Positions 1-64,000 of a stretch of DNA of 64,000 nucleotides are shown piece by piece (position 1 is the stretch's first letter; the number at the start of each line of letters is the position of its first letter). The notes under the pieces are model-generated. The model worked only from the letters and a program-made list of their open reading frames with translations. It made no database searches and was not told the origin of the DNA. The DNA is from Felis catus (Eukaryota), in assembly GCF_018350175.1 (NCBI RefSeq), contig NC_058382.1:53322001-53386000 (forward strand), written 5' to 3'. The translations under genes and the position numbers were made by a program.

Positions 1-3000
1 AGATGGCGATGCCAAGGGGCCTGGAATGCAGAGGGGGTCTCCGGAAGGCGGCTGGGGAGAAGGGCAGCTGGGAGCCGTCAGCCCTGGGCAGCAAAGCAGC
101 CCCGAGGCGGACCAGAAATCCAGTCCCCATCACAAACTCTCTCCCTCCTTTGCGGTGAGGGAAAACCCCGGGCTCAAACCTCCACACTGCCCGTGAAAGC
201 CCGTGCCAGCACGTGCGCTTTGCACTTGCCTTCTGTGCAGTGGGGAGAAAGAGCTTCCTGGCTTTAAAAGTAGAAAACAGCAGAAAAATAAAAAAAAAAT
301 AAATAAATAAATAAATAAAATAAAAAGTCTGGGAGAGCCCAGTAACAAACAAACAAAACAGTCTTTGAGCATCAACACAGAGCTACCTGTATGTGCTACT
401 CACTGGAGCAAAGAGTGGGAGAGAAAGCAGTTCTTAGCTTGTGTCGAAAAGGTCAATATGGGTGAAGGGATTTCTGATTTCTCTTGGCTACCGCTGAGAG
501 GGATGCTATGCATCCTCTTGGGCAGACTCACATGGCCTTCTAAAATGCCACGCATGATTCCGAACACTGCGAAACGTACCGTATGCACCGTAAGATATTT
601 TGTAAGGATTCCAATAGCTCCCTGATGAAGAAAGAGAGAGGGCAGGAAAATAACGAAGAGAAATTTCAGAAAGGTAAACAGGAAATCCTACTCTCCGATT
701 CAAAACGTTCAGCCCAGGAAGAGACCCCCATGTCAGCTTTCCCCCATTTCGTGTACATGCCAGGTGAAATTCGTCTTCAAGTATGAACAAGCCAGAGGCA
801 TGCACCACAGCGGCACAGAATCAAGCCCTTTAATTAACTACTATTGGTAACAAAAGGTCTCCGTGTTGATTCACGTTGTTGTTGGAGGCAGAGGGGCGTC
901 AACCGTGGTTCAGAATCCCCTTAACATAACTGTAAACCCAGGACACACAGCTGCTGCAGAAGGAGTCAGGGAAAAAGAAAAGAAACTTTGTAGAACCTAA
1001 TTTAAGGGAAGTGTGACCTCAAGGTGAATTTCGTATCAATTCCATTCTCCCCTCCACTGCCTACCCACCGGCAAGTGAACCTACCCTGCTTTTCAATAGA
1101 CCCAAAATGAACAAAAGACGTTCTTACTGGTTGCATGTGAATAACTCATTAGGTCCAGGGTCTTACACCTGAGGTCACACTGCTCCTGTGGCTGTGTGGT
1201 CTCCAGTGACAAGACCTGTGGTTCCCACAGCTGGGTCTGCGTTTTCCACCCACCGCCTGGAACCGCTCCTCCCCTCCCCCTCCTTGGTGTTACTTCCCAC
1301 CTGAAACTATGTATGCGCCAATGGCTTTGTAATATTTCCTGTGGATGCTGAAAACAGGGGGCATGTCCAATTTTCCCACTGGCTGACCCTTGTCCCAGCC
1401 TTTTCCAAATATCGCAAAAAGACCAAAAAATAAAAAAATAAAAAAATTACAAAATCAAAATCAAAACCAGCCCTTCTGCTTAGCTCATTTATTGCTGATA
1501 GTTTCATTAGGTGCCAGGAAAAGCAAAAACAATGCAGACACTAAACAACAACTTGACAGTGATTTTTGGATGGAGGAAATGGAAGATTCAGCAGTCCGCA
1601 GGTGAAGAGGGTTTCAGCACTGGCATCTGCGAACGGCAGCAGTAAATCTGAGGCTCTGGCAGGTGAATGACTGAATGTGTGCTTTCAGCGGGAACACTCT
1701 TTTACAGGAGCATGGCTTTGTTTTAAGTCACGAGTGCCGTACTTGTTGCAAAAACTCTTTCTTCCCTTTCTTCCCCCCTAAATGCATACCGTTTCTTTCT
1801 TTAAATTGCCCCCTCAAGAGTATCCTAGAGCTCACGGAAAATATGACTTGATATGGCTCGTGATCCTCTACCTGCCCCGATTGATTACATCAGCCCAGGA
1901 GGGGGCCAGTCCCCACCGAAAGAACATTCGGCAGGCTTTGTCTAGAAAGGGGGTGAGACGGTGGTTATGTGGGAGCATGACCTAAATAAACAAACAGCAA
2001 ACAAACAAGTAAGTCCGCGGAATACACACTTCAAGCGAAAGTATTCCCCCCCCCCTTTTTTTTTTTCTCAGTGCCAACAAATCCATTGATGTAATTCGCT
2101 TAAGACACACTCATGGAACTTTTGATGGATTGGTCCGCTCCAAGTCTGCATGTAAGACAGCACTCTGTTCCTTGCTGCCTGGGGGTATGGAGGGCGTACT
2201 TTAAAAACGGAGTATTTAGAAGCCCCGAGGGGCCTGTGATGACGACAGAGTCAAGACCAGCCACTGTTCTCACTTGGGCTTTCTAAACAGAGGCACCAAG
2301 AATTCAGAACTTACAGTCTGTGTTTTCACATGTCCTTTGCATGAGAACACCTGATTCACCATTTCTGGTAAAAGATTTTGATGGGCTCTGCAAGGGAAAC
2401 ATGGTTATGACATACTTCATTTTATGTTTGAATGAAACAAGCTGTGCTAAGGCCCCCACGTGGACACTGGGCATCGGGAAACCATGCTTTGCGTTTTATT
2501 TCTCTAGATGATTCATGGGCAACACGGGAGGTCAAGTTATACAAAATAAAAAGATTTCTGAACACTTCTCCTGTCTTTGCTTGGTTTCGTTTCACTTTTG
2601 GTTTTTATCCCAGTTCATAAAACAATGAACCCTTCCTTACATTTCTCTGCATTCAGATTGGCATAGGTACAGTCAGGATGAAACATGTCCACTCAGCTAA
2701 GTGTAAGACTAGAGGGGAGGGAAAAAAACCAAACAAACTGACGGGTACTTCGAACCCAGGAAATACTATTTATACAAGTTCCATCAGCTTCTCCCACAGG
2801 CGACAGGAAAGCTACAAATGGGCCTCTCCCCTATGTATGTATCCCACCTGCCCTGCCCCGAGGCAGCTCTGTAAGGCTTGGTTGCTTCCGGATGGGTCTT
2901 AGCCAATGTCAGGAACATCTGAAATGGGCAGAGCATAGACATGAGCAGGCTAAGATCCATCACCACCTTCCAAATCAGTGTTACAGCACACAAGACGAAA

Positions 3001-4601
3001 GAACATGTCTTGAAGTCCTACTTTCAACATTGGTGCAAACCAGGGGCAGTTGGGTTAGTTAATTCAAGCTGAGGGACAGTCCCTAAGGCAGATTCCAAAG
3101 CCACCTTTGGTATTATTAGGGTCAAGCGACATCATCACTTGTTTCCACGGCCAAGGCGCTAACATCACGTTACCCAAGGATGCTCACCATGGAAATTGTG
3201 ACATCAAACAGCTGTGGTCTCTGTGGACGTTCATGTTAGAAGACCTTCCTTAGAAGGCACGATCTTGATAAACCATGCAATTTGGGTAGATTTGCACACC
3301 TTACGATATAACATGCACCTACAGAAAATGCGAGTCAGGATCGGAGATGCTGCAGCAAAGGAGAATTTAATCTTTTTGTGATACTGCTTAAGATGAATAT
3401 TTTGTAATAGGCCCAAGAACCATAATATAATCCAGACTGTGTTTCTGAGAAGAAATGAAAGGTAATTAAATGACTTCCCAAATGGTGTGTGATTTAATTT
3501 TCCTACTCTAGCTCGAAAATTGCCAGAAATGAGCCACCCGCTGTACATAGTGGAAATTAGCAAGAGAGAAGAAAGCTAGCAGCTCTCCATTTTTGACTTT
3601 CACTACTGAAATCCCTTAGCCAAAGTGACTCTCTGAATATACACTAAGTAACTCTCCCAAGAGTATCAAGTATTGAACTTTTCATATATCCGCTTATAAT
3701 ATCTAATATCCCGGAGTAACTCAGAGGAATTGTCCTCCTACCCCAAGATTCCCCATCTGACCAAATGCCTTTCTCTTCCTTGCTCTCACCTGTCAATCAA
3801 ATTCACAGATGAAATTTGATTTCTCTCCCACCCGTAACCTTATATGAAAAATTACCAGGAGGGTCAGGACCAGTGTGAACCTTGCCTTAAAAGTTCATTA
3901 ACTCTTTGCTCGCAATGGATGGTTTCCATGTAACAAAACCTGCCATTGGGCCTAGATCATCACATTTAATAGATGGCTTGCAAATTGCAATTATAAAGAC
4001 ACAGACAAAAGACGGGAATAAAAACAAGAGGAATAAAGTATTGGCACTGTGTGGACACTCAGATTAATCCCCAAGGTACATATACATCAAGGTAAAAATC
4101 TGTGTGCGAGAACTATTCAGGAAAAGGTTAATTCCGTGCAAGGCTAGGAAAGAAATCATAGTTACATATTCACAGTCAGGTTATTCAAGCAGTGTGTAAA
4201 AAGTAAGCAATCTGACACTCTTTTTGAATAATGGGGGAACATAGGGTTCTGGTTTCCAACACTCTCAGATTCATTGGATCCTTAAAGTGTCTCCTTCGCA
4301 AAGAGTAGCATTTTGACAGTGTGACTTTTGCCCCCCTCCTCGGTTTCTCTAGAAATCAAAAACTGTATTTCATGCAGATATTTCAGCAAGCAAGTTTTTA
4401 ATAATAAAAAAAAAATATCAAACTTTGTTCCATTAGCCAATAAGAGGTCACAAGAACACATAAAACAATGACGCTAAATAATTGTTGGGGTACAAGTGTC
4501 AGACTCACTTTCTAAATGAGGAGGTTTCATTATTAAATTCACTCTGGGATGCTTACAATTGAGAACCGATTTAAATATCTTAATTTCTTTTCTTTTCTTC
4601 T

Positions 4602-4603
<2 letters not shown>

Positions 4604-4644
<41 letters not shown>
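4604..4644 (+). repeat. T41 homopolymer
   Basis: Direct reading. Confidence 0.95.
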
Positions 4645-4647
<3 letters not shown>

Positions 4648-5274
4648 GGAGAATGAGATTTCTGCCTCCCACCCGTCTCTCACTCTTTCCTTCTGCCTCT
4701 AATCGAAGCGGGCAGTGGCTCCAAAGTCACATTTGGATACGGGGGGGTGGGGGGCGGGACATACTGTGTTTTGACGGGACACCAAACTTTCCAAATGTGA
4801 GTATGGAGTGAATCCTAAGAGTCTGTAAATTGGGAATGTTTACGAGGCCCAGGGAAAGCTGGCCAACGACCACGGATGCCGGTTGTACACCTTCACCCAA
4901 AATGCGTGATGTTCTAACATCAGGCCCGGCTCCATGAGTCAGGAGAGATGCATGCTGGTTAAGGCGAAAGATGTGAGGTTTCCTCAAACCCAATCGATCA
5001 CTCTGTCCACCACACCTACGTAATGAGATAAATGCAGAAACGCATGCATGCTGGTCCCGCAAACTTGGATCTCCCCTTCAGCCTCCCGGATCACCGTTGC
5101 AGTTACGTGGGGAAACCCAGAGACTACAGTTACTAAAGCAGGAGCTTTTCACACCTAAGAAATTATCAGCATTCCTTGCTTGCTTGCTTCCTCCCTCACG
5201 GAAAAGTTATTCAAACGAGCACATGCAAATCAGAAATCAAGATGTACCTCTTTGACTTCAGGCAACAGGGTTTT

Positions 5275-5308
5275 TCACATCACTGATGTAGAGGATTCCC
5301 TTGGGTAC
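5275..5308 (-). CDS. MAF: MAF distal alternative coding exon (393-aa isoform; C-terminus M-YPRESSTSVM*)
   Basis: Minus strand reads ...tttactaaatcag|GTACCCAAGGGAATCCTCTACATCAGTGATGTGA. Joined to the same donor it gives ATG TAC CCA AGG GAA TCC TCT ACA TCA GTG ATG TGA. This matches the recalled YPR(D/E)SST(S/T)VM tail of rodent/avian long c-Maf. Intron is 5309-18013 (12.7 kb). Confidence 0.9.
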
Positions 5309-6349
5309 CTGATTTAGTAAATATATTAAAATAAACAAAGGGTAATTAATAACCATGAAGAAGGTTTCAAGGACAGTACGTCAAAGGCAGCCTAGCTATC
5401 TATGAAAAAGGCAGAATTAGACCCAAGGAAGAGGGATTTAGGTTCACTTGCTTTAGCATCCTGGCCTCAGCCCTGCCAGAGGAGGGGTTCACACGGAAGA
5501 GAATGGCACGCAAGGCAAGGTCACCCCCTCTGACTACGGCTCTGACCCCAAGGAAGCTGAGATATAGAGATACTTACGCGCCTGACAGTCTGGATCAGCT
5601 TTGAAGTCCAGCTTTGAAGCCCATCCCTCTGGGAGCCCAACCGGTCCCCCTTCCCCTGGATCTTTGCTAGGGCACATTCTCTTCCATTTTCCCCCTCCTC
5701 CTTCCTTGCTCTGGTCTATTCTGCTGGTACCGCTGACCTTAACTACAAACGTTCTCTCAACAAATAGAAACGTTCAGATACCACCCTTTTATTTATTAAC
5801 TTCCTCTCTGTTTAAATTAGTAGCAGGGAATTCTTAAAACCAGGATATGAAAATGAGGTTGCTTTAAAAAAAAAAAAAAGCCTTCTTGCCTCACAGTGAA
5901 TAACAAAGCACAGTAATTCAAAGTAGTTAGCTTTCTATGGTTCAAAAAACCCTTATTGCTATTAGCCGCACTAATGTAAGTGGCAAAATAATTATCATTT
6001 ACTGTACAGAGTCCAATATTTTCCAGACAGCAGCTTAATAACAAAGCAGACCTGTCATTTCTCCCTATAGTTAGTCACACCATACAAGTTCAGACTGTCA
6101 AAATATATTTAAAATCTAACGTTAAAAATTCAACATGGTTACAGAGAATCTGTGTACAGTAACTGCCATAAACCAGTAAGTCAATCTGATTTTTTTCTTC
6201 CAAGATGGATACTCGCTTATGTCCCTTTAATCCCCCACACTTTTATTTGGTTAACTCCAAATTGTCACGGGTACGAACAAATTCACTATACATATACACA
6301 TGCTGAAATCCGTAGGCTACTGTAACTGCCCATAGAATCTTTCTTTACT

Positions 6350-6573
6350 GGGGCGCCTGGGTGGCGCAGTCGGTTAAGCGGCCGACTTCAGCCAGGTCAC
6401 GATCTCGCGGTCCGTGAGTTCGAGCCCCGCGTCGGGCTCTGGGCTGATGGCTCGGAGCCTGGAGCCTGTTTCCGATGCTGTGTCTCCCTCTCTCTCTGCC
6501 CCTCCCCCGTTCATGCTCTGTCTCTCTCTGTCCCAAAAATAAATAAACGTTGAAAAAAAATTAAAAAAAAAAA
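6350..6573 (+). mobile_element. Feline CAN-SINE (SINEC_Fc type), full length
   Basis: GGGGCGCCTGGGTGGCGCAGTCGGTTAAGC head, (CT)n region and A tail. 16-bp TSD with 2 mismatches (AGAATCTTTCTTTACT / AGAATCTGTCGTTACT). Confidence 0.95.
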
Positions 6574-8769
6574 AGAATCTGTCGTTACTTAAATTTTCAT
6601 TGAGCGTAACTCGCCTGGTATTTCAAATGCCCCTTCTCTGGATGGTATAACTATGCATTCAGACACCTGGACAAACACGTTTGTGCTCTTCTCTCTGTCA
6701 GAGCTGCCCCGAGCACATCATGGGTCTCCATTCACACATCTTGTTAGAAATGCCTTCAAAATCTTACAGTGCAGACTACTTTTCTTCGTGTCATAGTATC
6801 TATTAATCTTTGCTAAATATATTATTTCTATGCCAACAACAACAACAACAAAAAAAAGGAAACAGAAAACACAAAGTTAAAAACCTGGAAATGTTATCAC
6901 TAACATCAATTGTTCTTCGTTTGAAGTTCCGAGGGCTAATCTCTAAACAAACAAACAAACAAACAAACAAAAACCCTTTCTATTTAAGGATCCCCCTCCC
7001 CACAGCCCCGTTTAAAAAAAAAAAAACTTTAGGAAAAACAGATTCTTTTAGAAATGCAAGTGAATACTTTAAAAGCTTAAGAGATTGCGGAAAGAATATT
7101 TTTGTAATTCCTTTGGGGCAGTGCAAACATATGTTAAGCTTCTTCAAGGAGTATTTACATGAGATCATATACTTGTGAGGCGTTTTTCAATTTTAGAAAA
7201 ATATTACAAAGCAATAATTGAACATAGGCTTTGCAAAATGCTCCTCTGTCTTCCTGACAGTCTCATTGACAGTCTCTGTTATTTTTGGAGAAAACGAATC
7301 AGGCCTCATTAAATGTAATATTTGGCATCTCGCCTGCAATCTCATAAAGTAGATGTCCTTTTTAGATCATTGGTGTCATTTTCCTCAAGATGACCTCTAC
7401 TCTTTGGCCATCCGGGCAGCCCATCCTGTTATCAAGGCATTTACTTTCAAAAGGGCGGGGGAGAGAGGTTCTGTGCCGACACCTGAATAGAGTCCAAAAG
7501 CCAATGCGGCTTCTCTGTTCTCATCAGCTTTACCCAGGCTAGTCATCTGGGGAAGAGTGGTGGGGGCAAGGGGTTCTCGAAAGCGGAGGCTTTCGAGCTG
7601 GACCACCATCGTGTCATCCAGGCCAGACGTCTGTTAGCGCAGAGCCTCCAACAGTTGGAGACATTCACCTAATGATTAAATAGTATTTTGAAATAGCATA
7701 GGAGCATGCAGTGATGTTCCAAGGGAGATTTTAAAAGGTCTGGGTGCCCACACAGCTCAGGGAATTAACATGGACCTGGCACCCTGAAAATACGCTGTGG
7801 ATGGTCAGCATGTGTCTCTGCACTGCCCCGCATCGCCCCAAGTAGGCGAAGGATTTATGGGTAAATCACCCTAAGACAGACATTTCAGAGTAGGTTTTGC
7901 TCATGCCTACAAAATTATGGAGTAGAGGGATTCACTGTCATGTGATCGTGTTTATTTTGTAATGTGGAAACTGCAGATTGATCTTTCAGTCGCTTCTCCC
8001 TCTACAGTGCGTTAAAGGGTTCCCTAGATTGGTAGGTAGATAGATGGGTCATAGATTGATAGATAGATAAATGGCAGATCAAAGAATATGTTGCATCTAT
8101 TGCACGAAAAGGGAAAGACTGAAATACCATCTTTTCACAGATTTAATCTTAGAAGGATTACCAAGGTTCCCCCCCCCTTTCTATCAAAAGGGACTTTAGT
8201 GCAATCTGACGGTGTAAAATTGTCTCAGATGCTGAGATCATTGTTTCAGTTTTAACATATTTTTCTGCACATTACCAAATCCATCCTGGAGGGACGGAAA
8301 AAGAAAAGAGACATCTATTTAAGAAAGTGTAATGTTCCTTGCCTCCGTATTTGTGGATCTAAAAAACTGAGGGTCCCCATAAGTAACAGGCCCTACATGG
8401 GAGGACTCCTTTCTGAAATTAGTGCTTTTAAAATCTGTGGTGGTAAAACGGGGCCTGAGCGCCCCAGATTGGCCGGGAGCACTGTGTGAAATCCGCGAAA
8501 GCAAGCAGGACCCTCTTGCTGGGGCTGCTGTCGAAATGCTAACAAAGTTGGCTTGACTCGCTTTCCTGTGTAAGGAACATCAAACCATACCACGGGAAAC
8601 CCCAACCATACAGAGATCTCTGGGAAGCCTGTAAAACTTGCTATCTGGGTTTCCTTCTTTCTTTCTCTTTTCCCTCCTCTCTCTAACCAGAGCAGGAAAA
8701 AAGACAGATCTGAAAAAATAGGCCGGGAAATTAATAGAGGAAAAAAAAAAAATCAAATGATCTGGAGCC

Positions 8770-9520
8770 GATGATCTTCAAGCTCCTGGGTCCGCTGGCG
8801 GGTGGGGTGGGGGTCCCAAGGTGAGGGGTGGAGCCTTTTAGGGCCGAATCAGGCTCCCTCCCTCTGCGCCCACCGGGGAGCGCCGAAGAGCTGACAGTTT
8901 TGATGTCCCCTGGCGCTCCAGTCTGGCCAGGGCAGTCCTCTTGGAAAATAAACCAAATTCCAATACAAATCCGAGGCCCCCGCTGGGGCGTGCGCGCCTG
9001 ATGGGCGCGGGGCACAGGGGCGCGCTGGGGACCGCGGCGGTTAGCGCCCCCGGGCGCCGGGGAGGCATCCTGGGCTTCTCCGAGGGGAGCCCGGTGGCCG
9101 GCATCCAGGAGCGCGCTAGCCTCCCGGGCGGGCGCAGCCTCGGGCCTGGGGAGAGCAGGGACTGCCCGGTGACCTCAGGCAGCCTCCAGGACCCGCCCCC
9201 GCGGTTCCTGCCTTCTGTCGTTCAGCACCTGCCTTGCCCAGCCCGGTCCCAGCCCCGGATCCCAGAGCGTGGGGCGCATACCTGGCCCCACGACTCCCCA
9301 GCAGTCAGGTCCTGGCGGTGATGGCCAGGGCAATGGGCCCCGAAGAGTGTATACAGAGACAGGGCGAGAACAGAGTGTTTGTGTGCAGGGGGGCGGGGCG
9401 GGGGGTGGCGGGAGAGGAAGCCCGGAGGTGGACAACCTCAGCATCCTCCGGGGCCTTCATGTCCTGCACTCCAGGCTTCAAGACCCTTGGCACCAGAGGC
9501 CGCAGCCGGTGCTGAACATT
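8770..9520. promoter_or_regulatory. Secondary (orphan) CpG-rich island inside the distal MAF intron
   Basis: Abrupt GC/CpG-rich block (e.g. ggcgtgcgcgcc, gaccgcggcggttagcgcccccgggcgccgg) with GC boxes, in otherwise AT-richer unique DNA. Confidence 0.65.
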
Positions 9521-12500
9521 CCAGAGCCACCTCCCAGCTCCTCTCCCATCCAAGCTTGCCAGCCCTTCTCTCCAGCCCTGGGTTTGGCCACACCTAAACT
9601 GGGGCAGGAGGGACTTTGACCACGACCTTAGCTTGGGCACTGCCTTCTGGCCCAAGGGAATGACCTCCGACTCTCTGATGGCCCTGGGCAACTAGGCCTG
9701 GGAGAAAGAGGTGGTAACGATTACAGAGAGGGCACTGGAATGGGGCAAGGGTCAGGTGATAAGAGGCCAAAGCCCTGGAGCTCAGGACATGGGTCATTCT
9801 ACTTAGGAATCATGGCGATCTCGGGGTCTGCCAGTCCCTTGTCAGTCACCCTGCAAGCAGATCACTTCTGGGGTGAGGTGGGGCCCCGGGACCGACCTAG
9901 CTTTGATCCCTGGATTGGGATCTTAAGCGAAGGCTGGCTTCTGAGAGCACTACTCCCCAGCCCTGCACGCCAGCCCCCTCCTGTTCTCTGCTCCTCTGGC
10001 CTAGTTTGGGGTGGCCTATCCACTCCGGGACCCTCAGAGCATTCCTTCTGGAGAATGCCCTCAAAGAAGGCCAGGAACCCACTTACGGGGGACAGGGGCA
10101 AATTCTGGCTACAAAAGGGAATCTGCACCCCCGACCGGACTTTTCAGCCCAGGATGGCCTTCGCAGCCATCCTGGGGAATTCTCACAGAAGAGCGGTTTT
10201 CACGCGTCTCTGCCCGGTTCTGTAAGGCTTCGTGGCCTCTCCTATTCCCTGACTGAAACCACCGACCACAAGGAAAAACCATGTTTTGGAATCTTAGCTT
10301 GGAAATGCTCAAGGTTGGTCATCAGAATATTTAGAATAAACTCAGAATCCAAATCCCCAGCGTGTAGCTCACACCCAGGCCTGGGCTGGGCGGGGACCGA
10401 GGGGTGTGGGGGGTGAGCACAGAACTATTTCCTCTCCTGCCCTCCTCTTCCCGAATGTCCACAAACACCCCTCCCTCATCCTCCCTTCTTGAATTAATGC
10501 CCCTTTCTAATCGCCACTAAAGATCCAAGAATCTGTGGAGAAGAGAGGAATGCGATTTTGCAATCCTAAGTCCTAATTATGGGGGGGGGGTGAAATTGTT
10601 ATTTGACAAAAAGAAAGGAGAGGAAAATGAATTTTGTTGAACAGAGGAAGAGGTGCTCAGGAGATGATTATGCTCTGAGTAAGGGACTGTCATTCCACTC
10701 ATAGCCTCTCTGTGGCAAATGTGTTTTGCGAGCGTCTTCAAACTGTGCAACTCCGATGCAAAATTCATATAAAGATCTGATTTCCGTGTGCTACGGACGT
10801 GTTCTTTCTTTCTCGGCCTTACTACAGCGGGCAAACTTCCGGAAAACACACATACACACCAAGTGCTTTCAGACTGAAACAATAAAAACTGCCGTGACCT
10901 CCTAAAACCTACCACGGGGACCCTATACGTTTTGCCAGAACATGTCTGTCTGGTCCAAAAGGTCACCGCTGTAAAATGGCACACTGATACCTTTACAAAG
11001 GTCCCAACATTGAGACAGTGACAATTTCCCCTGATTCCTCCGTTTGGGTGTGAGCGCTGAGGCTGTTTGGGAAAAGGAAACAGGCCGTCAGACCTTGTTT
11101 GCACCTGGCCCCTGTGAACGCTGGGCCTGTCGTTAGCCAGCGAGCAAGTGAAATTCAGACTGGCCACTGGGATTATTCCCGGGAGTCTTGCCTTCCGAGT
11201 CCTCCCCACCACTCTGCCTTGCTACCCTCATTTCTCACCGCCCACAGAGGGTGCAGAGAACAGGAGCCCGGGGTCCTGCTACGCCTTTGCGCAGGGCAGT
11301 TGGATCTGCTTTGTTTTCTGTTTTGTCCCTCTCTAAAGGGTAAAGATGTTCCCGCATTGTTACAGGACTGTACTCCTTTATGCCCCGACAATCATGAGAC
11401 AGCCTGGGAGACTGAAATTCTCTCACCCTGTCCCCTACCCCCCGCTGGAGAAAAAGTGCTAGACAGAGCTGGGTTTGTTCAGGAGCCTGGGCGGAGCAAG
11501 GCTTTAAGAGAATTCCCCTTTCCTGGGGGCTGTTTGATGTCTAGGGTTTGAAGATTTATATCAAAAGTGAGAAAGGCAGGGTTATCAGAAGGTGGGGTAG
11601 GGCCCCTGCTTGCTTTTAAAACAAATGCAAAAACAAACAAACAAATCCTGACTCAGACGTCCGGACCCTGGACCATCACTCACACAGACGGCCGCTGTAG
11701 GCCCTGCTTTGGACCTGGGACATCTTTCCCATTTAGGGCGAGCCCGCAGTGAGGGCAAACTTCAGGTTCCCCTTATTTGCCTCGCAAGAGCAAGGAAGAC
11801 ACCGACCCCGAAGAACTCATTCAGCATCTTGAGGAATAATCAGAAGCGGTGGAAATTACAGCCCATCACCGTGGATAAATCTTCCCTTAAAACAAAAAGA
11901 AGACTAAGACATTTCTTCATAGGAAGGGGCAACATTATTTTTTAGAAATCAAATGAAAGTAAATCACAGCGGGGAGCCTCTCAAATCAGCCATCTAAAGG
12001 GGGAGGAATCTGGCCTCCCGATTCCTTTTATGCGTGTTTACATGAAAAGTAAGGCCAGGAGCCTGGCTGTGTGTTTCCCTGGCAAGGAAGTCGAATGGCT
12101 GGAGGTTGTCACTCATGTATTTTAGCCTCCCATCCACCTCGGTTAGGCTTTAACTACCGACAGGCAAAAAATAGAGACACCTGTGTGGCAAGCAGACTTT
12201 TAAAAATATCGATTGGCCTAGAATACCAGAGGAGAATGTTTTCTAAAGCCAAGAGTGTGTGAATACGGAAGTAAGTTGGCCTAAACAAAGCTAGGGCAAC
12301 ATCAGCAAAAGCCTCCCAACGTACTATAGTCTGGGAACCTTTGTGTCAGAAGCAACTTTAGTTGTTCAGACAGGGAGGCGCTAAGAACACAGCCCTACAG
12401 GTCTGCTGCAGACCATGTCTGTGAAGGTGGCTGTGGCTTGCGCTGTTCATCGTGTTTAGCAGGAAAGCGGTGGTTTGGCATAGGGGAGGTCCTGTCCGAG

Positions 12501-12767
12501 AACAGAAGTATCCAGAGTTGATATTACTAAATAAAAACTACTGGGCGAAAGGTAGGAGGGAGAAAAGATCAGGGCATTAGACTCTTGCGTTACATAATAA
12601 ATAATTTCCCATTGGGAAAGGGGCCCAGATGGGTATGGCATGGAGGCGGAAAATCATGGCGTCCAGACATCGTGTCCTCACCAAGATCGGGACGTGGCAT
12701 CTCTGTCTGTTTCGACGTCAGTCTGTGACCGTGTCAGATACATTGGGAAAGGTTCTTACGCTTTTGA

Positions 12768-12784
12768 TTTATTATTTTTTTATT
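12768..12784 (-). terminator. MAF: Tandem AATAAA signals; probable 3' end of the 413-aa isoform
   Basis: tttatt on plus at 12768-12773 and 12779-12784, about 750 nt downstream of the exon 2 stop. Confidence 0.55.
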
Positions 12785-13521
12785 TTTTTTTTGTAAAAAA
12801 AAAAATATATAAAGTAGGGAAATACAAGGGAGGCGATTTTATGAATGGCCTGGGAGCGGCAAAGTGGAGGAAAAAAAGGCACCTGGAGGGTGTGGTTTAA
12901 CTAACTTTCGTGTTTTGCCGGGCGGTGTTTTCACTCACAGCTATGGCTGATAAATGAACGCGTTCAATACGATACTATCCGGGGCCTACCAGACAGCCAG
13001 GCCCCGCTTGGGCTGGGCTAAAACTCCTACCCGTGGCATCCGCTTGGGGAGGGGGAGGCGAGCAATTTTTGTTTCTTCTTCTTAGTAACATTATCTGCCA
13101 GAGAAACAATGAAGTGTGGAAAAGTACTATTTAGAGTGTGCGTGTCTACAGAGGCTTCCAAAACGCTAGCTGTTACCTTCTGGGAACCTTCTCTTCCTAC
13201 CAACGGACACGGAGATCTCCTCTAAACTTCAGGGGATTTTGAAAAGCTGATCTTGCAGGCTGAAAACAATGGCACCTATCTTAGTTTGTCGCGTCGTGGA
13301 GCCAGAAGCATCCATGCGCTTTTTCCTCTAGGTTGGCAGAGAAGACCTTCAGGCCAGGGGGACAGTCACCAGCACAGAGGTTAGACATGGGCTAGCTTTC
13401 TTCTCTAACACAATCATTTTTCTTTAAAAAGGAAACTAAACAGAAGTCAGGGGCAGGGTGTTGTCCAAGGCCGCAAATAATAATAATAATACATTGTTAA
13501 TGTACGGTTTGCGCATAAATT

Positions 13522-13615
13522 TCATTTTGTGAATACACTGGCAGGTACGCTTTGCTGGGCCTTCCAAAACGTGGGGTATCCCACTGATGGCTCCAACTCA
13601 CGAGTGGGCTCAGTT
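13522..13615 (-). CDS. MAF: MAF alternative terminal coding exon (long isoform, 413 aa; C-terminus [31 protein letters not shown])
   Basis: Minus-strand acceptor ...aaattcctttcattccacttacag|AACTGAG. Joined to the donor AT|GTGAGT (exon 1 ends at 18014) it gives ATA ACT GAG... in frame, 30 more codons, then TGA at 13524-13522. Closely resembles the human 403-aa isoform tail as I recall it ([31 protein letters not shown]). Intron is 13616-18013. Confidence 0.93.
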
Positions 13616-15676
13616 CTGTAAGTGGAATGAAAGGAATTTTAACACTATTTAGACAAGGACTCAGATGCAGTGGAAAGGGAAAGCTAGATTTCCTTATACG
13701 ATTTCTCTCTTTTTTTCTAATTTGGAGACTTATTTCTGCTAAGGGCACTTCGGTAGAACTTGGGGTTTCTTTGTTAAACACACACACACACACACACACA
13801 CACGCGTGCATTTGCATTTGCCACTCTTAGCACACTGCAAAGTTTTTAGTAAGGGTGATCTCTAAAACTGCCCTTCACTAAGGAGTTAACCTTCTCTTAA
13901 AACCAGCCACCCAAACCCCATTCTGCCAGCGCCTCTCTGCTTTGTAACCTTGGGGGCCAAACCCCGCTTATGATACTGAGCTGCCCTGTGGAGTCCTAAC
14001 AAAATGCTTAAGGGTGGCACGACTGTTTTTCCTCCCAAGTCCTGTCCCTCAGGAGGTGACTGCAGGCCTCCTGCATGGCACTCTTATTTTGAGAATGTGT
14101 TTGCCTAAAAGCTCTCCTCTGAGGCCGAGCGTCTTGCATAAAGGGGATCTCCATTTCTGCCTCTTCAGGGGGAAACTGCGTATCTCCTCGTTGGGAATCA
14201 GAGAGAAAAAAAAAAGCCGAAAAAACAAACAAACAAAAATCTCCAAAGCAGAGAACAGCTAGCTAAGTTCAGCACACCGAAGAAGTGCATGTACCATGAA
14301 GACTTTTGTTAAGCCACATTAAGTGTGGATTCAGGAGTTCAATCCAAACTGGCACCTAAAGGGAAGGTCTAAATGCAGTGGGTATAGTGTCTTTGCGTTC
14401 TGTGAAAAAGAGGAAGGAAGACAAGGTGATCGACTGGTCAGAGCTCACCCCCGCCAAGCGCAACCTGTTTTCTGCCAAACAAGGCCTCCGTTCAGAGTTG
14501 CAGTATTATCTTAAAAAAACAAAACAAAACAAAACAAAAAAAAACCCCAAAAGCCCGAAAACAAAATAAAACAGAAGTCATCAAGTTTGGCTATATTTTG
14601 CGAACAGGGTTGGCTTTGTCTAACATTCTTTGAGCATTCTCTGGGAGGTTGATTAGGAGTGCAAACTGCACGGATTTGTAACATTAGTTGCATGAATTTG
14701 TGTCATTTTAAAATAGGTCAGCGCTGTTAGGGAAGGTGGCTGGACTGACTTCCTCAGTCATCTTTTTAAGTTAGCCTCCTGACACAGCCTCTTTGGGGGC
14801 AAATACCCATCAATTAAAGCACAGCCTTTATTCGACCAAGGCGTTACTTTTTGCTCGCTTGTATTTCTGGAGTTAAGGTGATTGGAAATCACTGCCAACT
14901 CGCCTAAGTGGAGAAGCCCTCTGCTAAATATTCACAGTGAAGTATGATTTAATAACACAGTTCAAATCCAGAGATGTACTTGGGGTTATGTAAGTAAGGA
15001 GGAGGGGGGTTCTTGTTCCTGTTTAAGACAAATGACCTTCCAAATTACAAAAAAACAAACAAACAAAAAAAACCCAAAACCCAAAAACCAACAAACAATT
15101 TGATTTGTCCAAAGTGTTGATGTTAAGTCGTGGCAGGCCTTGCTACCAAGAAAATCATAGTGTGTAAAGGGAAGAAGGAAAAATACTCAATTTTAGCGAA
15201 AAGGCAAGGATTGTTTATCTTTACCATTAAATGCATATGTGTCCAAGCCCCGTCTGCCAGGCCCTGTCTGCCCGGCCCATTTCTTTCTAGATTGGCTTGC
15301 TGTTGGACCAGAAGCTCAGGGCAATGCTGAGAAGGCCCTACTCTCTCTGGTTGGGATTTTCGTTTGTTTGTTTTCACCAGAGGGCAATGATGTCTCAACT
15401 CACTTGAAAACTGAAAACTTGTGGGGAAGGGCATTTTGAGAGGTCAGAATTTACATTTATATTAAATATTGCTAATTATTCAAAGGGACTGTCCCCCCCC
15501 CTCCCCCCAGCTTCACCGAACAGCCTATGTTTCACCCTGAATGATTGCCTCCCTACTCCTCCATTAATCCTTCCTCTGGAGATAAAGGATGCATTTTACA
15601 CTTCTAATGCGGTTTTGGGCCCAGTTAAACTGCACACTAAGAAGCTGAGCACGGAATCAAAAAAAAAAAAATGCAG

Positions 15677-15682
15677 TTTATT
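15677..15682 (-). terminator. MAF: Polyadenylation signal AATAAA (intronic poly(A) site, short isoform)
   Basis: Plus tttatt equals minus AATAAA, followed by CTGCA and a U11 tract plus GU-rich sequence, at the end of the AU-rich UTR. Confidence 0.7.
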
Positions 15683-17818
15683 ATTGTAGATTATTCTTTC
15701 TCTCGATATAACCAGAATTGAAAATGAAAGAAAAGCACATAGGAACATCACGCGTGGTTAGTTAGTAACTCAAGATATAAAACAATTTTGCACAGCAAAA
15801 TATGTAAAAGAAAAGTAACTGACAAGATTTTTTTATATTTATTGTGGTAAGATTTACTTTTCATTTTTTTTTTTTTTTAAAGACAGGATGTCAGTCCCTG
15901 AAAAGAACATTTACTGATTATTGCCTTTAAAACTGTGGATTTTTTTTTTTAAGTTACAGAAAATCCAGTTCTGCACCACAATACAACTGTAAAAAAATCT
16001 GCGTCTTAAAACTGTGCAGTAATGCCATTTTTATAACTGCATAAATTGTATTAGCGTTCTAAACAGTTTTGCAAATTCTTTTTGTATTATATGCTTGCAG
16101 GTTATATCTTAGTGCAATTCAGTCCCAAATACTTTAAATTTGAAAAAAAACACATACATTTTGAATGTAAAATACCCCTACAGATATAAACAGGGGTGTT
16201 TCCCCTTTAATACTTTGGTTTTCAATACAGTCAGTGGTATAGCAAAGACTACAGATATCCAACTTATATTTTAAGTTGCGAGCACATGCTTGAATAAGCT
16301 ACTTTTTTTAAACAGTCCCCTTGCAAACTCTACCCCCCTTAACATCACAACAGTAAACAATTTAGTGCATCAATCTTTAAAAAAATCTACAGCTAAACAG
16401 ACCTAACTCTTTCAAATTTATCTATAACATTCCTTTATCTGTAGCATACATTTTAACTGGGCTAACAGATTATAAAAACTAGAATTAAATTATATACTAG
16501 AAACCCATAGCATTCCACATTTGACAATGACCAAAAGCCAAAAAGAAAAAAAAAATAATAATAATAAAAATAAAACAAACCAAAAATCACGGGGCAGAAT
16601 TCTTTTTTTTTTCTTTTTTAAAAATAAATTTTAGACTGCTTTCTGCAACAGCACAATTTTAGTCCCCCAAAGTGGGGTGTCATTCTTATTAAAAAGAAAG
16701 CATGAAGAGTTCTTTACTGTTAGATTTTTAACCCATTCTGGCATCTTTGACAAGGAATGCCTTCAGTGCATTTCCAATGGGAGGCTGAAGTTCTGAGTAA
16801 CTCAAAGCAGTTTGGGGGATGCAAACTTTCATGGGAAGAAGGCTCTAGGGTGGCACTTTGTTCTGAACTCAAAAAAGTCATGAGGCAATAAAACAAAAGT
16901 ATGAATACCATGCCATAAGTCTTCGAACGTCCATTTCCAAGCCAAAAGGAAAAAAAAAAAAGAAAAAAATAATTATACCATACATGTCCAGCATGCAGGC
17001 TTTTTTTTTATTAATATAATGTCTCTTTTCCATAAAGTCTTTGAAACAGTTATAGTTCATTGTTGCTAAGACAAAGTAGCAAGCGTAATAATGCATGAGA
17101 TGAGAATGAGTTTTTTAATGGCAGACTAAACTCTCAGATTTGGCATGATAAGGCCAAAACTCACAAGTCACACCCAGAAGGTTGATGCGGGCTTGATTGT
17201 GGCAGGTTCATGAGGATTTTTTTTTTTCTCTCTCTCTAGTTTAGCATAACAATGCTAAAAAAAACCCCGATGGAACTCAGCGCGCTGCAAGTCTATAACA
17301 TTTCACATTTTTTTTTCCTTTGCAAGCTCAATCTCACATATGAAGAACTCAGGAGGAGGAAAAAAAAAACTTAGCTTTTTTTTTTTTTCTTTTTCTTTTT
17401 TTCTTTTATCTCTGAGGAGATGGGTGGAAGGAGCCTGAGGGTGGAGGTCGGGAAAAAGGGCAACAACACAGCAAGCTCCAAAAAAGTAAAATTAAAAACA
17501 AAAAAAAAATCCAAACAAAATAAAACACACACACACACAGAAAATGAACACCAGCTCATGAACTGAAAAAGAAGAAGAAGAAGAAAAAAAAAACCCCACA
17601 AAAACAAAACCTGTGAATGATGCCGGCTTCAAAGGTGAGCATGACGAACTCTGCTGAGATCTTTGAACACGGTGGGGGTGGGGGGGGGTGGGGGTGCGGT
17701 TTGTAAATAAAAACAAGCTAGCAAGTTATGGAGAATTTCAGATTGGCAATCCATGAGCCAGACATCCACTCCCTCCCCATTAAAAAACAGCCACCACCAC
17801 CGCCAACTGGGAGCAGGC

Positions 17819-17872
17819 TGTGTGTGTGTGTGTGTGCGCGTGTGTGTGTGCGTGTGCGTGTGTGTGTGTGTG
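17819..17872. repeat. (TG)n/(CG) alternating purine-pyrimidine tract
   Basis: Direct reading; reads as (CA)n in the MAF transcript. Confidence 0.95.
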
Positions 17873-18007
17873 CAGGGGCACGGGGCCTATCTCGGCAGGG
17901 GAGGGGGCGAGGTGGCGGCGAGCACGGCTCTGGAAGTAGCAAGCCCACACCCGAGTCGGACCCCCACGGAGCACTTATCAAGGTGGCTAGCTGGGATCGC
18001 GTGTCAG

Positions 18008-19980
<1,973 letters not shown>

Positions 19981-19989
19981 GAGTTTAAA

Positions 19990-20160
19990 GCAATTGCTGA
20001 GTTTTATAGCACTTGTGACGTCAGGTCCAAATGGGAAATTGACTGGTACTCCAGGCCAATGGGAGGCGGCGAGAGCGGCCGCGATTAGCATAATAGATAG
20101 AAACAAGGAAACTTTTCGGAGCTGTCAATCAGGGCCCAATCAGCTGACTGTCAGCTGGGA
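19990..20160 (-). promoter_or_regulatory. MAF: MAF core/proximal promoter; TSS estimated near 19970-19985
   Basis: TATAAAA on minus at 20008-20002. Perfect CRE TGACGTCA at 20016-20023. AT-flanked half-MARE AATTGCTGAG at 19992-20001. CCAAT at 20056-20060 and 20136-20140. Palindrome CAGCTGAC-T-GTCAGCTG at 20141-20157. The TSS is inferred only from TATA spacing. Confidence 0.85.
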
Positions 20161-21269
20161 CAGGCTGGCTTAACCCTTTGCGCGCCGCAGCCTCCCAGGG
20201 AGGGAGCGAAGCCTGGCGCAAAGTTTGGCGCAAGAGGGGAAGGAGTAGTCCCGAGGGGCTTCGGGAACCCGGGAGGACCCTCTGCTTTACTTCGGAGCGC
20301 GAGAGAGGCCTGCCTTCCGGAGCGCCGGCTTGCCCCCCCCTCGCTCTGCCGGGGGATTGGCCTGTCTCCCCTCCCCGGGAGCCCCCATCCTCGGGACTGC
20401 GAATTCGCTCGGCATCTTTTTTCCTCTTTGCTCCACCTTTGGCACCCAGGTGTCTGCTCCAGGAACCTTCCTTCCCGGAGCCGTGGCTGTGCCCGGAGCT
20501 CAAACTTGGCCCTTCGAACCAAAGAGCGCAAACTCTTTGTCCCTCTTCCCGGGGCCCGCGCGCTCGGGGGCGCAAGGGTGCTGGGGGCTCAGGGTCCCGA
20601 CTGCGCGCAGGACGCCACTTCTCCGCGTGCAGCCCGAGTGGTTCCGAGTCCGCGCGGGGAGAAAGCCCGTTTTGTCGCCCTCTTTGAAGGAAGGGAGATA
20701 AGTTGTTCGGGGGCCATTACGCGCGGGGACTGGCTGCCCGCTGGCGTCGCGTGCCCTGGGGGGGGGGGGGGGGAGCGAACGCCTACGCGAGTTAACTCCG
20801 CAGAAGCTCAGAGCCTGGTCAGCCGGGCTCTGCCCTTGGGCTTCCAACTCTGGCCCGAGTTCGGCCTTAGAGATTCATATTTGTCTCTCTGTCTCTGTCT
20901 CTCTCTCTGTCTCACCCCACCTCCCCCATAGACACACGCACACTCACGCACACGCTCACCCACCCCCATATGAAATCTGACTCCTGTTTATCAGGGTCCC
21001 GCGCGCCCTTTGCACTTTCACGTTTCACTGAATTATTTCAGACTTGGCGCTGGAGAGGAGCAAGGGGTGTTTGTACGCGGGGGTAAACAACACCCCAGCC
21101 TTCCCCAACTCCCCTCGAAGGGTTAAATTTTAAACCGCGGCTTCTCGACCAGCCCGGAAACCCACAGTGGGGGTGGGGGGGGGGTGGGGGGGCGCTGCCT
21201 CTCCCCCCTCCCTGTTGCAGATGCTAATAACTATTCAGTTTTCTAGATGGATTCATTTAAAGCTTATGC

Positions 21270-21282
21270 AAAAAAAAAAAAA

Positions 21283-21322
<40 letters not shown>

Positions 21323-21353
21323 AAAAGTAAAGAAAAAGAAGAGAAAAGAAAGA
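21270..21353 (+). repeat. A15-(GAAA)n polypurine tract
   Basis: Direct reading; about 1.3 kb upstream of the MAF TSS. Confidence 0.95.
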
Positions 21354-24300
21354 ACCAACAACTGTTTCTAAGATTTTAAAGCGATAGGCAAGTCGGAGAA
21401 ACCGAGATTTATTTGGGGGAAAGCAAGCGTGCGCCAAGCCGACCCAGCTTTTGGAAGACCAGCCCGCCTACTTGGATGTTGAGACTGTTGATTCCTCCAA
21501 TTAATGAAATGCATTCGGTGTTAATCATATTTATTTTACTTTATGGGAGGGGGGAGACGCTAGGAGGGCGCACTTAAAAAAAAAAAAAATTCTGAAAAGC
21601 CTGCAAAAGAATCCAAGAGTGAAAACTATTGTTGGATTTTTACCTCAACAGCGCCACCTTTCGGCAAAGGTCAGTTGAAATTGATCCCTGTCCAGTTTTG
21701 TTGATGAAGTGCAAAGAAGCTGGTTTTCCAAGGTGGGAGGGGGACTGAGGCACAGAGAGTCAGTTTGACTGTAGAGCGAGAACCCGACCTTGTAGGAAAG
21801 GGGCTAAGGAGAGTGTTGGCAGGTGCGGGAGTCATTTTTCCCCCCAGTGTCCCCCTCGAATGTCAACAAAGAGGCCAGAAGACACAGAAGCCTTCCGAGT
21901 GTGGCTTTGCAGAGACTTTTGCAAATGACTCCCATGTAACAGGGCCCCAAACCCTTTAAAAGTGCCCAGGATGGATTTTCAACGGGCTTTATGGCAATAT
22001 CAATAGAATTAAAGTTACTTGTAATTCGGTGATAAATGAGATGTCTCTAGTAAGTATGATTAAGTGCAGTGCTATAAACTTGTTTATCTGAAAAGTAATT
22101 CTCAGAAAACCTGACTTCTGACACTTAGTCATATATTAAGCTAGCTTCTTGAACGTTGCACTTCAGAACTGCTCTCACCCACCCCACGGCATCCTTGACT
22201 ATTTATAATGAGACCTTAGGTGGCACTCATTGGCTTCTTACACCAGATTAGACTTGTGTTAATTTCTTTGAAGCTGGCAGCCTTCAGCTCCAGCACACCC
22301 AGAATCCCTAATGAGAGACTCCCCAAAGGGTTTGTAGGCACATCGTAACCCTAAGAGGCCAGTGCCATTGGTGTTTTCCAGAAAAGCGCTTTTTTCCTTT
22401 TCATTATTGCTGCAGAGAAGCTGTTTATAAGGATAGTTTGGGTTTTATGGGAGCACTTTGTAGGGTTGGAATGAAGTATGTCTATTACCAGTTGGGAAGA
22501 AAGAGTGAAACTGTGTCAATATTTATGCAACCTAACAGAATTCCTTTGCTTTCCTCCTCTCACACAGTATTTTACCTAGTAATGAAGTGAAGAGATTATA
22601 GCTTATGCATTCAGAGGAAAATCCACTGCTTAAATTACATAAACATATTCTATCTTTTAGCATGGTCCATAGTGATAGTTTTCTATGCCTTTTTTTCTCA
22701 CTAGCCACACAAATCTGGTTTATATATTTCATGGAAAATGAATATAAGTGTATTTATTGACGCATTTTTTTGTTTGTGATAATTTTTTTTTTATCCTTTT
22801 GCATCACATTTTCCTTAAAAGCTGGAAGATAGGATCCCTGCCTCTCATGAAAGTGTTTTTGGCCAGGAACACTGAAACTGCTACGTTTATAAATAAACAA
22901 CCTTTATAAACAAAGTTTGCTAATGACGAAGACCATGGGATACAGATTCATGGCCGGGCACCTAATTGTTGCAATTATATATCATTTCTAGAAATTAAAT
23001 GTCCATGTTTGGGCAGCTAAATGTATTATTATCTGCACATTTTTTATGGTTTATTTTCGTACCCTCCTGTCAAGCTATGGTATTTTTCTTTCTCTTACTG
23101 CAGTCTTTTACAGTCTCCCGTTTTCTCTTGAAAAAAAAAAAGAGGATTAGAATTATTTTTCAGATGGGAAGCAGTAGTGCTTTTAGAACTGAATTCTCAT
23201 TTTTGTCCTTTTTGCTTTATTAGTTAGTGATTCACAGGGGTGTCTAAACATTTACAGTTCTCTGTTAGCGGCGTTTCTTTTGTAACAATTGAGCTCTCTC
23301 ATTTTAATTAGTACTATTCAGATTTTTGATTCTCTATAATTACAGCAAGGCCACATTTCTTTAGACTTCTTTGGGAACATTGTTTCACTTCTTCCAAGCT
23401 AGTCTAATCCAAATACAATATGAACTGTGTTTTCTTACTGCTTAATACCCCCTTGCTATATATACTCTAGTAATCTCTGTAGAACAATATAGAGTAATTT
23501 AGAAACCATGCGTTTGTCATTATTGACCAATTCAAACCAGTAGTATTAAAGTTTCTGAAAGCAGTGAATATTTATAGAAGAATGTGGAGGGGGAGGGTAT
23601 GGGTCGAATCCTGTAGAGGATGATTGCAACACTGGAACATCAAAGACTCAGTTGTAGTTTTATGTCAGTACATACATAGGAACTTCATGAAAAAAGAAAG
23701 GAAAAAAAAACCAACTTGTTCATGTCCAAATTACAATGATTAAACGCTAAAAGTAACATATTTCTCTTCACTGTGAGTTACAGCAACTCAGGTATATCAT
23801 GTCAAAATCAGACATCTGTAATCTAAAAAGAACAAGATGTATCAAGGGCAGCGTCTGAACTCTTTGTTTATCCAGAAACTGATTTTACGGTGCAGAACTA
23901 ACGAGTGTCCACTCATTTCACCAGGAAAGCAACTAACTTGATTTGAGGAAAGAGTTGCTCAGAGTAACTGAATGGTGTAAGACGTATAGTGTTCTTAGGT
24001 CTCGTGTTAGATAAATCCTTTTAACAGTCTTTAGTTAGCTGGGTAAGTAAATCACAAATCACTGTGAGCAGATCCATGGAAGAAAATTAATAGAATCAGA
24101 CGAGATAATCTGATAAGGGTAAAATTGCTGAGGAAACAGTCTTGCCTCATATTGGAGAATGTGAAACACCAGTCTGATTACTAGGAGTCGTTATGAATAG
24201 GTGAATTATGTGCTAAATAATCATCAGAGTAATTCAGCATTTATTAATTCTTTTCTCTTTAAGCAATTCACAGTTGTAAGTTAAAGCCGCTCTCTCTTTG

Positions 24301-27300
24301 AAGACACATCTTTTATAATTTTTATTAGAGGTAATTTATTATTTGCATTACCTGTATTTACTTCATAATTGAACATTTTGCATTCAAATTTATGTAATGC
24401 ATTATGCTTGAGAATATATTTCTGCCTGATTAGCATAAATAGTCACTTACCTCGTGAATTACTAACAAAGTTTATCTTAAAATATAGGTTTTTTTATTAA
24501 GTGGAACACAAACATATGTACAATAAATTCTGATTTTCCGGTGCAGTTAGAGAACAACTCATTTGGTTTCGGGGAAGCCAGGCTGCAAAGGAGGAGAGCA
24601 ATCATGAGGAGGAAGCAAAATATAGACAAGGGAGATGCGCGGGTCTCTTTCTAGGGGGTGTCATTCAGCAGGGGGTGGGGGGTGCGTCTGCGGGGGAGGA
24701 CAGGGGGAGGCACCGGAGAGGCTAGGCTCTTCATACACTGGACTGCTTGCTAGAGGGTTTAGACAAGCGAGGCCGTGGGTCCTGAAAGAGCCTGTAACGA
24801 GGTGTCGTCCCCACCTTGGGAAGAACCACGGAAGGGAAGTGACGTGGCATTGGCCGTTGGCGGGTTTTGTTTATTTTGTCTGTTCGGTCTCCCCAGAACA
24901 CAACACACATCCTTTATGAAAACGTTTGTTCTTTTTGCACAAGAGATGTGAAAAACCCAGCCATGTCTTCAAGTGAGAATTCCTGGGACGAGCTCCCCAA
25001 ATAAACTCCCTCTCTTCACCCGGAAAAAAAGATGCCCAGGATGGCCTGGCAGACAGGAGGCTTTGGACAGACTTTCGCGCACCCACGAACCCCTGAACGA
25101 AAAGGCTTCTTTAGGTTTTTAGGCAGCAGATAGAGAGATACAGCATGACGAGTTCTCTCTCTCCACCCCTGCCATTCCAAATCAACAGATTTCCATGACT
25201 TCCTTTTGTTTGTTTTTTTTTTTTTTTTTTTTTTTTTTCAGGGCATAGCCATCTCCTTAGATTTCTCACCTCCCACCCCCGCCTCCCAGTTAGGACCTTC
25301 TTAGATTTACCCCTCCCTTGGGATCTTACTCACAGCTTAGACTGATGAGGGAATACGTCTCAAAAGCATTCAACCCTTCAAAGATGTTTCTTGTGCTGAA
25401 ATCAGAACTGATAAAAAAAAAAAGGAATGAAAAAAAAAGGGGGGGGGACCTGATATTGGGACAGTGTTTATTCAGGCTGTGCCTTTTATACGCTGTAACT
25501 CAGAGGACAGGCTGTTGGGGGTGGTAGCTCTGTGAAGTTTGGGTCCCTCTTCCTCCTACCCCTGGGGATGGAGGGATTCGAAGGTCCCTTTCCAGACACG
25601 TTTAGCACTCACTGCACCTAGGAAACCAAAAGTTCTGGAAAACAGAGACCAAACTTAACTACTTGTGTGATTGCCAGGGACGTGGTGATGTAGATGATTT
25701 CTGAATTCGTGTGTTTCTGAATTTGTTTGGCTGCCCGAGCAAAGGGATGGGTTATGCTGAGCTTTCTCTCCTGCTGTTCTGTTCGCAGGAAATGCCAAAT
25801 ATGCCCCGTGACACCTCACGGCATCGTCCCTCCATCATGATAGTGTTCCTGATCAGACAAAGAGGTGGGGGCAGCCAAATACAAATCAGATCCCAATTTA
25901 TAGATCTTACGTTCGTATTTCTTTCTGGTCGGTTCGCAACAGTGACCCATGCTTTTGGCCAAACAGCAACATTTAAACAAGGCAGAAATAGGAGGCTATC
26001 AAACAAAAGAAACCACTAATTCCTTATCCAGCCCAAGCCCCTGATCCTGGCCTCAGGTGCTACTGCCTCGAACGATGGGCGTCCATGAGCGTATTTCCAT
26101 GGCATGGAATCAGCTCCAACATAGTTCCTCAGCTCGTGCTGTTAGCAACACGTGCACCTCGACAATCTCAAAAAGCAGCTGGGGTGCTCTTCTCTGCTTT
26201 AGGCAGAATTCACCTAATAGCATCTCAGACCTGGGGAGGTTTACGCATCTGACCTCAACACCCTCCGTCCGACCAATGCATGATCAGAATTGGCCTCACA
26301 ACACTCGGGCCGTGAGTCAGCAGGCAGGACTGATTTACACACAGCAGACACCATGCCTCAGGCCCATGAGACTATTAGGGGCCCGGGAAAACACCTTCCT
26401 GTCTTTTAAAGTCAGACGGAAAGAAATGAATGTAATCGAGTATGCATTATATCTGTCATTATGCCAACACGGTCATAAAATAATACTTAATTTTGTGTAT
26501 GGAAGAAAGGGGTCTACGGAACGCAAAGTGCCTAGCGCCCACGGAAGTCCAAGTGTGGCCCAACAGCATGCACTTGATCACCTCTAGTGACGGGGCACTC
26601 ACTACCTCTCACTTTCACCCTCCACCCTGTCCATCTATTTTTTCCACAGGTCTGGAGGTTGTTAGGACAGCTTTCCATTTGTTTGGCTCGTATGAAGTTA
26701 GCCTCTTTGTCTACACCTGAGTCCTTATTTCATCCCCTCAAAGGTCCTGTATAATGAGTCCTCACATCCCCCAGGGGCTCTGAGGAATGGAAGACCAGCA
26801 ATAGGACATCCTCTCCCTCCCTTTTGGTTTTCACTGTAAACACAGTCAGTGCCTTTGGCATTTCCACCTATGCCTCAATGTCAAGTGCCCCTGCCTCCTG
26901 GTTGCTGACTGCCAGACGGGGCCACCTGGTTGCTCCCCTGTCTGCGGGCTCAGGTCCTAGAACTAAACCCAGATCCCCAGGTGTGAGCCTCTCATCACAG
27001 AGCAACCACCGCCCTCCACCTCCGTGAGCCGCGGTCTGTCTGCTCCCCATGCAGACCGTAATTTCACCAGCCTCTCTGGCAGACACAGAACACCGGTGTT
27101 TTCCTCCCACACTACCCCGTCTTCCATTTGTGTGCTTATGTTTTTGAACCCGAGCACAGGAACAGAGAACAATCCCAGTAGACTGTGTCTCCCTTAGACT
27201 CAGCCCGTTCCCTGCTTGTCTAAATCTCTTTGGATCCAGAATGTGCCATCGACTAGTTTGAATTTGCTTCCCAGCCTCGGGCCAGCTCCAAATGAAACTG

Positions 27301-27614
27301 ATGTGCTTTTTACATGACTTAACCTCTCTGCAGCTGGTCCCACCTCTGCAAAGTGGGATATTGTCAGGGTTACAGGGAGAAGTGTCTCCCGCCACGTGAG
27401 GCCACAGATGGTCCACCAATGGTCGGTGCTCTTGTACATTTCTTATTATCCCCGCCCCCCCCCCCCCACCGACTTGTGGGCAGCAACAGCGGAAGGCACA
27501 AAGCCCTGTGGTACCCCAGGAGAGACTGTCCTCCCCAACCTCAATCACTATGCAAACCGACCTAACGGATGAGTCAGGTCCCCTCGCGGATGTTGTAAGT
27601 CGAATGGGTCTACG

Positions 27615-27981
27615 ACACCACGCATCACCCGGACACGGCAAATCGAAACCAAAAGGAGATGTCACCTCACACCTGTTAGGATGGCCTTTATCAAAAAGAC
27701 AAACGGTAAAGAGTGTTGGTGACGATGTGGAGAAGAGGCACCCTTGTGCACTGCTGGTGGCATTAGAAATTCGTAGAGTCGCTGTGAAAAACAGCAGGGA
27801 GGTTTTTCGAAAAATTAAAACTAAAACTACCATACGGAATTTACCCCGAAGTCCCAAGGAAATGACTTCAGCATCTCAAAGAGATACCTGTGTTCTCATA
27901 TTCACTGCAGAATTATTCCATTAGCCGGGATATGGAAACAACCTAAGTGTCCACTGACAGGTGAATGGACAAAAAAAAAAG

Positions 27982-28029
<48 letters not shown>

Positions 28030-28038
28030 CTTTTTTTT

Positions 28039-28071
<33 letters not shown>

Positions 28072-28592
28072 AAATACCACCGTAATGGAATATTTTTCAG
28101 CCTTAAAGGAGAAGGAAATCCTGCCATTTGCAACGACATGGATGAAACTGGAGGACATTATGCCTAGTGAAATAAGCCAGACGCAGAAAGACAAATACTG
28201 TGTGATCTCACTTCTACGTAGAATCTAAAAAAAGTCTCACTCACAGAAGCAGAGAATCGAACGGTGGTTACCAGGGGCTGGGGGTGGGGGAAATGGGGAG
28301 ATGTTGACCAAAAGGTACAAAGTTCCAGATACGCAGGATAGATACGATCTGGAGATCAACTGAATGATACAGTGACTATAGTTAGTAACACTGTATTGTC
28401 TATTGTTTGCTAAGAGAGTAGATTTTAAGTTCTTAACAGGAACACACACACAGACACACACACAGAAAATAGTAACGATGATTACAGTCATAGTAACCAT
28501 TTCAAAAATATATACATACACCAAAATATCACACTGTGCACCTTAAATATATACAATGTCTATTTGTCGGTTATATCTCAATAAAGCTGATA
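27615..28592 (+). mobile_element. LINE-1 3' fragment (end of ORF2 plus 3' UTR), old L1M-type, interrupted by a TA microsatellite
   Basis: Recognisable L1 3' motifs (cacctcacacctgttaggatggc, ggaaacaacctaagtgtcca, gaaatcctgccatttgcaacgacatggatgaaactggaggacattatgc), ending in ctcaataaagctg. Confidence 0.9.
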
Positions 28593-28684
28593 AAACCCTT
28601 ATTTGGTAATCGGGGAAATTGCAAACAAAATTACTCCATCCGGGTGTCCTACACGATTCCTTCTAATCAATTCTAAAATAACTT

Positions 28685-28909
28685 GGGGCGCCTGGGTGGC
28701 GCAGTCGGTTAAGCGTCCAACTTCAGCCAGGTCACGATCTCGAGGTCCGTGAGTTCGAGCCCCGCGTCGGGCTCTGGGCTGATGGCTCAGAGCCTGGAGC
28801 CTGTTTCTGATTCTGTATCTCCCTCTCTCTCTGCCCCTCCCCCGTTCATGCTCTGTCTCTCTCTGTCCCCCCAAAAATAAATAAACGTTGAAAAAAAAAA
28901 ATAAATAAA
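28685..28909 (+). mobile_element. Feline CAN-SINE
   Basis: Canonical head and tail. TSD TAAAATAACTT at 28674-28684 and 28910-28920. Confidence 0.95.
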
Positions 28910-31900
28910 TAAAATAACTTTATTTGTCATGGTATAGACAAAGTTCTCTGTCAAAGAGGACAGATTATTTAGGTAATTGTCTAATGTTTCAGCTGCCCTG
29001 GTCTTCATAAGCCGTTGCCCTGTCAAAATATAGAGTACTTGCCCAAAGTTGGGACCTCAGAGACTAATAAAAAATAGATGTAAACCTAGAGAAACTAAGC
29101 AGAAGAATCCCGTGTACGTGTAAAAGCTTTTTTGAGATCTGTTCTTTCCTCCCTGGCTTTTCTCTTTAGATCGCCGACTTTCCTGCCATTTCCTGATGCC
29201 AGTTTTGAAGCCAGGAGGCCCCAAGGCGTTTTCTTGAACAGAAGAGTTCAGAATTTCCAGTGTCCACCTTTGAGCTGCAATCAGTTCCCCCTGGCCTCTC
29301 TTAAAAGGACCTGAGTGTGCAGGCTTTTGCAGAATCTGCCTTTCCTGACTCCCATCTCATCCTCAAACCTGGGAAGGAGAGCAGGAGGGGCCCCTGAGTT
29401 ATTTATGACCTGCTGTCTGCGGTACATGTCCCGTCTGAGAGCTTGGTATTGGCTGTTTGAGTAGACCCGGCCCAGGAGCATCAGGACTCTGGAGGTATGG
29501 CCGGAACTCTTCAGGTCAGTGTCCCTGACTGTGGACTTCAGGCTCTGCAAAGAGTGGCTGGTCAGGACGAGTCGAGTGACGCGGGTACTGGCAGACTGGG
29601 GTGGGGGCACGTGGGCTGGCCTGGAGACAGCCTGCTGATTCACCCTCTGACCTCAGCCAAGCGTTTCGCTGTCTTCCTCCAACTCATTTCTCGGGCTGCA
29701 AACGGACTGGGCCGCGTGAAGAGGTTAACAAAAATTCTGGATCGCACGGAGCGAAATGTTCTCAGCCCTCTGAGGTTGACTATAGGGTCAGTAAACCGTC
29801 CGCAAAGACGAAAGCTGACCTGCTGGATCGTTGCGGAGCCCTGATGGGTCATAATGACAAGGTCAGATTGTCTTCGGGGTCGACGTGGCCGAGCCAGGCT
29901 GGCAGGGTCGGCATGGCGGGGCCACGCGCCCCTGCCTCTCCAGGCCAGGGGATGCTGTGGTTTGTAGTTAACAACGTTGAAAGCCTTTGGAGGCAGGGCA
30001 GGGAGGGAGTAAAGCAGGGATTTCTGAGCGTGGCTAGGGAAGGAGACACATTCAGGGGACGCTGTGCTTTGGCACCAGGCCAACACAGGTGTGAATCCTG
30101 CTCCGTCCCAGGGGTGACGCCTGAACAAGTCAGCTGACCTCCCGGCTTTCGTTCGCCCCTTGGATCAAAGGTGGGGACAGTCTTGTGATCACGGCGAGCG
30201 TGCGCACCAAGTGGTCGCCGGGTATCCACCTGCCCCCCGGTACGTGCCCACAGAACTCCCTCTTCCCGAAATGGCAAGGTATCTGCTGACATTCTCCGCA
30301 CACCATTTCCACGTAAGGGCCTTGTGGGTGCCAGGGGGTCAGGAACCATTTCGCTGCTTCTGGCTTATGCTCCTGCCTTAAAGCTGCGGTCACCCCTGCC
30401 CTGCGTGTGGCTCCTCTCCCTCTCCCCCTCTGTCGAGCCTTTGCACAGCGTCGCTCGCCTGGATCTCCACCCATCCCCATCTTCCTTGCCCTCTGTCCGG
30501 TCTCCTGGCTAATTCTGACTCTCCGTGACCTCCTGGGTTTCTCTTAAAAAGCCTCCCCTGCATCCTCATGCCCACCAGGGCAGGCTGGGCGCCTGGTCTG
30601 CGCTTACTGCCTTGGAGTTCTGTGGTACCACGTGAGTTCCCTGCGGACCCTCTGAGCCCCTTGAAGCCAGGACAGCGCCTCTCACCCCTCCTTTGCCTAC
30701 GACAGTGCTTGGTGCACAGCAGGTGCTCAATTAATGTTTATTAACTGAAAGCCACTGATAAACACTCGGATCCCTCCCCACTTTTTTCTTTCTTTCTTTT
30801 TTTTTTTTTAAGTTCGAATGCACACACTGTCCTGCCAAGTGTCCCAGAAAACCTGACTTTGATGGGGGCAGGGTGGCTGGCTGTTCTGTTGCAACATGAC
30901 CGCTCTTACGCTCACTGCTCACGTAGCCCAATCGGCCCATCCCTCAATTACCAGGATGCTTATCTCGTTCACTAATTAGCCTACGTCTTCCCGAGATGGC
31001 GCCGGGTAGAGAACGTGGCTGACGTTCACGGGCCCTGGAACCAAAGTGGAAATCGGTAACTCTTGCTGGGATGGAATTCTGGATGCGCGGAGGGCGGTGA
31101 TTAAATACCCGGGCGTGAGCACGGTGGACTCTCTGTACCCCAGCACAGACTGCCGTCACCGAAGACAGCCCTGTTCCAGCTTTGAGTCACAGCTGCCTCC
31201 TCAGGGCTCCAGGCGCATGGACAGTATTTTGTAATCTCCCAATAAGAAGGCCAGCCCTCCTCCATTTCCACATGCCCAGGTCCTGCTCAGTCCTCAAGGC
31301 ACACCTCCGTGTCCGAGGTTGCATATGAAGCTCTGAGCGTAGTGACTGGCATCTAATAAGCGTTTAATAAAGCTTAGTTGTTAATGCAGGGTTACTGCCT
31401 CCAAAAGTGTCATTCCTGGGTCCCTGTAGCTGTAGCTTGAGCTCTCTTCTAGAACCTTGTGTGGCTTTGGAGTGGTCAGGCATGGGGTTCTGCTCCTTAC
31501 TTGTGTGATCTCCCAGGGGCATTTTGTGTGCCCTCTGAGTTTGCAGGTGTCGGTGAAAACACCTCCACCTAAATGGGCTTAAATGAAAAGGAAGCTTGCC
31601 GACTCACGTGACCAACAGGTGTAGGAACAGAACTGGCTGCAGGCCCGGCTGGGGGCAGGAGCCCTGTGATGTCACGGGAACCGGCTTCCATCCCTCCGTT
31701 GTCCCTGCATCCTACTGCGTGGACTCCAGACCAGGGCTCTCCACGGAAGCTTGATGGTTGTAGCAGGGTCCGGTTCTCCGGATGGAGTCGGTCTGGGTCA
31801 TTGGACGGTCCACCCACCCCTGAACCAGTGCCTGGAGCAAAGGGATGAACTATGCTTATTGACTCAGACTCAGACTCAGAAACGGGGTGGGCAGGGCCCT

Positions 31901-34299
31901 GGGGAATTCTCCGAGCCTCTCTGAGCGTGATGGAGAAGCTGTGCCTCATGGCGACGGCATGGAGCCTGCCTTCAAATCATGGCATTACAAATGGCCAACA
32001 CACACTTGCTACTCACCCAGTTTTAACTCGCTGCATCACCCCAACAGCCGCCCCGTGCGACAGAGGGGCGAGCTAAGGGAGATTTTCTAAGGTGAGCGTG
32101 CAAGGATTCATATCAAGGCATGGCTGCAAAGCCCACACTCCCGGCCATTCCCTTTTATTATCTATTGTAAGAGAGAGACACACAAGTCAGACAAATAGAC
32201 AAAAGAAATATATACTATACTCTACGATACTATCATGTAGCATAGTGGTAACATGGCATTATATAATACAGAATAGAATTGCATGTCATCATATCATTGT
32301 ATCATATCATTTCATATCACATCATGACAGATGTTGATAAGGGGTCTGTCTTCGTGTCCATCCTGAGGACATGCATCACCCGCGTGGAGCCTTGGAGGTG
32401 TTGGATGAGCGTTGGCCAGGTGACCGAATGCACCATTTTACATGTATAGTGTGAATCCTTTGATCGGAGAACACTGCTTTTGTCATGACAACATTATTAC
32501 GTTCCTGTGTTTCTTTTCGTCACAGAACAAAGGACTCAAAGGAAGAAGTCTGAGGAGAGATCGGGTGAGCAAAAATTTCTAGACCTAGAGCTCTCTGGCT
32601 TCCAGGGGTGGTGGGTGTTTAAAGACACCAGGCTGAACCTGTGTCCCTAAGACTTACAGGCCACTTCAGTAGGAAAAGATCTAAGGAATTCCTGGGTCTT
32701 TTGGGTAGAGAACATGGCTGGGAATCACCGGCCCTGGAACAGAGGTGGAAAAGGAGATAAGCGTCAAACGTAAACGTTACAGAGCTTTGCCATTTAATCC
32801 TTCCCCCTTTTTAAAACGATGCATGTGACACTTCTGAAATTTTCAGAACTATCTTCAAATTGGTGTTGCCTACACACGAATAAGCATCGGTCTGTTTGCA
32901 GGGTCTTGTGTTTGAGTGTGAAAGTGCACAAGGTGGCCTGCACAGTGAAGATTTTGTGTTTTATGTGGCAAGGAAGCAGATCCCCTCCCCTGGCCTTCTC
33001 GCAGCACGGACATGAAGGCAAATCAATACCCTTGGGTTTCCTCACTTCACTCCTGCCTTCCACCTTCTAGCCTAGGATCATGTGAAGCATTTAATCAAAA
33101 CATAAAAGCAATTATAAAAATGCCCCTGAAATTACGTTCACATCTGCAATCGGACTTGCTAATATCTCACCTCCCTGCACCATCCCGGTGTCGCTTGATT
33201 TCAGTTCGTTAAGGTGACTAAGAGTCTAGTCATTGATATAACGCCCACCAACTGCATTGTAATTTACTGTCAGAAAGATCTGTTTCCAGAAACTCCCAGC
33301 GATAAATGCAGCTGCAGTGCCGGTCCTGCTTGGCCATTGCACAAGTCCGTGCGCTTTCTTTGTACTGGAATCGCTTCCCAACCTTGAGCACCGACATGAG
33401 ATTGCTGTCCATTTTCTGTGTCACGGGGAGGAAAGGGCTGGTTGAAAGTTGTACGATGGAGCAGCTGGATTTCTAAAAGCTAGCACTCCCGTTGCCCACA
33501 TTCTTACCCTCCCCAACCCAACAACATTGGCATCATTTGGGAGTGATGGAATGGTGATGATAATGACACAACTACCAGAACCACTTCACAGGAAATACAG
33601 AGGATGAAATGAAGCATGAACACCAGACTTCTTGTTTGTTTTGGTCCTAATTTGGTTCCTTGGGACTCCTCTTTCTAGGAGTATGGGGCCTGTGAGGTTA
33701 ATGCACTTGACAATTATGGGCTCATCACCATCACCAGCTTTTCTTCTAGGAGGCCACCCCTGAATGGGTTTCAGCCTCCCTTGTTGCTGGTGGTGATTCA
33801 GGCCAGGGGGACTCATCAGACTGGATGGAAAGAGTAGCTTGGGCAAGGAGGTGGGGGAAATGAACAAAAGGCTTGGCATTTGCTTTCTTTAGACAATCTC
33901 CGAATAGACTGGAAGAAGGAAAGTCTTCTTTCATTGGTCCCCAGCCCCACTCTTGGGTATCATCCTACGAAGGGTAGACTTTTCAGAAACTGTCTGTCTT
34001 GGAATAGTAGAGATCCTCAAGTTACCCCCAAGTATCTAGACATGTGCCTTACTGATGCATGAAGACTCCTCTTAGGCTTCTGAATCCCTGGGTTTTGATG
34101 AATAAACAAATATCAAAGTAGGTCAGATGACTTTGAGTTCCCTCCAAGCCTGAGTCTTGAAGGGCAGTGACCAGTTGATTCATTACTGTGATTACTAAGT
34201 GTTAGGTCTGCACTTATTGAAAGCTTGTTGGATATCAGGCTTTGTGGTAGTTGGGTGGATAAAGGATAAAATCCTGTGACTCATCCACATATCATCCCA

Positions 34300-34525
34300 T
34301 ATGCCTGTCTATCCATCCATCTATCCATCCATCAGTTTCTCCATCTTTCTGTCCATTTACCCATCCATCCATGCATCCATCCATGCATGCATCTATCCAT
34401 CCATCTATCCATCCATCCATCCATCCATCCACCTGTTTATCCATCTTTCTGTCCATTTATCCATGCATCCATGCATCCTTGCATCCATCCATCCATCCAT
34501 CCATCCATCCATCCACCCATCCATT
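34300..34525. repeat. Degenerate (CATC)n tetranucleotide repeat
   Basis: ccatccatcc arrays. Confidence 0.9.
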
Positions 34526-35240
34526 TTTGTATACAGATCCATAATTTTTAGTAGTCCCAGGGCACATGTGAAAGTACAATGAGGCAACACTACCTTTTTG
34601 AACTTCTTCGCACTACCTTCTGGGCACAAACATATCTTTGCCAATTAGACATAACAAGAACACCAACCTCGTAGAATATATGTGGAACAGCCTATTGGTG
34701 ACAAAGAACCTATGTTACTTTTCTACTGCTTTAAGAAAGGAACTTGAGAATCTGAACAGAAAAGCAAACTCGTTGCGGATATGCCCCCCACTCCCAGCAC
34801 TCAGTACACTTTGTGGTTTTGTTTCCCAGAAGTGAAGATCTCGTGGAGTATTATTATTTTTTTTCCCCTCACTGGTATCTCCAGATCTCTAGGAGACTCT
34901 ACTACATATGGAATGCACTGTGATTATTCGGTTTCAGCTGAGGGAGAATAAAATTCCTCCTCGCATCTTCATCGAGTTTCTACCAGGCTTCATGGCGACA
35001 GAACACCTCACAGACAGAAGCCCATGTCAAGAAACTCATTCTTCCTGGTCTCCCTGTCGTTCTGTGAGAACCAACCAATCTGAATGGACTCGAATAGCCT
35101 CTCGAAAGTTTAAAGGTGTGTCCGGGGCAGTCCAGTTTAGGGACCAAAGAGCTCTTCCGGAAACAGTGAGTGTGCCATACGATGAATGCTCCCCTCATTC
35201 CGCACTGTGCTGATCTCCAGCTCTTAGAAATAAAAATCTA

Positions 35241-35442
35241 GGGGCGCCTGTGGCTCACTCGGTTAAGCATAGGACTCTTGGTTTGGGATCAGGTCATGAC
35301 CTCGTGGTTTGTGAGTTCGAGCTCCCACATCGGGCTTGGCACTGTTAGCACAGAGCCTTGTTGGGATTCCTCTCCCTCTCTCTGTCTGCCTCTTTCTCTC
35401 TAAATCAATAAAGAAATAAATAAACTTACAAAAAAAAAAAAG
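35241..35442 (+). mobile_element. Older CAN-SINE
   Basis: ggggcgcctgtggctcactcggttaagc head, CT-rich segment, A tail. Confidence 0.9.
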
Positions 35443-38400
35443 AAACGAATCTAACTGAACCTAATACCTACAAATACAGTGATATATTCTCACGGCAAGT
35501 GCCCTTTTGGCAAAACTCCTGTCTGTATAGATTTTGCCCCAGTTCCTATGTTAGGTACTCAGAAGTGGGGAAGAGAAAGGCTTTCTGAAGCAACGAAAAG
35601 GCAGGAGGAGAGATACGGGGATAAATACGGCTGGGACTTCCAACTGTGCTCATGTTTGCATCTTATAGGAACAGAGAATAGAGACACCGTGATGGGGGTG
35701 AGGAAGCAACACCTGGGGTGAGGGCACTGTGCTTTCAAGTTCGCTGGTATGACGTTATGTGGCCATCTAACCTTATGTAGCTTAACGACATAATTGCAAT
35801 GACAGTATATTCAGAGACAAGGCTTTTCTCAGTCTTGAAAGGAGGAAGTACTTACACCTTGTCTTGGCAAACGCTTGAGGACAGGATGTTTGCGGGAGCC
35901 ATCTTGGCTCTCCAGGCTCCTCCGTAAGATGTCAGAGCCGTCTGAGGACCACAGAACTGCCCTCCCAGATGTCTACACATGTGTCTGTATTTTTTTCCAA
36001 AGCTCTTTCCACTGCAAAGCATGTGGCAGTGGGCCACACAGTGCCTGGTACCTGGCAGCCACAAGTCACACATGGTCTTCCTTCCATCTTGGGAGCCCTC
36101 GGGAGGTGTTGATATACTTGCTGGAGTATCGTCTCTGTGGCACCAAGACTTGGATTCAATAAAACCATCCACCAACATGTATTTTATCCTTACAGCTAAT
36201 CACTGTTTTGCACATGGCTTTGGGATTCGCGCTGGGAGAGGAAAAGTCTTGACCAAGCCATGATGGCGCTGGCGGGCAAGCCCAGGACCCGATCCTGGCT
36301 CTCCTGAGGACATCGCCTCTCTTCCTTATCCTGGTGGAGACCTGGTTTCCTTAGACATGAGCCGGGCTCCCCACGACTCTGGGAGGCCCCGTTACTCTCA
36401 AGATCTGTGAGGAGCCTGCCATCTACACTCATTCAACAGACACGGCTTTAGCTATTATTACTAATCCTCAGCTTACGGAGAGAATTCATAGAAATGTGTG
36501 ACTTGGCTTGTTTTGCTTCTGAGAACCGGAGGTTAATGCTCGTTCTTTGGAGGAAGTTCTGTGGCTGAGAAAGAGAGAGAAAGAAAATCATATACCAAAG
36601 TGACCTTTTCCCCCAACTGTTGTGCCGCGCACAAAACTAATTAGCCGGGTTCTAATTGGGTTGAAGTCTGAGAGTAACGGGAAAAGTCACTCTGTGAGGA
36701 CGACAGAGACCGCAGGCTTCCCTGTTTATCCTGTCTCGATGACTTCTGTATTAAATTTGTTCAGTTTTCTGGTCCCAAGCTGGTTTTCTTTTCTTTTCTT
36801 TTTTTTCTTTCTTTTTTTTTTTTTTTCAGATGGGATGGCTTGGCTGTTCCTTCCCGGCCTCCAAGCCAGCAACCAGGAAATTGGGAGGGGCCCCGGGGAT
36901 GGCAAGGGGGACCACAGCTTGGGTTCTCCCTTGACGCACCCGTCCTGGCTTAAATCACAGGTCCCCGGTAGGTCAACCGTGCCGGGCCACCTGCCAAGGA
37001 GGTGGGCGCAGCAGCGCCTGGGAAAGAAGGAAGTAGGTGAGGCAGAAGGCTGGGCACGGAGGGGCTGCGGGGGCGGGCTGCGGGGCCAGGAGCCTGGGCT
37101 CGGAGACCAGCATGTGGCGAGCACCCTCCCACACCAGGAGCCAGATGACTGAGCACTGCGGGGGCAGGGCGCAGAGTGTGGGGAGCCGGGCGCAGGCTTG
37201 GGAAACAAAACCCACCTCCCCACTGCCTCCCCTGATGGGAAGCCAGGGTCAGCGGAGGGGTCTGGTGGAGGGCATGGAGACTGCCAAACCACTTGGCTTT
37301 GGGATGATTGGCCTTGAGGTCTAACCTAAGCCTTGTGAAATCCCGAGAGAGTGACCCCAGGTCTTCAACTTCTGGGGCAGACTTCAGATGATGTCTGACT
37401 ATAAGAAAAGGAAGGAATGATCGAGAGCAGTTATTTTCCTTTCCCATACTCCCGGCGCATGGTTTATCGGGCGCCGCGTAAGAGGCCACTCGCGTCTCCA
37501 TAACGCGCCCCCCCCCCCGCCCTAAGGAGCGGATGCCCCCCACACTGTGAATACTTCTTCGACAGCTTGTCATCGACTATCTGCCTTCTTCATATACTTG
37601 TGAGCTCTTTGAGGGCAGGGGTGGGGTCTTATCTTCGTATCTCCAGATGCCCTGTGGTAGCGAATGCTTTGCTTCCTGAACAAAGGGATGGATGGATAAA
37701 AAGTCCGTGACTCTGGAAATTAGATATTGCTGTGAATATGAGTGCGTTTCTTGGGTGGCCCCTCGGGCTGGAGGGAATGTCTTTGTCTCAGGACCCACCG
37801 AGGTCAGTCGGCTTCTGCTCTGGCCTTGAACACGCTTGTAGAATCGTAGCCTGTTTATGATTTCACAGCAGAGTTAAAACCAGCCTCACATGCTCCCTAC
37901 CCCCTAAATGACAGGAGACTTGGATGTCTTATGTTAATGAATTATGTGTTCCTGGATCATTTTCTTTCTTTCTTTCTTATCTCATAGCGCCAAAGAATGT
38001 TCTTTCTGTTTTTGACTTTACCAGAAGCCATCCTTCTACGTGTACAAAACTGCTAAGTTTCTAAGTAAAGGAAAGCACCGTGATTCTCTCGGTACGCTGC
38101 CTACCGTCTGGAGAAGCTGCAATGAAACACAGCTTCCACATGCAGTGAAACCACATCCGCTCCATGCAGAACCTGCTGCCGTTTCAACCTTTCCCTCACC
38201 TGAGTCTACCCCCCGCCCCCCCAGCATCCCTGGGGTCCAAGGTCAAAGTCTTCTGGCTTTGAAAAGGTTACTGAAAGGTTACTGAAAAAATTTTTATTTC
38301 TCTTAAAAAAAAGCAGTTCTCCTTCCCCAAAGCATTTCCCCCCGACACTCCAATGAGAAGAAGGAGGTAGACTTTGAGACAACCAGCCTGTAGTTATTGC

Positions 38401-38559
38401 ATGTGGCACCAGAAAGGAATGGCTAACAGCAGCAGCAGCAGCAACTGAGAAATCGGGCGGCTGCCTGCTTGCTTTTCCGTCCCCCACGTGCCTCAGTCTC
38501 CAAGTGTGGGGTCCCACGTGCCTCTGTTGTCACCATCCGTGTGCGTTCACCACCTTCCT

Positions 38560-39345
38560 AAAAACGTTACTGAGCTATAATTCAGGCTCTGCCCAATTCA
38601 ACCACGTAAAATGTATAGTTGAGTGCTTTAATTTTTTAACGTTTATTCATTTATTTTGAGAGAGAGAGCGCGTGAGCGTGAGTGGGGGAGGGGCAGAAAA
38701 AGAGGGAGAGAGAGAGAGAGATTCGCAAACAGGCTCTGCTCTGTCAGCGCAGAGCTCGACGCGGGGCTCGGACTCATGAGCCGGGAGATCGTGACCTGAG
38801 CTGAAATCAGGAGTGCGAGGCTTAACCGACCGAGCTGCCCGGGCGCCCTGTGCAGGTCAGTGTTTTTAAAATACCTTCACAAGATCAGGCAACCATCACC
38901 ACTGTCTACTTCTAGGGCATTTGCATCACCTCCGCAAAAAACCCAGACCCGCGAGCATTCGTTTTCCATTTCCCCATCTCCCTGGCCCCAGCAACCGGAC
39001 TACTCTCTGTCCCTATCGATTTGCCAATTCTGGACCACTCACATAAATGGAATTACACAAAATGTGGTCCTCTTAGCATAATGTTTCCAAAGTTCATCCA
39101 CACGGTAGCATGTATCTGTACTTCATTCCTTTCGGTGGCTGAGTGATAGTCCATTGTACGAATGCACGACATTTGGTTAATCCATTCACCTGTTGACGGA
39201 CAGTGGGGTTGTTTCCACCTTTGGCCGTTATGAACAAGGCTGCTATGCACAGACGTGTATTTTCATTTCTCTTGGGTATATAACTAAGAGCGGAATTGCT
39301 GGGTCATCTGATCACACTGTGTTTCATTGTTTGAGAAATTACCTA
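38560..39345 (-). mobile_element. Old L1 3' fragment (minus) interrupted by a SINE
   Basis: Motifs catataaatggaat-like, ttagcataatgtttccaaagttcatcca, ggttgtttccacctttggc and ggaattgctgggtca. Confidence 0.8.
38630..38848 (-). mobile_element. CAN-SINE (diverged)
   Basis: Reverse-complement SINE: tttattcatttattttgagagag...gtgacctgagctgaaatc...cccgggcgccc. Confidence 0.9.
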
Positions 39346-39757
39346 TTTTCCGTCTTCTTTACCCAGGACCACACAATGGCCTCTTGAGCTTTCTCCTTGC
39401 CCCTTAGTGTTCCCCCCTCCCCCCGGTCAGGTCTCCCCATCACAGCAGTAGGGAGCAAAGTCTCTCATCCAACAGATACTTCTAGAGCTTGCATGGTGAA
39501 CAAGAAGGACAAGATAGGATCTAGTAAGGTGGCATTAAGGCATACGTTACTCACTGCTTGAAGAGTTCATTACTCCTGAATACAAGCACAGCTCCTGAAG
39601 GTCTAGAAGGGCCACAAGGGTCTCTGCTCCTTTATCCCTCTTGTTGAGTCTTGTCTAGTCACTCAGGCCTTCCCTGGACACTGGCTCTTTCCTGACTGAG
39701 CCTTTGCATGCATCATTTATTTTGTTTCCTCTGCCTCAGTTAGAACATGCTACCCTT

Positions 39758-39937
39758 GGGGTGCCTGGGTGGCTCAGTCAGCTAAGCGTCTTGCTCCTGA
39801 TTTCAGCTCAGGTCATGATCTCATAATTTGTGGGTTCAAGCCCTGCATTGGGCTCTATGCTGACAGCATGGAGCCTGCTTGGGATTCTCCATATCCCTCT
39901 CTCTCTGCCCCTCCCCTCCCCAAATAAGTCAATAAGT
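39758..39937 (+). mobile_element. CAN-SINE whose tail is replaced by a (GAA)24 repeat
   Basis: ggggtgcctgggtggctcagtcagctaagc head. Confidence 0.9.
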
Positions 39938-40009
39938 GAAGAAGAAGAAGAAGAAGAAGAAGAAGAAGAAGAAGAAGAAGAAGAAGAAGAAGAAGAAGAA
40001 GAAGAAGAA
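39938..40009 (+). repeat. (GAA)24 perfect trinucleotide repeat
   Basis: 72 bp, uninterrupted. Confidence 0.97.
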
Positions 40010-40139
40010 AGCACTTACCACGCTTCACAAGCTGGCCAAATGAATGAACACATAAGTTGAATTTAGTCTATTCACTTGCTTAAGACCACACAGCTGGTTA
40101 ATGGCAGAATCCCCACCGGTTTTCATATCAAAGATTTTA

Positions 40140-40332
40140 TTTGTTTCTTTTATTTATTTATTTATTATTTTTTTAATGTGTATTTTTGAGAGAGAGAATC
40201 CAAAGCGGCTGCAGGTTCCAGACTCCGAGCTGTTGGTATACAACCCGACACGGGGCTTGAACTCACGAACCGCGAGATCACGACCTGAGCCGAAGTCAGA
40301 CGCTTAACCGACTGAACCACCCAGGTGCCCCT
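40140..40332 (-). mobile_element. CAN-SINE (internally deleted)
   Basis: Ends in cttaaccgactgaaccacccaggtgcccc. Confidence 0.9.
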
Positions 40333-40412
40333 ATGTGTTTGTTTTTAGTCTCTCCTTCTAGATGGCCACCTAATATATTAACCTGTGGGGCAGACCTTCT
40401 TCTATCTCTATA

Positions 40413-40635
40413 TCTTCTCAACCTCAGCACTATTGACATCTGGGGTTAGATACTTCTTTCTGGGGGAGGCTATCCTGTGAGCTGAGGGATATTTAGGCAT
40501 CCCTGGCCTTTACCCAGTGGTGCCAGTAGCAATTCATCCTCCGATTTCTTTAGTTGTGACAACCAAAATTATCTGCAGACATTACCTAAACCCCTTGGTG
40601 GGTGCGGGGCAAAACTGGCCATTTGAAAACCACTG
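40413..40635 (-). mobile_element. MER20 hAT-Charlie DNA transposon
   Basis: ttctcaacctcagcactattgacat...gttgtgacaaccaaaa...gaaaaccactg matches the recalled MER20 consensus, reversed. Confidence 0.8.
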
Positions 40636-42214
40636 CCCTATAGCTATTGTCTTGTTCAGTGAATGGGGGTGCTGAGAACAGCCAACAGCAGTTTGCAATC
40701 CCCGCTCATTCAATAGTTTGACCTGATTCCTCTTTACTAAGGCAGGAAGTGAGACCTCTATGAATTTAGAAGCCATTTTAACAACAACATTGGAAAAATG
40801 GGAACCCAAAGTAGTTTGTGATACATCTGTACTTTACGAGAATAGTAGGTTTAGCAGGTATTGCATTATTCCAAAAACTTAGTCAATACCAACTTCATGG
40901 GATTCCCAACCACGTGACATCAGGCAGGCGGTATGATTGATCTTGCCGCTTATGGACCCATTTCCATCTTGCCCCTTATGGTATTTTTCTGGGCTGCTTG
41001 GCTCCTCTTCTCCAAAGATCAGAACTTCAGAGTAGACACGGCAGCAGGAGGGGAAACAGATGATCAGAGAAGAAAATCCTCTGACAAAGGGGGTTCATTG
41101 GCAAGGGCTTCCCATTAGTTGCCCTTCCTACATCTTTAGTCTTAGGACTGCGTCTGGGAAGCAGGAATGAAGGCAACTGCTTCTACCCATTGCCTTTCCC
41201 ATCCGGGATGCTCTTCAGCATCTGCACGGCCGTTCAAACTTGGCAGGGTGCAACCCGAGGCCCCATTAGCAAACCCTGTGAAAATACCAGTCATCTTAGC
41301 TGGTGATGTCCAAATACAAGATTCATCTTTTTTCCCTGCGGCAGAATCAATAAATTTGCATGATGCATATTAAATGTTTAATTAAAGCCCAATGCTAAAG
41401 CATTTTCAGGAAGTTATAAAAACCCTTTGGAGGAGGTCTGACAGCCCAAGGTGTTTGTGAGTTTACCAGGAATGCCTCCATCCATCAGATACCAGTTTTC
41501 ATCTTTGTTCTGTTTCTTTCTGGTACCCGGGTCGTTGTGTAGCTAGTACCCCTGCTGGTCACGATTTGATGATGCTCAGACGACTTCTAAGATTACAGAC
41601 ATTGAAGCCATTGCGGGCATCACCACAAAATTCCCTCCAGCCAGAACCTGAAAGGTGTCTACCCCTTCGGCCCTCTCTCCCGTGGGAAGGGAGCCGGGCC
41701 CACAAGCGCAGAACCCGTGTTGAAGCAACACAATGATCCCAAGAGCAATTTGAAGTTTAAGGGGATAAGGGCTCAGAGACAGAGATTTGCTCTTTTGGCC
41801 CTAATGGCCAATAAGATTTCCTGGGGCCTCAGAGCTGGGTGTGTTCTGAGCCAGGATTCTCTGCTCACCTCCAGGTGCTGTCACGCTGCAGGATGAACAC
41901 TTACAGAGCGGCTGTGTTAACTGCACCCTCACTTCGTGTGGATTGATGGAGTTCATATCAGAATGTCCCCTTGCCGTTGGAACTGCCTCTTGCCGATTCC
42001 TTATCCCCCCCAAAACAGGAACTCTTCACTTCCTTGATGGTTTTTCCCATTTGCTCACTCGTTCATGCATTCATCCGCTCATTTATTCCACGAAAGTCTA
42101 TTTAGAACCTTTTATATATGGTGCACTGTATTTGTCCCAGAAGTTGACCCGGGTCAATCATCTATTGAATGAATCATTCTTCTACCTGATTTACATACAC
42201 CGTCTTCTCAAATC

Positions 42215-42655
42215 TCCACGAGTCCTTCGAAAGTAGAGGGTTTTCTTTAGCTGGAAGCAGAAGGGGAAGTTGGGAGATTCAAAGAACAAGAAGGATTTGA
42301 TCTGATGTCACTGGCTTGAAGATGTAAGGGGCATATGACAAGGAATGTGGGTGTTCTCCAAGAGCTGAGTGGCCCCCACCTGACAGCCAGCCAGGAAATG
42401 GGGTCTTGAATCCTACAGTTCCAGAGAAATTAATCGTGCCCACAATCTGAATGAACTTGAAAACAGTTTCTTCCCCAAGGTCTCCAGGGAGGAGCTCAGC
42501 CTAGCTGGTACCTTGATTTTGGTCTTGTAGAAGCCTCTCCACACAGAACCCGGCTGAGCCCACTTGGACTTGTGACCTGCAGAACTGTGATATAATAGGT
42601 GCACAGTGTTTTAAGCTAAGTTCATGGTGTTTGTGATGTAGCAGTTGAAATCTAC
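42215..42655 (+). mobile_element. MLT1-type ERVL-MaLR LTR fragment
   Basis: ctggcttgaagatg...ggaatgtggg...ctgacagccagccaggaaatgggg...acaatctgaatgaacttg...gacctgcagaactgtga...ttttaagctaag. Confidence 0.75.
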
Positions 42656-43660
42656 TATTGCTCTAAGAGACTTACTTTATTCTCATGGTGAGCCAGTAAG
42701 CTGCATATTATTCCCTTTTGGTTATATAGGTCAAGGAACTGAAATACAGAGAAGGTAAGATACCTGTTCAAGGCCATACAGCTTGTCAGGTTGGTAGAGA
42801 AAGATTCCTACCAAGGTCTTCTGACTACAATTCTGAAGTCTTTTTACCTGTGCACGTGGTCTCTGCCTGGTGGGCCTCAGAAATCCCCCTGGTGGGTGCC
42901 ACCGTGGTCACTCTTCTAACGCTCTGGCTCTGTGGATGAAGAGGGCACAGCGGCTGTCCCACGGAGAACCCCAGGGTGAGTGAGCAGCCCCTTGGGCCCA
43001 ACGCGAGAAGAGCCCGCTGCAGCACCCAGGCACGGGGCCACAGAGAGGAGGGGAGGGGCACCAGAGTGGAGGCATCGTCGTAGGAGACAACACGGAGAAG
43101 GCAGAACATCAGGATGTTGGGAGCTTCTAGTTTTCCGTCTTCCTTCATGGTCAGAGTTGCACCCCCAAAGAGCCAAAGTGACACATTCCCCTTGCATTTT
43201 CAGGAGACTGACCAATGCTCCACACCGTCCTCTGGTGGCTGTCGTGCAGTGGGGTCACACATCCCCATCGGCCGCCTCCACCTGGCCGCCCTCCTCCCTG
43301 GTCTGTCCTTGGGGTCAGAGGCCACACGTCAGAGGACTTTCCCGTGATGCTGATGGCCCCATTGCTTGCCAGACCCTCACCTTTTGGAGGCAGATCTCAC
43401 TGTGTTTTGGAGAAAGATTATGCTAAAGAAAAGTGACCAGGATTCAAAAGTCTGACTTCTCTTGCATTTTGATAACTCATATTTATTGCTTCTTTGTCTG
43501 ATTAGGAGAAGGTTTTGTTCATTAGAGAAACTGTGGAGATACAACATAAGTGAAGATTTTAGCATTAATAACCACTGTTTGTAAACAGAAAACAGTGATT
43601 GTTCACAGTGTTTTCCTTGAAGTTATTTTTTTGTACCGAGTATACAGACATAGGTACACA

Positions 43661-43880
43661 GGGGTGCCTGGGTGGCTCAGTCAGCTAAGCGTCTGACCTC
43701 GGGTCAGGTCATGGCTTTGCGGTTTGTGAGTTCGAGCCCCATGTCAGGCTCTGGGCTGACAGCTCAGAGCCTGGAGTCTGCTTCGGATTCTGTGTCTCCC
43801 TCTCTCTCCGCCCCTCCCCCACTCGTGCTCTATCTCTGTTTCTCAAAAATAATAAAAAACAAATATTAAAAGATTTTTGA
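43661..43880 (+). mobile_element. CAN-SINE
   Basis: Canonical head and body. Confidence 0.92.
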
Positions 43881-44216
43881 AAAACACAAAAATACATACA
43901 CAGATATACAGATCTGTAACTAAAGGATATTTTTAACAAAACTGGGATCAGATTGAATCTGCCTTTTTGTATCTAACTTTTCAGTTCATAATGTACCATC
44001 CACACTTTCCCAGATCACGGAGCACAGCTTTGTTGGCCACATAACATTTAATCACGTGATTGTAAAAAATTTGGCTATTTTGCTCATTTGGGACCTTAAC
44101 ACCCCTTCTAATTTTTCAGTAATGTCCATATTGCTTTGATCGCTATCCTTGGACATCACTGCTGAATATCTGATAACTTACCTAAGATAAATATCAAGAA
44201 ACTGAGGTCACTAGGC

Positions 44217-44444
44217 TGTGGTGCTGAATTTTATGTATCACCTTCAGTGGGCTATTATGGGGTGTCCGGATGAAACACGATTTCCGGGTATGCCTTGGAG
44301 ACGTTTCCGGATGAGGTTAGCATTTGAATCGGTGGGTTCAGTACAGCAGCGGATGGTCCTCCCCAGTGTGGGTCAGCACCATCTAACCCATGGAGGGTCT
44401 GAACAGAACGGAAGGCAGAGAAAGGAGGGATTCCTCTACCTCTT

Positions 44445-44495
<51 letters not shown>

Positions 44496-44965
44496 TTTTT
44501 CTGTCTCATGACCGGGGCTGGGACAGCCCATCTCATCTTCTGTCCTCAGACTGGGACTTAAACAATCAGCAACCTGGCTTCTTGGGCGTTCGGACTCAGA
44601 CTGAATTATGTCACCAGTTTTCCTGTGTCTCCAGCCTGCCTCAGAGGTCAGACAGAGGGACTTCCCAGCCTCCGTAATCGTATGACCAATTCCTTATGTT
44701 AAGTCTTCTTTCAGAAGATATATGTGGATACACATATATCTAGTCACTGATATATATGTATATATATACACGCAAGATTATCTAATAGAATATATAGAGG
44801 ATATAGAGACAGGATATATAGGACATGATATGTATTTATATAGCGTGTGTGTATATATGTGTGTGTATATATTTACATCCATATATCTACGTATCTATAT
44901 ATCTAAATCTATATCTATATCCATCTCCTATCTGTTCTGTTTCTCTGGTGAATGCTGACTCACAC
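44217..44965 (+). mobile_element. MLT2-type ERVL LTR with embedded (ATTT)n and TA-rich repeats
   Basis: tgtggtgctgaattttatgtatca...gatgaggttagcatttgaatcggtgg...cctccccagtgtgggt...tctgtttctctggtgaatgctgact. Confidence 0.75.
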
Positions 44966-45596
44966 ACAGGCCGAAAGGTATAAATATTTTAGGGCTCTGA
45001 TAGGACAATGTATTTTCTTGAAAAGTTGTATCCGTCTTTCTAAACTCTTGCTAATGTAATGGGTCACACAGTCTTTCAAAATCGACGGCAGCATCTCTCC
45101 TGACCAACGCTCCAACAGCCTGCCCTGATAATCCCCTGACAAGGGAGATTATCTTGTCCCAAACAACCCTGCTCCCCACTTCAGTGGCATCCCTCAAATG
45201 TCTCCAAGCAGCAAAAGGAAACTAGGCAATCAACTGTTTATGTATCTACACCTGCTTATCTGTAAGGACCCCCCCATATGCATGCACACCTAGTTGCACA
45301 TACATGTATTATATTAGGTGAAGGTCAAATGCCACGTAATGTCTACTTCCAAAGAAAAAAATAAAGGGTAGTTTTTTTTTTATAGAGATATGTTTAAATT
45401 TTTAAATACTAACTATTTGTCCATAAGCTCCTAATCCTGATTCACAGAACGACAGTTTCCTTTAGTTGCACGTCTTTGGTGAAGTATAGTGAAAGAAAAC
45501 AAAATGCACTTGGGAGATACTGCACATTGGATTGTCTGAGACTCTGTGGTGTGTATTCTTTGCTTTTAAGCCACAAGAGGTATTCTTTTCTACATT

Positions 45597-45887
45597 TCTT
45601 TTTTTTTTTTAATGTTTTTTAATGTTTTTTTTTAATTTTTTAATTTTTTAATTTTTTAATTTTTTTTTAACATTTATTTATTTTTGAGACAGAGAGAGAC
45701 AGAGCATGAACAGGGGAGGGTCAGAGAGAGAGGGAGACACAGAATCTGAAACAGGCTCCAGGCTCTGAGCAGTCAGCACAGAGCCCGACGCGGGGCTTGA
45801 ACTCACGGACCATGAGATCATGCCCTGAGCCGAAGTCGGACGCCTAACTGACTGAGCCACCCAGGCGCCCCTGATGTTTATTTTTGA

Positions 45888-45929
<42 letters not shown>

Positions 45930-46139
45930 GTGAGTGGGGGAGGGACAGAGAGAGGGAGACACAGAATCCAAAGCAGGCTCCAGGCTCTGAGCTGTTGGCA
46001 CGGAGCCTGATACGGGGCTCGAAGTCGTGAACCGCGAGATCATGACAGGAGCCAAAGTTGGACGCTCGAACCTGTGAGATGTGAGATCGTGACCTGAGCC
46101 GAAGTCGGCCGCTTAACCGACTGAGCCACCCAGGCGCCC
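45597..46139 (-). mobile_element. Two nested/tandem CAN-SINEs (45597-45871 inserted in the tail of 45873-46139)
   Basis: Two ccacccaggcgccc ends. (CA)n lies in the second copy. Confidence 0.9.
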
Positions 46140-47366
46140 GTCTTTTCTACCTTCCTATGCACAAAGAAATCAGCGTCAGTGTTCAGAAACTTGCCAAGGA
46201 ACTGCACGCAGCACAGAGAGATGTGAACCTGAGTCTATATGCACCATCACCAAGGTGGTCCTGCCCCCAGGCCTCCGGGGCAGCTCCACAAGCGGATGCC
46301 TGCCGCAGTCAGCCACCTGGATGGTGCACTGTGCTAATGGCTCCCGCTCCTTGCTGCCCCCCAATCCCACGTCTGCTTCCCGGGGCTCTGCTCCCGGACG
46401 CTTATCGGCCTCCGCGTATAGGGGTCTGCACACCGAGACATTGACTGCTGAGGCCAGCAGCTCCGGCACGGCCCAGGGGAGCAGGGTGGGGCTCAGAGTG
46501 GCTTCCGTGTCTCCCTCTTCAGTCTTCAGGTTCCCCAGGGGCAATTTCAATGTGTCTTGCTGAGCAGAACCTCTCCAGGGACTGACACCTGCCCACAGAG
46601 GTTTACAGCTGGGCCTACGCGTGACCGCGAGTGAGTCACAAGCGAAAAATGGAGACATCTCTCCTGGCGGCTGGGCTCTGGGTCCCCTGACCACATTTAT
46701 GTTTTTATACATGTGTTGGGATGATTCAGCGGAAATTTCTGGTCAAACGGATCACCATAGCAACTTTCAATAGACATCCAGCATGCAAATTAGAGAGTGC
46801 AAACGGGCCACTTTCTCAATGGCCCCAAACCATCCCCGTCTGAACCCTCCAAGGTTGGAGTAGGAGGCATTTTGAAGGTTTCAAGCAGAATCCGTTTGAA
46901 TGCAGGTCGGCCCCTGGCTGGGTTAGCTGGCACCTTCGGATGCTAAAATGAGAAGAACAAAGTCCTCTGGGTGGTCTCTGTAGTCTGATTTCTCTCGCAG
47001 GGGCGCCATCCTTCGCGCAGCGGGGCGAGGTATTCACATCTTCTCCGTGTGGTTCGTAAGCCTCAGGATCTTGGCCAGATTGTGAAAACTCTCTGAGCTT
47101 CAGGGTTTTCATGTATAAAATGGGGATAAGAATGCTTGCTGAATAGAGATATGATGTGCCTGATACAGTGATTAGAAACTGCTTTGCATATGGTAGTCTC
47201 TCGGTAAATGGCAGTTACTGGTAATATCTTCTCCGGACCTTCTGAAGTCTGTTTTCTTTCTTTAGACCTCCATCTTTAATTCAATGCCGGTTACGTGAAA
47301 AATGCGTGTTGATATCTAAGAATACAAGTGGCAACACGACAATTCTCCTCAAAGAGCTCCAGGACT

Positions 47367-47585
47367 GGGGCGCCTGGGTGGCGCAGTCAGTTGAGCGTCT
47401 GACTTCAGCTCAGGTCACGATCTTGCGGTTCGTGAGTTCAAGCCCCGCGTCAGGCTCTGGGCTGATGGCTCAGAGCCTGGGGCCTGCTTCCGATTCTGTG
47501 TCTCCTTCTCTCTCTGACCCTCCCCCCTTCATGCTCTGTCTCTCTCTGTCTCAAAAATAAATAAACGTTAAAAAAAATTTTTTTT
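47367..47585 (+). mobile_element. Feline CAN-SINE
   Basis: Perfect 16-bp TSD AAAGAGCTCCAGGACT at 47351-47366 and 47586-47601. Confidence 0.96.
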
Positions 47586-47785
47586 AAAGAGCTCCAGGAC
47601 TTGTGGAGAAGATGGTAAGAGGGGTTATAGGTGTTAGACAAGGGTGGAATGAACCAGGTTCAAATTAATCCGGATGGAGCTTTATCATTTAAAAAAAAAA
47701 AAAAAAAACTTACGCTACACAGATTTCAACTTACAAAGCCAATGACGCGTTAGAGAACAGAAGGTTATTTTACTGACACTGTGCA

Positions 47786-48365
47786 CTGTGTCAGATAGGA
47801 ATGTCTTTCGCGACAAGCAACAGAATAACCAACTAACTGTGGCTTAAACAAATAAGGGTTAACATACCCTTCCCCCCTTCCCTCTGGAGGTAGTTGTTTC
47901 TTAAATTAGTTTGGTGGCTTAAAAATGTCAATGTCGGGGCGCCTGGGTGGTGCAGTCGGTTGAGCGTCCGACTTCAGCCAGGTCACGATCTCGCGGTCCG
48001 TGAGTTCGAGCCCCGCGTCGGGCTCTGGGCTGATGGCTCAGAGCCTGGAGCCTGTTTCTGATTCTGTGTCTCCCTCTCTCTCTGCCCCTCCCCCATTCAT
48101 GCTCTGTCTCTCTCTGTCCCAAAAACAAATAAACGTTGAAAAAAAAAATTAAAAAAAAATGTCAATGTCAGCACCTCTGCAAATCTCTGGTGTTCTCCTT
48201 GTTTCTGTTACCTCATCTTACCAGGATAGCTGCTGAAGTTCCAGCCATCATGTCTGCATTCCAAGATGGGAAAAAAATAAGAAGAAAAATTGATGGTACC
48301 ATTGAAATACTTTTATTGGTGAGAACGGAGTCACATGGCCATTCTTAGATGCAAGAGGATCTAGG
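47786..48365 (-). mobile_element. Old MLT1 (J/K-like) LTR fragment interrupted by a SINE
   Basis: tgtcagataggaatgtctttc...caagcaacagaataaccaact...ggcttaaacaa; gctgctgaagttccagccatcatgtctgcattcca. Confidence 0.55.
47936..48154 (+). mobile_element. Feline CAN-SINE
   Basis: Perfect 15-bp TSD AAAAATGTCAATGTC. Confidence 0.96.
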
Positions 48366-49772
48366 AAAGTGAATTTTTTTTTTTAGCTTTACCAACTTCT
48401 ATAGTAGACACAGATAAGGGCAAGTAAGTTAAGACAGTCAATTATATTTGACAGTTTCCCCTTAGATTAATTTATTTTAGGACTACCCACTCAAGTATGA
48501 CTTGATTTTGCACAATTGTAATTCCAAAATTTGGTGCCACTCACTCTGCCACTAAGTTTGAGTTGAAATGTGAGTGGGTTCCTTTTGGGTGCCTCTTAGA
48601 AGTCCCAGAAGATAATCTTCTGTTTTCCTTCAAAAATCACACAGAAAATAGGAGCTGTGGATCAGCGACGGTCTCATAAGCTCTCAGGTGCCTTGGCACT
48701 GGGGTAGATGGTGCAGAGAAATAAAAAACTGTACACAATCCCCAAATTCAGACCCAGAGGACTCCTCGTCTAGCTGCAGAGGCTACCGTTACACCAACCA
48801 AACAAGAACGCGTGTATTGGTTGATTGCAAGATGAATTTTAAATTGTCTTCATCCATCTTTCCCATGCTTTGAGGGCCTGATGAGGAAGTAGACTCTGGC
48901 TGCCATCTTGATTTGACTGACGACCCCAAGGAAGGAGCGTGCATGTAAGTCAAAGTCACAGGGTAAGAAAAGAGCTTCGGTCCGGTGCTGGATTCTTGGT
49001 CCAGTGCTCTGCCTTTTTGCACAGCTTGACTCCAGTTCAGGGGTCTAGAGTGAGTTAAGGGGGCTCGGGGGAGAGGAGCAAGGTCTGATGAGGCGCTTAC
49101 CTCCCCAGCTTAGTCTCTCCCAGGAAAAGGATAAAGGTCAATCATGTTCTTCTCTGTGAGCCCTGACTGGGTCCAAGGGGAGGAGCAGAAAATGACAAAG
49201 GAGGCTCCACTCCACGTGGACCTTGGGACACCTCGGAGAAACACATCCGCTGTGAGTCTGCTGGGTCCACAAACCTGTATCACTTGGGTCGTAGCAGGAA
49301 GGAGCGGACCGGGTTGATGCCAAGGGGGTTTTCATAAAGGGAATGTTCGCAGGGCACAGGGGCCCGGGGCAAAGGACGTCCTTACAGGAATGTGTAGTTT
49401 CCTGGGAGGCTGCTGGGAGGCGTAAGGAAAGGGAGTGTTTCCAAGCTCAGAGAGAAAGCGAGATGAGAGACAGGTTGTGGGGACAGTGCAGAGGTGAGCG
49501 GTGACCTTCAGTCAAGGGGCACAAGTGGCCCGCAGTGATCACACAGGGAGGAGGGGGAGGCAGGCCTCTCCCCCCGTCTCATCTCCCCCCAGGGGCACTC
49601 ATAGCCTGACCCAGTGCAAGCCAGGGGGCACAACGAGTCCATTCATGTGTCTGTGTAGATCCCCCCACCCCCCACCTGGAGCACCGAGCTGAGCGGAGAA
49701 AGGTGGAGAATGGATCTGGAGCGGGGAGGGGTGAGGCCACAACCAAAAGACACTCAACACAAAACTGAACGA

Positions 49773-49891
49773 GGGATAATTTTAACAGCATAAAGGACCG
49801 GGGGGGAGGCAGGGGGGAGTGTTAGGATCCTCTTCCTCACACTCCCCCCCCACCCCCCCACCCCGGTCCTTTATGCTGTTAAAATTATCCC
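49773..49891. repeat. Inverted repeat with perfect 31-bp arms and a partly self-complementary spacer
   Basis: GGGATAATTTTAACAGCATAAAGGACCGGGG (49773-49803) is the exact reverse complement of 49861-49891. Confidence 0.95.
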
Positions 49892-51458
49892 CACCACGGA
49901 ATGTTCCAGAAGCTTCCATGGAGCGCTTGAAGATGGGGCTGATGCATAGGACAAATCCCCTGTCCCACGGTGAGCTCTGCTTTTGTCCTCAGCGCCCCGC
50001 TGCCCACCTGTCTTCACAACCCTGCTGGTGCTCCATATTTCACGACAGAGCGTGAGAAATACCCTCAGGTGTGCTTCCTCCTAAAAATCCTCCAGAGAGT
50101 TCCACTTGGGTGATGAAGACTCAGTGACAGTTCTGTCATTGTATCTTTTTCATCGATAAATGATATGATCTAAATTTCAAGGACATACCTGTCCTTAAGG
50201 GACTTGGGTGGAACGAAAGGGGGGAGGTGGTATTTGTACCTTGTCTTTAAGGTCGTCCGCATCCGAAATGGTAGATGGTATGAGAAGCCACGAGATTTGC
50301 CGTCAGTAGATACTTAAAACAAATGGCTGCTCGAAGGCATTTATACGAATCGATTCTATATGGATATATTATGTGTCCACTCATTTAGTGATGGGTTGGC
50401 TCCGTTGAGCAGTCAACTCAGGCAAAACAGAGGCTACGGTGGCCACATCTACTGGTTAAGTTGTTTCTTTTAAGATAACAATGAAAAGTGATACTAGAAG
50501 ATTCTGTGCCATTCGCCCCAGCCGCTCCTACCCTGAGGACAAGGTGTTGTTTCTGGCGGCTGAAGACATGTGGCGCTGGGAGTGGTCCCCTTACTCTGGT
50601 GCCACTTGAGGCCCTGCTTTTCCGAAGATCACTAACCATTCTCACACCAGGTTTCAGGTTTGGCAAGAGGCACCTAAAAATGTTCTCCAGGTGTAGTGTT
50701 TTAGAAAAAAGAAAACAAACATAAAACACAACACCCAGGCTTCAAGGAAGATCAGCCTTGCCTCTCCCAACCTGCTTTTCACAGACATAAAGAGGGTGGG
50801 ACATGGCCGAGGATTCTCTGGGAGCAGGCGTTGTCTCTGGCGTGAGATGTGGGCCACCAGATAGCATCATCTGAGACATTACCATGGCGGCGGGGAGCTT
50901 CCTGGGGTGTTCACATGGGGCCCAATAGACACACGGGAACAAGTCAAGTCATTTTGACCAATCAGGTTTCAATCCTCCCTCCTTGGTAGCACCGTGCTGA
51001 GAGAGGGAGACAGAGACAGAAACAGAGAAACAAAGAGATGACGAGATCAGACAGGAAAAGACAGAGACACAGACAGACAGAGGCAGACAGACAGTGAGAC
51101 CAGTTTATGAGGGGTCATTTTCAGATTGGGACACACCAGCAAATTGAGAGAGGACATGTTATAGGAACTAGTTCCTTCCTTCTACAGACATTCACTGAGT
51201 GTTTTGTGTCAGACACATGCTTCATGCCGGTGCCTGCCCCCCAGGAGGTTTCAGGGCGGATGGACAGACAGACAAGCAAACCTGGGATCACAACGAGGAG
51301 TAACGTGGCCTGTGATGGACAGACGCACGGGATGCCCCAGGACTGGCACCAAGCTGCATCGCAGGCACGACTACACGGGCTCGAGGTACAGCAAAGCAGG
51401 TGTTATCCTCTTTCTCTCCCCAAGTATTTCTGTTGACCACCATTTAAAACACGAATTA

Positions 51459-51674
51459 GGGGCGCTGGGTGGCGCAGTCGGTGAAGCGTCTGACTTCAGC
51501 CAGGTCACGATCTCGCGGTCCGGGAGTTCGAGCCCCGCGTCGGGCTCTGGGCTGATGGCTCGGAGCCTGGAGCCTGTTTCCGATTCTGTGTCTCCTTCTC
51601 TCTCTGCTCCTCCCCCGTTCATGCTCTGTCTCTCTCTGTCCCAAAAATAAATAAACGTTGAAAAAATAAATAAA
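51459..51674 (+). mobile_element. Feline CAN-SINE
   Basis: TSD TAAAACACGAATTA on both sides. Confidence 0.96.
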
Positions 51675-53857
51675 TAAAACACGAATTAAAGTCATTATTG
51701 CAGGAAGAGCTGTGCTTTCTTCGGCTTCATTGGTTCTCTTCCGGCTAGGACGGTTTCCACTTTTAATTACATATAGGGTCGTTTTTGCTGGTCTCATCTT
51801 CTTACTAAAGATGCTTATGTCTTGGAACATAGACCTTTCATGTTCCTGCTCCACATCCTAGGATGAGGCGGCCTGGTGTTGGCTGTTTTCCCAAGTTCAA
51901 ACGCCAATTCATTGACCAGGCATGCAGGAAAATGCCTACTCCGTGCAGGGCGCTGGGTCCCAGAGCGGAGCTAGGCTGTGGGCCTCAAACTGACCTGGGT
52001 CTTCTGCTTCCAGAGTAAGCCACTCGGGCAGAACTATCTGGGGTTTGCTTCCGACACGGGGTAAGGTCTCAGAGAAGACGCACGGGAGCGTTTTACTGGA
52101 GACCCAGAGCTCACGCAGAAGATGAATCCCATGGTTGTCTAGCTACCCCAAAGTAAAAGTGACCGCCGTGAAAGTCTCTCGAGCTGGAACATCATATTTT
52201 GCCATTTGCACAAGTTGCCATCAGGAGCCTAAGTGCTGTTGTTGATGGCATACTAGGGAATGCCAGGGAGTCAGGGCAGGAAAGTAACATTTATCGAGTG
52301 TCCTACTATGTGCCAAGTCATGGGGTTTTACATGCATGATCAACTGTTGTCTCCTTAATTCCCGGTAATTGGTGGTGTTGCCTCTCTGAATTATGGATGG
52401 CAAAACTGATCCTGAAGGAGGTTCATTTTCTTCTTGGACATCACAGAGCAAATGAGAGCCCTATTAGAATTTATCTCTCCTTGGCTTCATGCAGACCTTG
52501 CCATTGACTTCGGCCAAAGGACCCCTAAGAAACTGCATAAGGGAAGGGGGACCCAAGCTGTCTGCACACACCAGCTGCTTTCCATGGGTTTTCAATGGAC
52601 CCTCTGTTATCCTGGGGAGAATTCCAGGTATGTTTGCAACCAGATAGGTCTCAGGCTTCAACCAGGAGGGCCCGGGGTTCGTAGAAAGCGCTGAGGTTCT
52701 TTAGGACATGGGGTGGATTCCAAGAGCTAGGTGGGTGTGGCCAGAGCTGAGCTGGAGCCCAGTAAATCTTTGCTAGGCAAATGGTATTAGGACTCCTTAG
52801 AAGATTCCAGTGGTATGAGAGCAATGGGACGTATGCTTAGAACATCATTACCTCCTTCTGGACACCACTAACCCAGCCAGATAGCCTGAGAAGGAAAACA
52901 GCCTGCGTTCAGAGTAAATAGTTAACTCTTCTGGGCTGGAAGAAATGATTATTCAAAAGTTTGTCCCCGCATACAAATGCAAATGACATCCCGAGACATA
53001 TGAATGCTAATTTCTCCAACGAAGTCTGTAGACAAATGCTAGTCATTAGAAACATTTCCGCGCATTTATATTAGGCCATCCTCTGAAAGACTTTTCAGAC
53101 AAATATGTCATCAAGATATTCAAAACCATGTAATCTTAGCCAAAGTTTCATCTATCAACAGTACAGTTTTCATCCCTTGCAGCTGTGTGTCGATGCTTGG
53201 GGAGATTACTCAGCTGATACCGCCGAGCCGGGAGGGGCCCAAGAAGTCTTGGGGTCCAGAGAGCACTCTGGAAGGAGAGTCCGGGCTTTCGGGGCGGGCT
53301 AGGCCTTTTAGTCACGAGTGTGAGAGCCGACTCAGGTGGAGGGGTGACTTCTAACAGGTTACATACAGAAGAGGCATTCAGGGGCCATTCCTTCTGCACA
53401 TCTCTCCACCAGCCCTTCACACACACGAGCTACTGGAGTGGCAGAGGAAGTGAAGGGCAGAGCAACGGGGGGCTCAAGATCCTGTCTTCACCACCTCCTG
53501 CAAGGCAAAGCCTCGGAGCTGCTGACTGCTCCCGGGGAGGCTCGGGGTAGGGGGAGAGGCTTCCGTGAAGTGACAGTATTTCCAAATATTCACTTGTAAG
53601 CTCTGTTCTCTTTCCTCCCTTTCCCTGCATTTTTCTCCATGGGAAGGGTGTGTGCTGAAGGCAGTGACCAGAGGGAGCTGTCCCTAGGACTGATTGTTTC
53701 CTGAGGGACCATTTGTGTTTGGGCCACTTTATTTACCGTGTGAATGGATGGTGGCTTTTGGCAGTGATGGAAGAACATTTTTCTTAATTAATTAATTATG
53801 TAATATAGTGAATCTATTAAATAACTTTCCCTTAATCTACTCATTCATCAACAGACA

Positions 53858-54197
53858 CATCCATCCATCCATCCATCCATCCATCCATCCATCCATCCAT
53901 CCACCTATTCATCTGTCCATCCATCCATCCATCCATCCACCCACCTATTCATCTGTGCATCCATCCATCCATCCATCCATCCATCCATCCATCCACCTAT
54001 TCATCTGTCCATCCATCCATCCATCCATCCATCCATCCATCCATCCATCTATCCATCCATCTGTCCATCCATCCATCCATCCATCCATCCATCCATCCAT
54101 CCATCCACCTATTCATCTGTCCATCCATCCATCCATCCACCCACCTATTTATCTGTCCATCCATCCATCCATCCATCCATCCATCCATCCATCCATC
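53858..54197. repeat. (CCAT)n array with a higher-order unit (CCACCTATTCATCTGT interruptions)
   Basis: Direct reading. Confidence 0.95.
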
Positions 54198-56187
54198 CTC
54201 TCTCCATTGGTAACAAGGTCTGAAGAACCAAAGAATATGGCACCACTATTATTCTACTTCTGTAGTTGGAGACCCAGAGCCGTAGAGAGGTTAAAAAATT
54301 GGACCAAGACGACCCAACTAATGAGGGATGGTGCTGAGACTGAGTCATCTATTCTCTGGTTCACTCTGTTTGATTCATGGACAACCATTTCTTGAATGCC
54401 TGCCTTGTCCAGGCTCCCAGCCCAGGTACAACAGGAAGGTGAGGCTATCATTGACTGACCCCTGCCCTCAAAGAGCTCACATTCTTGAGTCAGATCTGTG
54501 TGCTGGGGGCCTAGCTGTGAGTCGTGTGCCCTGAAAAGTCGTGGCCCGAATGCAATGGCAGCTGTAAGCTGGTGCAAACATCCACCAGGTGCCAGGAATG
54601 CAACTGACATTGTCAGGGGGTGACTGAGGGTCATAGATCTCACCATCCAGCTTCCATGGGGGCGCTGTCTGTAGGCTACCTTTGCTTATGGATGTATTGA
54701 CTGTATATCTCATTCTAATAGCTACTGCTTTCAAGAGGACACTGCTTTCAAGGCAAGGCAAGCCTTGGAGCAGGTGGGCTTGCTAGAGCTACATTGGAAC
54801 CTTCAGGCAGTGCTTCCTCGAGCCAAGCACATAATCTGTGACTGTTGACTTGTGTCAACCAAGGGCATGGATGTCTCTATAAAGGATCACTAAATTATGG
54901 GGGAGGGCATATTAGTGGAAGAAACAGGTTGTGCAAAGGCACGTAGGTGTGAATGAGGATGGAAGAACAGAGCAAGGTGGTTGTGCTGCTGGAGCACAGG
55001 TAAGGGGATGTGGTGGCTAATGGAGGGGCATGGAGATACCTCAACAGTTAAATGAGGCTTCACGGTGCAGGGTCTGCCATGCTAGCTGGAGAGCATGACC
55101 TTATCAGAGCCACAAAGGTATCTGGGCAAGGGAAATGTGTACCCAGATTTGTGCTTTAGGAGGAACGTGTGGCTGGGCAAGTCCGGAAGCAGAAGCAGTA
55201 ATTCGTGGAATATTGCATTGGTGGAAATGAGGGCCTATCCTAGACTCAAGGAATAGGAATGTGACAGAGGCAGCAGATTCTCAAAATGTTTTTGGAAAGT
55301 AAAATGGGAAAGATGTGTGATGGATGGAGTACTGAATGAAGGAGAGAGAAGAGCTCAGCTCAGCGGTCAGGCCTCCAGCTTGGAACCCGGGTGGATAATT
55401 ATGATTATGATATTATGATATATATGATATTATGATATTATGATTTTTTTTTACCAGGTTAGGGACCATGAAGAAAGAGGCCAGTGTTGAGGAGTCTTAG
55501 GTGTCAATATGCCACCCCAGTAGAGATGTCTAGTAGGCGGTTGAAAATCTGGCTCTGGAGTTCAGAAGATAAAGTACTGTTTAGCAAGAGAGATTGGACA
55601 GTCGTCAGAATAAAGAAAGAGGGCAGCACATTGATGTGATACGTACCACTCGCGACCACTTCCGCACCCAGAGCAGGCATCACTAATCAATCCTGGAATC
55701 CTTTTTCCTTTGAGCCTGACTGCTTGTGGACCCTACTGTTGCCTACAGGGTAGAGCTGGCATGGAAATGGAAATCTTCTTGGTGGCTGTCATAGAGGTGA
55801 TGACGGAAGCCATTGGGGAATCGGTTGTGGGTGTGTGGGCATGAGGAGTGGGAAGCACCGAGGCTCCACATCTAGCTGTCATTTAAACAGTGTTGGCTTT
55901 GATGGATGGATTCGAATTCCATTGTCTCCACTGACTGGCTGCGCGGACTTTAAAGATTTACCCAAACACCTTAGGTCTTAATTACTTATTTCTAAGACAC
56001 GGATTAACAATAGCCTTTCATAGAATTTTGGATAGACTTATGGTCACGTAAAGTGTTCAGAACAACGTGACACCCACAAAATGCTTAATAAATATTATTT
56101 GGAGGTAGTGAAGAAAGCAAAGGAACGTGCCAAGATCAGGAAGGTCTCCTCAGACACTATCCAGAGCACCTTAATACTTCTGATTAC

Positions 56188-56315
56188 AGGGGTGCCTGGG
56201 TGACGCAAGTTGGTTAAGCCTCTGACTCTTGGTTTCTGCTCAGGTCATGATCTCATGGTTCGTGGGGTAGAGCCCCACATCAGGCACCACAGCTGAAGTG
56301 CAGAGCCTGCTTGGG

Positions 56316-56365
<50 letters not shown>

Positions 56366-56438
56366 TCTCTCTCCTTTTCCCCCACTTGCACATACACACA
56401 CACTCTCTCTCTCAAAATACATAAATAAACTTAAAAAA
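56188..56438 (+). mobile_element. CAN-SINE with expanded (CT)n
   Basis: ggggtgcctgggtgacgcaagttggttaagc head. Confidence 0.9.
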
Positions 56439-57999
56439 TACTTCCAATCCCAGATCAACTGGCATTTCTCAGACTCAATGCCCTATATGATATGGCATGT
56501 GGTTTCCATGGAAGTTCTGGTCCCCGCTTCAACTTAATATGGTTTGGGGTTTCAATCTATGTTTTATAAGACTGGCTAGTTTCCTTCTCAGACCTCTGTT
56601 TCGTAACAGCTCCTCTGCCCTGACTTTGGAAAAAGAGACAGAGTCTTTGATTTAGCCCGGTGGCCACTGGATCAGAATTTCCTCCACTTCACCAAGAATG
56701 GCCGGCGGACAGGTGTTCAGCCGCGGCCCGAGAGGAAGATGAATGGTAGTTCAATTCTTTCCGATCAAGAGGTCACTTTTTATTTGAGGTTGCCAAGTAT
56801 GTGTTGCCTGTGAGAAGCCTTGTGGCATGTCTAGAAAAGCAGTGAAAAATAAATACACACAATTTATTTATTTGCCTGGTTTGCTATTTCTCAATCGTTG
56901 TCCTCAATCTAAAGGCAGTTATGGTCTTTGGGGTGTAGTATGCCATATAAAGTGTTTAACAAAGTGCCCTCAAATTTATGTGGCAAGGATCGTATTTATC
57001 TGGGTAAATGAAAGATTATGTTTTCTGAACTGCTCTTGCCAGCCTCTAAGAATTTTTGCCAAGAGACTGGAACCACTTTACAGGGGCACCATAACCACAG
57101 AGTGTGCGTGTGTGTGTGGGTGTGTGTGTGTGTGTGTATGTGTGTGCCTGTTTGGTGGGGGTAGTTCTTTCCATGTTATTTTTCACTGCAAATGTGATGG
57201 TAAAGTGTATCACCCCGAAAGTAAAGGATCACATAGTTTCTTGGCCCCAACACAGAGGTCCTGGTGACCTTATGGCAAGGGCACGAAGCCCCAAGGTTGC
57301 GACAAATTGGTAAGTGCCGAGTGGTGCAAAAGCTGCTTGATGTTTCCGGTTCGGTCTGTGTCCCAGCAATCTGTTGTTGTGTTTGGTTTATTTTCTCAGA
57401 ACACTGAGTCAAGGTCATGTTTTTGGTGTTTACTTTTCATTTCCTGCTGGTGTGTTGGTGCATATGTGTTGTCTGTTTGTGGGAGCATTCGTGTATTTGG
57501 TTTTGTGCTTGACAGTGTGTCTGTTTGGATATGGGTGGGAGGAGAGAAGAGGTCAGAAAGACAAAGAGATAGAACTAAGAGAGGGTAAGGAAAAGAGGAA
57601 GAAAGGTCACAGAGTTCTTGTAAGAAGGAGGTTGCCTGGATTTACCCAATCTTTCATTCATGGCCCAGACTTTTGTGACTGGCACTGTTTTAGGTTCTGG
57701 GTCTACTGCAGTCACCTGGAGGGACAAAGTCCCTGATCTCCTAGATTTACCGTCCAGTAGGGACACTCATAATAACGCATGAGTCATAATAAGGTAATTT
57801 CAGATAAATTTGCTGGTCTGATTATGGATTAAAACACCACCTTCCTTCTCAGGAGGGTCTTCCCTCATCCCTGGATATTCCTTCCCATGGGAGATCATCT
57901 CTGGAAAATACATTTGTGTTTCTCTGGACAGACAGGGTTCTACCAGTACGTAGACCACAATATCCCATTTTAAGTTTGTTTTCTTAAATTCCTTCGGCG

Positions 58000-58688
58000 T
58001 CCGTGGTTCTCAATAGGGGATAACTTTGCCCCTCGCGGGACATTTGGCAATGTCTGGAGGCATTTTTGGTCGTCACGACTGAGGGACGCTATTAGAATCT
58101 CATAGAGGTCGGGGCACCTGGGGGGCTCAGTCGGTTGAGCGTCCGACTTCGGCTCAGGTCATGATCTCACTGCTTGTGGGTTTGAGCCCTGCGCCGGTCT
58201 CTGTGCTGACAGCTCAGAGCCTGGAGCCTGCTTCAGATTCTGTGTCTCCCTCTCCCTCTCAAAAATAAATAAACATTAAAAAAAGCAATTAAAGAAAAGA
58301 ATTTAGTAGAGGCCAAGGATGCGGCTACATGTCATCCAGTGCACGGGCCAGCCTCCACCACAGAGCCTGATTAAGCCCCAAACGCCAGCGGGCTGACAAG
58401 CTGCTTTGCATGTTTATTTTCTGTCTCCTCCACACTTGCTCCCTCTTGCATCCGTAACGTTGAACATCGTGTGGATGCTCGATAAATATCTGCCGGTCCG
58501 CGTGCCTGTAGTAACGCTCGATACACAACAATGGTATGAAATGTTTGCTGAGTGAACATCTGATAAGCTCTGTGACTTCATGGCGTGTGACTCTGGTGAG
58601 CCATCCAACCTTTGTGAGTGCCAACAACTCTGCTCAACAAAGAATGATCAGACCCACATGTCACTAGGGTCGAGGTTGAGAGACCCTG
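58000..58688 (+). mobile_element. MER20 split by a CAN-SINE (58111-58300), with a second MER20 3' end at ~58636-58688
   Basis: gtggttctcaatagggga...ggacatttggcaatgtctggaggcatttttggtcgtcacgactg; tagaggccaaggatgcggcta; caacaaagaatgatcagacccacatgtcactagggtcgaggttgagagaccctg. Confidence 0.8.
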
Positions 58689-59719
58689 ACTCAAGGACAG
58701 TTGGAGGCTGAGCTGAGGCACCCATAGGGCTGGGGCTTGGGAGTGTGGGATTATGTGTGCATGGGTGTGGGATTCACCAGGAAGCCCGACACTGAGCCTT
58801 CAGGAAGATTCCTCATCACCACCATTTGTCTCTTTCCCCCAGGAAAACGGCCTCCCGGACGGTGCGTTTGGAACCCGCACAGCCTTTGGGGGGACGGCCA
58901 GCCAAGTCTTGCTGTAGAATGGCTCACCAAGCCAAGGGGCTGGGACTCTCAGGATGCCAACATCCTTGGAAACTTGGGGCTCACCCTGGGGATACGTGTC
59001 CCCAGAAAACCTCAGCCATCCGGTCCCTTCCTGTCTAAGAACATTCGTCAACAACCTGCTTCCTAAGAACATACAGGATCTGCCTGAAATGACTCTGCCT
59101 ATAAATTCTGCCCCCACAACCACTTGTCAGTGGGAATTCGCTCACAAATCCCCCGTGAACAGGAGAGAGGCTTCACTACCTGAATGCGCTTACTACCGCT
59201 GCTGTCTGAGGCGAGGGGCTTGGGGAAGGAAAATAGAAATGAAATATATGAGAAATCTGAGACATTGTTTTAAAACAACGGTTTTTTAGGGTGTTTGATT
59301 TACTATTCAACTGTGCACAGCTGCTGTTTGGAAAATAGGACGCGTGCCAAGTGGAGATAGCTGGTGGAGAGGGTTGGGGAGAGCGGGGACAGAAGAATCA
59401 ACTGTGGTATTTACGCACTTCACGTGTTAAGTCGACTCTAAAACAGATCCGGGTGGCTGACCCTTCCGAGAAGCCATTGGCTGGCGTCTCGCTCGGTCGC
59501 TAGTCATCTGCTGAACTGCTGTTCCCCCGAACCTCACGTCCTCTTTGTCTTAATTAAAGAGATTTAGAGGACTGCCCTGCCCTCAAAGTGCACATTTTTA
59601 ATCAGTGCTTCAACAATCACTGCCTCCTTGTTCTCCTATTTCTTCGCCCTGGCATCAAGACACCCACACAGGGACGTGGGAGGGTTTTCCTTAAATTGAG
59701 GTAAAACTGACGTAACCTA

Positions 59720-59925
59720 GGGGCGCCTGGGTGGCTCGGTCGGTTAAGCGTCTGATTTCGGTGCAGGTCGTGATCTCACAGTTTGTGGGTTCGAGCCCCG
59801 CGTCGGGCTCTGTGCTGACAGCTCAGAGCCTGGAGCCTGTTGCAGATTCTGTGTCTCCCTGTCTCTCTGCCCCTCCCCTGTTCACTTTCTGTCTCAAGAA
59901 TAAATAAACATTAAAAAAAAATTTA
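59720..59925 (+). mobile_element. CAN-SINE
   Basis: Canonical head and body. Confidence 0.93.
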
Positions 59926-60039
59926 TGAAAAAACAGTTTGCAGTTCTTTCGGGGAGACACCTAGAAATCGAATTGTTGGCTCATATGGCAATTCTCCATT
60001 TAACTTATTGAAGAATCAATCATTTAAAAAATTTTTTTA

Positions 60040-60116
60040 AAAAGTAAAACATTTTTTTAGTTTATTCATTTTTGAGTGAGAGAGAGCATACGTGCATGCG
60101 TGTGCACGCGCGCGTG

Positions 60117-60168
<52 letters not shown>

Positions 60169-60556
60169 GTAGGGGAGGGGCAGAGAGAGAGAGGGAGACA
60201 CAGAATCCGAAGCCGGCTCCAGGCTCTGAGCTGTCAGCATAGAGCCTGTGTCGAGGCTCGAACCCAAGAACTGCAAGATCATGACCTGAGCTGATGTTGG
60301 ACGCTTAACCTAGCCACCCAGGCTCCCCATGTTTTGTTTTGTTTTTTTTTTTTTAGTTTATTTATTTATTTTGAGAGAGACAGAGACAGAGCGAGTGGGG
60401 GAGGGGCAGAGAGAGAGGGAGAGAGAGAATCCCAAGCAGGTTCCACGTTGCCAGCTGTGGAGCCCGGCGTGGGGCTTGACCTCACAAACTGTGGCATCAT
60501 GACCTGAGCCGAAACCAAGAGTCGGTCGTTTAACCAAATGAGCCACCCAGGCGCCT
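60040..60556 (-). mobile_element. Two tandem minus-strand CAN-SINEs (60040-60328 with a (CG)/(CA)n tract; 60340-60556)
   Basis: Ends agccacccaggctcccc and agccacccaggcgcc. Confidence 0.9.
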
Positions 60557-62088
60557 CGAGAAATCACTAATTTTTTAAAGCTCTCATTGCACAATCGTTC
60601 TTGGTGTCCAATCAGCTAATGTGTCCTCCACCCAAGATGAACCCAGAGTTAATTGCGGGGTCACCCCCAGAGCTGGCTGTCTCCCCAGGACTGAGAAGGC
60701 TGTGGAGAGGCAGCTTCGCCCACGGAGCCCTCTTTCTCTCTATCACCAGGATAGTTAACTTGCACTCAAAATGACACGAGTGTTCAATCCCATGAAAACG
60801 CTACAGGGCGGGCATCATTCTCCAAATTTTTTAAAACGAAGAAATAGAGATCCAGAGAGATGAATCCCTTGCCCAAGGACACGCAGCTAAGAACTAATGG
60901 GCCTTACTGGGTCTAAAGACCTATTGAAGCCATATCATCGCACTCAAAAGACTGTCTGTTTGCTGCCTAAGAAAGCAAAACCCTTCAGAAAGAACCGCCC
61001 CCAGCTCCAGTCAAAACACCGCTTCCTTTTTTGGGAGAGTTTGATCCACAGACGGACTACGGGCAAAGGGAGAGTTCCTTCAGGCCAGGTGACACAGGAA
61101 CCAGGGATTTGCTTTTTCTGAAAGGTCACCGGGTGGCCTGTGTCACCGGGAATGAACCCTTCCCTAACAGTTTCCTGTCCCGAATGTCTCTCTAAGGAGG
61201 AAATAGCTGCCTTCATCCTTCCTCCCCATCCTATCCATCCCATAGGGGACGTTCCTTTTAGAGAAGGTGGGGAAAGGACAGAAGAAATCAGCTGTCTCTT
61301 TCCTAGATGTGCTAAGTTCTTCCTGTATATGAACATAATCCTTCCGCCAGCTCTGTGAGTTTGGTGGGGGTATGGTTTTCATTACGATGAGACATTTGAT
61401 GTTCACAAAAGTTAAGAAACTTGCACAAAACATCCCAGCCAATAGGTGGAGGAGGTAAGAGTCACACCGAGAACTTTCTGAATCTAAAGCCTATGGAACA
61501 TGTGTACTCCTCCAGGCCAATCACCCATCAATCACCTCCTATGACTGAGTGTCCTAGCACCCCGGGCTAGGTGCTTGCACACATGGTCTCATTGAATCTT
61601 TGTAAACTTCTGGCTTATACAAAAGGAACTGGGGGCTCAGCAATGCCCAGTAACTTACCCAAGTTCATGCAGTCAACGCAGCCAGCCAAAGACAGTTATT
61701 GTGGGGCCGCCGGATTCCAAAGTCCTGCCGGGTCCACCCTGTTATTCTAGTTCTTTGTCCCGTGTGGTGCTGAGCTTATCCCAGGAGCAGGGGTCAGGAG
61801 AAATGGCTTCCAAGAAATCCTGCTTGGTTGCATCATAAGTTTCTGACAGTCTCCTCTTCCTCCGACTCTGGTCAACCATTTGTTGTGGACGTAGCCGATT
61901 CCCACATTAGGACGGGGTTCTTGGAGGAAAATGGTTTCCAGAATTGCCTGTGGTTAGTGATTTTCTTAAGATGAATTAGAAAGAAAAATATTTGGAAGGG
62001 AGGTTAGTTCATCTCAGCAAGAGCTGAGGTATACCATCTCTGTGTTAGAACGTGGGGGCAGGCAGATATGGAGAAGCATATGTACGTA

Positions 62089-62475
62089 CAGAAGCTCATT
62101 ATCTACAGGGGTGCCTTCCAAGACCCCCAGTGGGTGCCTGAAACCACGGGCAGTACTGAACCCCCTATAGACTGTTTTTTTCCTATTCATAGATACCTAT
62201 GATAATGCTTAACTTATAAATTAGACCCAGTAAGAGATTGGCAACAATAACTAATAGTAATGTATAACAATTATAGCCATATAATTGCAATAAAACTTAC
62301 CCGAATGTGGGCTCTCTCACGAAATATCTTCTTGTACTGTACTCACGCTTCTGCTTGTGATGATGTGAGAGGATAAAATGTCTACGTGATGAGATGAAAT
62401 GAGGTGAATGATGTAGGCATTGTGATGTCCCGTTAGGCTCCTACTGATCTTTCGACAATATTTCAGAAAGAAGAT
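62089..62475 (+). mobile_element. MER44/Tigger7-derived DNA transposon fragment
   Basis: ttccaagacccccagtgggtgcctgaaaccacgg...ttataaattagacccagtaagagatt...gtgatgagatgaaatgaggtgaatgatgtaggcattgtga matches the recalled MER44B consensus. Confidence 0.8.
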
Positions 62476-62509
62476 TCTGTATAATGGCGCCCTTCTTCTG
62501 TATATGCTC

Positions 62510-62554
<45 letters not shown>

Positions 62555-63029
62555 CGCACAAATCATATGCATTCAAGCGTTTGTTTGCAAGAGCGGGTCT
62601 GTCTGTCTGTGTATGTAGAGGTGAACGAATTTGAGTGTGCATGTGTATTTCTGAGCACTTGCATAGAGGGGGGCTGACAGGAGAGGGCTTAATGGAAGAC
62701 AGCAGACGACAACTCCCCACTATGACTGATTCTTGAAGATCTTGGGCTGGAAGAATCATGTCGGGCTCTCGGGGGTGAGAAAGTAGGGCTCTGTGTGTCC
62801 ACAGGGATCTTCCGGCTGGATGAAGACCGCAGTTTCCTGGCACTGGTGCCCTGGTTCCCTGGCAAGGGTCTCCATCTAGCCTTGGTTCCTCCATGCCTTG
62901 CTTGTCACTTGGAACCTCCAGCATCATCTTTGTGCGGAGTTCGGATCTGACCTTCCCAACAGCCCCAGAGTAGGGATCTCCAAGTTCAGGCTGGTAGGGC
63001 TTGTCTGGGAGCTCCCTTCACGCATAGAG

Positions 63030-63150
63030 TTCCTGTTACCACTTCTGGATTCTGACTCAGAAGTTTTGGTTTGGGGTCTGAGAATCTGCATTTTAACAAG
63101 CTCTTGGGTGCAGGTGACACAGACCACTTCTGGAGGCTCTCTGGCTTAGA
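63030..63150. mobile_element. MER5-like DNA transposon fragment
   Basis: gattctgactcagaag...ggggtctgagaatctgcattttaacaagctc. Confidence 0.6.
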
Positions 63151-64000
63151 AAGCCTGCAGGGATTCACTGACTTGTGTCCATCTTGAGCGTCTATCTCCC
63201 AGAATCTTCCTCTGACATGCTCCGTGTTATCACTGAGGAGATCACTTCCTCGAACCTGCGGTGTCCTATTTTGAGTCTGATATTCATTCAATACTAAAAT
63301 CAGATTCTATTTCCTCTTTTTGCTGAGCAGCTCCGGACACATTGTCAATTGTCTACCTGTTGATGGACCCTCAATGATCCCTCAATGGCCACTATGGAGG
63401 CAGGCCAGGGGTCCAATTGTACGCCTCTGCTTTGAAACCAAATGCCCAGCAAAGAATGAGAAAATACGTACTGTAGATTATCAAGGGGTTTCTTCTTCCT
63501 AAAGTCCATAGAATCTACCGACTTCAAGGATGTTTTCAACGTTAAAATCCCATCTTGCTAAAAGCATACTCTAGTCTTTCGAGCAAGAATTTATAAACAA
63601 TAGCAGTGATCTTCTTATCCATTGGAAGCGACTATTTCAACTTCCCGTACAGAATCCTACCTTGGCTAGAAGGAGGTTTTTTGTTTTTCTCCTCCTTCTC
63701 CTTCTCCTTCTCCTTCTCCTTCTCCTTCTTTTTCCCTTTCAACCTCTCTAAATAGGTGAAGGTAGGCTGGCTTGCAAAAACTATTTGGCAATCCATTTCT
63801 TCATCCTCATCAACCAAATTCTGATTTCATATGGTATTGGAATGCAGACTACAGTCCCTAAAATAGGTGTGTGTGTGTGGGGGGGGGGGATGGGAGACTT
63901 ATTTGACAGTGTTACAAGGAGACAAGCTCGAAGCAAACATTTGACACTCCAGCCCTGGAATGCTGTAAAAATTTAATTAGGTGGATCCATTAGTCATGCC

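Follow-up and report, generated by a model that had tools for sequence, protein, structure and literature searches.

The window, meaning the whole 64,000-nt stretch of Felis catus DNA that was analysed, carries the MAF gene on its minus strand, and the features discussed here are collected in Table 1. The first G of the donor GTGAGT is the last base of a Met codon, and the stop codon TGA lies inside the donor itself. Joining the donor (18013) to position 13615 gives an open frame of 413 amino acids and delimits an alternative intron of 4,398 nt (18013..13616), which in the unspliced short form would double as the proximal part of the 3'UTR. The acceptor of the corresponding 'long' exon has 15 pyrimidines in the 20 positions from -23 to -4 and is not weak. 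Splicing from the same donor to the acceptor at 5309 would remove an intron of 12,705 nt, with coding resuming at 5308. The predicted C-terminal outcomes at the MAF donor are read-through to the 383-aa protein, the near exon giving 413 amino acids, and the far exon, which adds 10 amino acids. The sequence-only reading from which this analysis started had described a two-way choice between 383 and 413 amino acids, overlooking the third isoform made through the conserved exon at 5308.

Table 1. Features of the MAF locus in the window, in window coordinates
Feature	Position	Strand	Basis
MAF exon 1 coding sequence, short isoform, 383 aa + stop TGA (18012-18010)	18010..19161	-	ORF list
5' splice site GTGAGT	18008..18013	-	sequence
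CA tract, 54 nt, CG-interrupted	17819..17872	-	sequence; TRF 27 copies, 88% matches
5' arm of predicted 29-bp bridge	17837..17865	-	27 Watson-Crick + 2 G-U; in MFE fold
Proximal (UG)7, predicted local partner of CA tract when bridge absent	17525..17539	-	sequence, folds
Span of three best candidate intronic poly(A) hexamers, AATAAA at 17012, 15843, 15682	15677..17012	-	consensus matches
Distal CGCG(UG)12U = (GU)13, 3' bridge arm	13778..13806	-	13 copies, 100% matches
Polypyrimidine tract + acceptor AG (13617-13616) of 'long' exon	13616..13640	-	sequence
'Long' exon 2, coding part, then stop	13522..13615	-	spliced-frame translation
Second alternative acceptor (AG 5310-5309) + 'medium' exon G+YPRESSTSVM+stop	5275..5310	-	sequence + conserved peptide

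The two acceptors differ in their conservation. The peptide YPRESSTSVM of the far exon is kept in birds, echidna and placentals, and the frog version reads YTRESSTSVM. The 'long' extension, in the 42 of the 120 listed MAF proteins that were compared, is confined to placentals and fast-changing: it is annotated in primates, pangolin, fox and degu with many substitutions among them, and a seal carries a frameshift near its end. Its cat version differs from the primate form at 6 of 30 residues, next to a bZIP part that is 99-100% identical to named mammalian MAF proteins, placental ones included. The 'long' exon is nevertheless annotated across several orders, and the long isoform is made in human (P0023). 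On sequence comparison, the acceptor at 5309 appears far older than the one at 13616, and the common donor would serve both. A search of the literature on c-Maf isoforms, splicing, polyadenylation and the UTR found only a review, which states that no functional difference between the isoforms is known (PMC7033575).

The alternative intron contains a CA tract near its 5' end and a UG tract near its 3' end. The CA tract starts 141 nt past the donor and 138 nt after the stop codon, and its 54 nt hold perfect blocks of 14, 10 and 18 nt. The distal UG tract ends 162 nt before the acceptor at 13616. The positions and distances given for the two tracts in the sequence-only reading were all confirmed. 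A transposon origin of the distal tract was rejected, its surroundings of 381 nt being single-copy in this genome. The human reference is not known to carry a long UG run where this tract would lie.

The untranslated region was read in other species through protein-database matches to the 85-aa and 118-aa frames that run through the CA tract. These frames matched P0122-P0125, and P0126-P0128 were dropped as low-complexity noise. P0029 (Bos mutus grunniens) and P0125 both have a CA-type tract at this position, the one in P0125 also being interrupted by CG, which supplies the proposed comparison of orthologous positions for the CA tract. An identical (UG)7 is found in P0122-P0124, and P0125 has a shorter UG run of about 4-5 units. 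Judged from these matches, the CA tract and (UG)7 appear to be conserved in position in other species. The 109-aa frame through the distal tract matched only P0121, in an alignment that starts 80 nt downstream of the tract and is uninformative on it. Scanning metagenome contigs for exact patterns built on conserved flanks, in exon 2 and at the stop/donor region, gave 0 matches.

The CA tract and the distal tract are complementary over the full bridge length, and a recount of positions 17865-17837 against 13778-13806 gave the 27 Watson-Crick pairs and 2 G-U pairs claimed beforehand, with 0 mismatches. Paired with the distal UG tract, the CA tract has a predicted duplex energy of -57.3 kcal/mol, compared with -26.1 kcal/mol when it is paired with (UG)7. 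The MFE fold of 4,598 nt covering the whole intron (-1260.0 kcal/mol) includes exactly this 29-bp helix, with (UG)7 paired elsewhere. When the helix is forbidden the MFE rises to -1236.5 kcal/mol, a cost of 23.5 kcal/mol, and (UG)7 becomes the partner of the CA tract; the same local CA:(UG)7 hairpin is predicted when the first 650 nt are folded. The 29-bp bridge is thus the dominant predicted long-range helix, the strongest in the intron. Its formation would leave 4,030 nt in the loop, and with them every one of the seven intronic poly(A) hexamers identified as candidates, of which the AATAAA candidates at 17012, 15843 and 15682 are each followed by U/GU-rich sequence. The suggestion that (UG)7 could sequester the CA tract was upheld in one respect, as it is the predicted fallback once the bridge is barred, and weakened in another. 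Considered by itself, (UG)7 pairs best with the perfect (CA)9 block at 17836-17822, which does not overlap the bridge arm, and this weakens its role as a strict competitor of the bridge, although in the folds that pair it with the CA tract it takes the 5' block. An Rfam gathering scan of positions 4000-20500 gave 0 matches. The miR-155 seed was used as a 3'UTR marker on the minus strand of positions 1-20500, where no 7mer-m8 and one 7mer-A1 (at 10500) were present, and was uninformative.

These folds are what would be expected of a structural switch. In such a switch, a 29-bp CA:UG bridge formed co-transcriptionally would bring the donor within ~310 nt of the 13616 acceptor, loop out the poly(A) sites and favour the 413-aa protein, and it would be opposed by the local CA:(UG)7 hairpin, by hnRNP L on the CA tract and by TDP-43 on the UG tract. 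Updated for the third isoform, the bridge would also tip the choice towards the near acceptor and away from the ancient, distant one at 5309. The pairing, the membership of the helix in the MFE fold, the gain of 23.5 kcal/mol and the fallback to (UG)7 all agree with the predictions of this model, and the hypothesis that long-range structure suppresses premature intronic polyadenylation has been put forward for human genes (PMC8052449). We nonetheless consider the switch rather improbable. The pairing it requires is automatic for any CA/UG pair, since two AC/GT tracts in opposite orientation within one transcript are able to pair whatever their history. The transcription of ~4 kb between the two arms would give the local hairpin and the proteins time to form first, and the acceptor that the bridge would assist is not weak in pyrimidines. 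The long isoform is also made in human, and if the human reference does lack the UG run, the bridge would be dispensable for the splice.

The abundance of such repeats bears directly on how the pairing is to be read. Perfect AC/GT tracts of at least 24 nt number 100,989 in the 2.43 Gb of this genome, or one per 24 kb, and 4 of them lie in the 64-kb window. By chance, the genome should hold about 10,000 CA..UG pairs that lie on the same strand and within 5 kb, and the earlier caution that microsatellites are common and chance a real alternative was well placed. Under a uniform model, a 4.4-kb intron would contain both a CA and a UG tract, at any position, with a probability of ~0.009, and the probability that both fall within 200 nt of the splice sites is ~2e-5 per intron. 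A genome is taken to hold 2e5 introns, and with this number the 200-nt geometry is expected in ~4 introns per genome. The arrangement is therefore unusual for one intron chosen in advance, and a few such introns per genome are expected when the example is picked out afterwards. The CGCG register shared by the two arms, to which the sequence-only reading had drawn attention, is present but unremarkable. A CA strand that decays from A to G still pairs with U as G-U, so the register is weak evidence, and the exact 29-mer CGCG(TG)12T occurs 445 times in this genome; the register was for these reasons rejected as a sign of selection.

The closest known arrangement is the class of bridging introns described by Lin et al. 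(2016, Genome Res, PMC4691745), in which AC and GT repeats are found together across introns of teleosts and lamprey but not of tetrapods. The teleost precedent had been invoked correctly. As in zebrafish cep97 intron 5, the MAF intron carries its AC repeat past the 5' splice site and its GT repeat ahead of the 3' one; its tracts fall within the 200-nt windows used for co-enrichment in that class, and they pair in the predicted intron fold. The fish simulations, in which six repeats were enough for bridging, and the finding that the effect did not vary with the length of the intron (PMC4691745) also speak for the switch. The strict definition of the class places ACACAC within 50 nt of the 5' splice site and GTGTGT within 50 nt of the 3' splice site (PMC4691745), whereas the MAF tracts lie at 141 and 162 nt, and the host is a mammal, outside the teleost and lamprey lineages. 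No enrichment of such introns in tetrapods is reported in that paper, which together with the 50-nt rule speaks against the switch. The fish introns, moreover, often have a weak pyrimidine tract and do not need U2AF2, in contrast to the normal tract of the MAF acceptor. Compared with the fish class the MAF intron is also long (4.4 kb) and alternative, and it is known here from sequence and predicted folds.

The idea of a kilobase-range helix that loops out poly(A) or alternative sites, with competing helices, is shared with Drosophila Nmnat, human ATE1 and the PCCR catalogue, as these are described in PMC8052449 and PMC7797038. The helices in those systems consist of unique conserved sequences with covariation or mutagenesis support; the MAF arms are simple tandem repeats and do not lie, as PCCR arms do, in conserved non-repeat intronic sequence. 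By its published design, the catalogue, which collects long-range pairings conserved in human pre-mRNAs, left simple repeats out (PMC8052449), so that absence from such lists says nothing on the bridge.

The two tracts may alternatively act independently of each other as separate protein platforms, a reading that we regard as possible although not likely. The CA tract would then be an hnRNP L site that modulates the donor or shields the unspliced mRNA, with its long 3'UTR, from UPF1-dependent decay, and (GU)13 would be a TDP-43 site damping the fast-evolving placental 'long' exon in the way described for non-conserved cryptic exons. The binding preferences named in the sequence-only reading are accurate, as there is strong agreement that hnRNP L binds CA repeats, and TDP-43 binds UG repeats (PMC5959245), the latter with very high affinity and a rapid on-rate on GU repeats (PMC13558559); eCLIP likewise ties HNRNPL to AC repeats and TARDBP to GT repeats (bioRxiv 10.64898/2026.05.04.721407). 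In the two supplementary files of the spliceSTR preprint there was no MAF entry. The CA tract contains the clustered CA dinucleotides, at least three, that characterize an hnRNP L CA-repeat element, and its conserved position is consistent with such a use. Elements of this kind are reportedly the eNOS intron 13 enhancer and intronic CA regulators, in work attributed to Hui from 2003 and 2005. The MAF tract resembles them as a long CA run near a 5' splice site, and it is also near a stop codon with a long 3' region behind it. By binding CA-rich elements close to stop codons, hnRNP L is described as shielding mRNAs with long 3'UTRs from NMD (PMC7407380, citing Kishor 2019). This argument depends on the putative long 3'UTR of the short mRNA. 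For repression by hnRNP L, the published position rules concern exonic CA near the 5' splice site, whereas the MAF tract is intronic and its binding putative. Retention of position, finally, may be neutral for microsatellites.

The TDP-43 part of this reading rests on a comparison with the cryptic exons of Ling 2015 and CFTR exon 9 of Buratti 2001, as these are presented in PMC5959245 and PMC13558559. Like them, MAF has a pure (GU)13 upstream of a lineage-restricted, fast-changing exon, and an intronic UG repeat flanking the exon, a feature of non-conserved exons repressed by TDP-43, is present. Repression of non-conserved exons by CA and UG repeats has been described, and TDP-43 repeats are reported to be mostly intronic, some of them upstream of a 3' splice site (PMC5959245). 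The restriction of the 'long' extension to placentals and its variability argue in the same direction. The MAF repeat differs from the published cases in lying 162 nt from the acceptor and not adjacent to it, and the exon, being annotated in several orders, is not a typical cryptic exon. With 13 pure GU repeats, the distal tract reaches the 12 needed for a pUG fold and is long enough for either such a putative fold or multimeric TDP-43 binding (PMC13558559).

The conserved element could also be the local CA:(UG)n hairpin itself, with a loop of 330 nt in the proximal 3'UTR, and the distal tract a lineage-specific newcomer that now competes with it. In an unspliced mRNA keeping both tracts, the long duplex could then make the 3'UTR more compact or serve as a double-strand-binding site. 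This is consistent with the CA-rich and short UG runs at both places in P0125, with the identical (UG)7 of P0122-P0124, and with the hairpin predicted for the first 650 nt as well as for the whole intron with the bridge barred. Both members occur together in only one foreign sequence, P0125, in which the UG run is just ~4-5 units; covariation is impossible in simple repeats; and (UG)7 pairs elsewhere in the full MFE fold. We hold this reading to be very unlikely.

The explanation that we favour, by a modest balance of probability, is that the tracts are ordinary AC/GT-class microsatellites of different ages in the MAF alternative intron, and that any effect on the isoforms would more likely be minor and exerted through proteins. 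The CA tract, with its interruptions, and the (UG)7 close to it would be old features of the region whose positions have been kept across species, and the perfect distal (GU)13 is probably a younger, independent microsatellite. The difference in age is suggested by the 88% matches and CG interruptions of the CA tract compared with the 100% purity of the distal tract. Naked RNA at equilibrium would be expected to form the 29-bp bridge. In the nucleus the CA tract would be transcribed ~4 kb ahead of its distal partner and would probably be engaged first by the local (UG)7 hairpin, hnRNP L or the two together, and the distal GU tract would presumably be captured rapidly by TDP-43. Such early capture of both arms would make a small, protein-mediated effect on the isoforms more likely than a selected bridge, and we infer no selection on the bridge.

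Several observations sit less comfortably with independent microsatellites. Each tract is less than 200 nt from its splice site, and the order, with AC upstream and GT downstream, is that of the fish class; the bridge is the strongest predicted helix, worth 23.5 kcal/mol in the MFE fold and looping out a large part of the intron. The position of the CA tract, kept in at least two other species, could mean that it is used. The good pyrimidine tract of the 'long' acceptor, unlike that of the U2AF2-independent fish introns, points the other way.

The practical gain of the analysis is a corrected MAF gene model, with one donor, two alternative acceptors and read-through. The case also shows that AC/GT pairs are so common that one neat example proves little, and it draws attention to complementary AC/GT repeats as a large mammalian class of potential long-range RNA duplexes that has deliberately been left unexamined. 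There is a small chance that MAF contains a working mammalian AC-GT bridging intron which sets a three-way choice at one donor, with the repeat lengths as an evolvable dial. If this were true, it would be the first functional fish-type bridging in a tetrapod, and the gene concerned encodes a transcription factor with important roles in lens, immune cells and myeloma. Repeat-driven intron bridging, presumed to have largely disappeared from land vertebrates, could then re-arise from ordinary microsatellites, and variation in microsatellite length would be tied to the isoform output of a key transcription factor.

MAF lies on the minus strand, and its bZIP part is 99–100% identical to named placental MAF proteins by database comparison. 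Its short reading frame closes with ATG TGA (18015-18010), the final sense codon and the stop, and these overlap the consensus donor GTGAGT (18013-18008). From this donor to the next good acceptor (...TTCCTTTCATTCCACTTACAG/A, with its end at 13616) the intron measures 4,398 nt, and splicing to that acceptor exchanges the final methionine for a 31-residue tail, giving 413 aa. The gene model of the sequence-only reading, with a stop-overlapping donor and products of 383 or 413 aa, is right, as ORF, donor, acceptor and spliced frame are all present; its two-way choice missed a third isoform, made through a far acceptor on the same donor. Among the C-termini compared (42 of 120 listed MAF proteins), three main types of ending follow ...PEFF: the read-through form (M-stop); MYPRESS(A/T)SVM, found in birds, echidna, placentals and frog (MYTRESSTSVM in frog); and the 31-residue tail with its variants, which among these 42 occurs only in placentals (primates, pangolin, fox, degu and seal, the seal form carrying a frameshift near its end). 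Other endings are seen in a few reptiles and birds. The same donor serves the YPRESSTSVM exon and so has, in addition to read-through, a choice of two acceptors. With a peptide common to frog through placentals, this far exon is a deeply conserved alternative last coding exon. Judged from the protein comparison, the near exon is younger and changes faster; its extension differs at 6 of 30 residues between this species and primates, and the adjoining bZIP domain is invariant. Three human c-MAF isoforms (373, 383 and 403 aa) are described in a review, according to which no functional difference between them is known (PMC7033575). A CCG/GGC repeat in the MAF coding sequence (18405-18513, minus) encodes a run of 23 glycines, exceeding the ~10–11-glycine runs of the seal and pangolin proteins compared, and the 383-aa length is explained by the His/Gly/Ala low-complexity part of MAF. 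An antisense, ATG-started open frame of 475 aa (17728-19155, plus) spans the whole GC-rich coding region and almost certainly arises from composition rather than marking a gene.

Features of the MAF locus, in window positions
Feature	Position	Strand	Remark
MAF open frame	19161..18010	minus	383 aa
Far exon (G+YPRESSTSVM+stop)	5308-5275, acceptor AG 5310-5309	minus	12.7 kb from shared donor
CA tract	17872-17819	minus	54 nt, CG-interrupted; begins 141 nt past donor
Proximal (UG)7	17539-17525	minus	from sequence
Distal CGCG(UG)12U, perfect (GU)13	13806-13778	minus	ends 162 nt upstream of near acceptor
AATAAA in intron	17012, 15843, 15682, 14832	minus	hexamer match
ATTAAA in intron	17119, 16211, 14953	minus	hexamer match
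(GAA)24, perfect	39938-40009		long pure simple repeat near MAF
(CATC)85	53858-54198		long pure simple repeat near MAF
(ATCC)53	34311-34524		long pure simple repeat near MAF
(TA)45	27983-28071		long pure simple repeat near MAF
T run, 61 nt	4584-4644		long pure simple repeat near MAF
(TC)28	56318-56373		long pure simple repeat near MAF

The CA tract and the distal UG tract can pair across the intron without mismatches, 17865-17837 with 13778-13806, over 29 nt (27 Watson-Crick and 2 G-U pairs). The computed duplex energy of this bridge is −57.3 kcal/mol, compared with −26.1 kcal/mol for the CA tract with the proximal (UG)7. When the whole intron was folded together with the adjoining 100 nt of each exon (4,598 nt), the minimum free energy structure (−1260.0 kcal/mol) contained exactly the bridge helix, which would loop out 4,030 nt and bring the splice sites to some 310 nt from each other. 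With all pairs between the CA tract and the distal UG tract forbidden, the minimum was −1236.5 kcal/mol and the CA tract paired with (UG)7, as it also does when the first 650 nt are folded alone. Sequence, duplex energy and fold bear out in full the pairing that had been proposed, and the local hairpin suggested as its competitor is the predicted alternative once the bridge pairs are barred. As a model prediction, the thermodynamic reading of the bridge is sound. Taken alone, (UG)7 forms its best duplex with the perfect (CA)9 block at 17836-17822, which lies outside the bridge arm, so that this duplex and the bridge need not exclude each other. A CGCG register shared by the two tracts, considered as a meaningful signal, adds little, since A-to-G decay of the CA tract still pairs (G-U) and the exact 29-mer CGCG(TG)12T has 445 genomic copies. 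The same letters reversed occur 5,179 times, a twelve-fold asymmetry across the whole genome in the placement of CG-containing flanks beside TG repeats.

Untranslated sequence of other species was taken from stray ORFs of the protein collection that run through the MAF untranslated region, mapped to the window by tblastn; scans of metagenome contigs for the conserved flanks of the locus gave no match. One such ORF, P0029 (named Bos mutus grunniens), encodes AHTHTHTHTH, which amounts to about 30 nt of CA, and the conserved flanks around it are those of the window's CA tract. P0029 itself (495 aa) is an annotation artefact that departs from the MAF frame at ...PEF and continues through ~140 codons of 3′UTR. 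P0125 encodes HARTHTHT at the CA-tract position, equivalent to ~24 nt of CA broken by CG, and has a shorter UG run at the position of (UG)7; the identical (UG)7 is present in P0122-P0124. Together these ORFs indicate an old CA tract and an old proximal UG run, both of which keep their positions and vary in length. A conserved local CA:(UG)n element is, in our estimate, very improbable. The sole foreign ORF near the distal (GU)13, P0121, starts 80 nt downstream of it. Repeat purity is 100% for the distal tract versus 88% for the CA tract, which suggests a younger or more active microsatellite, and its surroundings are single copy in the genome, which rules out an origin as the tail of a repeated element. 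The human reference is not known to carry a long UG run at this position, although human has the long isoform (P0023); this serves as a lead only.

Perfect alternating AC/GT tracts of at least 24 nt were counted across the 2.43-Gb source genome by starts (67,377 + 33,612) and independently by ends (54,509 + 46,480). Both sums are 100,989, or one tract per 24 kb with an even split of orientations, and a threshold of 18 nt multiplies the A-phase starts by 1.20. The 64-kb window holds 4 tracts of at least 24 nt and 9 perfect runs of at least 13 nt. Under a uniform model, the probability of a UG tract of at least 24 nt and a CA tract of at least 18 nt anywhere in a 4.4-kb intron is ~0.009, and that of both lying within 200 nt of their splice sites is ~2 × 10^-5. 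About 4 such introns would be expected in a genome with ~2 × 10^5 introns. The same model gives ~10,000 same-strand CA..UG pairs within 5 kb genome-wide. Potential CA:UG duplexes within transcripts are commonplace, and the uncommon aspect is limited to placement near both splice sites, for which a few cases per genome are expected without selection. Both repeats are very common, and their ability to pair follows automatically from what they are. On balance, the tracts are probably independent microsatellites with effects that are at most small and protein-mediated.

Lin et al. 2016 (PMC4691745) define a class of introns bridged by AC repeats that follow the 5′ splice site and GT repeats that precede the 3′ splice site; the bridging is reported as required for accurate splicing, which is independent of U2AF2. 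Individual instances are described there as poorly conserved, and the signal as present in teleosts and lamprey "but not in tetrapods", save for slight GT enrichment at 3′ splice sites. Co-enrichment was scored in 200-nt windows, and introns were assigned to the class by hexamers lying no more than 50 nt from a splice site; the tracts in MAF fall inside the former distance and outside the latter. This position, the reported absence from tetrapods, a MAF acceptor that is not of the weak kind rescued in fish, and the existence of strong single-strand binders for both arms weigh against a selected bridge, and a structural switch acting through it, as first proposed, is quite unlikely. By strong consensus, CA repeats are bound by hnRNP L and UG repeats by TDP-43, and both proteins are reported to repress non-conserved exons (PMC5959245). 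For GU repeats, TDP-43 is described as having very high affinity and a fast on-rate, and as competing with the pUG fold, for which 12 repeats are required; human pUG tracts of at least 12 repeats number ~20,000, mostly intronic and near splice sites (PMC13558559). Separate functional platforms for the two proteins on the MAF tracts are conceivable but unlikely. A catalogue of conserved long-range pairings in human pre-mRNA had simple repeats removed before the search, and raises structure as a suppressor of intronic polyadenylation as a hypothesis (PMC8052449).

The intronic AATAAA hexamers at 17012, 15843 and 15682 are followed by U/GU-rich sequence, so that intronic polyadenylation of MAF may be possible. 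If the unspliced mRNA runs past exon 2, both tracts would share one mature 3′UTR, where they could be read as a 3′UTR duplex or as protein shielding from NMD; hnRNP L bound to CA-rich elements near stop codons is reviewed as shielding long-3′UTR mRNAs from NMD (PMC7407380). An (AAT)5 run (13476-13491) lies 31 nt downstream of the near-exon stop (TGA 13524-13522). Within 5 kb past this exon, AATAAA occurs only inside an A/T-rich low-complexity stretch (12768-12792) with poor U/GU content after it, so sequence gives no obvious 3′ end for the long-isoform mRNA. Between the two alternative 3′ exons lies a GC-rich stretch (~9000-10500; 0.57–0.62 GC in 1-kb bins) that includes short GC-rich tandem repeats (9237-9412); it may represent a CpG island or a regulatory element. 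The long simple repeats fall on both sides of MAF, upstream as well as downstream.

The case offers a tidy candidate for a minigene test and does not amount to a discovery. If the bridge acts, the near acceptor would be favoured over the ancient far one.
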